Source of the DNA: Blepharisma stoltei ATCC 30299
Lineage: Eukaryota; Protista; Ciliophora
DNA length: 64,000 nucleotides
NCBI GenBank assembly: GCA_965603825.1
Contig: CBFDEM010000023.1
Location: 434,001 to 498,000 of the forward strand
Direction: 5' to 3'
Of the stretch, positions 1 through 64,000 are shown piece after piece. The translations under genes and the position numbers were made by a program. The notes beneath the pieces are model-generated. The model saw only the letters and a list, made by a program, of their open reading frames with translations, ran no database searches and was not told the DNA's origin. Positions within the stretch are counted from its first letter, which is position 1, and the number at the start of each line of letters is the position of its first letter.

Positions 1-1
1 C

Positions 2-1537
2 CTGATAAGAGATGCTCGATATAGAAAAGAAAGCTATGAAACCAGAGAAAAAATAGCAAAGCTTCAAGAAGAGTCAGAAATGTCGATTCAGACTGCGAAA
101 TTACTTGATAAGAAAAAGGCGGAAGAGTTGATTAAAAGGTTGAATGAAGCTGCAAAAATCAGAGAAGAAAAATTAAAGGTGAAAAGAGAACAAAAGGAAG
201 AAAATGAAATCAGTGAAGCAGTTAGGATGGCAAATAGATTGCATCCTAAACGAGAATTAGACCAAAAAGTAATGGAAAGGCTGACAAGAAATAAAGAATC
301 AAGAGTCGAAGAGGGCTCAAGTAATGCAGGATATAAAAAAGTGCTTAGTATAGAAGAAGCAATGGCTTCTGGAGAAAGATTGACAAGTGCAAGATCAAGC
401 AAGCCGCCAAGAGCAGAAATTTCAAGCCAAAAGAAAAAGTTGAAGAAAGTAAATAGTGGAGAATTGGAGAGTATCTGCCAAAGATTATACAGCAGTAGAT
501 CTTATACACCTTCAAACAGGTCACAAATCGATAAGCCTAGTCCATCAATTTTCCAAAAAAATAAAAAGCAGCTATTATTAATACCAAGAAAGTCATATTA
601 TAAATCCAAGTCTAAGTCTCCAACTCGGTCTATTAATATTGAGCAATCAAAATGTTCAGGTGAACTTCAAATTATGTCAGAAACTAGCCCTGAAAATGCA
701 ATTCCAAAAGCTGAGCTGCTAAATGCTGCAAATGGATACTTTGATGTCAAGGAAAAGCCATCTATCAAGCAAAAAATCAATTTACTAGTGCCTTCTTCAA
801 GTAGTCAACACTTCATGAATCAAAGAAGTCCTGAAAGAGGCAGACAAAAAGAAAAAATTCCTCCTTCTATCAAAGATGAAAGAACACCGAGTCCAATAAA
901 AAATCCTCCGATCCCAATTTCTTATTCTAAGCTTGACCTCAATTTGCCTTCAGCATCTTCAATTGCCAGTCCTTCATGCATGAATTTCAGGCTGCAGCCT
1001 AAAACTTCTAGAGTTTCTGATCTATATGATCTTTTTCAACAAGAGAATAGTGGAAAAGATTCATCAAGCCATAAAAAACAGCAATTAGCTGCTACTGATG
1101 AGCCACTATCTGGAAGAAATACTCAAACTTCTTTAATTTCGCTTGATTTGCATGGGGTTAGTTTGGAAAATGAAAGAAAAGATCAAAAAGTCGAGAAGAA
1201 ATTGGATAATGGAAACTGGAACTTCTCAAATATCGTTAAGTCAGAGCTTGGAATAATCGCTGGGATTGAAAAATCAGATGAAGAAAAATCAAAAATTGGG
1301 TCTGCCAGAAAGGGAGCTTCATTAGATCCTGGTAAATTAAGTCCAAGAATATGTTCGCAAAAATTTTCAGAAGAATCATTGTACTTGATGAAAAACCCTC
1401 TTAAAATTGGCACACAAAAATGCTCACCAAAAAAATTCGACAAGAAAAATGCGATGAACGACTATCGTTTTGTTATTGGAATGAAAGAAAATGGTGAATT
1501 TATTTATGATGAACCTGTAAATTCGAAAAATAATTAA
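2..1537 (+). CDS. Hypothetical low-complexity Ser/Lys-rich protein, 5'-partial
   Basis: The frame is open from nt 2 (CTG ATA AGA GAT...) through the ATG at 80 to TAA at 1535-1537. N-terminal coiled coil followed by a disordered-looking region; no recognised domain. Confidence 0.75.
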   Translation: MIRDARYRKESYETREKIAKLQEESEMSIQTAKLLDKKKAEELIKRLNEAAKIREEKLKVKREQKEENEISEAVRMANRLHPKRELDQKVMERLTRNKESRVEEGSSNAGYKKVLSIEEAMASGERLTSARSSKPPRAEISSQKKKLKKVNSGELESICQRLYSSRSYTPSNRSQIDKPSPSIFQKNKKQLLLIPRKSYYKSKSKSPTRSINIEQSKCSGELQIMSETSPENAIPKAELLNAANGYFDVKEKPSIKQKINLLVPSSSSQHFMNQRSPERGRQKEKIPPSIKDERTPSPIKNPPIPISYSKLDLNLPSASSIASPSCMNFRLQPKTSRVSDLYDLFQQENSGKDSSSHKKQQLAATDEPLSGRNTQTSLISLDLHGVSLENERKDQKVEKKLDNGNWNFSNIVKSELGIIAGIEKSDEEKSKIGSARKGASLDPGKLSPRICSQKFSEESLYLMKNPLKIGTQKCSPKKFDKKNAMNDYRFVIGMKENGEFIYDEPVNSKNN

Positions 1538-2395
1538 TTAAATTTCTATCTAAAAAGAAAGCTATTAGGTAAAATAGCTAATTTTTTATGTGCTTATTTG
1601 TGTAGAAAAATTTAAATACTAAGACTCTGCTTTCAGAGACTTAAACTGATATATAACTTTTATTGAAATTTCAATACATAGAAAAATAATAAGACAACCT
1701 ATATAAGAAACAACAAATCAATATTGATATTTTATATTTTAATCTAACTGAATTTTTATTAAGTATAGTTGAAAAATTAATAGCCTTCCATTAGAGATAT
1801 ATTTTCTTTAGAAATACTGGAAATTACAAAATTATTGGGTTTATAAAAATTATAATAATTATTTCAGAAGCATTTGAAGATCCTTACTTTAATCTAGTGA
1901 TTAGATATAAAAAATTGATATAATTAGCTTTAGTTTTAGAAAAACTGATATTGTTTTAAAATGCAAATATGAGATAACTAAAAATATGGATGATTAATAG
2001 CTTCCATATGCACTTTGATCAAAAATAATTCAAATTTTAATTTCTTTTAGCCTTATATAATTTTAATGCTTAATCTGGCCCTTAAACTTTCAGAACAAAT
2101 TTATATTTACTATTGATTCCAGCTACCATGGTCTTTTAATTTTTTCAAATTTTTGATTGTACAGTAAACTCTCTACTAAGAATTATTATAAATTCAATTC
2201 CTAAAAATTTACAAGCCAATAAATTAATTTACGCTATGAAGCCATTAACTTAAGTTTACCAATCCTTCCTTTCAAAGTTTTTCTTATTAATATGGTGAAT
2301 TAAACTATAATTATAAATTCTTAGAACTATGCCCTAATACATATTTGTAAAGAGAAACTTTTCAATTCCTGAATGGCTAATAATTTAATAATCCA

Positions 2396-2830
2396 ATGAA
2401 GAAAGATGCAGCGAACTATAAGTTTAAATGCTACTATACAAACTGCGACAAGGCTTATTTAACGAAATATCACCTCCGTCGCCACATAAATGCTGCGCAC
2501 TTACAAATAAAGAGTTTCGTTTGCTCTCAATGTTCAAAAGCTTTCTCCAGCAAGCAGAACTTCAAAGAGCACGAACTTCTCCATGCAGCAAATAAAAATT
2601 CTCCAAGCAGGCCTGAAATCTTTAAGCCAGTAATCCCAGCAAGTCAAAATAAGGCCACCTCTTTAGTCGCTATGCTTATCAACATAACTTACCAACAAGA
2701 GGAAGCTACCAAGCCGATGAAATCTAATGCGAAAAATAAACCGATGCCTGTGCTACCACCTGTAGATTTAGAAAGGCAAAGCAACTGGGGAGTGATCAAA
2801 ATACCGATCCTGCCAATTCTATTAAACTAG
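2396..2830 (+). CDS. C2H2 zinc-finger protein (2 fingers), 144 aa
   Basis: CYYTNC..YHLRRHINAAH and CSQC..FKEHELLH match the C2H2 pattern. Preceded by a long (~860 nt) AT-rich upstream region. Confidence 0.85.
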   Translation: MKKDAANYKFKCYYTNCDKAYLTKYHLRRHINAAHLQIKSFVCSQCSKAFSSKQNFKEHELLHAANKNSPSRPEIFKPVIPASQNKATSLVAMLINITYQQEEATKPMKSNAKNKPMPVLPPVDLERQSNWGVIKIPILPILLN

Positions 2831-3261
2831 AAAAATTTTAAAATATTCTTTTACTAACTTAAACTATTCGATTAATTTCGATTTTAACCATTTATTGATC
2901 TTCGAAGATTACTCAGAATTTATTTCGCATATTTTAACTTTAATTTTTAAAAATAGAGAATGATATCAAATTGTTTATCTTATAAAAGGTAGAAATATTA
3001 TACTTCTTAGATTAAAGTGTTATATTTCTAAGCAATGCTGATGCTATTGTGGGTTTAATCTAATTAGCATAGAGCTGCCTTAATTGAAAACAGAATTGAC
3101 AGTAACAATAAAAAAAAAGATTCCAAAAGTTTTTAAGCAGTTACGGATTCGCCAGATTAATTCAAAATTTCCTATTTTTAATTATTTCAATTAGTTTAAA
3201 TTGGAAAATAGAGATTGCAAAGCAGAGTGTAATGAAATTAAAAAAATAATTAAAATAATAA

Positions 3262-4632
3262 TTATTTCGCTTTTATTGGCTTTTTGCTTTTCGATTTGAA
3301 TAATCCTGGACGCTTTTGGCATTTCATACAGCTTTTATTCCTCTCTGGTCTTATATCAGGCCTTGATAAATCTGATTTTAAAATGCGGCTTTCTTGGGCA
3401 ATATGATTATGGAAAGAGTTTACAGAAGCTGACCTATTTTCATTATTTATAACAGTTGATCTTAGTTTTTCATACTTAGCTGTCATTTTCTTTACTTTTT
3501 CTTCAAGATCACTTATTTTAGACGCACTTCTTAAAATATCTATATTTATGTCATAACTTGAGATACTTGCTTTTTCATAGAAAGAACTTAATTCTTTTTC
3601 CAGCTTTTTATTTACTTTTAGTTGATAATTTAGCTGTTTTTCCAGATTCTCTATATGCTTTTCAAGCCTTTCAATTACTGCTTGATTTTGGCCTTCTAGT
3701 TTCTTATGTTCTTCGATTTCACTTGTCTCTTTATCATTATTTTTGCTAGCTTGCTCAATTGAAGTTTGTATAATTTCATAGTCTGTGCTTTGAGAATGGA
3801 TTGAAAACAAATTATTATACCTTAGTTCAAATAATGTTTTTTCTCTTGACAGTTCAAGAATTTGGTCTTTTAGCTGCATTATTTCTAGTCTGTGGCTTTC
3901 CTTCAACTCTTTAATTTGACTCTCTGGATTAACCATTTTACAAACTTTCTGATTTTCTAGAGCACCCTCTATTTCAGAAACCCCTCCATCTGTCCCACAT
4001 TTCGAAGACTCTAACTGAACATTATTCACTTTTTCTTCTCTGTAATTTTCATCAATTTTTGTTTTATTTAATAAATCAGTTAATGTTTCGATATGCTTCC
4101 TTAAATTGATTTCATTTTCTTTCATTTCTTTATTTTTCAAATTTACATATCGGAGCTCTTCATCACTTTTGAGCTTTAAATCGGTTTCTCGTTTTAAGAC
4201 TTTCATAAGTTCTGAAATTTTCAATTCATATTCTTCGTCTCCTTTCAGAGGTAGAATCTCTTTTTGGTAAGGTGAGTAGTATTGATGATCGTTTTGAGAT
4301 TTTCATGAGAGATTTTCTTCTGAAAAAGACGTCGATGAATAAGGCATGTCTTTGTTCTTTTCGTAAATAAGAGATTGATCTTGCATATGGTTTGAATGAA
4401 GGATTTGTGGACTTGATCTAGGAACAATGTCTTGCTCTCTTGGGATATATTCAAAAGACTTATCGAGCTTACTTCTTGATCTAATTTTCCTTTTTTGAGT
4501 TATATAAGCCAAATTTATGCTATCTTGTATAACTTTAGAGCTTCTTTGTAAGGTATCGTCAATTTTGATAATTTCACTATAATCGTCATCCAAAAGCCTA
4601 GTTATTAGTGTTTCAGGAGTCCGGGTAGACAT
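3262..4632 (-). CDS. Coiled-coil protein, 456 aa
   Basis: ORFs 4303-4632 and 3262-4224 share a frame and join through one TGA (EENLS-W-KSQND...) with no TAA/TAG. Heptad-rich sequence. Confidence 0.8.
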
Positions 4633-5364
4633 AAAACATTAATAAAATTAAAATTAGAATAAATATGATAATAAATTTATACTAGATACAATATTTGCTG
4701 TCATGAAAGCTGATATGATATTGAGTTACTCCTGAAGCCTCATATAATTTTAATTTGGATATATATATATTTGTTTTTAAATTTCAAATGGCACTCTAGT
4801 CGTCATAATATTATTTAATTGAGGATACAGACGCCATAAACTTATTTTTTTTGCATGCAAAGTGCCTTAAAATGTAATAGTATATTATCATTATTATATA
4901 GATGTGCAATTTTGTAAGTTGCTATAAAACAATAAATAAGTTCAATTTTCATAGTCTTCTGGAAATATCCAGCCCAATCCTAGCAGCTGACGCAATTATA
5001 AAAATAATTATGGCTTTGAGTGGTTAAATAAGAAAAAAATAAAACTTATACAAAATTTGATTACAACTAAGGGCCACCCTTGATGTACTTGGAGCAGTTT
5101 TTTGGCAAAAGTTCAGCTACTGTTGTAATGTTGCAGCTTTCTAAGTAAAATAAATATTCATAAATAAATTCTATGAGAGAGAAAGTTACAGAGCTAATTG
5201 CTCATAAACTGTATGCCATTTTTTTTATATTTCATACAAAATACACTTAGATCACTTAACTATAGACATTATTCATAATCTCTAACTAATTTACTAAATA
5301 TTGATATTTCTCTTTTTATGTAATGCTTTTGGCTTTCTTTCAAAGCTTTGACAGGCTTAAACTG

Positions 5365-5990
5365 ATGGCTGGATTTACTCACTTAGGATAAGGAGAGTCA
5401 GCAATCGCTATCTGAGTTTAGCAGCGACAATGATCTAATTCACTTGGTCTAAAAAACAATAGCACACATTTAAAGCAAATGAATATATTCAATAGCTTCA
5501 TCAAAAGAAAAAAATGCTGCATTCTTCTCACTGCTCAGCTATTTTAATCGAAAAAAATGAATTGTATTTGCCAGCACTGCTTATAGCAATTTTAAGGCTA
5601 AGCTATCATCAAATTAAATTTTATGGTTCTGGAATCTGAGACAAATATTGATAACATAGTTAACAAACCTGTATTTTGAATTACATAAAAGCTTTACTAT
5701 ATTCTTACTGGATTTGAGAAATCATGATAGTTTCAAAATTCTCTGAAAAGTAAGAAACTTTGGATAGAGGAAGTGGGATTATTTTTGATGAGGAAAGCGG
5801 ATATGGCTAAAATTCTGACGGAGCTTTGATAATTATGGAGTTCAGCCATAAGTGTGATGCTTCCCTTGAAGAAAGTCCAACACAATCAGTTTGAAGATTC
5901 ATTTCTATATTTTAGATAATACGCTATCTGAAAGTATTGAAGAAGTCCCTCACTGCTTAATTTCTATATGCTGAATAATAATAGCTCAAG
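5365..5990 (+). pseudogene. Decayed third copy of the downstream Venus-flytrap receptor genes (N-terminal module only)
   Basis: Aligns by eye with 7330-7960 and 11190-11820. Examples: CTAATTCACTTGGTCTA vs TTAATTCACTTGGTCTA; GAATCTGAGACAAATATTGAT vs GAATCTGGGACAAATATTGAC; GAGGAAAGCGGATATGGC vs CAGGAAAGTGGCTATGGA. Contains TAA/TAG stops and frameshifts. Confidence 0.8.
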
Positions 5991-7081
5991 AAGCCAATTT
6001 TCTCTCTGTGATTAGCTTATTCTTTGATACCTATATAAGAAAATCTTTGCGTTATTCCATTTACTTCAATATGCCTTGATAGTTCTTGAGATAAATTTTT
6101 ACACTAATTTATTAGTGGCAAGAAGAAACTAACACTTTCAGAATTGCCTTTTTGAACTGATGAGACCTTATTCTTGCATATATAGATTTTTTCAAATAAC
6201 TGAGAGAGGAAGTTAGTTTGTGGGATGTACAATTCGAATTCCTCGATTTAGAAGCGTAGATGGGAATGAAAATCTGGCTAGAAAAATTCAAAACTAAAGG
6301 TATCAAGAATAGCTGATAAGTCTATCGAATTTACTCTTATCTTTAGCAAATTCAGTAAGCTCTTTTCATTTTCTTCTTATAAAATTAGTTTAAAAAGTTA
6401 ATTTATTTAATATGGCTGCTGCATGATCTTTCTTTAATTTAATAGAGCGGGTGATTTTAATGTATAGAGTTAAAATATATTTTATTCTTGAAACTAGAAA
6501 ATTTGCAATAAATATACACAAATAAAATGTATAGTGCGTTGTGAGCGTTTGGAGCATCAGTTAATCTGTCTAATCTTCACAATTAGTCTGCTATTTAGCA
6601 GTTGGATAGAGTATTTATGACTGTGATGAGTAAGACAAATTTCTTGGTGTTAAAATATTTATAAAGCACTATACATTAAAAAACTTAAAAAAATTCAATT
6701 TTTTAATGTCTTTTGCTTTTATTCTGAATCATATAGCATTTATAATTCACTTAAAATAATTTTATTTGCGTGAATTTAAATCAAAAATTAATTTATTTAT
6801 AATAATTAATATTTTTTAACTTGAAAGAAGAAAAATCTATCTGCTTAAAATTAGCGAATTTTATTATTAAATTCTTCGACAACGATTATGGTAATAGCAT
6901 TTTATGAAAAATTATATGCTCATTGGCATTTATTTAATAGTTTCTTATGCTATAAATTTAATGAATTTTATATACCAACTATTTTCTACTAACTTCTGAA
7001 ATAACTTCACAACTTTTCGCAAAATATTTTTTTTAACTAACTTGCTGTTTTGATTTTTATTCCGCATCTGTAACAATAAAA

Positions 7082-10000
7082 ATGATTTCACCTCAATATC
7101 AGCTTATAATGCTACTGATATTCCTCAGCTATTTTAAAGGAGTTATTTCTTTAGAGATCATTACAGTATACCCCGAAGAAGCAGAGGAAAGCTGAAGCTC
7201 CAACTATAAACCTTTAAACATAAGCTTCTTACTTGAAAGTTTTCAAATTCTCGAGCCTTCAGCAGAAATTTATGAATGCAACATTTCAAATATTATCGAT
7301 TGCATTTCAGCTCATAAAAATGCATTAATATTGCTTGATTTATCAAATGATATTGCAATTCAGTTTTCTCTTTCTCAAGTCAGCAAAAACCATTTTTTAA
7401 TTCACTTGGTCTACCAAAAAGAAATCAAATACCTTGAGAAGTGAAGTTATTCAATTTCTTCATCCTACACAGATCAACTGAATGCATTCTTTTCAATGCT
7501 AAACTATTTTGGCTGGAAAGAAGGAGTTGTTTTTAGCAATAATATTCAATCTCAGATGAAGGAGGAAATTTATCAGTATTCGCAAGCTTTAGAATATTTA
7601 ACAATAGAATCTACCACAAATATTGATGAATTAGTAAATAAAATTGTTTACCGACTCGGTGCCAATCTTTATTATATTCTTACTGAAAATTTTGAGTCAG
7701 CGGACTTGCAATTGTGTTTAAAAAATAAAGAGCTCTTGGTCACAGGAAATGGACTCATTTTAAGTCAGGAAAGTGGCTATGGAGCAATTATTGATGGAAC
7801 TTTAATAATTACTGAAATAGGCCATGAGCTTGATAATTCATATGAAGATGTTTTGACGAAATCTGTTATAGAGATCATAACGTATATTACTAATAGAACT
7901 TCTTCTGAGAATTTTAATGAAATTTCATTATTACTAGATTCATATTTGCCCTATCATTATAAGAAAAACGAATTTTCTATTGTAAATATCCAAAACGGTG
8001 AAAGGATAATTATAGGGTCTATTATAAATGGAAATGTTACAATCTCTAGAAAAGCAAAATTTCCAGGCAAAACTGAAGCTATCCCAAAATCAATTAAAAA
8101 AATTTTGACGATAAGCATAAATGACGGAACAACAAATCCTGGAGCTTCTTCAACTCCCGTTCAGAAAACAGGGTCAATTGGAGCATATATAGCTAAAAAT
8201 AAAATTAACGAAAGCAACGATGTTTTGGCGAATTTTCAAATAAGTCTTACAAGTTTTGATTGTGGTGTGAGTATCTATAATGCTTCATTTGTAAAGTCTT
8301 GCATATCAAATGGCATTGATAGACTAGGTCTCAGCTTTCTCTCTCCTTTTGGATCGGCAGTAACTGTAGGAGTATTAAAAGCATTTGATCAACTAAAACT
8401 AAAGATGCCAACAATTGGGAGTGTAACTATGGATCCATCTTTGGCTTCTACAGACACTTATCCAATGTTTGTAAGGCTTATTGATGGCGCTATATATAGC
8501 CAAGTAATTATTGTCCTAAAAGCATTAGGATGGACAAAAGGAGCCATTATGTATGAAAATAATGGATGGGGTATACCAGCATATAAACTTGTTATAGAAA
8601 ACGCAGAAAAATCAGGATTTGAATTTATTAACCCAGAAAGCTCACGAGCAATTCCACCGTCTTTAAATAGCACAGCGATGCAAGGCTTAAAAGAAAATTT
8701 CCAAGCAGTAATAGATTGCCAAGCAAGACTATTTCTAGTGATAGTTCAGTGTCCAGCATGCAACTATGCAATAGAATTATTATATGATCTTGGGATAAGA
8801 AAAGGAGATATCATTGTTATGGCAGGAGCCCCAGAGCTTTTGAATTATTTTATACAAAATGATACAAATCTATATAAAAGATCAGAAGTTGGATACGCAG
8901 CATTAACAATTGCAAACAAGATGTTCGTAGGAGATATAGGGGCAGATACTAAAAAAAGGATTCTAGCGCAATATAATGTCCAGGGAACACCATCAATGTG
9001 CTGCTATTTTGATTCTCTTTATTTAGCTGCGAGTGCTTTGGATTATATGATTAATCGAGGACAAAATTACTCCGACTCTAGCAAAATGATAAAGGCTCTC
9101 AGAACAGTTGAAATTACAGGATGCTCAGGCAGAATAAGGATTGATAAAACCAGCAATGACAGGATATTCTATATGCATTTAATGCAAGGAATAAAAACTG
9201 ATGAAAACGGAAATCCAGCCATATATATCATAGGAGAATTAAGGCCATATAGCACAAAGATATTAACAATTACAACTCCAATAGTCTACGCAGATGGGAC
9301 AACAAACAAACCTTCTGACTTAAGAAATCAGAATGACAATTGTCCTTTTCCAACCAAAGATATCAGAACATTTGATAAAGGAAGAGGAGTTCTTTTTGCA
9401 ATTTGTTTTACTGTAGGCCTAGTTACAGCAATAACAACATTTATTATTTGAAAAAAGTGATGGAATATTTCTGTTGAGGAGCTGAAAGAAAAAGAAGAAA
9501 TTTCTTTTCAAGACTTTGTATTAGGCTTCTCGATAGCAATAGAATTTTTCCAATATACCTCTATGGGACCTGATTATTCATTTATGAGCTCATTTTTGTA
9601 TGATATTAGTAATATTCTGTCATTGAGCTTAGGTAGCGTTTTAAAGCTGGAGAATGGAGTTTTTTGGATTGTTGTTGATGGAATTTATGCAGGAATCGCT
9701 GTTTGAATCTTTCTTTGTGCAGTGGTTTTATTAAGGCTTGATGAAAAATGGCAGCATATTTGGATTTTCAGAATTTCTGGGACTGGAGCTGACTATTTGA
9801 TGCCTATTTTGGGAAATCTTTGCTTTATTCCTTTTATTTCAATATGTCTTGACATCTTTGTCTGTGATCAGTCAATTGGAGACAACTTTACTGATAGCTT
9901 CTTAGCCAAAGACTGTTATTATTTTTGCTGAAAAGATGAGCACTTAGCTTATGCCATTTTAGCATTTATAGCTCTAATTGCCTACGAGCCTTTGGCTGTA

Positions 10001-10531
10001 TTTTGCCGTCCTCTTTGGCAAGAACTACAACCAGCATTGCATGTAAAAGCTGTGCCTTTATTTTTGATGGTAAAAACAGTGGTTCAAACGGCTCTAATTG
10101 TATTAAATAAAACAGTTAAAAGATCATCAGATGTAGGCCATGGAGTTGTCTTTATTTTTATTATGATAATTTATGTTGCATTTATTTTTAGATTCAAACC
10201 TTACAACTATGCAAGATTTAGCTGATGGCAAGGATTAACTCTAGTGGGAGTTGTATGGCTTGCTATTTTATCAACAATTGAACTAGGAGTTCAAGATCAC
10301 AATATTTCAACTGTACTGCTTATTATCTTGATATTTGGCTGGATTACAATAGCTTCTATTGGATTGTACATACAACGCAAGAAATACCCAAGCTTGCTTT
10401 TCAAAAAGAAAGCAAGAGACACAAGCACATTGTTTAAATTCGCTTTTACATTTGGAAAACAATCAAAGAAATCGCTAGAAACATTTAAATCAGGCTATAA
10501 AAGTACGAAAATAATCCCGGAAAAAAGCTAA
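7082..10531 (+). CDS. Membrane receptor A: signal peptide + degenerate VFT module + ANF-receptor/Venus-flytrap (PBP type 1) domain + ~9 TM, 1149 aa
   Basis: One frame from ATG 7082 to TAA 10531 when TGA=W. GABA-B/ANF-receptor-like motifs: GSVTMDPSLASTDTYPMFVRL, LKALGWTKGAIMYE, YFDSLYLAASAL, TGCSGRIRID. Multi-pass hydrophobic C-terminal part. Confidence 0.85.
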
Positions 10532-10946
10532 ATATGATTGATAATATTTATTAAGCTTCTCATCTCACAAAATGAAATATAATTAATTTTTTATTTAATA
10601 AATACTCCATTTATTAGAGACATTAATTATGGAAATTCAATAATTTTTAAAAAATATATGCAACTTTAATATAGCCCTGGGCTATAAACCTCAACTCCTT
10701 GTTTAAATGCAACTTGTTTTGGTGATTTATAATAAAGCGCGATTCTGAAAATATAATTATGAAAATTTTTGAAATTCTTATTTCATTTTCTTTATCTTAT
10801 TCTATCACCTTTTATTTTTATGCATTTTCTATATTAAAATTATTCATATTATAATTATTTATATGAGTTTTTGATAGTAATGTGTGGAGGAGGAAAAATT
10901 TTTATATTTGTTATTATTTTAGATTTTTAGGTTTTAATAAAATAAT

Positions 10947-13900
10947 ATGCCTTGCGTTAGGTTTACCTCAATGATGGTCTTATTTGCTTCTATAAGCAGA
11001 ATTTTTACTTTAGAAATTATAATAACGTGTCCAGATCTCGAGGAAACAAATTCGGTTTCTAAGACTAAGTTTTTTGATAGAAAATCATTATTTGAAGCAA
11101 TAAGAATTATTGACCCTCCAATTGAATTTCATGAATGTAAACCATCTAGAATAGTTGAATGCATTACATCTCATCAAAATTCTTCGATTTTGCTCGATTT
11201 ATCTTTTGATTTAAATACTCAGCTTGCCCTTTCTCAATTTAGCCAAGAAAATAGCTTGGTGCATTTAATCTACCATAAACATATAAAATACTCAGACAAA
11301 TGAACTTTTTCGATTACAACATCCATGAACGATCAAATGAAAGCATTTTTTAAATTGTTAAGCTATTTTAACTGAACAGAAGGTATTGTTTTTGGTAATA
11401 CTGCCAACTATGCTATAAAAGATGAAATTTTGAGGTTTTCAAATGAACTGAAGTTTATATATATTGAATCTGGGACAAATATTGACGAACTCGTCAATAA
11501 AGTTGTTTTTAATTTAGGATCCACCCTTTATTACATTTTTACTGATCCAATCGAATCAGCAAATTTACAAAATTCTTTGAGAAATTCTCGGTTACTAGAC
11601 TCCGGGAACGGAATTTTACTAACTCAAGATAGCGGGTATGGCTCTAATTTATTAGGAGCTTTAATCATAACTGATTTCGGTCATGAATTCGACAAAAATC
11701 CAAATGAGCATTTTATTAAATGTGTAACTCATACCCTAACGTATATATCAAATAACATTTCGAGTGAAAACCCAGAAGAAATTGTACAATTAATTGAACT
11801 TTATCTACCGAATCATTATAGCAAAAATGAATTTTCTATAGTGAACATTCAAAATGGAAACAGAATAATTGTAGGCTCTATTGTTAATGAAGTCGTTACA
11901 ATTTTCAGTAATATTTCATTCCCAGGTCTGACATATTCAGTTCCTAAATCAACTAAAAAAATTTTACCCTTAAGTATAAATGGTGGAACAACTAACCCTG
12001 GAGGACCATCTGTTCCAAACCAAAAGCTAGGTGCAATTGGCTCGTATGTGGCTATGGATAAAATAAATGAAGGCAGCGATATCCTCTCAAATTTCCAACT
12101 GAGTCTACATGATTATGATTGTGGAGTAAGCATTTTTAATGAAGCATTTGCAAGAGCCTGCTACACAAAAGATATAGAAAATTTAGGTCTTGCTCATTTT
12201 ACAGCATATGGATCAGCAGTTGCTCTTGGGGCTTTGCAAATATTTAGTCAGCTAAATATAACGATACCCAATATCGGAAGCGTCAATTCAAATCCGACTT
12301 TAAGCTCTTCTACAGAGTATCCAGCTTATGTAAGGTTGCTATCATCTGCAATATACAGCCAGTCTCTAATATTATTAAAAGCAATGGGATGAACAAAAGC
12401 TGCAATATTATATGAAAATAATGGATGAGGTTTTCCAGTATATACCCAGATGCTGGCAACGGCAAAGACATTAGGTATTGAATTTGTGAATCCGGAGGAT
12501 TTACGTCCTCTTGCTACAGGTTTAAACAGCACCACAATTAGTTCATATAAAGCTTCGTTTCAAGCAGTTGTAGATTCTCAAGTAAGACTGTTTATTATAC
12601 TGATTCAGCCCCCATCATGCAATTCTGCCGCAGAATACCTCTATGACTTAGGCATAAGAAAAGGAGATCTTGTAATAATGGCAGCTGTCCCAGATACCCT
12701 TAGCTATTTTTTAATGAATGACACAAATTTATACAAAAGACTGGAAGCTGGATACACTACTTTAACAGTTTCTAATTTGATGTTTGTTGGGGATATTGGA
12801 CAAGATGCTATAAAAAGGATAGCCTCATCATATCATATGGCTGCGACTACATTTAATTGTTATTATTTCGATGCACTTTTATTAACAGCTTATGGCTTAG
12901 ATTATATGATTAATAGAGGACAAGACTATTCAAACTCGACTAAATTGATGACAGTTATTAGAGGTGTCCAGTTTAATGGCTGCACAGGAAGAGTGATTAT
13001 AGATAACGGAAGCAATGATAGAGTATTTGATGCGTACTTAGTACAAGCTATTGACGTTAATGAAAATGGAATATCAAGTATATATGATATAGGAGAGCTA
13101 AAACCATTTAGCACAACCTTGCTGTCAATCCAATCTCCTTTGGTTTACGCTGATGGGACAACAGTAAAGCCTGCAGATTATAGAAATGAGAATGACAAAT
13201 GCCCTTTTCCTAACAAAGAAGTAAGAACATTCGATAAAGGGAGAGCTGTCCTTTTCGCCATATGCTTTACAGTTGGATTAGTGACTGCAATAATAACTTT
13301 TATAATTTGGAAAAAATGGTGGAATATTTCTATTGAAGAATTGAAAGAAAAAAAGGAAATTTCTCTTCAAGATATTATTGTAGGTGCAACAATCGCGATA
13401 GAATTCTTCCAGTTCTCATCTATGGGGCCTGATTACTCATTTATGAGCTCATTTTTATATGATCTAAGCAATGCGATGTCTTTGAGCTTAGGGAGCATTT
13501 TAAAACTGGAAAACGGTGTCTTTTGGATTGTAGTTGATGGAGTGTATGCTGGAATTGTCTCATGAATTATACTTTGTGCAGTTGTTTTATTTAGACTTGA
13601 TGAAAAGTGGCAAAATATATGAATTTTTAGACTTCTAGGAACTGCAGCTGACTATTTGATGCCTATACTAGGGAATCTTTGCTTTATTCCTTTTATATCA
13701 ATATGCCTTGATATCTTTGTATGTGACCAGTCTATTGGAAACAATTTTACTGACAGCTTTTTAGCAAAAGATTGCTATTATTACTGTTGGAAAGGTGAGC
13801 ACTTAGTCTATGCTATTTTAGCCTTTATTGCATTAGTTGCATATGAACCTTTAGCGGTCTTTTGTCGTCCGCTTTGACAAGAACTGCAATCTGCATTACA

Positions 13901-14393
13901 TGTGAAAGCTGTACCTCTATTTTTGATGGTTAAAACGGTGGTTCAAACTACTTTAATTGTTTTAAATAAAACAGTCAAACGATCTACAGATATCGGCCAT
14001 GGAATTGTTTTTATCATTATTATGACCATTTATGTTATATTTATTTTTAGATTCAAGCCTTATAATTACGCTAGATATAGTTGATGGCAAGGCTTAACTC
14101 TAATAGGAGTTATATGGCTTGCATTATTATCAACAATTGAGCTAGGTCTTCGAGATCATACTATAGCAACTCCTTTACTTACTGTCTTGATATTTGGATG
14201 AGCCATAATAGTTTTAGTTGGAATTTATGTCCAACGTAAAAGATATCCAAGTTTACTTTTTAAGGAGAAAGCTCGTGACACAAGTCAGCTTTTTAAATTT
14301 GCTTTTACTTTTGGGAAGCAATCACAATCGACTTTAAGCCACTTAAAATTAGCCCAAAAATCATCAAAAACCTTGCCATTTGAGAAACAATAG
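10947..14393 (+). CDS. Membrane receptor B, tandem paralog of receptor A, 1148 aa
   Basis: ORFs 10947, 11430, 12450, 13656 and 13902 are all in one frame, joined by TGA codons, ending at TAG 14391-14393. Colinear with gene A (GSVNSNPTLSSSTEYPAYVRL, YFDALLLTAYGL, FNGCTGRVIIDNGSNDR). Confidence 0.85.
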
Positions 14394-14547
14394 TCATTTT
14401 AATTATTTCCGCTATAAATAGATTAGCAAAACATATTTTAAGATTAATTTTTGTAAAAATATTCCTTCAAGGAAAACCACTATATTATTTAATTTTATTA
14501 AAATTTTTGATTTATCGTTTTCCGAAGTTAAAAATGTTCAAGCTTAT

Positions 14548-15447
14548 TTAATCAGAGCATTTACCTATAACATCTTGAATCCTTTTTGATATATAATCCA
14601 GCTGCCCTGTCAATTTATTGTATCTTTGTTCTAAATCTTTCGAAGAGAAAGGACTTTCAATTTCATTTTCCGTATTAGATGAAAAGGCATGCTTTACTTC
14701 TATAGTCAAGTTTTCTTGACCTTTTGTTCTCCTTTTTTGAGAATATCCAAGTCCTCTTACTCCATTTGTTATGTTTAGCTTCGTACTGACTCCAAGCACT
14801 GTTGTGTTTAGAGCATTTTCTTTCATTTGTTGCTGCCTTGCATATATTTCTGTGTATTTCATTTCTTTGCTATTAGAACAAGCAATCTTATAAGTCGAGC
14901 TTTCTTTTTCAAATAACTTCTTACTTGCATTAAGAGGTTTATCATCTCCCTCTTTCGGTCTCCTATGACTTTCAACGCTAATTTCTCTATCATTTTTCAG
15001 TTTTACAACTTGTGCAAGCGCTTTTCTCTCCATAGTTCTCTTTAGCAAATCTTCTTGGAATTTTATAGGCAAATTTACTTCACATGAGGAAACCTTAGAC
15101 ATAGGAATTAAGCATCGTTTTGGGGATAAAGAGCAGTTTTCAGCAGAAATATTTGATTTACTTATTGTACTTAATGATGGCTTTCTCCACAAACTTGTTG
15201 AAGGGGTTGAAGGGTTCGTTGAGGATCCTCTACCTCTTAACTGAATTGAGTTTGCTTTAAATAAACTTGGTATCGCTAGCTGTATATACTTAGGCTGATT
15301 TCTCATATATGAGTTGTTTTCAGAACGATAAGAAATATTCAATTCTGAATCTGTGTTTATGCTATTCGTTATATCTAAACTTCTCTTTTTTTGGTGATTT
15401 GGCAGATTTATCGCTGATTCCAAATTTCAACAATTAAATTCCTCCAT
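14548..15447 (-). CDS. Hypothetical Ser-rich basic protein, 299 aa
   Basis: The in-frame ATG at 15447 (MEEFNC-W-NLESA) extends the TTG-started ORF through one TGA. No domain recognised. Confidence 0.7.
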
Positions 15448-15536
15448 TTTAAATGTTAAAACTTAGCTTTTTTTAAACTTATTAAGCTAGACTCTCATAA
15501 TAAGACTAATTTAAGATGTGCCTTACCTCACTCATT

Positions 15537-16397
15537 TTATTCAGGAATTTTATTTTCAGTCATAGATATTTCAACCGCTTTTCTTTTGGGTTTACCTTTG
15601 TCTTCGTATTCTTTTATCAAAAAACTAAGCTGAATTGGTATTTTATTGTATACGTCCTGCTTGAACTTTTTAAGGTTAACTCCTGATAGGACCAGATCAT
15701 CTTCACATATAAACACATCAGTTGACCCATCGTCCATAGCAATAAATCCAAATCTGTTTTTCAGCTTATAAAACTTAAGGATACCTGTATATCTGTTCTG
15801 AATAATGGTTTCATCTTGAAATTCGCCTCTTTTCTTCCGTTTCAAAACTGCTGGCTTAAGAGGAGGTGCCTGCAAGATAACTGGCTCTTGTTTTATTTCT
15901 ATATGGTTTGCCTTTTCTTTTGGCTTGATCTCATTGACTGGGGTAGGTGTGAAATCTGAGTCATAGGAGACCTCAGCTCATACAAACTTTTTTTTAATTT
16001 CACTAACTTTATGGGAGACTTGTAGAGGTGAAGCTTTTTCAAGTGGCTGTTTTTCCTCAATTTTTTTGATTATTAAAGAGTCTACTGGGCTTATGGAGGA
16101 ATTTTTGCTTTTGAGATTGTCGATTCGAATTTTATTCTGCTCCCAGCTTATGACGTTTTCAGGGCTATCATCCGCTTCTTCATCAATTATATCAATGTCT
16201 CCCATCACTTTCAGCTGAGAAATAGAGATGGACGCATTAAAAAATATGTTGTGCGGTTTCTTTGGTCCTTGTCTAAATGGAGAAGATCCAAGAGTTGAAG
16301 GTGAGACCTTTGGTTGTATTAGGTTGTCGGATTGCTCAGCTGGATGCTTGTTTTCATGAGAGTGAAGAGTCTTGCTGGGTGGTAATTTATGACTCAT
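15537..16397 (-). CDS. Cold-shock-domain nucleic-acid-binding protein, 286 aa
   Basis: Two same-frame ORFs joined by TGA at 15978. The C-terminal RYTGILKFYKLKNRFGFIAMDDGSTDVFI matches CSD RNP1/RNP2. Confidence 0.85.
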
Positions 16398-16735
16398 GCT
16401 TTATTATGAATAATACTTATATAACCTCTTCTTACTAGATGGCATAAATGGTACTATTCCTGACTGATATAGCTTAAGCCCTTAATATAAATCCAAATTA
16501 TGAATTTACTGAGCATTGCTGCTTAAGAATGATCATAAATCAATAAATTTTTATTTAAAATTTTATTATTTAAATAACCCAGATATTTTATTATATTTTT
16601 AATTAATTGAAACTTCTCTAATTATAGCATTTTTTTCATTCCTTATGTCCACAAAATCTTTATACCTTTACGATTTTCTCTATTTATAAAGAGTTTCGAT
16701 ACTTTAAATTATAAAATTACTATTAAAACTTCAAT

Positions 16736-18178
16736 ATGAGTGAACGAATTTTTTGTCCATATGAAGACTGCGGAAGGGGATTTTTCAATAAAGAAGATTT
16801 AAGAAAGCATTTAACTCGTCGTCATCTCGAAAGAGATTTCCAAGAAGCAGAGCCACCTACAGAAATTATTTCTGAAGCCAAAGAGGAAAATGATATACAA
16901 GAAGCAGATGACACTATTAATGAAATAGAAAAAATGAAAGAAAAGCTCTTCAATACTCAGCCTCAAACAAAAAACGATATAAAAACACCAGACTATATTA
17001 AAGAAGAAATTACCGCTGAAATTGGGCTAAGAGATGGAAAACTTGAAAAAAATGAATTTTTGACTGTTGACTATTTATTAGAAACCACAGGACAAGATAC
17101 CATTGATGATATAACAGAGCTGATTCTGAGAGATAAAAACCTGCAAAGTTTTGAAAGTAGCGAGTTTTTAGATCTAAGCGAGATGATCAGCCTAGAATAT
17201 TTATGTCTATCACACAACAAACTTAAATCAATTGTAGGAGTATCAGAACTATTAGGACTTCAAGAGATCAATGTTAACAACAACATGATTACTGATCTTA
17301 GCCCTCTTGAGTCTCTTTCCCAACTTCGAAAGCTCTTTTGCTCAAATAACCAAATAAAAGTGATATTACCTTTGAAAGGGTTGAAACAACTGAGCACTTT
17401 GAGCATTTATAATAATAAGCTATTTGACTTAGATTCTTCCTTGAAAATACTTCAAGAACTGCCCAAACTTAAAGAGCTAGATATAGATAGAAATCCTTGT
17501 ATTCTGCAAACACAGAATAGCAGATATAGAGTAATCATAAAACTAAAGCTAGAACTTTTAGATGGTGAAGCAATTACAGACGTTGACATTCAAATTGCTC
17601 ATGATTTATATGGTGAATTAGAAACTTTTATTCCTAAGAATTTTGTTGGAAGACTAAGAACGAGTGCAAAAGTACAAGAAGCGAATGAAATGCAGCTGCT
17701 TTATGCTGAAGTTGAAGAGCTTCGAAACGAACTAGAAGAAGTCAAAGAAGAGCGCGATAAATTGCTTCAAGAAAAAGTAGAGCTAAAAAAGGAAGACCCT
17801 GAGTTCCTAAAAGAAGAAAATGAAAGATTAAGGAGAGAGGTAGCTTCAATGTATGTCTTGCTGGATGAGGTAAATGACTTGCGATATAAGCTAAAAGAAG
17901 GAATGGGAGCAGTCGCAAGACAGGTCTTTGAAGAAAATGTAAGACTTAGGGCTAGAGTTGTGGAGCTTGAAAATAAAAAAAAGAAAAATAATAATGAAAT
18001 GAGAAGGCCATATACTGCTGCAACATCAAGACCTATGACTAGTGCTGGAATAATGAGCAGAAATGAAGCAATAAGCGACGAAGTTTTAGAAGCAATGGTA
18101 GAAAGGAATGCCAAAATGCTGAAAGATTTAGAAGTCAAGGTTAACACTTTCAAAACTGACTTATCAAAAAAGAAATAA
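16736..18178 (+). CDS. C2H2 finger + SDS22-like leucine-rich repeats + coiled coil, 480 aa
   Basis: N-terminal CPYEDC..F....L.KHLTRRH; repeats LEYLCLSHNKL, LQEINVNNNMI, LRKLFCSNNQI, LSTLSIYNNKL, LKELDIDRNP; LRR cap YR..VI..L.L..LDG; C-terminal heptads. Confidence 0.85.
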   Translation: MSERIFCPYEDCGRGFFNKEDLRKHLTRRHLERDFQEAEPPTEIISEAKEENDIQEADDTINEIEKMKEKLFNTQPQTKNDIKTPDYIKEEITAEIGLRDGKLEKNEFLTVDYLLETTGQDTIDDITELILRDKNLQSFESSEFLDLSEMISLEYLCLSHNKLKSIVGVSELLGLQEINVNNNMITDLSPLESLSQLRKLFCSNNQIKVILPLKGLKQLSTLSIYNNKLFDLDSSLKILQELPKLKELDIDRNPCILQTQNSRYRVIIKLKLELLDGEAITDVDIQIAHDLYGELETFIPKNFVGRLRTSAKVQEANEMQLLYAEVEELRNELEEVKEERDKLLQEKVELKKEDPEFLKEENERLRREVASMYVLLDEVNDLRYKLKEGMGAVARQVFEENVRLRARVVELENKKKKNNNEMRRPYTAATSRPMTSAGIMSRNEAISDEVLEAMVERNAKMLKDLEVKVNTFKTDLSKKK

Positions 18179-18212
18179 TACAAAATTAATAAATCCTTTT
18201 ATTTATTCCTTC

Positions 18213-19313
18213 CTAATTCAAGTAATTTAAAGAAGAGTATTTCACCATTGGCTTGGCATTTTTCATAAATAGCTTCAAATCGAAGCCTTCTTTCCGCTTG
18301 ACTTTAATATTGCTTGGTGCTAAGCTTTTCTTTAATAAAGACTCACTTGCAAGTTTAATTGCGGATGCATCTATAGTAGCTAAAAATTGAGACGATTCAA
18401 TTTCATTAGTTCTTTTTTCTCCTTCTGGCTTCGTTTTTGAAGAATCCCTAACTTTTCTATCAGAATACAGCCCAGAATAAGTTTTTTCTTCTTTCGAGCA
18501 ATTCGTAGGCTTTTCTTTCAATTTCAGTCTTTCTATTGAAGGCTTAAACGTGCATTCACTCAAGTCACATGATTTTCTATTTTCTCTGGCTGTCTTTAAC
18601 CCTCTCTCTTTTTCAGTTGCCCATTTCATATTTTTTTCATAAAAAGTTTCTTTTGAATTACTTTGCTGATTTTCAGTGCTCTGCAGAAGACCTCTCTGCA
18701 TAGTTTCAGCGCTGGAGAAACCTGATGGTGTTTTTACTCTTGCAGTTTGTGGAGCTCTCGCATTTATATAAAGCTCTGAAGCTTCTCCTGTCGTGAGATC
18801 TATGTGCAATCTTGGAGAAAAGGCTTGAGCAGAATTTTGTCTAGTATGCAAACACTGGGCTCTTAAAAAGGATTTTTTCAGTTCTTTAAACTCTTCTAAC
18901 TTCATATTAGACAGATCAAGTGATTTTAACTTGGGTTTTTCATTCTTCTTCCTTGATTTAGAAGCCTCTGCGAGTTTCGATTTTGATTTTTGACTTACAG
19001 TTGTCGCGTCTCTTTGGCTTGACCTTAGGTTAGGAGAAGTGTCTTGCTTTTTTGCTTGGAGTGTTGCTTTATATACTTGCGATTTGTGTTCTTCTTGCTG
19101 CTGTTGCTGGTCTTCTTGCTCTAAAATTCCGTTCTCTTTCATTTTTATAATCATTGCTACTTTATCGCTCATTTCATCGATTTTTGGCACTGCAGTTACT
19201 TCACGCATCTGCTTATAAATCTGACTTCTCTTCTTAGACCTATTTTCTTCTTGAGTTTTCCGATGCTTTTCCATCATTTCATTCAATTTTTTTTCCCAAC
19301 GTTTGCTTTCCAT
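18213..19313 (-). CDS. Hypothetical basic protein (ciliate-type, ECTFKP motif), ~366 aa
   Basis: The first in-frame ATG is at 19313 (MESKRWEKK). Long ORF ending in TAG; contains LSECTFKPSI. Confidence 0.75.
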   Translation of the reverse strand: MESKRWEKKLNEMMEKHRKTQEENRSKKRSQIYKQMREVTAVPKIDEMSDKVAMIIKMKENGILEQEDQQQQQEEHKSQVYKATLQAKKQDTSPNLRSSQRDATTVSQKSKSKLAEASKSRKKNEKPKLKSLDLSNMKLEEFKELKKSFLRAQCLHTRQNSAQAFSPRLHIDLTTGEASELYINARAPQTARVKTPSGFSSAETMQRGLLQSTENQQSNSKETFYEKNMKWATEKERGLKTARENRKSCDLSECTFKPSIERLKLKEKPTNCSKEEKTYSGLYSDRKVRDSSKTKPEGEKRTNEIESSQFLATIDASAIKLASESLLKKSLAPSNIKVKRKEGFDLKLFMKNAKPMVKYSSLNYLN

Positions 19314-19327
19314 TTCTAATTTATAAA

Positions 19328-20689
19328 ATGAAAATTTTCTTAGGAATTTCAAAAATAGCACTGGCTTTTACGTTACTTATAAGCTACACTTATGGCAATA
19401 TTAAAGTAATTAACCCTAGGCCTTTAGTAGACTATTTTCAAACCATTTACAATAGCAGTTCAATTCCATCTGTATTAGCCTATTTTGGACTTCCGCCATA
19501 TGGGCGCAGTATTATAGGGCAGATTGAAAATGCAGATGATCCTTATGGATGCCGTCACACCTTAATAAACACAACATCTCATGAAGAGCCAGTCCCAAAA
19601 TTCATTATTTTCGATATTGGTGAATGTTCAAATACATTAAAAGTAAAATATGCCCAAGATATCGGCATCAATTGTGTAATTTTAATCAACACAGATGACA
19701 GTGATTTAGAGAAAATAAACATATATGATGACGGAATTGGCTATGAAATCCAAATCCCAACAGTAATTGTTAACAATCGCGATGGAAATAAGCTTAGACA
19801 AGCTGCATTAGAAACTAAAACAGAAATTTCGATAGAATTTGAAATGAAAAGGACTTATTCAATAGTGCAACTTGATGTGTGGATGTCGAGTGACAATTTG
19901 AAGGTTTTTGACTTTTTATCTGATCTTCATGACATGATCCATAAAATTGACTTTGAACTTGTAAAATTTAGGCCTGGATTTGTCCATTGGCAATGTACTG
20001 AGTGCAAAGCAGAAAATTACACCAAAAGCCGTGCTGATTGTTTAAGCGGTGGAAGATACTGTGCAGTTGATCCAGATAATCTTGGGCCTATATCTGGAAG
20101 ATTTGTAGTTGAAGAAGATTTAAGAGAAATATGTCTTTACTCAGTCGTCAGCACAAGTAAGCAGTATGATTTGTGGTTTAAATACATAAAGGATTATCAT
20201 AAGCTATGTAGATCGTCGTTTTCCAATGATTGCTCCAAAGATTTAATGAATAATTTAGGTCTGGATTATAATCAAGTTCAGAATTGCTTACGAACAAGTA
20301 CAGAAGGGAATAGCATTTATATCAATGACAACACATTACTGAGGAACGAAAGGAATAGATGAAAGCAGTCAGGCATTCAATTTTACCCTGCAATCGTAAT
20401 AAATAACCAAACATATAGAGGAAACTGGGAGAGTGAAGAAGTTTGTGAAGCAATTTGTGCATCTTTCGAAAACATGCCAAAGGCTTGCATTAATATGGAG
20501 CATAATCAAAATAATGAAGATATAGCGTCTATAGGATCAGTAGTAGGAATTTTATTAGGAATGATCGCACTTTTTGCTATTGCTTTAGCAGCATATAGAT
20601 ATAAAGTCAAGCAGGAAATGAAGAAAAATATGAGGAGAGAAATAAATGTCCAGGTTTCACAATATTTTTCTCTTCAAGAAAAATATTAA
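19328..20689 (+). CDS. Vacuolar sorting receptor (VSR/BP-80-like): PA domain, thioredoxin-like domain, TM, YxxPhi tail; 453 aa
   Basis: AYFGLPPYG, KVKYAQDIG, IQIPTVIV, CLSGGRYCAVDPD, GRFVVEEDLREICL, YPAIVINNQTYRG (reached through TGA at 20360), TM segment, then QYFSL. No EGF repeats seen. Confidence 0.9.
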
Positions 20690-21279
20690 AACTATTATCT
20701 AATTAATTATTTATTGGCATTAAAGTATTATTCAATTATTGTTAGATATATAAAGGGAAATGGGTGAATTCATTTATTGCTCTTATTTCAAAGCCCTTAT
20801 TTAATGATTTGGACATAAAAATCTTTTAAACAATTTCAATTAAATTCTTATTATCTTGACATTAAATAAATCGATTTACAAAGATTTAATATCAGCAAGA
20901 GCATGATTATTATTAAACTATTTTTGGCTAGTCCTTCTATTCAACTTTTTAGAAAGCCTACTCATAACTTGCAAGAATTCTTATCAGGATTAAAGAAGCA
21001 CTGTACAATTGCATTGGCTTAAAAATATATGAATATTACATCAAGTAAAATTAGCCTTTTCTTTTTGTTTAGCAAAATAAAACTTATACTCCTCCAGCTA
21101 ATTTATTCTTTTAAAATTGTTTCACGTGAATGATAATCTATTTTCAAGATAAATTCAAATTTGTCTTTGAGCATTTGATAATTTTAGCTTAAATCTGATT
21201 ACCACCTTTCTCTATTTTTGAAAATCTATCGCATATGCTAAATATCATGCCTTATTATAAACCCGACATAATAAATATA

Positions 21280-21960
21280 ATGAGCGCTGAAAGAAATAAA
21301 AAGATAATCACAGAGGAAGAATGGAAAAAGCGTATTGATGACTTAAAAATTCCAAAAAAACAGCTTAACCAGTTGGTGATGAATTACTTAGTTCTGGAAG
21401 GCTACAAAACAGCAGCTGAGCAATTCCGCACAGAATCAGGAACTGAGCCAGGGGTCGAATTAAGCACTTTAGAAGACCGAATGAAAATTAGAAACGCCAT
21501 TATGAGAGGGCAGATAGAAGAAGCAATTGACATGATCAACACTTCAAATCCTTTACTTTTACAGCAAAATCAGTCACTTTTCTTCAATTTACGCCTGCAA
21601 AGACTTATTGAATATATTAAAGAAAACCGAATCAGTGAAGCTTTGGGATATGGCCAAGAAGTTCTGGCACCAGCCGCACAAGGAAATAAAGAGTATTTGG
21701 GCGAATTAGAGAAAGCAATGTCATTGCTGGCTTTTAATGATTTATCGACTTCCCCTGTAAGTCATTTAGCCTCAATTTCTCGTCTGCAGCAGATAGCGAG
21801 TGAAGTTAACGCGGCAATTTTGACAAGCCAAGGACAGCCGCCAAATTCCAAGCTTCAAGTGTTTATGAAATTACTATCATGGACACAGAGAAAGCTGGAA
21901 AATACAGTAGAGTTTCCAGTCATTAGAGATTTGGCAGCTGCCAGACTGGAATTACCATAA
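21280..21960 (+). CDS. GID8: GID8/TWA1 subunit of the CTLH/GID E3 complex (LisH-CTLH-CRA)
   Basis: LNQLVMNYLVLEGYKTAAEQF (LisH), RMKIRNAIMRGQIEEAI (CTLH), LEKAMSLLAF, ASEVNAAIL. The likely start is ATG 21280; upstream in-frame ATGs exist at 21235 and 21247. Confidence 0.92.
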   Translation: MSAERNKKIITEEEWKKRIDDLKIPKKQLNQLVMNYLVLEGYKTAAEQFRTESGTEPGVELSTLEDRMKIRNAIMRGQIEEAIDMINTSNPLLLQQNQSLFFNLRLQRLIEYIKENRISEALGYGQEVLAPAAQGNKEYLGELEKAMSLLAFNDLSTSPVSHLASISRLQQIASEVNAAILTSQGQPPNSKLQVFMKLLSWTQRKLENTVEFPVIRDLAAARLELP

Positions 21961-22739
21961 TAATAGATTAGAAGATTAACTAGTAATATTTTTGAGCTAT
22001 ATAACATATATGAATAATAAAAACAAAATTATCTGCATAAAAAAAAAACACTTCATTTCCGATACCAAACGACCTCCGTAAATACAAATTTATGATTATA
22101 AATTAAAAAAGATAAAGATTAAAAATCAAATATTGTTTTTTATTAATAGAAAAAGCCAAACAAACACGGTTTCAATTTAAAAATTCGCTCATTTTATATT
22201 AATATTAGATCAATCAAATTTTTAAAGTAAAAAAAAGCTTACTTATTTAATCTGACTAACTCAAAAGAAACAGATCATATATTTCGGAAAATTAGAAAGA
22301 GCTATATTTTAAAGCAAAGAAAAATATTTAATCTACATATTTATACCATATTTTGAAAAAATTTAATAATTTTTAATATTTCGAACAATTTGATTTCATT
22401 CTATATTTTTTAAAATCAAAAAAATATTCATTCGATACAAAATCTTTCCTAAATCTCATTTTATGATTTAAGTATTTATTTACTTAAGTGCAAGCACTAT
22501 ACACTGTAGTTTCAAATCCTGATTGTTCAATATCAGAAATCTGTTATCAGTTTATTGATAAGTATAAATGGAAAAAACTGTCAAGGTTTCATAAATAATA
22601 ATTGAAGGCATCAGTTTTAAAAATAATAGTTTAATATAAAAATCTCATTATCACTTCTGATTATTCCCCAATTTTTTATTTTTTGTACAATAAAATATCT
22701 TTTCATCTTTAAATTTTGCTGGCTTATAGAACAATAAAT

Positions 22740-23897
22740 ATGAAAGTTGCCGATAAGGTTACCAGTGTTGGTCGCGGAGAATATAAGTTCAGCAAGCTTC
22801 CTCAGCATGGCAATATCATTGCAGAGTACATCTGGATAGGAGGCAGAGGCCTTGACATCCGCTCTAAAAGCAGGACTCTTGAAATCCCTAAGGTCAACTC
22901 ATTAGACGATCTCCCAGACTGGAATTACGATGGTTCTTCTACTTTCCAAGCTGATGGTCATGACAGTGAAATCCTTCTCAGGCCAAGAGTATTTTTCCCA
23001 GATCCTTTCAGATTAGGAAACAACGTTTTAGTACTGTGTGATACGTGGAAGCCAGACGGAAGCCCTACTAACACCAATTTCCGCACAGACTGCTTAAAAG
23101 TGATGACCTCAGTAGCTGATGAAGAGCCTTGGTTTGGGTTTGAACAGGAATACGTCCTTTACCGTAATGATTGTTACCCTCATAGACCTCTAGGGTTCCC
23201 TGACGGCGGCTATCCAGCACCACAAGGGCCTTATTATTGCAGCGTTGGTGGAGGTTGTGCATTTGGAAGACAAATAATGGAAGCTCACTATAGGTGTTGC
23301 TTGTACTCAGGAATCAAAATTTCTGGCACAAATAGTGAAGTGTTCCCTGGACAATGGGAATTCCAGATAGGTCCACTAACTGGAATTGACCTTGGTGACC
23401 ACGTCTGGATGGCGCGATACCTATTATTAAGAGTTGCAGAGCATTTCGGGACTTCCGTCAACTGGGAATGCAAACCGGTTATCGGGGAATGGAACGGATC
23501 TGGCTGCCATGCTAATTTTTCAACCAAATCTACTAGAGCTGAAGGAGGAATGGATGTGATTCATAGATACATCGAAAAATTAAGAGAAAAGCACTCATAC
23601 TGCATTGACGGATATGGAAAAGACAACGCAAAAAGACTATCAGGGACCTGCGAGACCTCAAATATCAACACTTTCAGCTTTGGAGTTGCTGACCGTGGAG
23701 CATCTATCAGAATACCAAGAGCTACTGCATCTAGTGGCAGAGGTTATCTTGAAGACAGAAGACCAGCTTCTAACTCAGACCCATATGTAGTTTCTGCATT
23801 ATTGGCTGACGTTGCCATTCTTGATGGAGCTGGCACTCAGGAGCTTCATGATAGATACATGGCTTTCCTTAATTCAGTTCGCCCAATAATCATTTAA
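22740..23897 (+). CDS. GLN1: Glutamine synthetase type II
   Basis: AEYIWIGG, RSKSRT, WNYDGSST.QA, PWFGFEQEY, PQGPYYC, NSEVFPGQWEFQIGP, WNGSGCHANFST, RGASIRIP, GYLEDRRPASNSDPY. Confidence 0.97.
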   Translation: MKVADKVTSVGRGEYKFSKLPQHGNIIAEYIWIGGRGLDIRSKSRTLEIPKVNSLDDLPDWNYDGSSTFQADGHDSEILLRPRVFFPDPFRLGNNVLVLCDTWKPDGSPTNTNFRTDCLKVMTSVADEEPWFGFEQEYVLYRNDCYPHRPLGFPDGGYPAPQGPYYCSVGGGCAFGRQIMEAHYRCCLYSGIKISGTNSEVFPGQWEFQIGPLTGIDLGDHVWMARYLLLRVAEHFGTSVNWECKPVIGEWNGSGCHANFSTKSTRAEGGMDVIHRYIEKLREKHSYCIDGYGKDNAKRLSGTCETSNINTFSFGVADRGASIRIPRATASSGRGYLEDRRPASNSDPYVVSALLADVAILDGAGTQELHDRYMAFLNSVRPIII

Positions 23898-23914
23898 TAG
23901 AAATTCTATTCAAA

Positions 23915-24775
23915 ATGTTTTTCTTATTAATTGCTGTCGTATCTGCCTCAGTTAATTATCCAATCCCAGGCTATTATGGAACATGATACAAGGACTTCTT
24001 GCCAAACGACACGTCAGCGACTGCATTTTACTGAAGCTCAGGCTATCATATAGGCTCTGATATGAACCTTTGGATCGCAGACCCCAAAATGCATGAAATC
24101 AAGATGATAAAATACACAGAATTTGGCCCACCTAGAGGGAAAATTTATAAAATTGTAGGATATACAGGGATGCCAGGGATGAGGGACGGTGATGTAAGTT
24201 CAGCCCTACTAAATTCACCCAGTTCACTTGTGTATTTTTCTGATACTATGAATGGAACTGATGTTTATAGGGTGTATATAGCTGATACATATAATAATTG
24301 TATTAGAGAATTGGATTTGATGACTGGAACTATATGGGAGTTTGTAGGGAGTTGTAATGAAGAAGGCTTTAAAGATGGTCCATATGGTACTAATAGACTT
24401 TACCACCCTACTCTAGTAGGTATAGATGACGATTATTCAATGTTTATATGAGACTCTGGAAATCGCTATATCAGGATGGTAAATTTAACCACCAGGTATA
24501 TGGAAACATTACGAGGAGGTGCATGCCGCTCTACAGACTATATAGACTCTGAATATCAAAATATGCCTGACCCAAGCTACGACATCAGCTATTCAATATT
24601 TATGAAAATGGACTTAAAGATTTACGAAATGATCTGCATGAAATCAATGGTTTTGACTTCAGGTGAGCCATCTGCCGAGCTTTACGACCCAAATAACATC
24701 ACTACACCCTGCTTCAAGCAAGACATTTTATGTGGAGACCGCGATCATCCATTAGTAGGTCAAACAAACATCTAG
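23915..24775 (+). CDS. Secreted NHL-repeat (beta-propeller-like) protein, 286 aa
   Basis: ATG 23915 gives a short signal peptide (MFFLLIAVVSA). One frame through three TGA codons. NHL motifs G.RDG....ALLNSPSSL, VYIADTYNNCIR, G.KDG....NRLYHP, MFI-W-DSGNRYIR. Confidence 0.8.
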
Positions 24776-24826
24776 AAAAAAATCTGAACAGTTAAAATAA
24801 TAATAAAATTTGCTAATATCAAGTAA

Positions 24827-26746
24827 ATGGAAATCCCTCTGCGCTCCAAAGATAAGTCAAAAACTATTATGCCTTTCAAGTTGTTTTCACATGAAAAGCT
24901 GGAAAGTTGGACAAAGCAGCAGAATTTTGGTAATTTGCCAAAATTCGACGAAGAAAGAAGTCCTACAAATTCAATTGTAAAAGAAAGCTGTGAGCTTCAT
25001 GATATTCAAAACCTCTTGGATACAGGGCTTTCTGGGCCGAATATTTATCACATTTTAACTACCGTTGAGAAGCCGCAGCTAATTAATTTGCAGATACCAA
25101 ATACTTTGATAAAGGTTCCTCATCAAAATGCGATTTATGTAAAAACAAATGCAAAAGGAAGTATTTCAATTAGAAGAGATGAAAAGTAAAATTTATGTAG
25201 TTCAATTTCAAGCTTCTTTAAAAATTCTACATCACTACCAACTTTAGATGGTTCTCTGCCCAAGTTTGTCCATATTGATGATGAAAATCATATCCACGTC
25301 TGCAAAGATAACAAAGAATCCCTTCACTGGTGGGCGGTCTGCACCTCAAAACAGCACATGCTCCAACAATTCATTCCTCCACAAAAAAGAACCCTTTCCA
25401 AAATCAGAGTCCACTGAAAAACAAAAGAAGGCTCAAAGTACTTGCTAGTAACGAATTTATCATCTATCCCCCGAAATCAAAGAGCAAGCACCTCAACAAC
25501 TGCATCATCCAAGAAGCCTGAAAAAAAAATTGGGCTTTATCAGCATAGCTTATCTGATTTTAAATTCGCAGGAAAGCTATTGAAGACTTCGTTTTCCCCC
25601 TCAATGCCATTTAGGTCTATGCTAAAAAGAGCTAGAAATAACTCAGTGAATTCTAAAGGAGAAAGGCCCTCGTTTAGCCTGTATAGCACGCTGAAAGTTT
25701 TTTCGTCAAAAGAAGACCTGAATGATGATCAAGCTGCATTCCTTGTTAGGTCATCAAACCTGTTTCAGGCTACAATTTGTGAAGCAGATTCAATTGCTGA
25801 AATTGATAATATGCTGAATAGTATTATCGAACTGATTAATAAGAAGGTTGAAAAATCTGATAAAAGAGTTTTGACGGAGCTGCTTGCGGATTTCATGTGC
25901 GACGATTGTGGGAAATGGTATTTCTTAAAATGCAAAGCACACAAGCTGGATTATATCCCTATAAAACTTGAGTCAGCTTCGTATTTAACTCCAGACTTCA
26001 ACCCTAATCTAGACCATTCTAAAAAGCCTTCCTATTCATCAAATCATTCCTTTGATGACTCAAATCTCAATATCAAAAGAAATGTTGCAGAGCCTTATAT
26101 TTCTGTCCAGTCCTTGAACAGAAGACTAATGCAGCTTGAACAAAAGCATATAAAACATAAATCAGAAGCAAGCCTATTTATCGACTTAAATGATGTCGTT
26201 GATAAATCTAAAAAATCTTATCTAAGCACTACAATTCCAAAAATTTGCATAAAAAGCGAGCTTCCCTCTATCAAAGGGTCATTAACCTCTAAAGAACACT
26301 TAAAAACAAAAGATATATATGGTGAATATCTAGACAGAATTGCAAAACACTATGACAATGTAAGAGGACTAGCTGCTGTCGGGAGGCGAGTAAAGGAAAA
26401 AGAAGTCTGCGTTCTTGAGAAATATCGGCACTCAAAAAGTTTTGAAGCAATTATAGAAAGCATCAAGACAAAACTATATACAGACCAAGATGTCGGGCAC
26501 ATCTTCCTCAACGCAAGAAGTGATTTTATTAATATTGCTATGGATTATATATGTAAAGGCTCAAGAAATAAATATCTATGCCAACAGATGAAGAAATCCA
26601 ACTTATGCATTGGCATGAAGCAATATGAGTTTGCAAGGACAATGAGCATAATTAAAGATGAATTAAAGTTTCACCATATAATTGCAGACGACATTGAAGC
26701 AATTATTAAAAATATCGAGCAGTTTCAAGATGATGTAATAATTTAA
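24827..26746 (+). CDS. Two-exon gene, 634 aa: possible ATP-grasp-like central region + C-terminal degenerate truncated (2/2) globin domain
   Basis: Removing the 15-nt intron 25186-25200 and reading TGA=W joins ORF 24827 to ORF 25442. The last ~113 aa align by eye with group I truncated haemoglobins. Confidence 0.75.
25186..25200 (+). other. 15-nt spliceosomal intron
   Basis: GTAAAATTTATGTAG. Removal deletes an in-frame TAA and restores a continuous ORF. Confidence 0.85.
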
Positions 26747-26763
26747 AATAATTTTGTAGCGAT

Positions 26764-27426
26764 TTACTCACTTGCAAACTCTTTAATTTTATTTAGCCAC
26801 TCCATATACAGCCTCTGTTCTCTATCTATTGAATAAACTTCGAGGAAAAGACCAAGATCATCATTTAGCCCCAGCCCTCTGAAATGGTCAGAAATTGCAT
26901 CTTGCAGCATCTTGTCCAATGTAAAAAATCCTGGCCCTCGATAAATGCTTCTGTTCATCATTTCTATATTGCTTATAAAATCATCTGTGTTTTCAATCAT
27001 CATCACGTTTTCGCACCAAATCGATGAATTCCTAGTATAGCACTCATAAACGAGGCCTTCTTTAGTTCCATTCTTTTTCAGCAGAACCTTAAAATCCACA
27101 CTTTGCTCAGGCTGATAATTTTCATCCTGGGCATTCTTTTCATCTTCTTCAGTCTTAATTGGATCAGGCAATCTTGCATTAAAATGGATCTCGACGTCAT
27201 ATTCTTGTGTTGTTTTTAAAAGCTTAATTAATATTGAATTATTTTCATCAACTAAGCGGAATCCAGCTTTTCTTAGAAAGAATGGTATAGCTTCATCTTG
27301 TTGGTATTCAGTCAGTTCTGCATCAATGCATTTTTCTATTGACTTCACAAGACTTTTTGACATCAAGCTTGTGAACGGTCTCCTAAGAAACTTCTGTGAA
27401 AGGAAGCTTATTTGTCGAACCAGCAT
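26764..27426 (-). CDS. MAM33: Mitochondrial acidic matrix glycoprotein (MAM33/C1QBP/p32 family)
   Basis: Basic N-terminal presequence; YRGPGFFTLDKMLQ...LGLNDDL..F...YSIDREQRLYMEWLNKIKEF is the typical family C-terminus. Confidence 0.88.
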   Translation of the reverse strand: MLVRQISFLSQKFLRRPFTSLMSKSLVKSIEKCIDAELTEYQQDEAIPFFLRKAGFRLVDENNSILIKLLKTTQEYDVEIHFNARLPDPIKTEEDEKNAQDENYQPEQSVDFKVLLKKNGTKEGLVYECYTRNSSIWCENVMMIENTDDFISNIEMMNRSIYRGPGFFTLDKMLQDAISDHFRGLGLNDDLGLFLEVYSIDREQRLYMEWLNKIKEFASE

Positions 27427-27440
27427 CTTTATTAATTTAA

Positions 27441-30400
27441 ATGGAAGAAAGGAAATTCAATCTCCAAAAAAGTGGCAAGTTAAGCACCTCTTCTTCGTCT
27501 ATGGGGAATTCAGGCAGTCTTTCTCATAGAGGAGCAGAAATTTCTCCATTGAGAGCTTATAATGATTATTCAAGCGTGGAAACGAGGAAAATGGACCAAA
27601 CTACGTTTAGAAGCAGCGAAGAATTAACAAGAACTGCGACTTATGTTAATCCAATGCATTCTGGGAGAATTTATAAAGAAATTGAGCATATGTAAGGTTT
27701 AGGTAGAAATCGGAATAATTCGTCAAAGAAAATGACACCAAAGCCGCCATCTCAAAAACCTGAAAGTTCGATTCGGTTTGAAGGAGCGGGAAGAAGGCAA
27801 TTTAAACGAGGAAGTGGGAGCAAGCTCTCAAAATCGAAATCGCCTATAAGATCTGTTGGGAAAAGGTCATCAAAAACCCCAACGCCAAATATGAATATAC
27901 AATATCTTCCAACTTCTCCAAAAAACTTATCTCAGCCTGTATCTAAATTAATTTCAAAAGTATCACCAATGGTTAGAGAATCTAGACACAGCGAAGGATT
28001 AATTATCCCAAAAGACCAAGCTGATATTATAAGACAACACAAAAAATCAACCCCGATTGCATTAGACAAAAAATATGGACAAGATAAAAGGATTATTTTT
28101 ATGCCTTTTGAAAGCAGAGATGACACCTCAGGAGCTGTAATTTTTAACGATCATGGGTTTATTGAATTTCCTAAAGAAGAAAAACCATCAAAATTCGTGA
28201 AAAATAAAACAATAAGTGCAGAAAATTACCAAATTGAAGCTTTGCAAGCGCTATCTTTTGTAAAGAATTTTAAAAAGCGAAAAAATTTTAAAAAATGAAG
28301 AAAAGAAGTAAAAAGTGCTTTGTTTGTAAGAAAAAGGCATGAATTTGTGAGAAATTTCTGGGGGAGTCAAGTTATTGCAATGAAAGAATATGTAAAAATT
28401 AAAGAACAGATAAATACTTTTGCAACCATTAAAGAAAGCTTTTTAAATGAAGATTGGTATAGAAACAGTGCTGAAGAATCATATAAAAATATCATAAATA
28501 GTGTCAACAAATTAATGCAAAAAATTGGATCAGGGATTAAGAAAACTTTGGATGAGTCTTTAAAGACAAAATTTGGGGATAAACTTGTGTATAACAAAAT
28601 TGTCAAAATTTTAGAAGAAAAGAAAAACTCTGGCGGCAGAAGATTGAGGGAAACCAAGGAAAGCAAGCTATCTCGAGAAAAATTATTGGAGATATTTCTC
28701 AAGCTGATTTATCTTAAATATCAAAGCGGAATTGTTGAATTAGTTGAAGACACATATCAAGGATCACTTCTTTTATTTTGCAGCTCAAAAAGGCCAAAAT
28801 TTGCTCTGGTACTTTCTATTGATGATATCTTAACTTTTGTTCCAGACCCTGAAGCTTTGACAGCTAAAATTTTAGAATCTCTTGAAGCTTTTAAACAAGC
28901 AATTATTAACCATGCAATACATGATGAAATCAACTCAAATATTTTTCAAGCACAAATGTTTAACTTTGAACATATACTGGAAAATAATGGAATATTAGCA
29001 GACACAAATAAAAATATTCAGCAAAATTTTAATAAGGATATTGCACTTGCCAAAAAGTTTATCAGTAAGTTCAAATCCCTTGAACAAATTATACCAGTAA
29101 AAAAACAATGAATTACTGATATAGAAAATAAAGAGATCAATATCGGCTTATTTTTTCAGAAAAATTATAAAATTCTTGCAGGTTATTCCAGCCAGCTAAA
29201 CGAATTGCCTTTTCCAAGCTTCAAAGCAGGAATTTTTAATATTAAAACCGAATCACTAAAAACACAAATGCAAGGCTTTATGGATTCAATAAAAAGCTTA
29301 CTAAAAGAAAAACTTCCAGCTATAATTGTTAATGAAATCAACGATTTCAAAGAAAATATAAGGACATTTAGCAACCTTATCAATGAAAGATATTCATCTA
29401 TTTCACAAATTTCACAGCATTGAAAGCAGATTTCTGAGTTAAAGAAAGTTAAATTAAATGAGCTTGACAATAAAAAAGATTTTATTACTGAGAGTATAAA
29501 ATATTTAAAAAAAGAAGGGATTTCTGAAACAGCTAATGTTCTTAAAGAAGATTTATCGTATGACCAAAAACTATTTAATAATCAAATTAATGACATAGAA
29601 AAGTGTTATAAAGATTTGAGGCCAGCCCTAGAAGAGCAATTACTCGAAAATTCTTATAAATTATCAAAAAAAATCAAAAAGTTTGAAAGTAAATATATTT
29701 TGCATTATCTACAAGACACACAAAGAATTTCACATGCAAGCAACACATTAAAAGAAATAGAGAAAAGAGGAGAAGCTTTACTTTCACTAAAACAAAAAGT
29801 CGAGCTTTATGTAGATTATTATATTTCTTTACAAGAATTAAATTCAGGTAATCCTTTATCGTTTCAGCTTCAATGCAGAGGAGATTTTGATATATTGCAC
29901 ACTCTTCATAAAGACACTTTAAACCTATGAAAAATAGTCATTGATTGAAAATCTTATACTGGAAAATGAATGGAAACAAACTTTTCACAATTAAATGTCT
30001 CCAAAATGCTTGAAGATATAAAAAATATTAACGAAAAATTAAAATTTGATTGCTATGAAAGCCTTCTGTTTACAAAAACAGCAGAAAAAATAATTAAATC
30101 AATAAATGAAGAAATTAATGGATTCCTATGCATGTCTGAAACATTAATTGAGCTGAAAAGTGAACTTTTAAAGCCAAGGCACTGGGAGATGATCGTAAAT
30201 GCAATTAAAAAGCCTCATTTATTGAATATTTCTTTTAAGCTGCAAGACCTCAAAGATTCAAACTTAGACCGATATGAGTCCAAGCTTAAACATATTTTTG
30301 AGCAAGCCAAAGAAGAAAACAAGCAGACTGCTTGTTTATCAATGATTAAATCTCTATGGGAAAGCTTAGAATTATCCACTGACATCTACAAAGGACGTTT

Positions 30401-33400
30401 AGATACTTTTATTTTGACAAATATTGACCAGGTTGAATCTTTAATAGAAGAGCATTTAGCATTGATCGAAAGCATTGACAAAACAATTTATTCAGAATAT
30501 TTGCAAGATGATATAACAGAACTTAAAGAAAAACTTACACTGATGAGTGATGTGTTAGAAACATGGACAGAGTGTCAAAACTCTTGAAAGCAGCTTGAAC
30601 CAGTTTTTAGCTCAGGATATATGCAAGAGACTATGCCAAATGAGTATGAAGCTTTCAAAGATCTTCAAACTACACTAAGGTCCATTATGTGAAGTGTACA
30701 CCAAGCACCAAAAGTGCTAAACCAATTATTGGCGCCTAATAAAAGCACAGTCCTTGAAGATATATCTTCCAAAATTTGTGACCTCCGTAAGAATATCAAA
30801 GCTTATTTAGAAAATAAAAGAGCAAATTTTCCAAGGTTTTTCTTTCTCTCAGACGCTCAACTCCTACAATTTTTATCACTTATTTATTCCCAGCAAGAAT
30901 ATGATAAGCATTTATCAATAATTTTCCCTGGTGTTTCTAAATTTTATATCAAAAAATTGAACTCAAATAAGCCTATTAAAGATGAAGAGGAAGAAGTTGA
31001 CCTTGACGTCGCCCCTTTTAATTGTTTTTCTCCTGCTGTCAATGAAATAATTGATCCTTTTGAATTTTCGATCCCTGAAAATCATGAAATAATTAATATA
31101 GAAAATCAAGAAACTGAAAGCAAAGGAAATGTACAAATTTTGCAGCTAGAAGAAAGAGATGATTATATAGTAGCGAAACAAAGAAGACTGAGAGAAAAAT
31201 ATGGAGGAAGCGAGGTAGAATTAGGTGGAATGATGCCTTATGAAATTTTAGGAATGGTTGGACATAACGGAGAACTTCTTCTATTTGAAAGAGCTGTTGG
31301 GATTCATGAAGGAATTGAAGGCTGGATGGGTGAAGTTGATCACCAAATGAAAGATACCCTTGCAAAAATGATTTCTTTTGCTGTAGCAACGTTCCCAAAA
31401 CAAAGCTTAGATGAATGGGTGCTTGATTTTCCTCAGCAAATCATATATACCTCTATTTTATTGATTTTAACTCATGAAATCACAGAACTCATGGAAGATA
31501 AAGATAAAGAAAATTCTTCAGATTCCGAAGTTAGTATTGACAAAGATGACCCAATCCCAGAAATTTATGAAGATCATTTTTCTAAGGTTTATTTTGGAAG
31601 CTCAGCTCAGTCTCATTCTTTAGAACCTAGTAAAGAAGACCTTATGCGATATTTACAGAGTAAAAGCTATAAGGGTTTATATCTCAGGCTTCAATTCTGG
31701 ATAAACCAATTAATAAAAAGTTTTCAAAATGACCAGATAGGAGGTCAGAAGCTGGTTCCAGTACAAATTATGTCTTTAAGATCTTTGGTGTATTTTTTAA
31801 GCTACCAAAGAGATATTGTCGGAAATTTAATTGAAAAAAAAATTTACTCTACTGGTGATTTTGAGTGGCAAAAACTGTTTAGGGTATATTGGAAAGCAAA
31901 TGAAAGTATCAGTAAAATTGAGTGTGGAGGTTTGCATATGATTCAAGGCAATGAATATTTGGGGACTTCATATAGATTACTCTGCACTCCTATTACTACA
32001 AGATATTATGTGTTCATAAGCAGTGTTCTCAGAGAAACCTCATCTGTATTATTTAAAACCAATCCAAGCCATGACTATGCAGGCGATGTCTTTGAAGAAT
32101 TCAGCAATCTTTGTGGGATGGCCAATAAAAGGATTTATATAAGTTCAGACTCAAAAATGCAAATGCTAATGCAATGTTTAAATGGGGCTGCCCTAGCTAA
32201 TGTTTGGATTATATTTGAGCATATAGATAGGCTTAATCATGCAAACCTACAGGTATTGACAAAAGAAATACAAATGGTTCAGCAGCAGTTTCTTATAGCT
32301 GAGGTTGGAGTTGAGAGCCAGCAAGAAGATAGCATGAGGGCTCCTAAAAAAGATAGGCAGGTAATAGAACCAATCCCAGTTCCTGAAGCAGGCTCAAAAA
32401 CTTTAATAGAGAAGTCTGGCGTCGGGACTTATTCATATCCAAGCAATGAAATATCAGATTCTGTAATAAAAGAGCGGCCGCTATTAAAATACCCAAATAC
32501 TATGTTTGTTGTTATGGCTTCACTATCACCGAATCATTTTCAGAAAGACAACGCACTTTTATCAGCTTTACAATTGTCATTTAGATGCATGGAAATGATC
32601 AGGCCTGATATCAAAATGATTTCTTCGGTTATGCTTATAAGAGAAGGATTTAGGTATTATCAGTCCCTCAGTGTTCTTATCCATAAATTCACCAAAAACT
32701 TGATTGAGAAAGTCGATTATCTGCTGGCAATTACAAGAAGAGATATCATGCTTTTAGTGTTAATAGCAAAAAAGTTCAGAGATATCTGCATAAGTGAATG
32801 TGATTTAGAACAAAACGAAATAAATTCTGTTATAAAAGCATGTAGAATGCTGTTTTACCAAAAAATCACGATTCAAAGGTCAGGAAATTTAATTTTGAAT
32901 AAAGAACAGCTAAACAATTCGCAAGAAATTATAGACTGCTGCGTTGAGAGAACTTTTAAAACTGAAAAATTCCCAGATTTTGAACAAAATGATTTAAGAA
33001 AAGGCCTTGAAAAAGTTATTAAAGAAGAAGGATTAACAATCCAAGAGTCTCAGCTTCAGTTGTGTGAAGACATTTATCATGGATTAAGAATAAATAGAGG
33101 TGTTTTAATATTAGGCCCATCTATGTCAGGCAAATCTACGTCATTATCTTTATTATCATCAGCTCTCAAAAACCTCCATAAAATTGAAATTAAACAGCAC
33201 ATTTTGAACCCAAATATTTTTACTTTTAAACAACTTTTCGGAGCATTAGCAGTTGAAAAAAATATTAAAGGCGGGATTTTGACAAAAATAATGCAAATAG
33301 TAAGTGAAAAATATGAGCAAGAAACATCATGGCTTGTTTTTGATAGTAAAAATATAGAGCCTTGGTGGGCTGATTCATTTATCCCAATATTAGAGACCTC

Positions 33401-36400
33401 ACCTTTATTATATTCAGATACCATTACTTTTGAGACTTGGGAAATGTTGTTAACTCATATTTCTTCGATAGCCAGCAGACAAGATATGATTTCGCTACCA
33501 TCTATGACTCAACTTATAATACCACAAAATATGTCGATTATATATACTGCAGAAAATGCTTCCTCAGCTCCCCCAAGCTTATTTACAAGAGTTAGTTCAT
33601 TATTTGTTGACAATAAATCATTAGAATGGGAAGCAATTATTGTCCCAAGGATAAAAACAATTAGCATGAAATTGATCCCTTATGGGATTACAAGCGAGTG
33701 AATTTTAGGGTTTTTTATCGAAAAACTTAAACATTTAATTGATGAAGCTGATGAGCAATTCAAAGAATTGAGCCACTGAAATAGCAAAAATTTAATGATG
33801 GGGCTTATAAGAAATTTTGAAGTATTCTTAAGAACAGGAATTTTAGAAATATTTTCTCCATTAGAATTTGAAAAAAATATGAATATATACACAGAAGTAG
33901 AAATGAATAAACTTGTAAATAAAGAATTTATTCATAAAATCCCAGAAATCAATGAGCTGAAATCACGGCTTGAAACAACTATTATTCATTCATTTGTATG
34001 GTCTTTTGGTGCAATTCTTAATGGTGAAAACAGAAAAATATTTAATAAAATTCTTTTCAATTCCCAAAAATTATTGAAATTGAAATATTTTTATCCTCAA
34101 ACTCTGAATGCATTTGAATCATTTATAGATTTTGACAATTTTAATTTTCTCCCAATTTATGAAGAATCTTCAGTATATTTAAACGATCTTTTACCATCAA
34201 ATTCAATAATAATTCCTTCAGAAGAAATGGCAAAAGCATACTATTTATTAAATACTATTTTATCACCAACCAATTATAGCCCTCAGTCTTTTCTTCAGCA
34301 TGTTCAGATAGTAGGACCTTCAAGTTCAGGAAAAACATCCCTTATTAAGCATTTTTTACATAAGAATTCAGATTTATTTTATAGCAAACATTATACTTTC
34401 AACCCCTCAATAAAAGGTTATCATTATTTTGACATATTGCTTAAAAAATCTAATTTTTGCGAAAAAAATAGCACAATGCTTATAATAGAAGATGTTCATT
34501 TAGATGATAGCAATTTTACTTTGGAAAGAATAAAATTTTGGATTGAAAATAATGGGATTTATGATCCTAAAAAGCTTTCTTTTGTCATCTCAGAAAAAAT
34601 TAATTTTATAACCAGCACAATACAAATGAATATTCAATGTAGTAAAAATACAACTTCAATTTATATTGAGACACCAAGCGACAAAATTTATAAGCAGATT
34701 TTGGTATCCTCGATTTCAGAAAATGCTGATAGCGCAGATTTTAGTATAAATAACTACATAAAACCTATAGCTAGCATTTACCTAAATACAAAAAACTATC
34801 TTCAGAATAACAAATACTGTGGCATAGATAGAATTATTGAAAATTTCAAACAGTTCTATTATTTCTCAACAATTTCTGGAAATGAAGCTATCGAAAAAGA
34901 GTATATCAGCGAGCTTATTATGCATGAGATACAAAGAGGCTTTAGTGATTTCGTAGCAAATGATCAAGAATTTAATAAAAACCTAGTAGCTTTGATTAAT
35001 ATAAAACTTCGCACAGAAATAAAAGAAGAACCATATCTATTTTTCGATTACACAGAAAAGAATTCTAAAGAGTTTAATAATAAAATTACAGTAGAAAGAT
35101 TGCCGATTATTCAACAAAAATTAGCTGAAAAAATGAAAAAACTAGAAAAAAATTTTGAAGAAAACTTAAATATTATGACACCTTTATATTTTCAAAACTC
35201 TTATACAAACTTTATATGAAAAATTTGTAGGATACTTTATTTAGAAAATACTCATAGTATTTTGTGCGCTTCACCTGGAAATCTTTCATATGAATGCCTT
35301 CAAATTGCAGCTTCTTTAACTGATTCTAGAATTTTAAAACCACAAGTTAAGCAATTAAACGATTTTCAGCACTTCAGGTATTTTTTCGAGCAAAGCTTGA
35401 TTCAGGCTCTTGAATGTGGCCAAGAAAACCCTTGCATATTTCTTTGTGATCTCCAATATTTGAAATCCGAGGAATATATCAAACTTATTAGTTGGTTTAT
35501 TACAACTGACTCATGAGATATCAACTTGTTCTCAAAATCGTTTTCAAAGCATATTTCAAAGCGAGAAAAAGAAAATAAATTCAAAAATACTAAGCTCCAA
35601 AGCAAAACATCAGCTAGTATCATGAGTACAATTAAAAGAAGATTCCACATCGTTTTTATTTTACCATCCAATAAAGATTTTGATATTCTGTCAAAAGATT
35701 ATCCAAAATTAATTTCATGCTGTGAATTCATTAAATTCGATAAAAATAATCATGAAGGGTTTCAAAAATCTGAATCAAGTATAAATATTAATGAGATTAT
35801 AACTGATATCATGCAAATGATTGAAAATAAATTCAAAATTTTGAATGATAAAAATACGATGGAGAAACCTTTATGTGATAAGAACAAATATCCCGATTTT
35901 CTATGCCAAAAAAGGGTTTTGCTACTTATGGAAATTTTTAATGAAATTGCTTCTTATATAGAAAGCTTTATTGATTCGGTTAAAGATAATCTTAGTCAGT
36001 CTATTGGGAAATTTGATGATCTAGTATTGAAATATCCAGAGCATTCAGCTAGTTTAAAAGAAACTTTAAAAGGATTGAATCAAAAGTTATCTATATATGA
36101 AAAATTTACTAGCACTCTTATGACAGATAGTCTTATTTTAGCATGCAATTCTGTTTATCTTGGAATTGTAAGTGCTGAAGAAAAATTTGACATATGAAAA
36201 GCTTTGGCAGAATTACTACAATGCAAAGGGTTAAGTATTGATGAATGCTGGAGATCCAATGATAAATCCAAAATCAAACAAAAATTCAAAAGTTTCGCAA
36301 AAATTTTCAACAAAAATCTGAATGATTCTGATCTGTGCACATTGAATGCTCTTGAAGCTTTAATAGCTTCATCGCTTTCGAAAGGCTTATCAATATTAAT

Positions 36401-38291
36401 TGATGAACATGGGGAATTTGATAGCATTTTAGAAACAAATACAAAAGAAAAACCTATTAAGATAGTGAGCTCTTCAAGCTCTTCAGATAAGCTATGAAAA
36501 GATGGAATTACTGTTGATATTCCAATTTTCCTTTATGATTATTCTGAAATAAATCCAGAAGGAGATTTAGAGTCATGAAAAATAGGTCCAGGATACACTC
36601 GTGATGATCCTACTTATTGCATTTTATATGAGCAAAATATTTTAAATGTTTCTTCGTTTTCAAAACAGATATACTTATTTAAGCCAAGAGCTGATATGTA
36701 CCTTCCATCAATATTTTATTCATCAAGCCTGTTTAGTTGGATCTGCACTATTGATACCAAAAAATGTATTGAAAAACTGATTGAAATTTTAATGAGCCAT
36801 TTGCACCCAGACGAGTACAATATAATATTAAAAATGAAAGAAGAAATAGAAAATGCGAAAAATCAAGTTGGTGAACTGAAAAATAAAAAAATTGCAGAAA
36901 TTGAGCGCTTTGAAGATAAAAGCGACATTAACTTACTAGTGAAAATATTGTCTGAATTTAATGATATGAAAGAACTTTTAAAAGATAAGAAGAGTTCTTG
37001 CCACAATTTTTTAAAAAAATTTGAAATCCTTAAAAAACATTCTGAATATATTTTAATGATATATCTATCATTGAAGCAGACAGGCAAAATTACTGGAGAT
37101 ATTACTTACTCTTGAAAAACTTTCAAAACCATTATATCAATGATTGTTTCTAAAAGTATGAGAGACGCAATTTTAGAAGCAAACGAGCAAAGCATCGAAA
37201 GCTCCAAAGAAAGTAGTCAAGTTGTAATCGATGATGATTTTTTCAATAGAGAAATAATGCCAGCTATATTTAACGCAATAAAAAACGGCATCCCACAAAT
37301 GCATTCTTGCTTATTTTCATTAATTTTTGCGTTAAAAATTGCTGTGAAAAGATCTGTGATTTCTGATATGGATTTTGCTTTATTTGGAAAATTTTTTGCA
37401 AAAAATAAAATTTCTTTAACATGAATGTCAATTTTGGATAAAGAAGTTCCAACATGCGATACCTGGAAAGAAATATACGGGGCTTTGACCACAGAAATTC
37501 TGCCGTCCCATCCTGAAATTGAAGATTGCATTTTAGAACTAAATGCAAAAATATCACAAATGAAATGCAATATGAAAAAAGTTTCCTCCATTTTTAAAAC
37601 AGTCCTATTAAATTCGGACTATAAGAACTTGCCTGTATTTTCAAGGATATTGATTGCAGTTCATTATCAAGATTTCACATTAAAATCCTTACTAAGACAA
37701 TTTATTTTTGAGCAGCTGAATTCGCTATTTGAGTATCAAGAAGAATTTGCAAAATTAAGCCACTTTATAAAATGTGCAAGCTGGTCTCTTCCATTAGCAT
37801 TGTTTTCTAGCCCTGGAATGAATGTTGTTAATACAATATGCTCATTAGCAAATTATTATGGAGTTGGATTAGAAGTAATAAGAACTGATCCAGAAATGGA
37901 CCAAGACAATAAAGGAGAAAATTCAGAAACAGTTGAGCTTGTTTTGAGATGCGCCACAGAAGGGACATGGGTTTTGATCTCTACCTCGAAATTCCCAAGT
38001 TTTTGGAATAATGTGACGGAAGGCTTGAAATACTTGAGGGAGAGCAGTGTTATTAGTAATACATTCAGACTTTTTATAGATATGCAGGGGCTGAGACATT
38101 ATGATATACCAGATCAATTTTTACATGATGAAGCAGTGAGATTTTATATTTCAAAAACAAATATGGAAGATTTAGAAGGATATAATGATATTTGGAGCAA
38201 TCTGTTGTTAGAAGACATACTGAAAGTTGAAAGCTTAGCGAGAGGAGAATCTACACTGTTTCCAGAAGATTTTGAATTAGACTTTGAGTAA
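27441..38291 (+). CDS. Divergent dynein-heavy-chain-like protein (~3611 aa), probably motor-dead and lacking the stalk/MTBD
   Basis: After the 15-nt intron 27692-27706, the + strand ORF fragments from 27732 to 37425 are in one frame joined only by TGA. Linker motifs LKPRHWEMI, CQNS-W-KQLEPVFSS, KRANFPRFFFLSD, DFEWQKLFRVYW, GNEYLG; AAA2 GPSMSGKST; AAA3 GPSSSGKTS; AAA6-like EGTWVLI...FRLFI. Confidence 0.9.
27692..27706 (+). other. 15-nt spliceosomal intron
   Basis: GTAAGGTTTAGGTAG. Removal deletes an in-frame TAA and fuses ORF 27441 to ORF 27732. Confidence 0.85.
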
Positions 38292-38409
38292 ATAGCTATA
38301 TAAGTATTTTGCATCAGATTCTTAGATTAGCTATTAATTAAACAATAGTATTGAAACTTATGTATATTTTGATATGAAAATAGAATGTAAAGATTATGAT
38401 CATTTATAA

Positions 38410-39171
38410 ATGGGTTGCGGAAGCAATAAAGGTCCAGTTGTTGCAGACGACAAACTTATTAAATTAAAAACATTTAAGCCAAGCCCAGCAGTAAAACTTC
38501 CTCCTGAAGCTGCTGAAGGGTTTATTAAAGTTTTGAAATCAAAAAGCAGCAATATATCAAAATTTTCAAGTCTCTCAAAAAACACAAGCAGTTTCTTTAC
38601 TGCGCAACCACCAGATGAACCATTGACACAATTAAATTCTGATAAAGGAGATCATAATAATCCAATTGAAAATAACTTAATAGAAGAAATATCAAACATC
38701 CCACTTAAGCACTTGGAGCCAGAAATATTCGAAATACACGAAATTGAAGCAATGACAAATGAAACACCTGAAACCGCTAAGCAGGATTTAATTTCTAACG
38801 AAAATTTTGTTTCTGTTGAAGACAAAATAGAAACCGGCAATCATCAAGTTATTGATATGATAGATCTTGAATCTCAGAAAGAAAATGAAAAGAAATTAAT
38901 AAGTGAAGATGTTGATATGATAGATCTTGAAGCTCAGAAAGAAAATGAAAAGAAATTAATAAGTGAAGAAGAAAAATCTGCACCTAGGGAAGAGCAAGAT
39001 CTTGAGATGCTTAAAAGTCAAAAAGAGGAAATTGAAAAGAAAGCTGCAGAGGATGCTGAAAAGCTCGAATATGAAAAGAAATTAGCTGAAGAAGAAGATC
39101 TTGAGCTACAGAAAATTCTTATGAGTTCAATGATTAATGAAGCCCAAGAAATAACTGAAAAATACACTTAG
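38410..39171 (+). CDS. Acidic protein with N-terminal myristoylation/palmitoylation motif, 253 aa
   Basis: Starts MGCGSNK (dual acylation pattern). Glu-rich, with an internal 20-aa duplication. Confidence 0.75.
   Translation: MGCGSNKGPVVADDKLIKLKTFKPSPAVKLPPEAAEGFIKVLKSKSSNISKFSSLSKNTSSFFTAQPPDEPLTQLNSDKGDHNNPIENNLIEEISNIPLKHLEPEIFEIHEIEAMTNETPETAKQDLISNENFVSVEDKIETGNHQVIDMIDLESQKENEKKLISEDVDMIDLEAQKENEKKLISEEEKSAPREEQDLEMLKSQKEEIEKKAAEDAEKLEYEKKLAEEEDLELQKILMSSMINEAQEITEKYT
38852..38969 (+). repeat. 60-nt tandem duplication inside the CDS (2 copies)
   Basis: TTGATATGATAGATCTTGAA(T/G)CTCAGAAAGAAAATGAAAAGAAATTAATAAGTGAAGA occurs twice with 60-nt period; it encodes DMIDLE(S/A)QKENEKKLISE. Confidence 0.95.
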
Positions 39172-39236
39172 CTTGAAGCCATTTTAAGTTAAGTTTTTTA
39201 TAATTTTAAATAAACATTATCTAATCAAAATTAGTA

Positions 39237-39818
39237 ATGAAAAATTTTACATTAAGATCTCCTTATGACTTGCCTGGATATGTGTCCCTAAGTAAGCCAA
39301 AGAACGGTGTTAAAAGATTTCAAGGTCAAAAGAATATGACAAGCGATCAGTTTTCAACTGTAAAAGAAGAAATAAAAAACGCAAAAAAATTATTTTTCAG
39401 TTTTGATAACACTAATAAAGTAGATAATCTAATACAATTTTCAGCAAGAAAACCTCGAACTAATTATACTATATCTCCAGAAATGACACCAAAGCCTATA
39501 AAAACTTATAAGGAAATCGACATCCAATGCAATCTTCAAAACCATCGTAATATTGGTTTGCAAACAGTTGATTTTCCAATTCCTGAAGAAAGAAAATCAC
39601 TTCCTGAGCCCAACGCTAGTCTAATTTCAAAAACCCCTACAAATTTAACAGCCACATTCACCGGCTCTCCTACATTCTTTCCAAACAGACTTTACACCAA
39701 ATCCAACCCCAAAGTTATGCCTCAGAACCCAATTGTCGGCTACCCTAAAGATTTTCACTCTAACTCCCCAACAAGACGAAATATGGGAGATTTCGCAAGT
39801 ATCATTTTAAAACAGTAA
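39237..39818 (+). CDS. Hypothetical basic protein, 193 aa
   Basis: ATG-to-TAA ORF filling the space between neighbouring genes; no domain recognised. Confidence 0.7.
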   Translation: MKNFTLRSPYDLPGYVSLSKPKNGVKRFQGQKNMTSDQFSTVKEEIKNAKKLFFSFDNTNKVDNLIQFSARKPRTNYTISPEMTPKPIKTYKEIDIQCNLQNHRNIGLQTVDFPIPEERKSLPEPNASLISKTPTNLTATFTGSPTFFPNRLYTKSNPKVMPQNPIVGYPKDFHSNSPTRRNMGDFASIILKQ

Positions 39819-39826
39819 AATTAAAA

Positions 39827-40573
39827 TTAATCTAATCGGCGTCTACACATTGGGCAGCTATGATCTACCATATACCACCTCATAATACATTTCGGATGAA
39901 AAGGATGCAAACAAGGCAACTCAATGAATTTCTCACCTGGTATGAAATTTTCCAAGCAAACTGTACAAGCGAGTTCCCTCATTGCCCGAGTTGCTTTTAG
40001 CTCTTTAAACCATAGCAAATTCTGTGACTCTTCTATATTTTCATGGCTTTCTTGAATATTTACATGGCTAACTGCTGCAGCACGAGGCTGTGGTGGGTCC
40101 AATAAATAGCTTAAATTTTCATTGTTTCTCCTTCTTAGCACTCGTCTCCTCTATATATTAATTACTTTCGACAGCATAATGCAGGCAGCTGTTAATAAAT
40201 TGAGACAATTGAACCCAACAAAAATGATACAAGTCCCTACCATTATTGACTGATCTTGACTTCGGTAGCATTTAGGAATGCTTTTAAGGATAAAATAAAC
40301 TGCTCCTCCTATAAAGTCAAGAAAAATAATTGGGATGTGAAATGTTAAGAGATAAACTGATGAGCATGAGGATTTAGTCTTGGTGCATGCTATTATGATA
40401 TGTGCAAGCAGGCAAAGAGCAAGCAGGGAATAAATTCATGTTATGAAGGTTAAGTTGCAACTGAGTTAAAATTACAGGAAAGTGTCGTGGTAGTAAATTG
40501 AATAGCCAATTGCACCGATGATACATTGACAGAGAAAAAATCTGATGCTGAATAGATGTTACCATTGCACCAT
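39827..40573 (-). CDS. Multi-pass membrane RING-H2 E3 ubiquitin ligase, 4 exons, 233 aa
   Basis: ATG 40573 plus removal of three 15-nt introns gives MVQCIRFFLCQCIIGAIGYSIYY..., about 4 TM segments, then CTVCLENF...LPCLHPFHPKCIMRW....SCPMCR. Confidence 0.88.
40151..40165 (-). other. 15-nt intron (RING gene, intron 3)
   Basis: Minus-strand GTAATTAATATATAG; phase 0, with an in-frame TAG. Confidence 0.88.
40461..40475 (-). other. 15-nt intron (RING gene, intron 2)
   Basis: Minus-strand GTAATTTTAACTCAG; contains in-frame TAA. Confidence 0.85.
40548..40562 (-). other. 15-nt intron (RING gene, intron 1)
   Basis: Minus-strand GTAACATCTATTCAG; contains in-frame TAA. Removal links to ATG 40573. Confidence 0.8.
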
Positions 40574-40754
40574 TAAGTCTTAAATAGAGTTAAATATTAT
40601 AGATATTCAGTTTTTTGATTTTAATGAAATTTGTGTGGAACTAATGTATAAAAATAAGCCGCTTTTTAATATTTATAAATTAGCATATATTGTCCTTTAT
40701 TCGTAATAATAAAATTAATGTATAATTCTTTATTTTTCTAATTACTTGCCACAG

Positions 40755-43700
40755 TTATTGCTCTACTTCGTTTTCTTGTTCTCTTTTAAAGCTCGATCTT
40801 AACGTGCTAAGGTTAGAAATATAAGAATAAAGTTTAACCAATGGGCTAAATTCTCTAGACCTAAGTGAGACAGTATTGTCTTCATTTCCACAATATAACA
40901 CAAATATATTACTCAAACTGTGTATTTCCAATATTTGGATTTCATCTACACTTAGAGTGTGTGCTAGCTCAGAATTTACTAAAACCAATAAATCATTCAT
41001 GGTAAGCAAAATAATTTGGTCCTCGAAGTCAATCAAATGGCTATAATACACAATCTTTTCTTTCCTATAGTCTGGCAAGCTACTCATTAAGAATTGGGCT
41101 CTGGAGATATCGTGATTATATTGCTCTAACACTTTTTTAACCCCAAAGTATCTTGGAAACCTAACACGTTTTGCTGCAGTTGTACGCCCTTTCGCTATAA
41201 CTGTCCCAGCATTTGCTGCACAACCTGTAATCCCAGTTCCTAATCTCAAAGCTGCTGATACAGGTGAGCAAGCTAAACTAACGAGACCTGACCCGAATCC
41301 TTTAAAGCATCCTCCAGCACCTTTCTTTTTAGCCCCCCTATAAGGTTTTACCACAACCCCAGTAATTCCTTCAGATAAATCTTGTACAGACCCTTTCATA
41401 CCTTTATACAAGCTTCCTAGCACTTTTCCTTCATTTTCAATTCTTGAGCTCCCATATTGATCTCCAGTCATTTCCCTTACAATTCCATACAAACTGCCAG
41501 TTATCCTATTTACACCTCCAAAACTCCCAGATATGGTATTCCCTACAAGTGACCTGACGCCTTTTCCAACGCCTCGAGAAAATGATTTTGGGCCTTTCAT
41601 CACCTTTTTGGAGGGCTCAACAAAGAAATCAGTGACCCCTTTTCCAAGAGTGTCAATAAACTCTATAGGGTTTCCTAATAGGTCAACAGAGCCTAAAATC
41701 TTATAAAATTGTGAGATTCCTTCACGGGTGTAAAATTTGGTAATTTGTTTGCCAATTTCTTGAGGACTTTGAAAGCTGTGATGGATGAGAAGCTCACTAA
41801 AGCGAAATGGGGAATTTGAAAAATTAATAAAGGCACTACCTACACTTGCAAAAGCTCTGAATAGACCAAATCCCATCTTTGGGTCGTTTGAAACCTCCAC
41901 CTTTTGTTTGGAAGCCCTAAATGAGATCAAGATTCTTATAGGATGGAGTCTTAAATATTGAAAATAAGCTTTGTTGGTTAAATTTGATTCTTCATAATTA
42001 AAAACAGGAGTGGAATAGTCAAGGGCACCTATGGCGTCTTTCAAAGAATCTTTTTCAGCTCCTTTTTTAATAGGGCTTGCTAAAGCTGATTGAATTTTCC
42101 CAATAAAATTGGCTAGATCTGTAATAGTTTCTAAATTAACATGAGTCTCCATTTCCTGTAATGTAATTTCTATTCAAGAGTAGTTATCTATTGATTTCAC
42201 AACATTTATGATTTCGCTTATTTGCTTTGTCGAGTTTATTTTATTTAGTTTGAGCTGCATAAAAGGGTATTTTTCTGCTTTTATAGTCGAGTTGAAGATA
42301 ACTGGAAACTGCTTGTGGGTATTTTTCATATTATCTATCTGAAATTCTCCAAGCTCAAAATAAAATTTCGTGAAATTTTTTGCTTCATCTTTTACTAATT
42401 TTTTTGTCATTGATATTTTCCCAAACATGTCTTTTAAGCTTATATATAAAAATTCTTTAGGCTCGTTATCAATTATAGACATGCCAAATCCAGTAAAATT
42501 TATGAGAAGTTTAAAGCCTTTCTTTTTAGAGTCAAAAAAGGTATCCAGCCTAACAATATTAACATTAGCTGGAGAAATTTTTAATTCCCTTGTAACTCCG
42601 ATTGCTACAACTTCTACTTTACAATCTCCTAAATCTTTCATTTGTTCAATTTTGTCTATAAAATAAGACTCTTTTAAGTCATTATATTCTATCATTATTT
42701 TCCGTTTTCCATGAATATCGTCAAAAGCCCAGGGAATCATTGCTCCAGGGGGCACCAAATAGGTAGGAAATTTTGGCTGATTTACGATGATTTCTTTATC
42801 AGTATAATTTCGGATCCTAAATTCTGGATCTTTTGGGGGCAACAAAGAAATAGAAATGCAGGCTTCATCATCAGATGATATAACCACTCTTATAAAATTC
42901 ATGTAGCAGTTGTTATGGCTCGGCTCAAATCAATGATCCGCTGCGCTTGTTTCTTCATTCGAAGGCAATTTTATTTGAAAATCGTCGATCCTTTCAAGGT
43001 TAAAAGGAGAAGACCATGCTGATTTATCACGAGAAACTTGAATTAAGCGGGATAATTTTGCTGATTCGAGTTGGTAAGGGATTGAGCTGCCATAAATTAT
43101 TTCCTGAATTGTTTGTCCAGCTCTTTTATGTCTTTGTCTTATAAAGACATCGTAGCCTAAATGATTTGATATTATGAAGCGTGGACAAAAGTAAATAATT
43201 TTTGATTTGAAAAGAGGAGAAGGGCCATCTATTATGCTTACCCCAATTATAATGGTATCAGGCTCGTCTTGGCTTAATTTTCAATTATTTAGTTCTATAA
43301 CGCCTGATATGCCTATTGCATTTATGCTGAATTTATTAGACCATGAGCTTGGCCTCGTTGTATCAGTTCTGGCAATCCTAACTTTTAATTTTTTTCCATA
43401 TTTCATAAATCCATTCGAATGCGGAGGCAACACTATTTTTGAGTACCCAAGGTCAAGCGCAAAGTCAGTCTTATTTACTAGCAAATATTTGCTATAAATT
43501 TCAACCAATTTGGCATTCAATGGGGCTGCCTTTTCATTTTCTCTTTTAGATATTTTTCTTGGTGACAAATGAAAGTTTTCCCAAGGGGTATATAAAAAGT
43601 CAGTTGTTTCTATAGAAAGGGTATTGCCAATATAATTTCCTCTTAAATCAGTGTGAGTTTTTGCTGATGTCTGGCTTAAAGAAAATCAATTAGTTTCCAA

Positions 43701-46700
43701 ATGTTTTTCGTTTTCAGCATTTAGCAAAAATTTATAGGAGTGGCTTGGATTTCTTGGGTCTAGCTTAAGTGTTGAGAAATCTTCTCCTATAGGTAAAATG
43801 TAAATAGGATCAGCTGAGCTATTTAAGTATACCTCAACAGGGCATGCAAGAAGATTCCGAAAAGTAAAAGGATATTTAATATTAATTATCTTTTGCTTTA
43901 TATGGGTGTTCGTTTTATAGAAATCTGATTTCACTACAATTCATTTATTTTCTCCAATTTTCAATGATCCTTCTTCAAATATTCAAATCTTTTCATCTAG
44001 TCCGCATATACTTGGCTTCTTATCGCTTTCAAATCAAGTTAAAGGTAATGGGAAAGCTGATTCTCCTTCAATAGTTATATATTCATCATCGAGATTAATT
44101 TTAATGCTTTCTTTAGTTTCATTGGCAATTAGCACTTCTGATTGGCATTTTATAATTTTTTTATCATCACTTAAAGCAATATCTATAATAAATTCGACAT
44201 TATTTTTCTTAAATTTGTATCCTGATACCCCAGCAGATTCAATCAAAATTCCTCGGTAAATATTATCGTTATCCATTTTTACAGAAATTGTTGAAGGTGT
44301 ACCAAAATCTAGGAGCCCAAGTTTAGCTCCTTTTGGTCTTGATTGGGCTACCATTTTTTTAACTAAATTTTGTTCAAAACTTAGATGCTCTTGCGAGTTT
44401 AAAGTCCATACTTCTTCATTTTCGCTTGGTGTGTCAAGTCATATTTGGATATTTTTTCCTAATTCATTATGAATTTCATACGAATAATGTCCATGTGCTA
44501 GTTTTTCTTCAGTCACAAAAATTTCTGCAGCTTTTTCTTCTCTCCATTGTGAGCTATCTGAGTGTGACATTAGAATCTTTACAATGTCCAACAGTGCGAT
44601 AGTAAAATTGACATTAAGAATTTGTGAAGATTCAAATTTTAAAATCATGACCGAGCTTGAATTGCTTTGTTCCCCAGTTAATTGAAAATTTCATTCTTCC
44701 ATCAATGGTTCTCACGAAGCTAGCTGCAAGTTATAGTAATCTATGAACAAAAAGCTTGAAAATCCAGAATTCATTGCAAAATTTTCTAAAAATGCAAAAA
44801 TTGAAAAGTTGCTCATATGAAAATAAAGCAAAGGGTAAGCATTATTTGTGGTATCATCTATTAAGGTTAGTTGAAAAGCATCGCTTTCTATATAAAATTT
44901 AATAATTGGAGCTATTTTTGATGCTTTCTGAATTCAATCTTCTTGCTGGTTTTCAGATTCTGGCTCAGGTTTTTGGCTTTTTTTCTCTTCCTTTGGAACT
45001 CCAGTGTCAAGCATCAATCACAAATCAACCAACAATTTTCCAAAAAATATATCCCTAAATCCAATATCAATACAAAAGCTTTCTATATTTAAATAAAAAG
45101 TCATGGCAGCCTCACTATTATCAGTTTTAATAAATTGATAAACCAAGCTTAATCTGCTAGGACTTATTATATCTTTTGCATTTTCACTAGTATGGTGTAC
45201 CAAGTTGTTTTTCACTAGCCCAATAAATATACTAATTCCTGTTATTTCTATTGAACCTTCATCATTAGCATGTAGTATTTCTTTTGAGAGTTCTGCACGG
45301 AATTTATCAAATATCCTTGTGTATTCTTGGCATGAGCTATATATTATTGAAACTCCGAACCTAAAGCATCCAATACGCTTAGATATATCATAAATATCAA
45401 GCGGTATCAGCAACTCAAACCTATGAAGATTTATTGATATTTTTATTATTGATTTCGTTGTATATTTAGAAACTGGAGGCTTCTCCATTGTTTTTTCTTT
45501 TTCTTGATAATCATATTTTTCTTCTGTTTTTGGAAAATTATCTTGGATTGGGACAGTAAAAAACTGAATAATTTCAGATATAAAATCTGTGGAGGGCATC
45601 AGCCTTATTCCACTTATGTTTACATCAAGCTCGATTAAGTCATCTCTTGGTTTAAATTTGAACTTTACTGCGAAAAATGTAATGTTGCTGTCTAAATCTA
45701 CGCTTCGATCAAAAAGTAAAGGATTGATAATGGCATATCTAAGCTTCACGTTTGGCCTTAAATCTTTAATCTCTACAAATTTTAGCTGAAAATCGAAATC
45801 AATATCTCCTTGTGAGCCGAAAATAAATTCTATTTTAGTTCTAGAGACTATAGAAGACACCAAATCTATTTCATCTTTTATCAATTTTAATGAAATCTCT
45901 TCAAACTCAACTGAGACTTGTAGGCTAGCAGAATCTTCGATTCTTTTCAGTTTATCTTTAATGGCTTCAGTTTGTTGAACTGGCTTGCCTTTCTCTTTTT
46001 GTTCTTCTTTTTCCTTTACCTCTTCAATTTTTTTTATATCAGGACCTGGTGGAGTTTTTTCTGTTATTTTAGCTAATAATCTGAGAATTCATTTCAATAC
46101 TGCTTGCTCAAGAATAAATGAAACTAATCCAGCATGAATTGCAAGTATATAACCAGGGACATCTCGTTGGTATACATGACAAACATATATAAATATATTA
46201 AATTCAACTGATGGCAAAATAGCTTTGATTTTCCCTTTTCGCCAGTTATCGAGATTATCTGTGTTTCAAACCATGAAAATTTCTATATTTTCTAACGCAA
46301 TTAAGTATTTATCAAAGTCATAATTAGAAATTTTTTCTTCTGAGGTTGCGCCTTTTAAATACCCCATGTCAATCACTATCATTCCTTCGTCTATATTTCT
46401 AGGGTTCATTGGAATAAAGAATATCGGGGCTTTAATGGAAATATCTAAAATTATTGGAGTCGGGACTTTTGTTTTTAATAAATCTTGTACGTATTTTTCC
46501 CCTTGTTCAGCTAATTCTTGGGTTTTTGTTTCAATAGTTTTCATATAAGGACTGAAGTCTATTTCACTTCCTGTTTTAGTTTTAAATTCATCTGCGATTT
46601 TAAGTAAAGTTTCAAAATTCACACAAAATTGAAGGAGTTTTATATCAATTTTAAGCCTCACAGAAGGAAATTGATCAAACTCTAATAATAAAGATTCGCC

Positions 46701-48203
46701 AATTAAAATATTTTGAAAATGCTCACTGTTTAAATATCGATCCTCGAGTGATAAACTTTCAATTTTAGCTTTAAGAAATTTTGTAAGAGGTCTTATCCCT
46801 ATTTCTATACTAGGGTGCATCATTGTATAGAGAGTCAATTCGCTTTCTTCATCTCGAAGAGAAAAAAGAATTATATTCACATGAGCTGAAAATTTGAATC
46901 TTATAAAATCATCTGGCATATCATGAAAAATATCAGAATCCATTACGAATGTCTCTATTTCTGTAGAAAGCTGGTTTTTTTCGCTAAGCATTTTGTCAAC
47001 AAGCTTGTTTTCTTCATCTAGGTTATCCTCTTCTTTTTCACCAGTGAAAAAATCTTTAATTGCTGACAAAGTTCCTTTATCAGACACTTTTTCTTTTGCT
47101 GCTTTTTCTGCTCACTGTTCATCAAATTCTCGAGATGCAGCTTTTCTACTGTTTAATATCGCTTCCAAACTATGGCCTTTTTCGAATTCATCTAAATTTC
47201 TTCTGAGCTCATCGGTTTGATGTATTCTTCATTTTTTATAAGCCAATCTATACATTAACTCTTCAGAGTATGTAAAGTCAAATTCCTGCCTATGAATTTC
47301 AATCCCTTTTTGCCAGTTATCAAAGACTCTTAAAAATTCCATCAGCTTCAAGCAGTGAGTCAGCTGTTTGGCTTCAAGAGCAACCCCTATTCCTCCACAG
47401 ATTAAGTTTGCATTAATTTGAGGTGCATCTAAACGCTTATTATTTTTATTGATATCAAGAGTGACCCTAAAACTTATAGGTCTAAGTAAAAATCTATGCT
47501 TTTGGGGTATTTCCATTTCCAGCTTTGCAATTAATTCAAAATCTTCTAGTCTATTAGTGATGACGTTTTCATTCCCATAATCCACAAAAAAGCAAGCATT
47601 ATCCAGAAGAATTAATTTGTGAGAGCTATCTTTATAAGAAGTAAATTCCAACTTTCCAGTCTTGCTTGTTGTATGCACAGATAGCTCTTTCAGTAAAAAT
47701 CCCATAGAATAGCTCTCATTACTTGTTATAGAATCTTCATATTTGATATAAATGGAGCTTATATTTATTTGGATATTATCTACGATTTTCCCTACCAGCC
47801 TTTGCACGAAATTAGGAATTTTATTTATTGAAATTTGCGTAGCAATTGAGGTCTCAAAATCCTCAAGCTGCTTAAATTTGTTCTTATCTTGATTTATTCT
47901 TTCAGTATCTTCGTTCCATTCCGATGAATCCAAAGGTGTAATAAGTGCAAAAATTCCAGTAATAACTATTTGTATTGGACTCGAAGCTAAAGATGTCCAA
48001 GGAATTCTGATGCTTAGATGTTCTATGTATCCATATTTAAGATTAAATGGATACCCGATATCATTGAAAATATCACGTCGAAGCTTAACTTTGTCAAGCT
48101 CGAGCTCTCCTTTTAGAATTGAAAGACTGAGCTGCTTAGAGTTTAGATCCTCAACATAATTTCCTAGAATCTTGTTTAAAATAGTTGATACAGCTTTATT
48201 CAT
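40755..48203 (-). CDS. VPS13: VPS13-family bridge-like lipid transfer protein, ~2482 aa
   Basis: Chorein_N start (ILNKILGNYVEDL..QL.LSILKGELEL...IPWTSL); mid-region DYYNLQLAS-W-EPLMEE-W; C-terminal YKILGSVDLLGNP...GVTDFFVEP, glycine-rich ATG2_C region, RVRFPRYF. Nine minus-strand fragments share one frame and each upstream fragment ends at TGA; I read several but not all gaps codon by codon. Confidence 0.92.
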
Positions 48204-48665
48204 TATTTTGAATATTTGGATTTCATTTAATGTCAGAATAAAAATTGAATTCTGATTAAATTAATGGCCATTGCTTTGGAATATATGAATTGAAATAATT
48301 AATTGCAAATATTTAATCAATCTCTTTTACAAGAAGTTATGTATATTGATTAATATTTGATTGTTAACACTTTGATGCCGCCAAATAAAAGCAGGATATT
48401 TTTTACATTATATGAGGACATCATAAAGTTTATGAATGCATCTTATTCGATTGCTGATTGCTTCTTTTTTAATTGCTTATCTAATAAATATGCGCTATAT
48501 TATAACTTGCTATAAATAAATGCTTAGCTAATTTTTTGCTTAGCAATATGCAATAGCTATCTACATAATTAATTTTTTTCGGCTCAATAAAGCCTTCTTT
48601 TTAAAGCAGCCGAATTACTTCTATTTTCACTCTAATAATCCCAGGCAATTATCCATTAAATATTA

Positions 48666-49270
48666 TTAGCCTAGCAAACTATTAATCACTGCATTTTCAT
48701 CCCACCCAGCACTTTCCAATGCCTTTCTCACCACTTCTTCCTCAAATCCCATCTCCATTAGCCTCCTGATTTGCTCTTGATGCACTTCTTCAATATCTTT
48801 TGCATATTCTTGGCACCATTGTCTAGCTGTTCTTTCTCATTCTGCATGATGATTCTTATATTGGCTTGCAACAACTGCATCTTGAGGGTCATCAGGCTCT
48901 GGAGCACACAATAAGGCTTGCAAACTTAATAGAGCAGTTCTAATTGTCAATGCAGGACTCCATTCATCTTTAAGAATGTCAAGACAAATTGCGCCAGTTT
49001 GAGAAGAAATGTTAGGATGCCAAATTTTGGTATCAAACTTCATTTTAGGAGGCTTGTAGGGGTAATCTGGAGGAATAGCAATGTCGACTATATAAGTTCC
49101 TCCACTATATGGGGTGTCTGGCTGATATAATCACTTACTGGTCCTTTAATTATGCCTTTCAAATGATGCATGTCACTGCCAACCATGTGGGCAGATACGT
49201 TACTTTGAGCACCTGAAGCATTCAGTTTGAAAAGCTCTTCAAACTCTTTTTGAAGCCTCCTGGACTCCAT
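48666..49270 (-). CDS. UBC1: Ubiquitin-conjugating enzyme E2 with C-terminal UBA domain (UBE2K/Ubc1), 195 aa
   Basis: After removing intron 49122-49138: RRLQKEF...[14 protein letters not shown]...[39 protein letters not shown]...[10 protein letters not shown]. Through TGA to a UBA domain ([18 protein letters not shown]...[12 protein letters not shown]). Confidence 0.95.
49122..49138 (-). other. 17-nt intron in the UBC1 gene
   Basis: Minus-strand GTAAGTGATTATATCAG. Removal restores the frame and the conserved GPPDTPY motif. Confidence 0.85.
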
Positions 49271-49431
49271 TTATTATAATAAAATGTCAATTTCTAAAAA
49301 TTACTAGCAAAAATAAATGAAGAAATTGGCTTAAATCGAAGCGATTAATATAAAAAGACCAAACTAAAAACCAAACTTCGATTATTCCCATTTTTCTCTA
49401 TTTTCTGATTTTAAACTTAAATATAACTTAC

Positions 49432-50382
49432 TTAAAACAAGTTTATTAATAATCCAATCACTACTAAATAGCTTGCCGAGCATTTATTAGCCCACTTTTT
49501 GAGCTGTTTAAATTTGATTAACTCTTCAGCATCTTTAAAATAGCACGATTCAGCTTTTTCTATCACCGGAAAATTCAATTCATAATACAACAAATATCTA
49601 CTTCTCTCAATTCTCCCATCGTTAACAGCAGCAAGATAGTCTTTCACTGGTTCATCAGAATCATGCAATTTGCAATATCTGTCTCCACGACTATTAGGCA
49701 CACAAACACACTCTCCAGATGTCTCATCAGTTGCTTTACAATCATCATCACTATGACACTTCTTTGGTAATTCATCACTAATAGTGGCTGAAGGGACACT
49801 ACAAACTCCATCCGAAACAATAGCAGAAGAGCACGCCAGTTTAGAGTCTGCAGGCTTTCCAGCATCTACTGAGAAGTACTCAATACAAATTCCTTTATTG
49901 CAGACATTTCCAATTTCGCATTCATCTAGATAAGTACAAGTATCACCATTTGAAACCCTTTCAACACAAATCAAGCCTTCTTTACAATAAAAATCAGGGT
50001 GGCAAGGGTTAGTTTGGTTGCAGACCTCATTTTTGTGGGAGTATGCTACACAAGTCATTGTGGGAGGTTCATAGTCAGGATCTTCTTTGACACATTCGAC
50101 GGACTCAGGAGGGGAAGATAGGCTGAAGCTGGGACAATAGAAGTCATCTTTGCAGTCGCCAAGGTTATAGGATGCGGCAGATGATGTTAAGCAAGTGTCT
50201 ACGTTTTCTTCTAGACATGTGTATTTAGGACATACTGAAGATTCAGATGGTTGGTCTTGGGGTTCAATTTCGGCAGGCTCGCTAGATGACTCAGTGTCCT
50301 CTTGGAGGGTTATAGGAGAAATTTTGTTTGCAGAAATTTCGATACAAGAGATAATTAAGAAGCTGATAATAAGCTTAGCCAT
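49432..50382 (-). CDS. Cysteine-rich secreted/surface protein, possibly GPI-anchored, 316 aa
   Basis: Signal peptide, many regularly spaced Cys (C-x4/5-C-x4-C patterns), and a hydrophobic C-terminus (SASYLVVIGLLINLF) with no cytosolic tail. Confidence 0.8.
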   Translation of the reverse strand: MAKLIISFLIISCIEISANKISPITLQEDTESSSEPAEIEPQDQPSESSVCPKYTCLEENVDTCLTSSAASYNLGDCKDDFYCPSFSLSSPPESVECVKEDPDYEPPTMTCVAYSHKNEVCNQTNPCHPDFYCKEGLICVERVSNGDTCTYLDECEIGNVCNKGICIEYFSVDAGKPADSKLACSSAIVSDGVCSVPSATISDELPKKCHSDDDCKATDETSGECVCVPNSRGDRYCKLHDSDEPVKDYLAAVNDGRIERSRYLLYYELNFPVIEKAESCYFKDAEELIKFKQLKKWANKCSASYLVVIGLLINLF

Positions 50383-50643
50383 TTTAATTCTAAATAGCGT
50401 CGGATGAAGATAATTTGATGGATGGCATTAATAACGTGAGCTGAAATGGTGGATTCTTTGGTAAATTAATGTGAAATAGATGATTAAGGATTCAAATTTT
50501 AATGATATATAAATAGATGGGAATCTAGCGTTTAAGCTAAGAATGAGCATTCTATATAAAATGTATTTCTCAAATTAAATAATTTTTAAGGTAAATTCAT
50601 TATTTATGTATCATTTTGCATGCAAATTTAATTATGAAGGTTA

Positions 50644-51636
50644 TTAATAATTATAAGATCCTTGGTCTTGACTAGGCTCCAAAGGATTTCGCTGATTATA
50701 GTCACCGTATCTTTGCTGAGGAGGTGTTTGATATCCCCTCATTTCATTTTCTTGAGGAAATTGATTAGGAGATCTCTCCAAAGGACTTTGGTATCTTTGC
50801 ATTTCTATTTCCTGATTAAATTGGTTCGGAGACCGCTCTAAAGGACTTTGATATCTTTGCTGATCGTATTCTTGAGGACTTTGTGGTCTGAAATCTTGAG
50901 AAGGATTTTGATATCTTTGCTGATTAAATTCTGGATTATTTGCATCTGAAGCGCGCAATAGTGGATTTTCTTGCTGAGGCGCAAATTCTGGAGGCTGAAT
51001 TAAAGGATTTCCCATTTGATTCACAGGCTGAGCCAAATTATCTTTTAATTTCTCATATATCGGCCTCGGCAAGTATCCACTTGGCGCTTTGCTATACAAA
51101 ATCCATATTGAGATCCCAATCGCCAATAAAATAACTGCAGCAACAATCTGAAAAATGCACACAATTGACATGTTGATCCTATAATCTTCATTTAAATTAT
51201 CTACATCATTATCATAATACTTCTGTGATAAAGGCGTCAATTCATTCCATTTGTCTGTCCTATCACTTGACCCCGAAATTACCATTCCGGCAATCCATTC
51301 AGCAACAGACAGCACAATTACTAAAATTGCCCAAATAATCATAACAAATCTAAGAGGCTTTAAGCAGTCATGGTATATAACTTCTGCACTTTCATAGCCT
51401 AATACTGTCATTGCCAAAGTTATTACAAGAACTGGGAAAAATATATGTGACACATAGGCTGGAATGTCAATGTCTTCAGATGTGTGACAAATTGTTCTGT
51501 ATATACAGCCTATCTCTGCGAATATTATGAGTAGTATCACTAAGATTGCCGACATTCAGTATATAGCTTTTTGGGTTCTTTCGATTTCTGCGTGAAATAG
51601 GCCGGGGTTTTGGTTATTTTGAGCTTCAGGCAGCAT
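50644..51636 (-). CDS. Four-TM membrane protein with Q/P-rich repetitive cytosolic tail (303-330 aa)
   Basis: Four hydrophobic segments. The frame stays open through one TGA to ATG 51636; the alternative start is 51555. Confidence 0.78.
50700..50930 (-). repeat. Imperfect coding repeats QQRYQ(S/N)P / ERSPNQF
   Basis: About five degenerate units: NQQRYQNP, DQQRYQSPLERSPNQF, MQRYQSPLERSPNQF, MRGYQTP, QQRYG. Confidence 0.8.
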
Positions 51637-51643
51637 AATATAT

Positions 51644-52420
51644 TTAAATTAAATTTGAAATTTCTATTAATTCATTGTTATCAAACTCGCCAATTATTTC
51701 TTGGTCTTGTGACTCAGAGTAGAATTTGCCATGCCCATGCATCGCTCCATTTAAAAAGCTTCCAATGTAGATGTCTCCATTTGCAAAATTGGCTTTTCCG
51801 AACCCATTTAATAGTCCATTGACATAGTTTCCAATGTCATACTTACCATCTACATGATAAAAGATTCCAATGCCATTTGGCAAGTTATTTTCTCATTTTC
51901 CTTCGAACCGACTTCCATCATCAATATATAAAACACCATCCCCATGCCTCATTCCGTTTAAAATCCCGCCAATATACTTGTTTCCTTCTTTCATTTCTAT
52001 ACAAACCCCAGCAGTTTCTTTAGACTCTAAACTCAGCTCTAGCTGATATGGCTTCCCATTGCCTTTTCTAATTGTTTTTATCAATTTCCCTTGTCTTCAG
52101 TAGCCTAATTCTCAGTTTTTAGTCTCTTGAATATAATTTACTCCATAGCCAAAAGTATGACCTTCTTTTCACTGGCCTATAAATCTGTCTCCATTTGGAA
52201 AATCGCATTTGCCAAAGCCATGCAATTTATTTTCTTTGAAACATCCTGCAAATTCACCTCCTTGGTGCAATTTAAGAATTCCTCATCCATCCATATTACC
52301 TGACCTTCATTCACCTTCATAAGAGCTTCCATTATGTCATTTCATGATTCCGAACCCGTTCTTTAAGTTATACCAAGTTTGTCCATGATAAGAGCCATCA
52401 TATTCATGTAAAATTTGCAT
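51644..52420 (-). CDS. MORN-repeat protein, 258 aa
   Basis: From ATG 52420, reading TGA=W: GSSYEGE-W-RSGNMDG-W-G, GDRFIGQ-W-KEG, GSRFEGK-W-ENN, GDIYIGSFLNGAMHGHG. Confidence 0.92.
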
Positions 52421-52676
52421 TTACTTAATTAAGTATTATTGAAATATAGAGTTGGCGGTGTTTATTGCAAACTTTAAAAGAGATTATCTCATTTGTAAAT
52501 ATTCATCTGTGCAAAATACTTATGTTTTAAATTCAATTGGATTATCGTATTTGTATCAGAAAATTTTCGATAATATAGTTACCTTATCGCAACCATCATA
52601 TAAAATATTTTTACATGACTTCAAGCTTTATTAAATTCAACCTAACTAAATTTCACATATTGACTAGCTATAAAAG

Positions 52677-53504
52677 ATGGATAGTGATACCTTCTCTAAC
52701 CAAAAAGGCTGGACAAATAAGTTGAACGCTCTTAACGAAATCAGAAACCTAAAACTGCACAAACCAGAGCTCGTTCTGAAATATGGAGCAACTCTTCTTA
52801 CCAAACACAAATGGAGGCTCGGAACTGACTATTGGAATGTATGTGAAGATGTATTTTACGCTTCTTTAGATACTTTATCTCCAGAATGAACTGATTTTAC
52901 CATCAAAGCTCTGAGAAGACAATTTGGCCAGACTGTAAGAGTTATGAGAATGGAAGGAATTTTATTTGAGCATTCAGGACGATTTAATGAGGCAATGAAA
53001 ATTTATGAGGAAATGCTTACCACTAATCCATTGGATGCTGCAACTTGGAAGAGAAAAATTGCACTCTTTAGAACTACTGGGAAAATAGATGAGGCAATTA
53101 ATACTTTGAATACTTATCTTGAAACATTTCAAGCAGATATAGAAGCTTGGGAAGAATTAGCTGATATTTATTTAGCTAATCAGCATTTTTCACAAGCTGC
53201 ATATTGCTATGAAGAAATTGTGCTGAGCTCTCCTGAAAACTGCTGGGTGATATTAAAGTATGCCGAAATGTTATATTCCATAGGAACATTAGAGAAAGTT
53301 AATTTGGCAAGGAAATATTTTATGCAAGCGATTATACTCAATAATCAGTGCACCAGAGCAATGTGGGGATTGTATCAGTGCTGCAATTTTATTAAATCAG
53401 GAAAGCCAGATGATGTTAATACTAAACTCTTAGATAAAGCCAAAGCATTACTACAAAAAGCATATCAAGGAAGCCCAATTCAAATCAGTAATTTGCTTAG
53501 CTAA
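52677..53504 (+). CDS. EMC2: ER membrane protein complex subunit 2 (TPR protein), 275 aa
   Basis: W.VCEDVFYASLD...F..TVRVMRMEGILFE (through TGA 52887), KRKIAL, LNTYLETFQADIEAWEELADIYL, AAYCYEEIVL..P, YAEMLYSIG, ARKYF, RAMWGL. Confidence 0.92.
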
Positions 53505-53808
53505 TTATTTTTAATCCTTTATCGAAATAATTACAAATAAAAGCTATGAAAGCTCTCCATATCAAGAATCTTCTAATATAAAAATATTATTTTAAAATAT
53601 AGGCATCCTAACCATTAAAGTCATGCAAAAAGCTAATTGCTAAATTATCGATATAAATCATTATTTATATTCATATACGTGATTTTTAGAAATTAAGATA
53701 AACGAAAAATATTTATTAGTAATCAATTTTAACCAAATAAAATGGCGGCTTTTTTGATTATTTAATATATATTTGCATAAGGGTTAAATTTAAGAATGGC
53801 AAATTAGT

Positions 53809-54072
53809 TTAAGAAATTAAGGGAGCATTGTCTTGCTTCTTAAGCTTGGAATTTTTATTGTCAAGATTCAAATTTTTGTTTTCTCTCGTTTCTACTTGAT
53901 TGGACGAGTTTCAATGATATCGTTGATATTGCTTGCTTGCCTCTTCTTTGGTAAAATTATAATCATACTTTAAAGATTTTTCATTGGTTTGTTCTAAAAT
54001 TTCTTCATTGATATGGCTGATGAACTGATAATATTCTTTCAAATCGTCTTGCGATAAGTTAAAAAGTTCCAT
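53809..54072 (-). CDS. Small protein (87 aa) with a CDK-inhibitor (Cip/Kip/KRP)-like motif
   Basis: Absent from the ORF track because of an internal TGA. MELFNLSQDDLKEYYQFISHINEEILEQTNEKSLKYDYNFTKEEASKQYQRYH-W-NSSNQ...NAPLIS*; a coding-like island within AT-rich flanks. Confidence 0.6.
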
Positions 54073-54831
54073 TTAATTATTATTAGCATTATTCTGAGCA
54101 GAAATACTTTAGTCAAGCACTCCAAATTCGTATTATTTTTAATAAAAAATGAATTCAAATTTTAATTTAGGCGGCATTTTTAATATATGATAAAATTAAA
54201 TTCATTACTTAGACATTTTATATTTATTTATGCTGATTAATTTATTATCATTGTTGATAATCATAGGTATCATATAATCAAAATCTGCATATGATTGAGC
54301 CTCAATAATCAAATGCGAATTGATAAATTTAATGAAGTCATCTATTTAAAATAGAAAAATAACTTTAATTTTTAGATTAATTCTGAAGATAAATATGCTA
54401 TTGATAGAAAATATTTTGGCAATTTTTGATTAAGCATAAACAATTAAATTAAAACAAAAATGAAATAAAAATCATGATATGAAGTTTTTTTAACCTCTTT
54501 CTTGCTTACTATAAAAAATTGAATTACTACTAATGCATTTAGAAGTGTAATTAAAAATGAAAAATGATGATAATATATAAATTTGCTACTACCCTCTTCA
54601 TCACATTAATAGTAATTAAAAATGCCAAAACTTTTAACTTTTAATATAAAATTTCCATATTTATATGATTAGATCACCTCAAGATATATCAAATTGCTCA
54701 GAAAATGAAGAGCGTTTCAAAATACAGCTGCATTAATTTTATTTGTTCGATTTTCAATGCTTACCATCTTTAAAAAAGGGGTTACAAAATATAGACCGAT
54801 AGATGACTTAATACTTAATCTAATTAGCTAG

Positions 54832-56673
54832 ATGGAAGAAGCATATTTTTTCGAAACTCGGTCCTATTCGCTAGAGCCGAATTTATTACATGATGAGAAA
54901 TTCCCGTTCGATGATATAAAGGAGCGCTCAGCAAGGAAAAATAAAACGCAAACTGATAAGATCAACGCTCTTCGTGAGATTTTGGAGCAACAATGCATAG
55001 ATAAATTTCAAGACCAGGAGGAATCTTTGCTATATATGAGGTCCTTTGATACTATTTATGAAAATAGCGGCGACGACTCAACTTCAGAAAGTGGAAAAAC
55101 TTCTCCTTCAACGTGTTTTGAAATTCCATATACGTATAATACAATTATTTGGGTAAAGAACAAAAGCAGTTTAAAAAAGACAAACATTAAGCCATTGGAG
55201 ACACACCAAATTGTGACTGATGATGGACCAGTTGAGCTGAGGTTTAACATTTTTCCAGTTTCTTCAGAAAAGCAAAGGAGTAAGCCTTGAGTTGTAGATT
55301 CCATGATATGCATTATCGAAGATTTAAATGATGTGCAAGAAATTAACCGACTCAAATCTGAGTGCAATTATGCATGGAGTAAGATTGCTCTTATTCCTAA
55401 TCCTGAATTATATTCTATAATTCAATCAGGAGCGTATATCATCGAGATACCAATTTTTAAATCTTTAGGAGAATGCTTAGAGCAGGTGCATAAAGATGAT
55501 ATAGCGTTACAAGAGGATCTTCAAAATTGGTTTTATCATTCAGACCAAGAGAAAATACTATCATTATTTCAAGAAAATTTAAAATCAGGATCAGATGGGC
55601 TCAATAATTTTTTAAAAAGAATTAAAGAAGGAAACGCTAGTCTAAGAGAGTTCAATTATTGATGAAAGAAAGGCAAGCAGGGCGGCTTATCAATTCAAAA
55701 GTCATTGCTGTCATTTCTTGCTAAAATTGCAGTTAATTTCTCGAATTCTCTTGATTCACTAGAATTGCTTGGAAACGGTCTTTTTTCCATCGACAAAACG
55801 ACGCTGACAAAAGAGCTTTCTATAAAAATTGGTCCTGAATTTCAAAATCCTAAATCCAAACTTTCATTGGTTTTAGGCAAAAGTGCTAAAAGAGAGCAAA
55901 TTTTAAATGAAGTCAATAAAGCTCTTTCATTTAATATGAGGGAAACTTGATTTTCTATCACTTTATCAGCAAAAAATGGGACGAGATTTATAAATTTGAT
56001 ATCAGATACATTTAAAGCCATTTTAAATTCCTGATTAGCTTCTTCTTATGATGGCGGCTTTATAAAGGACTGTATAGGAATTGAAGTTAAGAAAATTGCG
56101 GATAAAATTTTTATTGGACTTTGGGCTGACTTCACTCATTATCAGCTTGAAAAAGTAATGAAAGTCATTGATTTTTTAGAAGATCATTTCAGATCCCCAA
56201 TTGATGATTTTCTTGATCTTTCCTTGACTTTTCGAAATGGAATTAAAGAATTACTGAGAAATAAAGATACAAGTTCTTTGTTCGATGCTTTAAATTTAAC
56301 TTTAACTTTCGTTCATTGAAAGCAATTTGCAGACACAATAGCATCCATAATGGATATGAATTCTTTATATAAGTTTTTTCCAGTACTCGCATTACTAACA
56401 TCAGGCAAAATAGACATTCGATTAAAATCCCTTATGCAATTCCGGAATATTTCCCCATTTTCTCTCATTCCAACTAATCGCAAAATAATTGATCATCTCA
56501 AAGATTTCATCAGCGTTTACATAAATGAAGATCTCCTTCTATCTAATCTCCTTAATAATATAATAGGAGAGCTCAGTAATAAGATTGAAATCTTCACACG
56601 ATTTAACAATTTTGGGGCAAAATTAACAATTGAAGTTGAAGACCTATTTGAATTTTTTCAAGAATGTATTTAG
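54832..56673 (+). CDS. Hypothetical protein, 613 aa
   Basis: ORFs 54832, 55303, 55705 and 56350 share a frame, with only TGA in the gaps; ends TAG. No confident domain. Confidence 0.8.
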
Positions 56674-56722
56674 TTTAGTTAAACTATGTTTGTTAAAATG
56701 CTATTATCTTTATTTGATACAA

Positions 56723-59700
56723 TTATAATTTTGATGCTTTGCGGTTCAAGTTGTGAGAAGTATTGCTATGGCCTGATGAACCTCTTTGAGTTACAGTCAT
56801 TCCATTTTTATCTTTCTTTTTGCTTCCCAAAACATCTAAAACTCCCACAGTTGGGTTGGCTCCAAAAAGTTTATTATAATTTTCTTCTCTATTTACAAGC
56901 TCAAGTTTATAGAATTTCATGTCTTCATATGCTTTTTTAAGTGCTTCATCTTTAATACCTACTTCTTCTTGTAAATGCTTAATTAAAGCAATGTCTTCTT
57001 CTCTAGAAGGCCTGTTGTCATAAAGGCTTTGAAGCTCTTCATAGCGCTTTAAAAGAGTGTTATGCCTGTTTTCCATCATTTCAATTGTATTTTGGAAATC
57101 TTTTTGTAGTTGGGCCATTTCATCTAGGTGCTCTTTAAGTATGCTGTCTCTTTCAGTTTTGAATTTTGATCTGAGCTCGTTTTCTTTCTTTTCGTATTCT
57201 TTTTGTTTTGCGTTTAATTGTTCTTGCATTTCACTTTTGATAGTGCTAATTTGAAGCTCCAACGCTTTCATTTCACTTTCTTTTTGAGCAAGTTTTTCAG
57301 CTTCATCGCTTAAATCTGATTTTAATTTTGCGATTTCTTTACTCAGAGCTTCTTTTTCACGCTTCAAGTTTTCTATGACTCCTTCAAAATTGTTTTTCTC
57401 ATTTTCACTCATTTTTTTTAATTTTTCTATTGAGAGTTTTAATTCATTGATTTCTTTTTCATATTCGACACATTTTTGGGCCAAAATTCTATCAAAATCT
57501 TGGCTGAATTTTTGAAGCTTTTCTTCTTGCTGCTGAGCCATAAAATCAAGCTCTTTTTTCCTTTGCTCTTCAAAACGCTTTGATGATCTTTCCATTTCTT
57601 CTTGGAATTCTCTTTTTAGATTCTCTATTTCTCTTGCATGTGCTGCCTTCAACTCATTTATTGAATTTTGACTATTCCCATCCAGCTCAGCTAATCTTTT
57701 TGCGTGATTTGTTTCTAATTCTTTAAGTCTTGTGTTCGAAGAATTTTCTAAATCTCTATACTTTTGGGTCCATTCTTTATCTAGCTTATCTTTTTCATTA
57801 AGTATTTGTTGCAACTCTGCAGCCAACTGTTCTCTAATATTTTGAGAATCAGCTTGCAACTTGGCAGCCATTTCTTGGTTTCTCTTTCTCATTTCTTCAA
57901 GTTCTCTTTTATATTTTTCTTCAAGTGCCGCAAGTTGGACTCTTAAATAATTTTCGTCTTCTTTTGCTTTTTCTTCAAGTTTAAGCTCCCATTCTCTTAT
58001 AATCCTGGAGTTTTCTCTTTTTAAGTTTTCTATCTCTTGAATTAGCTGCAATTTCTGTCCTTCTCCATTTTGTTTTAAATTGCTTATTTCTATTTCTAAG
58101 TCTCTGATTCTGCTATCTCTGCTAGCTACTTCTCTATTTAAAGAAGAAATATCATTTATTGCTGTTTCCAGCCTATTCTCGACATCTGACTTTGACTTTT
58201 TCAAATCCTGAATTTCTTGCAGAAGCAGATTGATTTTATTTTGCAGATCTTGAGCATACTTGCTTGATTCCCCTGACAGATTTGTGATGTCAATTTTTAG
58301 CTTCCTAATCTCTTCTTCATAAGTAGCTTTTTGATCATTTAATTTACTGGTAAATTCATCTTTGAGAACTCCTCTATAATATTCGTGTTCAGATTTAAGC
58401 TTATTCAATGCATCTTCTTTTTTCTTTTCCAGATCAGCTGATAGCTCATTTATTTTTTTTTCATGCAATTTCTTTAAATCTTGCACTTCTTGTGCACTTA
58501 GCTTTCTCAAGCTTTCTAGCTCATCTTGAAGCTGCTTCACTTGTGAGGAACTGTTTTGTTTAAGTCCATCAATATCTCTCATAAGTCTGTCTATTTCTCC
58601 TTTCAGACTATCAATTTCAGTGTTTCTTTTTTTAATTTCGTCGCTAAAAATATTGTCATTACTATCAATTTGTGCCCTCAAACTTTTGATTTCTTGAAGA
58701 GCAGTTGCTAGCTTATCTTCAGTTTCCTGAAGTTTTGCCCGTAGTTCACTTAAATTTTGTTCTGCTAAGACGAGCTGGTGCTGCAAAGTTTGAATTCGCT
58801 CATTTTTATTTTCAATTTCTTTGCTCAAAAAGGCTTCTTTTTCGCTCATGTTTTGCTTGTAGCCTTGGATTTCTGATTTAAAATTGTTTACCATGTCTTC
58901 GTACTCTTTGGTCATTGTTTGAATAGTTTTGTCTCTTTCTTGAACCATTCTTGTCAAATTTTGAATTTTCTGGATTGCTCCTGACAGTTCTGAGCCTAAT
59001 TTTTCTGCTTCAGCCCCTGTCTTATATTTTGAATTCTCAGCCATTTCATAATCTGCATACAATTTCTGGTATTTTCTTTCCCAATCAGTTACCAGCTGAT
59101 TCAATTTTTTAAGCTCCCTTTGCAAATCCTCCATTAAAGCTTCAAGTTTAGCTTTTTGGTCTGTCAATTGTTTATTAGCTGCAGTTAAACTTGTATTAGC
59201 TGCAGTCAATTCCTGGATCTTTGCTTCAGCCTGATCAAGTTTTTTCAAAAAATCAGACCCAGCTTGATCAAATAGTTTCTGGGCTTTTGCTCTTTCTTCT
59301 GCTTTAACTCTGGCTATCTCATCTTTCAGTTTCTTTTCCCATTCAGTATTTAATGATTTCAATCTCTTATCCATTTCGTCTCTCAAGTTGTCTTCACTAT
59401 CAAGTTTGTCTTGCAGCAATTTTGAGTATTTTGCATTTTGTTCTTTTACATAAGCATCCATTTCTGCTTTATGAGTCCTCATTAGCTCTTCAAGGGCACC
59501 TGCAGATGTGAGCTGCTTTCCTTCAAACTGAGACAGTTGCTTTTGAAAAGCTGCTTTAAGTTCTCCAATTTCTCGCTTATACAGGTCGATTTTTTCTTTG
59601 CTTTCTTTTCTCAACGAAGCTTCTCTTTCTTCAGCGCCTGATCTTAATAACGCTAAATCTGCTTGGGCTTTTCCTTTGGATTCTTCATATTGGTTTTGGA

Positions 59701-59941
59701 TTTGAGCTATCATAGCGCCTACATCACCTGCCTGCTTGTGCTTTTCCAAAATTTCACGTTGCTTTGAGATGATGTTATTAGCCTCCCTTACTATCCTGTC
59801 AATTTCTTTTTCATATGCTTCTGCTTGTGCTTGGTGATATAGCGCTGCTTCATCACTTTTGGTGTTTAGATGGAAAATTACTTTGGTAAGTTGAGCAATT
59901 TTCTTGCTCATCTTATGATGAATATCTGGTAGCTCAGCCAT
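56723..59941 (-). CDS. FAM184-family coiled-coil protein, 1072 aa
   Basis: N-terminal KMSKKIAQLTKVIFHLNTK and C-terminal RPSREED...KFYKLELVNREENYNKLF.....VGVL are FAM184A/B-type signatures around a long coiled coil. Confidence 0.88.
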   Translation of the reverse strand: MAELPDIHHKMSKKIAQLTKVIFHLNTKSDEAALYHQAQAEAYEKEIDRIVREANNIISKQREILEKHKQAGDVGAMIAQIQNQYEESKGKAQADLALLRSGAEEREASLRKESKEKIDLYKREIGELKAAFQKQLSQFEGKQLTSAGALEELMRTHKAEMDAYVKEQNAKYSKLLQDKLDSEDNLRDEMDKRLKSLNTEWEKKLKDEIARVKAEERAKAQKLFDQAGSDFLKKLDQAEAKIQELTAANTSLTAANKQLTDQKAKLEALMEDLQRELKKLNQLVTDWERKYQKLYADYEMAENSKYKTGAEAEKLGSELSGAIQKIQNLTRMVQERDKTIQTMTKEYEDMVNNFKSEIQGYKQNMSEKEAFLSKEIENKNERIQTLQHQLVLAEQNLSELRAKLQETEDKLATALQEIKSLRAQIDSNDNIFSDEIKKRNTEIDSLKGEIDRLMRDIDGLKQNSSSQVKQLQDELESLRKLSAQEVQDLKKLHEKKINELSADLEKKKEDALNKLKSEHEYYRGVLKDEFTSKLNDQKATYEEEIRKLKIDITNLSGESSKYAQDLQNKINLLLQEIQDLKKSKSDVENRLETAINDISSLNREVASRDSRIRDLEIEISNLKQNGEGQKLQLIQEIENLKRENSRIIREWELKLEEKAKEDENYLRVQLAALEEKYKRELEEMRKRNQEMAAKLQADSQNIREQLAAELQQILNEKDKLDKEWTQKYRDLENSSNTRLKELETNHAKRLAELDGNSQNSINELKAAHAREIENLKREFQEEMERSSKRFEEQRKKELDFMAQQQEEKLQKFSQDFDRILAQKCVEYEKEINELKLSIEKLKKMSENEKNNFEGVIENLKREKEALSKEIAKLKSDLSDEAEKLAQKESEMKALELQISTIKSEMQEQLNAKQKEYEKKENELRSKFKTERDSILKEHLDEMAQLQKDFQNTIEMMENRHNTLLKRYEELQSLYDNRPSREEDIALIKHLQEEVGIKDEALKKAYEDMKFYKLELVNREENYNKLFGANPTVGVLDVLGSKKKDKNGMTVTQRGSSGHSNTSHNLNRKASKL

Positions 59942-60032
59942 TTTGAATTATGAACAATGGAAACTGTTTTGAAAAATCAAAAATAATTTATGGGAGGAAT
60001 GGAATAGATGAATAGTTGTTAAAGCTAGATTA

Positions 60033-61761
60033 TTAAAATGCTTTGCAAGTGCAGTTGTCTCGGTAGGATTTGGATGAGCTTTTGCTGAGCTTTTGAAACT
60101 CGTCTGGTAAGATTTCGGGGTTACTTTCTTTAAACATCATGAGTCTTAGCACCAAATTTGTTTTTTTCTCGACATCTCTGGCTTTTCGTTGTTCTTTTCT
60201 TTTAGCCTTGTCTGATCTCCATTTCCCACCTCTATTACCTCTTTTTCTTCCTCTCTAAAGTAATTATTACGTTTTTTGCGTCTTTATGTAGATTTAGCCT
60301 CAGATCATGCTTTTGAAGCTCTAATATTTTGAAAGCCTTTTTGAGATCATTTTCATTATCTTCTCAAGATTGTTCACTCGTAATAATCATATCAAAGAGA
60401 CTCTGCGATCTCTCTCCATCAGATTTTTTGTAATTTTTTAATATTCCTCTGCGAATATCTCAAAACTTTTGACTGAAGTCAGAAACAAACACAGTTGTAT
60501 CTTTCTCATTCGTAAATCGCCAATATTTGGTTCTTTCAACAAATGCAGGATAAAGATTGTTGCACTCTCTATTAAATTCATCTATGTGAATTTGATCCAA
60601 AAATCCATTAAAAATCATAGTGGGAATGACATGCTGGTCTTTGATAGGTTCTTTGATTTGTGCAATAATTTCATCAATATTTTCGTAAAATCTATTATAT
60701 ATAGCATATTGGTCATATATCCCATTTTTGCTCCAAAAGGTATACTTAAGATCTCTTCATATTCTCCCATCTTTATCTGGGTCATATATATCTAGTAAAA
60801 TTCGATAATCATCAGTTATAGAATTAATATTCGCAGGAAAAAAAGCTTGGTTAGTAAGTTCTGTTGCAATGTTCTTTTTTTCAGCTGATAGCATGTGATT
60901 AATTCCTCTATAATTGATATCCATTGTTTTTAAAAGAAATTTCATCCCAAATCCCCAATCTTTTGCTATACGCAAGTCTTCAAAAACTAAAAATAAACTC
61001 AGGCTTTTGTATTTTATTAGAATCACACTCTCATGATCATACAATTCTGCAGAATCCGTTGCATATGATAATTTTAGCCACGCAGGATACCCTATGAGGT
61101 ATTCTGCTGGTGGAGCCTTTTTCCCTTCATCAGCAGGTTTTATTTCTTGTACAGAAACGTTTTCTTCATTTTTTTTGCTTCCTGCAAATGAAGTTTCGAC
61201 GACACCGTCTTCTAGCTCCTCTTCATTATATTCTTCATTTCATTCCTCTTCTATCGGCTCTACCATAGAGTTTTCTTTTTCTTCTTCTTCAATCTTGCTA
61301 TTTGACATCTTAGAATTGTTCATCTTATTTATTTGAGGATTGCTAGGAGCTCCAGATCTTGCAACAAGAGCTGAGTAATACTCATTTAAATTTATCACTT
61401 TCCTTTCTCTCGTTTCCAAGGGGCCTCATATAAAATTGACGGGATCTGCAAGTGAGACTATTACATAGCCTTTAAATTCATTAACTTTGTCAACTTGTTC
61501 TAGAAGTCTGGCAACTCCTCTTCCGTCGTCAGAAGATACCATTGATTCATTTGGATTCGAAGATTTGCAGTCCTCTTCTAATCCGAAATAAAAAATTGTG
61601 ACAATTTGATGGTTCGTTATAATATCGGTATAATGATCAGGGATTCTTCGTCAGTAGGCATCTCCTTTGAGAATTAGCGCAGATAGCTCACTGCTTTTTT
61701 GGATGTCAGTCCTTTCTTTTTGAGTGTTTCCTTTGCCTAATGATTTTCTTGAAGTTTTCAT
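60033..61761 (-). CDS. Hypothetical protein (570 aa if the 16-nt intron is spliced), possible split PH-like region, C-terminal CKAF
   Basis: Continuous frame from ATG 61761 with TGA=W. Unspliced it stops at TAA 60235-60237; spliced at 60255-60270 it runs to TAA 60033 and ends NCTCKAF. Confidence 0.72.
60255..60270 (-). other. Probable 16-nt intron
   Basis: Minus-strand GTAATAATTACTTTAG. Splicing opens 73 further codons of coding-like sequence that would otherwise be unexplained. Confidence 0.65.
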
Positions 61762-61914
61762 AATTTAATCCGTTTTATAATTCAAAGTTTAGTTGGGTAG
61801 ATTAATAAAGAACTATAGATTTCCCAAGCTCAGATGTGAAAAAACATCAAGATAATTAAGAAATTATTATATAATCAAAGCCATTTATTCGCCTATTTTT
61901 AGCAGAATTTAGAG

Positions 61915-62640
61915 ATGTCAAAAATAAATATCATCGAGCCAGCCTCAGACAGCAAGAGATGGACAAGAAAGAGGCACTCAAATCCTTTAAAAACTTCAAA
62001 GCTATCTGGCTGAAATAAACTTTCAGAAGTTTATACTCCGAAATCTCTCAGAAAAGGCTACTCATTCAATGAAGCAGCTCTAAGAACTTCAAGTATCAAA
62101 AACTTTTCCCCAAAATCTCAGCCAGAAAAATCTCCAACTCACACTGACTCATTATTAATAAAAATTAAACGAAAAAGTTCCAAGAAATCTTGCTGCTCAG
62201 AGAAAGACGATTTTAAATTTCGAATGATAGCATCGCCAAGGCAAAAAGAGATTCAAAAAGAACGTATGAAATCGCTTGAAAGTGTCCATGATAGCTGTGA
62301 AAGATCATTAAAATGCAGAAACTTCAGCCTTCCTAGGCTGCTTAAGGAGCATCAAAAATTAATTGAGTCATTTGAAATACAAAAAATTGCAATTCAATTG
62401 TTTCAAGATGGCCAGACCAGTAAAATTGATCATCCATTGGTCAGAAAGCATCAAGAATCTATTCATAATAGAATAAGACATGATGTGATCTCAATAAAGG
62501 ATGAAGTGTCAAGACTAACAGATCAAGCTAGGATTGACAATAAAATTTATAAATTGGTGGCTCCTTCATATTCTAGGAAAACTTTGGACTTTATGAAAAG
62601 CGTCAGAGTTGTATATCAAGCCTTTTCAAGCCCTAATTAG
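61915..62640 (+). CDS. Hypothetical basic protein, 241 aa
   Basis: ATG 61915 is in frame with ORF 62224 through one TGA; ends TAG. Confidence 0.72.
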
Positions 62641-62676
62641 CATGATATTTTAACAAATATTATATAAATGCTTACA

Positions 62677-63654
62677 TTAAATTACGGTTTTTGGAATCAT
62701 ATGCTCTTGGAAAGTCTTAGAAGCTTCAATGATTGACTGTCTCCAGATTTCCCAGAGCCTTTCGTTGAGTCTTCGTGTAAAATAATCAATCCCTACTCCT
62801 TTCGACTTGATTCATTCCTCTTTCGCAATTTCATAAAAATGCAATGCAGGATTTAATAGCTTTTCTGTCCAGCAAACACCCATTTTTGCTTTAATAGACA
62901 GCACAAACTCTGTAGAATTAAGCTGTTCCCCCAAGGTCAGTCATATTTCAATCGCTTTATCATAAAAGTCCCTGGCAGGTTGAATAACTCTTACTTTTAC
63001 ATTCATATTAAAAGGATTCACTTCAATAATATTTGTGACAAACTGGCTTGTCACTTGGAACGTAGAAAGTACTCTGTTTGATAGAGAATCAATATATCGT
63101 GAAAGAGATGAAAGAGTTTCTGGGCCTATAATCGCTTCAAGTGGCAAACTGGCTCTTTTCAGTACTTTACAAACTCTAGAAGCAAAAGTTTGTACTTCTT
63201 CTTGTGCAACTATAAGAGGCTGTAGTTGAGATTTAACCCGAGCACTTGGCAGAACTTTAAATTCAATCTGCTGAAGGTTTATGTCGATTTGCAAACTCAT
63301 CATTGCTAAAAAGAAATTATATAACAATGATTCAAGGCAAGCGCATTCTGAATTGGCTTCAGTCCAAATTGAGTTTAAAGACAGCTCGTCCTTGAAAGTT
63401 TGCTTAAATGTGCCGAAATCGATACTATAGGATCTCTGAATTATGCTGAGGAAGATTTCAATCAAGACTTCTAGACAATATTTCGCCAGCCTTATGTTCA
63501 AAAATTCAAGTTCTCGTTGAAGCGCAAGTCGCCAGTCTTCGCCAAGAAGCGAAAGTAAGGTATTTCTGAGCAGTTCTATATGTGGAAATTCTTGAGGATC
63601 GACTTCATAGTTAAAACACGAGTAATAAACCACGAGCTTTTCAGAATTCTCCAT
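62677..63654 (-). CDS. Hypothetical protein, 325 aa
   Basis: ORF 62941-63654 continues through TGA codons to TAA at 62677-62679. Confidence 0.75.
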
Positions 63655-63882
63655 AGATAATGTTATGACGTATTAAATCTAATCTGTTATAGCACTAAAA
63701 TTTCAATAAAATTTTACTGTACTTCAGCACTTAATGCTGACATGTCAAAATAAGTAAAATAAACATCGGCAAGCATTATTACATAATAAATTATTTTCAC
63801 CAAAAACTCAAATTAATAATTAATTAAAATCACATAGGTGAAATTTCTATGATTTAGAATTTTGCTTTAATTTAAGACTTAT

Positions 63883-64000
63883 TTAGAAATCTATGAGAAT
63901 TGATTGATTTATAGGTTCTTCCACTGCTTGTTTTACTTCAGCTTCATAGAATCCTTCTGCGCATATCTTTTTTCCTACCCCAAAATCATATCTTGTAATA
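63883..64000 (-). CDS. 3' end of a gene entering from beyond the window
   Basis: Minus-strand frame ...ITRYDFGVGKKICAEGFYEAEVKQAVEEPINQSILIDF* with coding-like composition; short, so the frame is uncertain. Confidence 0.5.
   Translation of the reverse strand, partial: ITRYDFGVGKKICAEGFYEAEVKQAVEEPINQSILIDF

Follow-up and report, generated by a model that had tools for sequence, protein, structure and literature searches.

A probable non-motor dynein heavy chain in the ciliate Blepharisma stoltei, with a candidate scaffold role

The protein CAG9319683.1 of Blepharisma stoltei is a dynein heavy chain that is almost certainly not a motor. The AAA1 ATP site and the stalk/MTBD are both absent and so, by the established dynein mechanism, there can be no power stroke and no grip on the neighbouring doublet. 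From its sequence, we consider it somewhat probable that the protein occupies an inner-arm slot as a fixed scaffold or slot-filler on the microtubule structures of cilia or basal bodies. The gene was analyzed within a window of 64,000 nucleotides (contig CBFDEM010000023.1), to which all coordinates refer (Table 1). The original prediction was of a pseudo-motor maintained for a non-motor role. This is supported more strongly than it was claimed, as the AAA1 ATP site and the MTBD are absent and selection is strongest on AAA1L.

The reading frame of the gene is intact. The predicted frame of about 10.8 kb holds, provided that TGA is read as tryptophan: there are 17 in-frame TGA codons, and the frame is open only under this reading, which is the published genetic code of B. 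stoltei. It starts with the ATG at 27441, and its sole intron is 15 nt long. The product is the deposited B. stoltei protein (CAG9319683.1; UniRef100_A0AAU9J7X2; 3611 aa), whose gene model includes an intron.

Table 1. Features of the dynein-like gene, in window coordinates.
Feature	Position	Strand	Details
Whole gene	27441..38291	+	3611 aa, TGA=Trp, stop TAA
Exon 1, low-complexity N-terminus	27441..27691	+	
15-nt GT..AG intron	27692..27706	+	16-nt intron at identical position in relative L051
Tail, class-9 (IAD5: DNAH6 / dynein g, b, e) single-headed type	28173..29945	+	HHalign
F-x-x-W-R centrin-type motif in tail	28287-28304	+	
Linker (Pfam DHC_N2)	29946..31895	+	72% identity to L051
AAA1 pseudo-P-loop KTNPSHDYAG	32055..32084	+	Walker A erased
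AAA1 pseudo-Walker B IFEHIDR	32211..32231	+	DE -> EH
AAA1 sensor I region MASLSP	32514..32531	+	N -> S
AAA1 sensor II arginine	32739..32741	+	Kept
AAA2 P-loop GPSMSGKST	33114..33140	+	Intact
AAA3 P-loop GPSSSGKTS	34314..34340	+	Intact; Walker B region IIEDVH
AAA4 loop ASPGNLS	35268..35288	+	Walker A lost family-wide
Stalk stub	35904..36123	+	73 aa vs about 330; no MTBD; predicted short helical hairpin
Divergent AAA5 large domain	36300..36884	+	Low-confidence model
Buttress coiled coil and AAA5 small domain	36885..37790	+	Kept
AAA6 large domain	37791..38246	+	Highly conserved in family

CAG9319683.1 belongs to the dynein heavy chain superfamily. The linker precedes six AAA+ modules arrayed in tandem in the order typical of dyneins, and a Pfam search matched DHC_N2, AAA_6, AAA_7 and AAA_8, together with AAA_lid and, weakly, Dynein_heavy. 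Predicted AF2 structures suggest that the AAA folds are retained and resemble dynein motor domains. The AAA1-3 model is nearer to pre-powerstroke/phi structures (TM 0.68-0.70) than to post-powerstroke or microtubule-bound ones (0.60-0.64), a weak comparison, as the model may be biased towards the former state.

AAA1 has none of the motifs of an active motor. We aligned it with 21 other dynein AAA1 regions of the same genome and with solved dyneins. NPSHDYAGD sits opposite GPAGTGKTE and FEHIDR opposite FDEFNR; the Walker A (GxxGxGKT), the Walker B DE and the sensor I asparagine are all absent, as expected for the catalytically dead site that had been claimed. Unseen splicing does not restore them: no 14-30 nt GT..AG excision within 31900-32300 yields an AAA1 Walker A or B. 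All five of the motif positions originally given (AAA1 Walker A and Walker B, AAA2, AAA3 and AAA4) were confirmed. The P-loops of AAA2 and AAA3 are indeed intact, with GK[ST] kept in both, and that of AAA4 is indeed lost, which counts as minor evidence for a pseudo-motor. In the dead AAA1 pocket, the loop has the pattern P-S-H-D-Y-x-G-D and the Walker B has E-H.

The stalk and the closure of the ring have also been lost. The region between AAA4 and AAA5 spans 73 aa, compared with 331-350 aa in canonical chains, and neither PF12777 nor a stalk profile matched CAG9319683.1. The chain ends 75 aa past the last conserved AAA6L strand motif, where canonical chains continue for about 490-510 aa; the AAA6 small domain (AAA6S) and the C-terminal domain, and with them the ring closure of an active dynein motor, are absent. 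These losses go beyond what was originally listed. Assembly error was rejected as the source of the stalk loss, since an independent species, represented by an SRR24908292 contig with 55% identity, shows the collapse as well (62 aa). A genome search with an ortholog stalk matched only the paralog, and a split gene with a separately encoded stalk was accordingly rejected. One stand-alone MT match occurs on contig C46, yet it is unmatched by the family-type stalk. The Blepharisma sister copy is still stalked, but is missing part of AAA5L and the buttress. The stalk probably became dispensable in the stalk-less copy after duplication in the Blepharisma line.

CAG9319683.1 is one of a ciliate family of dead dyneins, probably scaffolds rather than motors, which forms a single clade with members in heterotrichs and spirotrichs. 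The AAA1 Walker A is present in all 186 canonical dyneins and in none of 57 non-redundant relatives, and the Walker B DE in none of 52. The Oxytricha members lie on C4A4 nanochromosomes, and several family members come from standard-code organisms. No named Tetrahymena or Paramecium member was found among the close matches; the gap in oligohymenophoreans is no more than a search blank. Full-length members are without AAA6S and the C-terminal domain. In most relatives the stalk is of full length (302-350 aa in members other than the two collapsed ones) and its coiled coil is conserved. Nearly all members that cover the AAA2 and AAA3 sites have GK[ST] in both, while one (P0004) apparently lacks the AAA3 lysine. 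In the motor-domain tree, the family forms a long-branched clade whose attachment lies outside every class, a position that carries a long-branch warning; long branches prevent placement within a parent class. Ciliate dyneins were reportedly surveyed by Rajagopalan and Wilkes in 2016. A literature search, with subscription journals outside its reach, found no published description of a ciliate dead-dynein family, which thus appears to be undescribed so far. In Stentor, a weakly DNAH6-like heavy chain, SteCoe_26764, belongs to an oral-regeneration-specific gene set (PMC9371601). Full-length orthologs score much higher than SteCoe_26764 against DNAH6-type chains, and its link to the family is a lead only.

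Judged by sequence comparison, the gene is under strong purifying selection, strongest on the linker, AAA1L and AAA6L. These are the best-conserved parts of the protein, while AAA2-AAA4 are the most diverged in the family (12-35% identity). Against Oxytricha, AAA1L and AAA6L retain about 51-52% identity and AAA2-4 only 12-13%. Between CAG9319683.1 and L051, AAA1L is 86% identical, with a dN of 0.10 and a saturated pS of 0.80; dN for the whole protein is 0.38, reported without a dN/dS ratio because dS is saturated. That the dead AAA1L, AAA6L and linker are best conserved while silent sites are saturated argues against a pseudogene, which the original prediction had linked to neutral dN/dS and lack of expression. 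The large deletions and the strong divergence from canonical dyneins would suit a decaying pseudogene or an assembly artefact, a reading that is largely refuted and hardly credible: the 3611-codon frame is intact, dN is 0.38 (0.10 in AAA1L) while silent sites are saturated, and another species has both the loss of the stalk and the position of the intron in common with it. Indirectly, the deposited intron also implies at least 10 spliced RNA reads, the minimum at which the annotation pipeline calls introns.

The tail resembles those of single-headed inner-arm dyneins. HHalign matched it to class-9-like tails along their full length (99.7%, E about 1e-26, 554-562 columns), whereas matches to other classes were partial (E 5e-11 or worse); the match is unable to separate 9-alpha from 9-beta, and identity to canonical class-9 tails is only about 20%. 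No match to the DHC_N1 dimerisation domain was found in the tail. An F/L-x-x-W-R/K motif, presumably a centrin site, is retained in the aligned family members. Kollmar 2016 (PMC5100056) connects the tails of class 9 with actin and centrin, and argues that axonemal position is set by tails.

As a scaffold, the protein would bind actin and centrin through its tail and dock at a class-9 inner-arm site, in the position of dynein g, b or e, perhaps only in certain cilia or a certain part of them. A rigid linker-AAA1L-AAA6L face, uncovered by the loss of AAA6S, would bind a partner such as a neighbouring motor, the base of a spoke or the N-DRC, which is known to contact the IDAg linker (Walton 2023; PMC10266980). 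The nucleotide held by AAA2 and AAA3 would be structural. In effect, the protein would occupy or tune an inner-arm position without pulling. Given the low identity of the tail to class 9, the docking site may have shifted, for instance to cortical fibres rich in centrin. The ancestral role may involve the stalk, since most relatives keep a conserved one. More tentatively, the family could be an ancient, undescribed heterotrich/spirotrich class of motor-less inner-arm-slot dyneins, perhaps of oral membranelles, in which the AAA1 pocket and AAA6L form a new binding or metal/ligand site and, in Blepharisma, the job is split between stalk-less and buttress-shortened copies.

Other roles seem less likely. 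The protein could be an assembly or transport partner like sea-urchin dynein-X, paired with an active heavy chain and inhibiting it in the cytoplasm or IFT. The DNAHX precedent (PMC11785096), the conserved linker and AAA1/AAA6 surfaces and, weakly given the possible model bias, the slightly closer fit of the AAA1-3 model to pre-powerstroke/phi structures are consistent with this. However, the tail is of the monomeric class-9 type without a DHC_N1 match, and the phi arrangement of dynein-X uses stalk crossing, for which CAG9319683.1 has no stalk; we therefore regard such a partner as unlikely.

Still more doubtful is an anchoring role outside the axoneme, in which the centrin-type motif would hold the protein in cortical or oral fibres rich in centrin (myonemes, membranelle root fibres). 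The motif is kept across aligned family members, and those members that could be identified belong to heterotrichs and spirotrichs, ciliates with oral membranelles, with no named one from Tetrahymena or Paramecium. Yet the entire tail, beyond the motif, aligns with inner-arm tails, the oligohymenophorean absence is a search blank, and standard-code organisms contribute several members. The near-universal GK[ST] of AAA2 and AAA3, with a still acidic AAA3 Walker B region, would suit a nucleotide sensor or a residual AAA2/AAA3-driven ATPase (a midasin-like remodeller), but this is improbable for a ring without AAA6S in which AAA2-AAA4 are the most diverged modules and P0004 has apparently lost the AAA3 lysine. 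Of the non-motor roles originally proposed, the scaffold is our preferred reading and the nucleotide sensor is weakened.

This protist dynein is without its engine, its foot and the closure of its ring, yet no part of it is more constrained than the dead site. Such a pattern suggests that the surface made up of the dynein linker, AAA1 and AAA6 has a non-motor function. The idea is open to direct test: RNAi works in heterotrichs such as Stentor, and stalked and stalk-less versions occur together in one genome.

Non-motile dyneins are known from other lineages. DNAHX/dynein-X of sea urchins is a non-motile heavy chain that, like the Blepharisma protein, combines a degenerate AAA1 and an impaired stalk/MTBD with long evolutionary retention (PMC11785096). 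However, DNAHX is of outer-arm origin, animal-only and reported missing from protists, has 5272 aa with insertions in the stalk and AAA4S, and keeps its C-terminal cap and an AAA1 that has a Walker B and still binds ATP (PMC11785096). Neither its origin, its distribution, its insertions nor its AAA1-bound ATP is found in CAG9319683.1, a ciliate protein with a class-9 tail, a wholly replaced P-loop, and deletions instead of insertions that have removed AAA6S, the C-terminal domain and the stalk. DNHD1, an orphan heavy chain reportedly required for cilia, similarly has an AAA1 without catalytic Walker B residues (summarised in PMC11785096). It is Kollmar class 11, which is specific to metazoans (PMC5100056). 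DNHD1 did not appear among the close matches of the family, and our trees included no DNHD1 sequence; we treat it as an analogue, not a demonstrated relative.

Class-9 single-headed inner-arm dyneins (DNAH6/DNAH14, Chlamydomonas dynein g; 9-beta-type tails of b and e) share full-length tail homology, the centrin-type motif, the linker and the six-AAA order with CAG9319683.1. In contrast, they are active motors with intact AAA1, stalk, MTBD and C-terminal domain, and the motor-domain tree, with its long branches, gives the dead-dynein family no position within them. The restricted classes 10-17 of Kollmar are likewise lineage-restricted, divergent dyneins with a known tail on an altered motor domain, and class 12 is without a typical stalk or microtubule-binding site. 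In the sections of that survey on these classes, however, they come from fungi, holozoans or oomycetes, with no ciliate class described, and ATP sites are not analysed (PMC5100056). Compared with the known non-motile dyneins, DNAHX and DNHD1, the ciliate family appears to be a lineage of its own in which the losses have gone further.

The loss of the AAA1 nucleotide site is a trait of a family of ciliate dynein heavy chains, not a one-off of CAG9319683.1. Searches returned ~127 sequences, which separate cleanly from canonical dyneins on profile score alone; in two trees the family is one clade with support of 100. After de-replication at 90%, we found an AAA1 Walker A in 0/57 family members vs 186/186 canonical chains, and the Walker B DE in 0/52 members. 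The loop that stands in place of Walker A shows moderate conservation (P63 S45 H55 D47 %, then D/E, F, E94, F86), and the Walker B region reads W100-x-x-F75-E90-H67. Among the members are CAG9323337.1, a paralog encoded by this genome; standard-code relatives, one of which (L046) carries a 15-nt intron; GI 403332737, which we take to be an Oxytricha trifallax protein; and two nanochromosomes that end in C4A4 telomeres and use TGA-sense and TAR=Gln codes. Given the B. stoltei, Oxytricha-type and nanochromosome members, the family is present in Heterotrichea and Spirotrichea at least. The ~127 sequences held no named member from Tetrahymena or Paramecium, a search blank rather than proof of absence.

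In CAG9319683.1 itself, every motif position in the original prediction was correct. In an alignment with 21 further AAA1 regions of this genome, NPSHDYAGD falls on GPAGTGKTE and FEHIDR on FDEFNR, confirming the proposed replacement of Walker A and Walker B; sensor I has S in place of N, and sensor II keeps its R. AAA2 and AAA3 carry GK[ST] and AAA4 has no P-loop, also as predicted. No small intron could restore the AAA1 site through the unseen splicing raised there as a possible refutation. Modelled with AF2 (mean pLDDT 77), AAA1-AAA3 retain their fold, which matches that of dynein motor domains.

The main frame is open only with TGA as sense. From its ATG onward it is identical to the deposited protein (P0165), and excision of the intron gives the exact deposited sequence. 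The genome paper reports UGA=Trp and introns of 15/16 nt, and introns were annotated only with >=10 spliced RNA reads (10.1101/2021.12.14.471607). If the deposited model stems from that pipeline, this indirectly indicates that the gene is transcribed. The two exons were joined for the identity check against P0165 and for codon alignment, and local alignments were made with P0165 in full length; all database-search and folding queries lay within exon 2, none across the splice junction.

Coordinates of the gene, its neighbors and related loci (G000, the B. stoltei assembly containing the window, 41.46 Mb, 64 contigs)
Feature	Location	Strand	Observation
Dynein gene, CAG9319683.1	27441-38291	+	3611 aa; extra first exon from ATG 27441
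Intron	27692-27706	+	15 nt, GT..AG
Single frame	27696-38291	+	ATG 27732
Insert, Walker B to sensor I	~32310-32500	+	55 aa; predicted disordered; ~77% identical in L051
MAM33-family open frame	26764-27426	-	head-to-head with dynein gene; listed first codon 14 bp from dynein ATG, so true start probably further in
VPS13-like gene	48260-40755	-	~2500 codons, read through TGA
Paralog, CAG9323337.1 (L029/L030)	G000:C33:682707-693374		3548 aa
Orphan heavy chain outside family (L027/L028)	G000:C23:73350-87137		4588 aa; AAA1 GDSNAGKT / LEEVNYL; no PF12777 match, stalk-profile match partial only
Divergent heavy chain (L037/L038)	G000:C41:620617-610895		3241-aa frame, early end; AAA1 GIQCSGKT / FDEFNK; recognisable stalk
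Stand-alone partial PF12777 (stalk/MTBD) match	G000:C46:697643-698212		no motor attached; no match to family-type stalk query
Euplotes-like nanochromosome	L054 1-13916		C4A4 telomeres; TGA read as sense; frame changes several times; whole stalked family member

CAG9319683.1 has also lost its stalk. Measured from the end-of-AAA4 motif to the end of CC2, this stretch is 331-350 aa in canonical chains, 302-350 aa in other family members and 73 aa here. The loss is real because an independent TGA=Trp species shows it too: in L051, which is 55% identical and has its intron at the matching site, the stretch is 62 aa. The stalk tip of other members weakly matches the canonical microtubule-binding domain (MTBD; HHalign 90%), and their coiled coil is better conserved than this tip. 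In the AF2 model, what is left of the stalk folds into a short helical hairpin; the buttress, AAA5S and AAA6L are all well formed, and AAA5L is modelled with uncertainty. Canonical chains continue for ~500 aa after the final strand motif of AAA6L, whereas the full-length members of heterotrich type that were checked stop after ~57-75 aa; AAA6S and the C-terminal domain are therefore absent. The Oxytricha member has 259 aa there, largely unaligned. The paralog has the same dead AAA1 and a full-length stalk, but a large part of AAA5L and some of the buttress are deleted, losses complementary to those of CAG9319683.1. Each tree places the two together (unstarred support of 88 and 94), which suggests a duplication followed by complementary deletions.

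Constraint falls on the dead AAA1 module, its ring neighbor AAA6L and the linker, not on the P-loop-bearing modules. In the comparison with L051, synonymous sites have reached saturation (pS 0.76; fourfold sites 39% identical), and dN is 0.38 overall, 0.22 in the linker, 0.6-0.8 in AAA3-AAA4 and 0.10 in AAA1L (86% identity). Identity to the Oxytricha-type member is 51-52% in AAA1L and AAA6L but only 12-13% in AAA2-AAA4, a figure for which alignment gaps partly account.

The family tail profile matches class-9-like single-headed tails over ~555 columns (99.7%), and other classes only partially; its segment LP(F/L)V.NF..RK.L.KW aligns with F..F..WK.F..W+K of DNAH6-type chains. Such tails have been tied to actin and centrin, and tails have been argued to set axonemal position (PMC5100056, Kollmar 2016). 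The motor-domain tree, with long branches, names no parent class. A weakly DNAH6-like heavy chain, SteCoe_26764, occurs in the oral-apparatus-specific regeneration set of Stentor (PMC9371601 supplementary file 1); it could not be mapped to the dead-AAA1 family.

Because AAA1 hydrolysis and the MTBD are both absent, established dynein mechanism makes it almost certain that CAG9319683.1 produces no power stroke and binds no track. Most likely it would be a static scaffold, its tail docked in a class-9 inner-arm slot and its conserved linker-AAA1L-AAA6L face presented to a putative partner. Contacts of this kind exist, since the N-DRC touches the IDAg linker (PMC10266980).

Less likely, the protein would be a dynein-X-like inhibitory partner, an anchor in centrin fibres, or a nucleotide sensor acting through AAA2 and AAA3, which retain GK[ST] and lie outside the constrained parts. 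The pseudogene reading was rejected.

We found no description of a dead-AAA1 ciliate dynein family in the searchable literature. The non-motile heavy chains known so far include DNHD1 and DNAHX, the latter reportedly missing from protists (PMC11785096), and lineage-restricted dynein classes 10-17 have been described (PMC5100056). CAG9319683.1 works like these in principle but does not belong to DNAHX; DNHD1, which did not turn up among the close hits of the searches, may be an analogue. The dead-AAA1 heavy chain is real and conserved, and is related in kind to the known non-motile dyneins.

What the first reader, a model, noticed from the sequence alone, without database searches (positions are those of the whole stretch)
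35880..38291. The same dynein-like protein appears to lack the stalk/microtubule-binding domain and the C-terminal domain
Seen: after the AAA4 end (RRFHIVFILPS), the helix that normally starts the stalk (QKRVLLLMEIF, ~35907; canonical TP.SYLELI..F) is only ~70 codons from the post-stalk motif (LMTDSLILACNSVYLG, ~36117; canonical LVGD.LL.AAF..YLGPF). Known: in motor dyneins this interval is a few hundred residues and holds CC1-MTBD-CC2. The protein also stops ~60-70 aa after the AAA6-like FRLFI motif. Inference: together with the dead AAA1, this is a linker plus AAA ring that cannot walk on microtubules or bind them through an MTBD. It may be an undescribed repurposed dynein class, and is my best candidate for a novel system here.
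Basis: partly seen in the sequence, partly recalled or inferred. Interest (0 to 1): 0.85.

Follow-up and report, generated by a model that had tools for sequence, protein, structure and literature searches.

The report
Stalkless dead dynein in ciliate Blepharisma
Blepharisma carries an intact gene for a dynein motor protein that has lost its engine site and the whole arm that grips microtubules, and it belongs to an undescribed ciliate family of non-motor dyneins whose two Blepharisma copies appear to have split the old job between them.

Summary
Confirmed and not an artefact. The gene (27441-38291, UGA=Trp; Blepharisma stoltei CAG9319683, 3,611 aa) has 71 residues between the stalk landmarks, against 315-357 in 47 ordinary dyneins. 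It ends 75 residues after the AAA6 motif (usual about 511), so the AAA6 small subdomain is missing as well as the C-terminal domain. A second organism's contig (about 90% identical) spans the region in one piece with the frame kept. The gene belongs to an unnamed, well-supported ciliate family with a DNAH6-like tail, dead AAA1 and a cut after AAA6L, but all 13 relatives I could measure keep a 300-350-residue stalk. Stalk loss was seen only in this Blepharisma copy. A second Blepharisma copy (contig C33) keeps the stalk but lost about half of AAA5L and an N-terminal peptide. The two conserve largely opposite parts: this one linker-AAA1-AAA2L and AAA5-AAA6L, the other tail and AAA3-AAA4-stalk. 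Best reading: a non-motor scaffold produced by subfunctionalisation. Non-motile dyneins are known (DNAHX; DNHD1 predicted); I found no natural stalkless one in the papers searched. The scan noted the dead AAA1 on this window before.

The parts
27441..27691 (+). Exon 1 (ATG at 27441); N-terminal peptide conserved in orthologs and not found in the C33 paralog region
   Evidence: Public model P0173 (3,611 aa) matches this start plus a 15-nt intron; 48-58% identity to short upstream ORFs of three ortholog loci, no hit in the C33 region
27692..27706 (+). 15-nt GT..AG intron, frame-keeping
   Evidence: Sequence; length of the public model
28107..29990 (+). [quoted passage not shown]
   Evidence: Family tail profile hits axonemal single-head chains including three DNAH6 chains, best E 2e-16; identities
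29991..31946 (+). Neck and linker (DHC_N2), well conserved (56%)
   Evidence: Pfam DHC_N2 E 1e-30 and 2e-23
31947..32993 (+). AAA1, catalytically dead: Walker A replaced (about 32052-32075), Walker B DE replaced by EH (about 32217-32222)
   Evidence: Alignment to PDB dynein; same loss in every family member that aligned
32994..34205 (+). AAA2, P-loop intact at 33114-33137
34206..35204 (+). AAA3, P-loop intact at 34314-34337 (lost in ortholog P0008)
   Evidence: Pfam AAA_7 E 2e-6
35205..35906 (+). AAA4, P-loop degenerate
   Evidence: Pfam AAA_8 weak
35907..36116 (+). Stalk stump: CC1 base, short turn (~36033-36044), CC2 base; about 254 residues including the whole MTBD are missing relative to orthologs
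   Evidence: intact in reads
36117..36761 (+). Post-stalk helix and degenerate AAA5 large subdomain (215 aa here, 102 aa in the C33 paralog)
   Evidence: ortholog L051 gives Pfam AAA_9 E 7e-5 for this part
36762..37037 (+). Buttress hairpin, present but diverged (19% identity against 30% for C33; difference not significant, p 0.15)
37038..37628 (+). Rest of AAA5 small subdomain and connector
37629..38291 (+). AAA6 large subdomain plus a conserved acidic end; stop at 38289-38291; no AAA6S, no C-terminal domain. Most conserved part of the protein (66%)
   Evidence: Pfam Dynein_heavy E 6e-5, no AAA_lid_11 or Dynein_C; Atlas nearest clusters are PF03028

Best explanation
A functional, non-motor dynein heavy chain that acts as a scaffold or regulator, most likely in or on the way to cilia. 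Shown: an ancestral ciliate gene with an inner-arm (DNAH6-type) tail lost the AAA1 ATPase site, AAA6S and the C-sequence but kept a stalk. Blepharisma has two copies. This one lacks the stalk and MTBD, leaving a short hairpin, and preferentially conserves linker, AAA1, AAA2L, AAA5 and AAA6L. The C33 copy preferentially conserves the tail and AAA3-AAA4-stalk and lacks half of AAA5L. Inferred: the copies arose by duplication and divided the ancestral contacts. This protein supplies a protein-binding face built from linker, AAA1 and the exposed AAA6L with its acidic end; the C33 protein supplies tail docking and the stalk contact. They may act in one complex or at neighbouring sites. It neither walks on microtubules nor binds them through an MTBD.
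For: Dead AAA1, 71-aa stump, early stop. Family is one side of a branch at 100 (SH-aLRT, quick tree). Tail profile matches single-head inner arms. Sites matching ortholog P0172 in one copy only, window:C33 - tail 53:170, linker-AAA1-AAA2L 230:111, AAA2S-AAA4-stalk 78:180, post-stalk 123:71 (p 2e-15, 1e-10, 2e-10, 2e-4); same direction with the more distant P0008, though the middle block is not significant there. The blocks roughly match the two ring halves of Niekamp 2019 (PMC6600642). Purifying selection: 28 of 40 listed differences to the second organism are at third positions and 27 of 37 codons are synonymous. Precedent for working non-motile heavy chains: DNAHX (PMC11785096).
Against: No localisation, partner or phenotype data. 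Expression is not shown: only a run guessed to be RNA covers parts of the gene, with a gap over the stump. Domain blocks were drawn after seeing the data; AAA5L does not fit the published ring halves, and AAA2S flips with the choice of reference. The tree does not settle whether the two copies are sisters (AU p 0.22; best tree puts C33 with the stalked orthologs). Single-copy status of the orthologs' genomes is not proven. The codon sample is 40 of about 560 differences.
Confidence: 0.55

Rival explanations
1. Cytoplasmic assembly or transport factor: it pairs with a real dynein head, or with the C33 copy, to keep it inactive or carry it into cilia, like the dynein-X heterodimer, rather than sitting in the axoneme.
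For: DNAHX forms heterodimers and phi particles (PMC11785096). The linker and AAA1 face is the conserved part here; its tail is relaxed, so independent docking is doubtful.
Against: Phi particles include a stalk-stalk crossing, which a stump cannot make. The tail is of single-headed type.
Confidence: 0.17
2. A duplicate under relaxed selection on its way to a pseudogene; the C33 copy does the real job.
For: Largest deletion in the family; long branch over the whole protein; tail and AAA3-4 drift; expression not shown.
Against: 3.6k-codon frame intact in two organisms about 10% apart, with compensated indels; mostly synonymous changes; linker, AAA1 and AAA6L are better conserved than in C33, which itself lacks parts kept here.
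Confidence: 0.1
3. An ATP-using remodeller driven by AAA2/AAA3 rather than AAA1, a dynein ring turned into a midasin-like machine.
For: AAA2 and AAA3 P-loops and an acidic Walker B in AAA3 are present.
Against: AAA3 is among the least conserved parts here (26%) and its P-loop is lost in ortholog P0008; the ring lacks AAA6S.
Confidence: 0.08
4. Split dynein: the missing stalk-MTBD is supplied in trans by stand-alone stalk mini-proteins in this genome.
For: A 225-aa stand-alone stalk-MTBD gene exists on contig C46; the scan noted more such genes.
Against: The mini-protein resembles ordinary stalks (E to 1e-19), not the family stalk (E above 0.2). The family stalk finds a strong hit only at C33 in the genome. 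AAA1 is dead, so no motor would result.
Confidence: 0.06
5. Assembly deletion or annotation artefact.
For: The best-matching DNA runs may be the source of the assembly.
Against: An independent organism and study give one contig across the stump with no large insertion; no joints. The deletion keeps frame and, by eye, coiled-coil register at both ends.
Confidence: 0.02

Closest known systems
Class-9 single-headed inner-arm dyneins (DNAH6/DNAH14, IAD5; Kollmar 2016, PMC5100056)
   Same: Tail profile matches DNAH6 and related single-head chains; linker-AAA1 to AAA6L order kept; best motor-region scores are DNAH6-like.
   Different: AAA1 dead; no stalk/MTBD; no AAA6S or C-sequence; motor region sits on a long separate branch.
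DNAHX / dynein-X (Chai et al. 2025, PMC11785096)
   Same: Non-motile heavy chain with degenerate AAA1 and a disabled microtubule arm; kept by selection.
   Different: Animal, outer-arm derived, longer than normal through insertions; stalk distorted but present; C-terminal cap present; AAA1 still binds ATP. Reported absent in protists.
DNHD1 (Kollmar class 11) and class 12
   Same: Orphan heavy chains; DNHD1 lacks Walker B residues; class 12 has a stalk region without typical MTBD or coiled coil.
   Different: Animal or holozoan; class 12 has an outer-arm-type tail and an altered rather than deleted stalk; loss of AAA6S is not described for them.
Ascomycete and diatom cytoplasmic dyneins without the distal C-sequence
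   Same: Short C-terminus.
   Different: [quoted passage not shown]
Blepharisma paralog on contig C33 (CAG9323337) and unnamed ciliate orthologs P0008, P0170-P0172, P0280, P0281, L044, L049, L051, L053, L054
   Same: Same family: dead AAA1, end 57-158 aa after the AAA6 motif, conserved AAA6L.
   Different: All keep a 300-350-aa stalk; C33 lacks half of AAA5L and the N-terminal peptide.

Membership tests
Motor dynein heavy chain | Linker followed by tandem AAA modules | tested here: met
   Pfam DHC_N2, AAA_6, lid, AAA_7, AAA_8 (weak), Dynein_heavy (weak) in order
Motor dynein heavy chain | Intact AAA1 Walker A and B | tested here: not met
Motor dynein heavy chain | CC1-MTBD-CC2 stalk | tested here: not met
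   71 aa against 315-357
Motor dynein heavy chain | Buttress in AAA5S | tested here: met
   92-aa segment aligned to family and canonical buttress, diverged
Motor dynein heavy chain | AAA6 small subdomain and C-sequence | tested here: not met
   Stop 75 aa after the AAA6 motif; no AAA_lid_11 or Dynein_C
Motor dynein heavy chain | ATP-driven microtubule movement | not testable with these tools
   Needs a bench assay; excluded by anatomy
Class 9 (DNAH6/14) | Class-9-type tail | tested here: met
   Profile E 2e-16 to 1e-2 against single-head axonemal chains, DNAH6 the only named ones; the class of the top unnamed chains was not verified
Class 9 (DNAH6/14) | Motor domain groups inside class 9 | tested here: inconclusive
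   Family forms its own long branch; quick tree, midpoint root
DNAHX | Outer-arm origin, over 5,000 aa, insertions in stalk and AAA4S | tested here: not met
   3,611 aa, inner-arm tail, deletion not insertion
Kollmar classes 10-17 (incl. DNHD1) | Motor-domain clade with class members | not tested
   No labelled class 10-17 sequences in my tree; their reported taxa (fungi, Holozoa, oomycetes) exclude ciliates
Unnamed ciliate dead-AAA1 family (this work) | One clade, dead AAA1, end soon after AAA6L | tested here: met
Unnamed ciliate dead-AAA1 family (this work) | Stalk of 300-350 aa, as in all other members measured | tested here: not met
   Derived loss in this copy

The most novel reading that the evidence does not exclude
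A ciliate-wide, unnamed class of dead dyneins forms a ciliary scaffold with an open ring lacking AAA6S, and in Blepharisma one such dynein has been divided between two proteins that keep opposite halves of the ring and work together, one of them the first natural dynein with no stalk.
Probability: 0.3. Interest if true: 0.8.

Novelty: new variant of a known kind. Interest (0 to 1): 0.62.

Why it matters
The stalk is described as present in all dyneins (PMC4047620), and Kollmar 2016 calls the C-sequence in principle essential. Here a natural heavy chain kept by selection has neither, and its whole family lacks AAA6S. It adds an apparently ciliate class to the orphan dyneins (Kollmar 2016 lists none for ciliates) and an independent origin of non-motile dynein beside DNAHX and DNHD1. 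The paralog pair is a natural dissection: it points to which surfaces (linker-AAA1-AAA6L against tail-AAA3-AAA4-stalk) carry the non-motor jobs, so the open question of what dead dyneins do becomes testable, for example by knockdown in a heterotrich ciliate.

Tried and rejected
Pfam MT as a test: useless, stalked relatives also miss. Single-sequence AlphaFold: low confidence overall (46.8 and 44.3); Foldseek on the stump gave nothing at E 0.001. L054 first looked like a second stalkless member, but the apparent landmark was a probable intron read through; the true span is 1,028 nt. A 16-nt GT..AG at 36024 in the stump turn was rejected as an intron: splicing would break the conserved downstream frame. 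One MAFFT run misplaced the stump; the ortholog alignment fixed it. Synteny with ortholog loci: only one weak VPS13-like hit and an LRR hit, inconclusive. Sister test of the two copies unresolved; one tree run crashed. No named Tetrahymena, Paramecium, Oxytricha or Stentor protein came up; given length and word limits this is not proof of absence. Kollmar's supplements are not held, so a ciliate 'orphan' there cannot be excluded. Two crystal-structure papers on engineered stalk-truncated dynein were not held. Paper searches found no natural stalkless dynein.
Full report
Source and gene. The window lies in a 41.5-Mb, 64-contig genome. One frame runs from 27696 to 38288 when TGA is read through; 13 of its 17 TGA codons face Trp in standard-code orthologs. 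A public Blepharisma stoltei protein of 3,611 aa (CAG9319683, named only 'Dynein heavy chain') is this gene, starting at 27441 with a 15-nt intron at 27692-27706. TGA was read as Trp only inside local scripts.

The observation. Pfam finds linker and AAA1, 2, 3, 4 and 6 signals in order, and no MT, AAA_lid_11 or Dynein_C. The span between the stalk-start and stalk-end landmarks is 71 residues; in 47 named dyneins it is 315-357. What remains looks in register, by eye, with the base of CC1 (about 40 residues) and the base of CC2 (about 28), joined by a short turn near 36033-36044. AlphaFold on this piece gives helix, one-residue break, helix; the model is single-sequence and I did not check antiparallel packing. 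The protein stops 75 residues after the AAA6 motif; the canonical median is 511. By the yeast boundaries (PMC4047620) this removes AAA6S as well as the C-terminal domain. AAA1 lacks Walker A and Walker B. AAA2 and AAA3 P-loops are intact, AAA4 is degenerate.

Not an artefact. One DNA contig spans 32600-38500 without a difference, but may be the source sample. A contig from a second organism and study spans it in one piece with 561 substitutions; the indels listed inside the ORF are a 3-nt loss and two compensated pairs, and no joints are seen. Of the 40 differences listed, 28 are at third codon positions and 27 of 37 codons are synonymous; this is a small sample, mostly from AAA1. A run guessed to be RNA covers parts of the gene but not the stump, so expression is not shown.

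The family. A profile search gave a clear group (about 20 hits at E below 1e-65) above the first full-length ordinary dyneins (about 1e-45). It includes full-length proteins from gene-dense, standard-code contigs (heterotrich-like, inferred), a Euplotes-type chromosome with C4A4 telomere, TGA read-through and AAA-TAA frameshifts (L044), a C4A4 contig with TAA/TAG read-through (L043) and a C4A4 standard-code contig (L054). Host names are not given, so 'ciliate-wide' is an inference from codes and telomeres; L053 could not be placed. The 19 members form one side of a branch with full SH-aLRT support in a quick tree. All that aligned have a dead AAA1 and end 57-158 residues after the AAA6 motif, with no AAA6S or C-domain hit (L044 runs off its contig). 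The tail profile matches single-headed axonemal dyneins, with DNAH6 the only named hits, which suggests an inner-arm origin.

The stalk is kept elsewhere. Seven full-length relatives have spans of 300-348 aa, five genomic loci have 984-1,035 nt, and P0017 is the L054 gene itself; that is 12 independent loci, 13 counting the C33 genomic copy and its public protein apart. A profile of these stalks aligns end to end with the DNAH10 stalk (E 4e-5). CC1 and CC2 are well conserved and the MTBD part is not. Stalk loss is therefore a derived trait of this copy, not the class mark.

Two copies, complementary losses. The genome holds a second member on contig C33 (32% identical). It has a 325-aa stalk but only 102 of about 219 residues of the post-stalk AAA5L region, a shortened AAA5S, and no match to the exon-1 peptide. 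Counting sites where only one copy matches ortholog P0172 (window:C33): tail 53:170, linker-AAA1-AAA2L 230:111, AAA2S-AAA4-stalk 78:180, post-stalk to end 123:71; AAA6L alone 66:16. The directions hold with the distant P0008, though the middle block is then not significant (p 0.1). Niekamp et al. (PMC6600642) divide the working ring into AAA5S-AAA6-AAA1-AAA2L and AAA2S-AAA3-AAA4-AAA5L; the pattern here follows that split except for AAA5L. The blocks were chosen after seeing the data. Whether the two copies are sisters is open: not rejected (AU 0.22), but the best tree joins C33 with the stalked orthologs.

How it most likely works. Shown: no ATPase site 1, no stalk, no MTBD, no AAA6S, so no motor. 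Supported on a small sample: kept by selection. Inferred: it offers a binding surface of linker, AAA1 and AAA6L with a conserved acidic end, while the C33 protein keeps tail docking and the stalk contact; both descend from one dead scaffold dynein of ciliates. A ciliary site is inferred from the tail only, and this copy's tail is relaxed, so it may be recruited through the partner. Rivals: cytoplasmic assembly factor, decaying duplicate, AAA3-driven remodeller, and trans-complementation by stand-alone stalk proteins. The last is weak: the C46 mini-protein resembles ordinary stalks, not the family's, and no other family-type stalk was found in the genome.

Comparison with what is known. Non-motile heavy chains exist: DNAHX (PMC11785096) has a degenerate AAA1 and a folded-back stalk, forms a heterodimer and is reported absent from protists; DNHD1 (class 11) lacks Walker B; class 12 has an odd stalk without MTBD (PMC5100056). 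Kollmar's table places the Tetrahymena heavy chains in classes 1-9 and names no ciliate class; his orphan list could not be read. I found no report of a natural stalk deletion or of AAA6S loss in the library searched, which lacks most subscription papers. From memory, not verified here: the yeast crystal construct removed a similar length of stalk and still folded.

Verdict. Real feature; new variant of a known kind (non-motile orphan dynein).

Noticed in passing
G000:C33:682707-693374 (+); L023/L024/L048: Paralog (CAG9323337, 3,548 aa): dead AAA1, full stalk with divergent MTBD, about half of AAA5L and part of AAA5S deleted, ends after AAA6L.
   Followed up: yes
L027:7631-8308 (-) = G000:C46:697631-698308: 225-aa stand-alone stalk-MTBD gene with no motor, closest to ordinary dynein stalks.
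   Followed up: partly
G000:C23:73350-87137 (+); L025/L026: Another very divergent heavy chain (4,596-codon frame, very long branch, not among the Pfam MT hits), outside this family; a further orphan candidate.
   Followed up: partly
G000:C41:610895-620617 (-); L037/L038: Divergent heavy chain with weak MT hit, non-standard AAA1 P-loop and 7 TGA in the linker; frame ends in AAA5S, probably at an intron.
   Followed up: no
L052:8001-13364 (P0164) with upstream ORF 6270-7961: Family member that appears to stop within AAA3, followed directly by an ion-channel gene: a still shorter version with no AAA4-AAA6.
   Followed up: partly
L044:1-13686: Euplotes-type ortholog with several AAA-TAA +1 frameshift sites, one inside CC1 of the stalk (about 10285-10291).
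   Followed up: partly
G000:C58:330284-330751 (L041): Isolated partial DHC_N2 hit with no AAA1 hit nearby, at the end of a 1,131-codon frame: possible tail-only dynein fragment.
   Followed up: no
window:38410-39171 (+): Next gene starts MGCG, a likely myristoylation/palmitoylation signal, with a K/E-rich repeat; separate from the dynein gene.
   Followed up: no
window:40758-48260 (-): 2,501-codon frame whose start resembles a VPS13 N-terminal domain; a VPS13-like gene also neighbours ortholog L055, weak synteny at best.
   Followed up: partly
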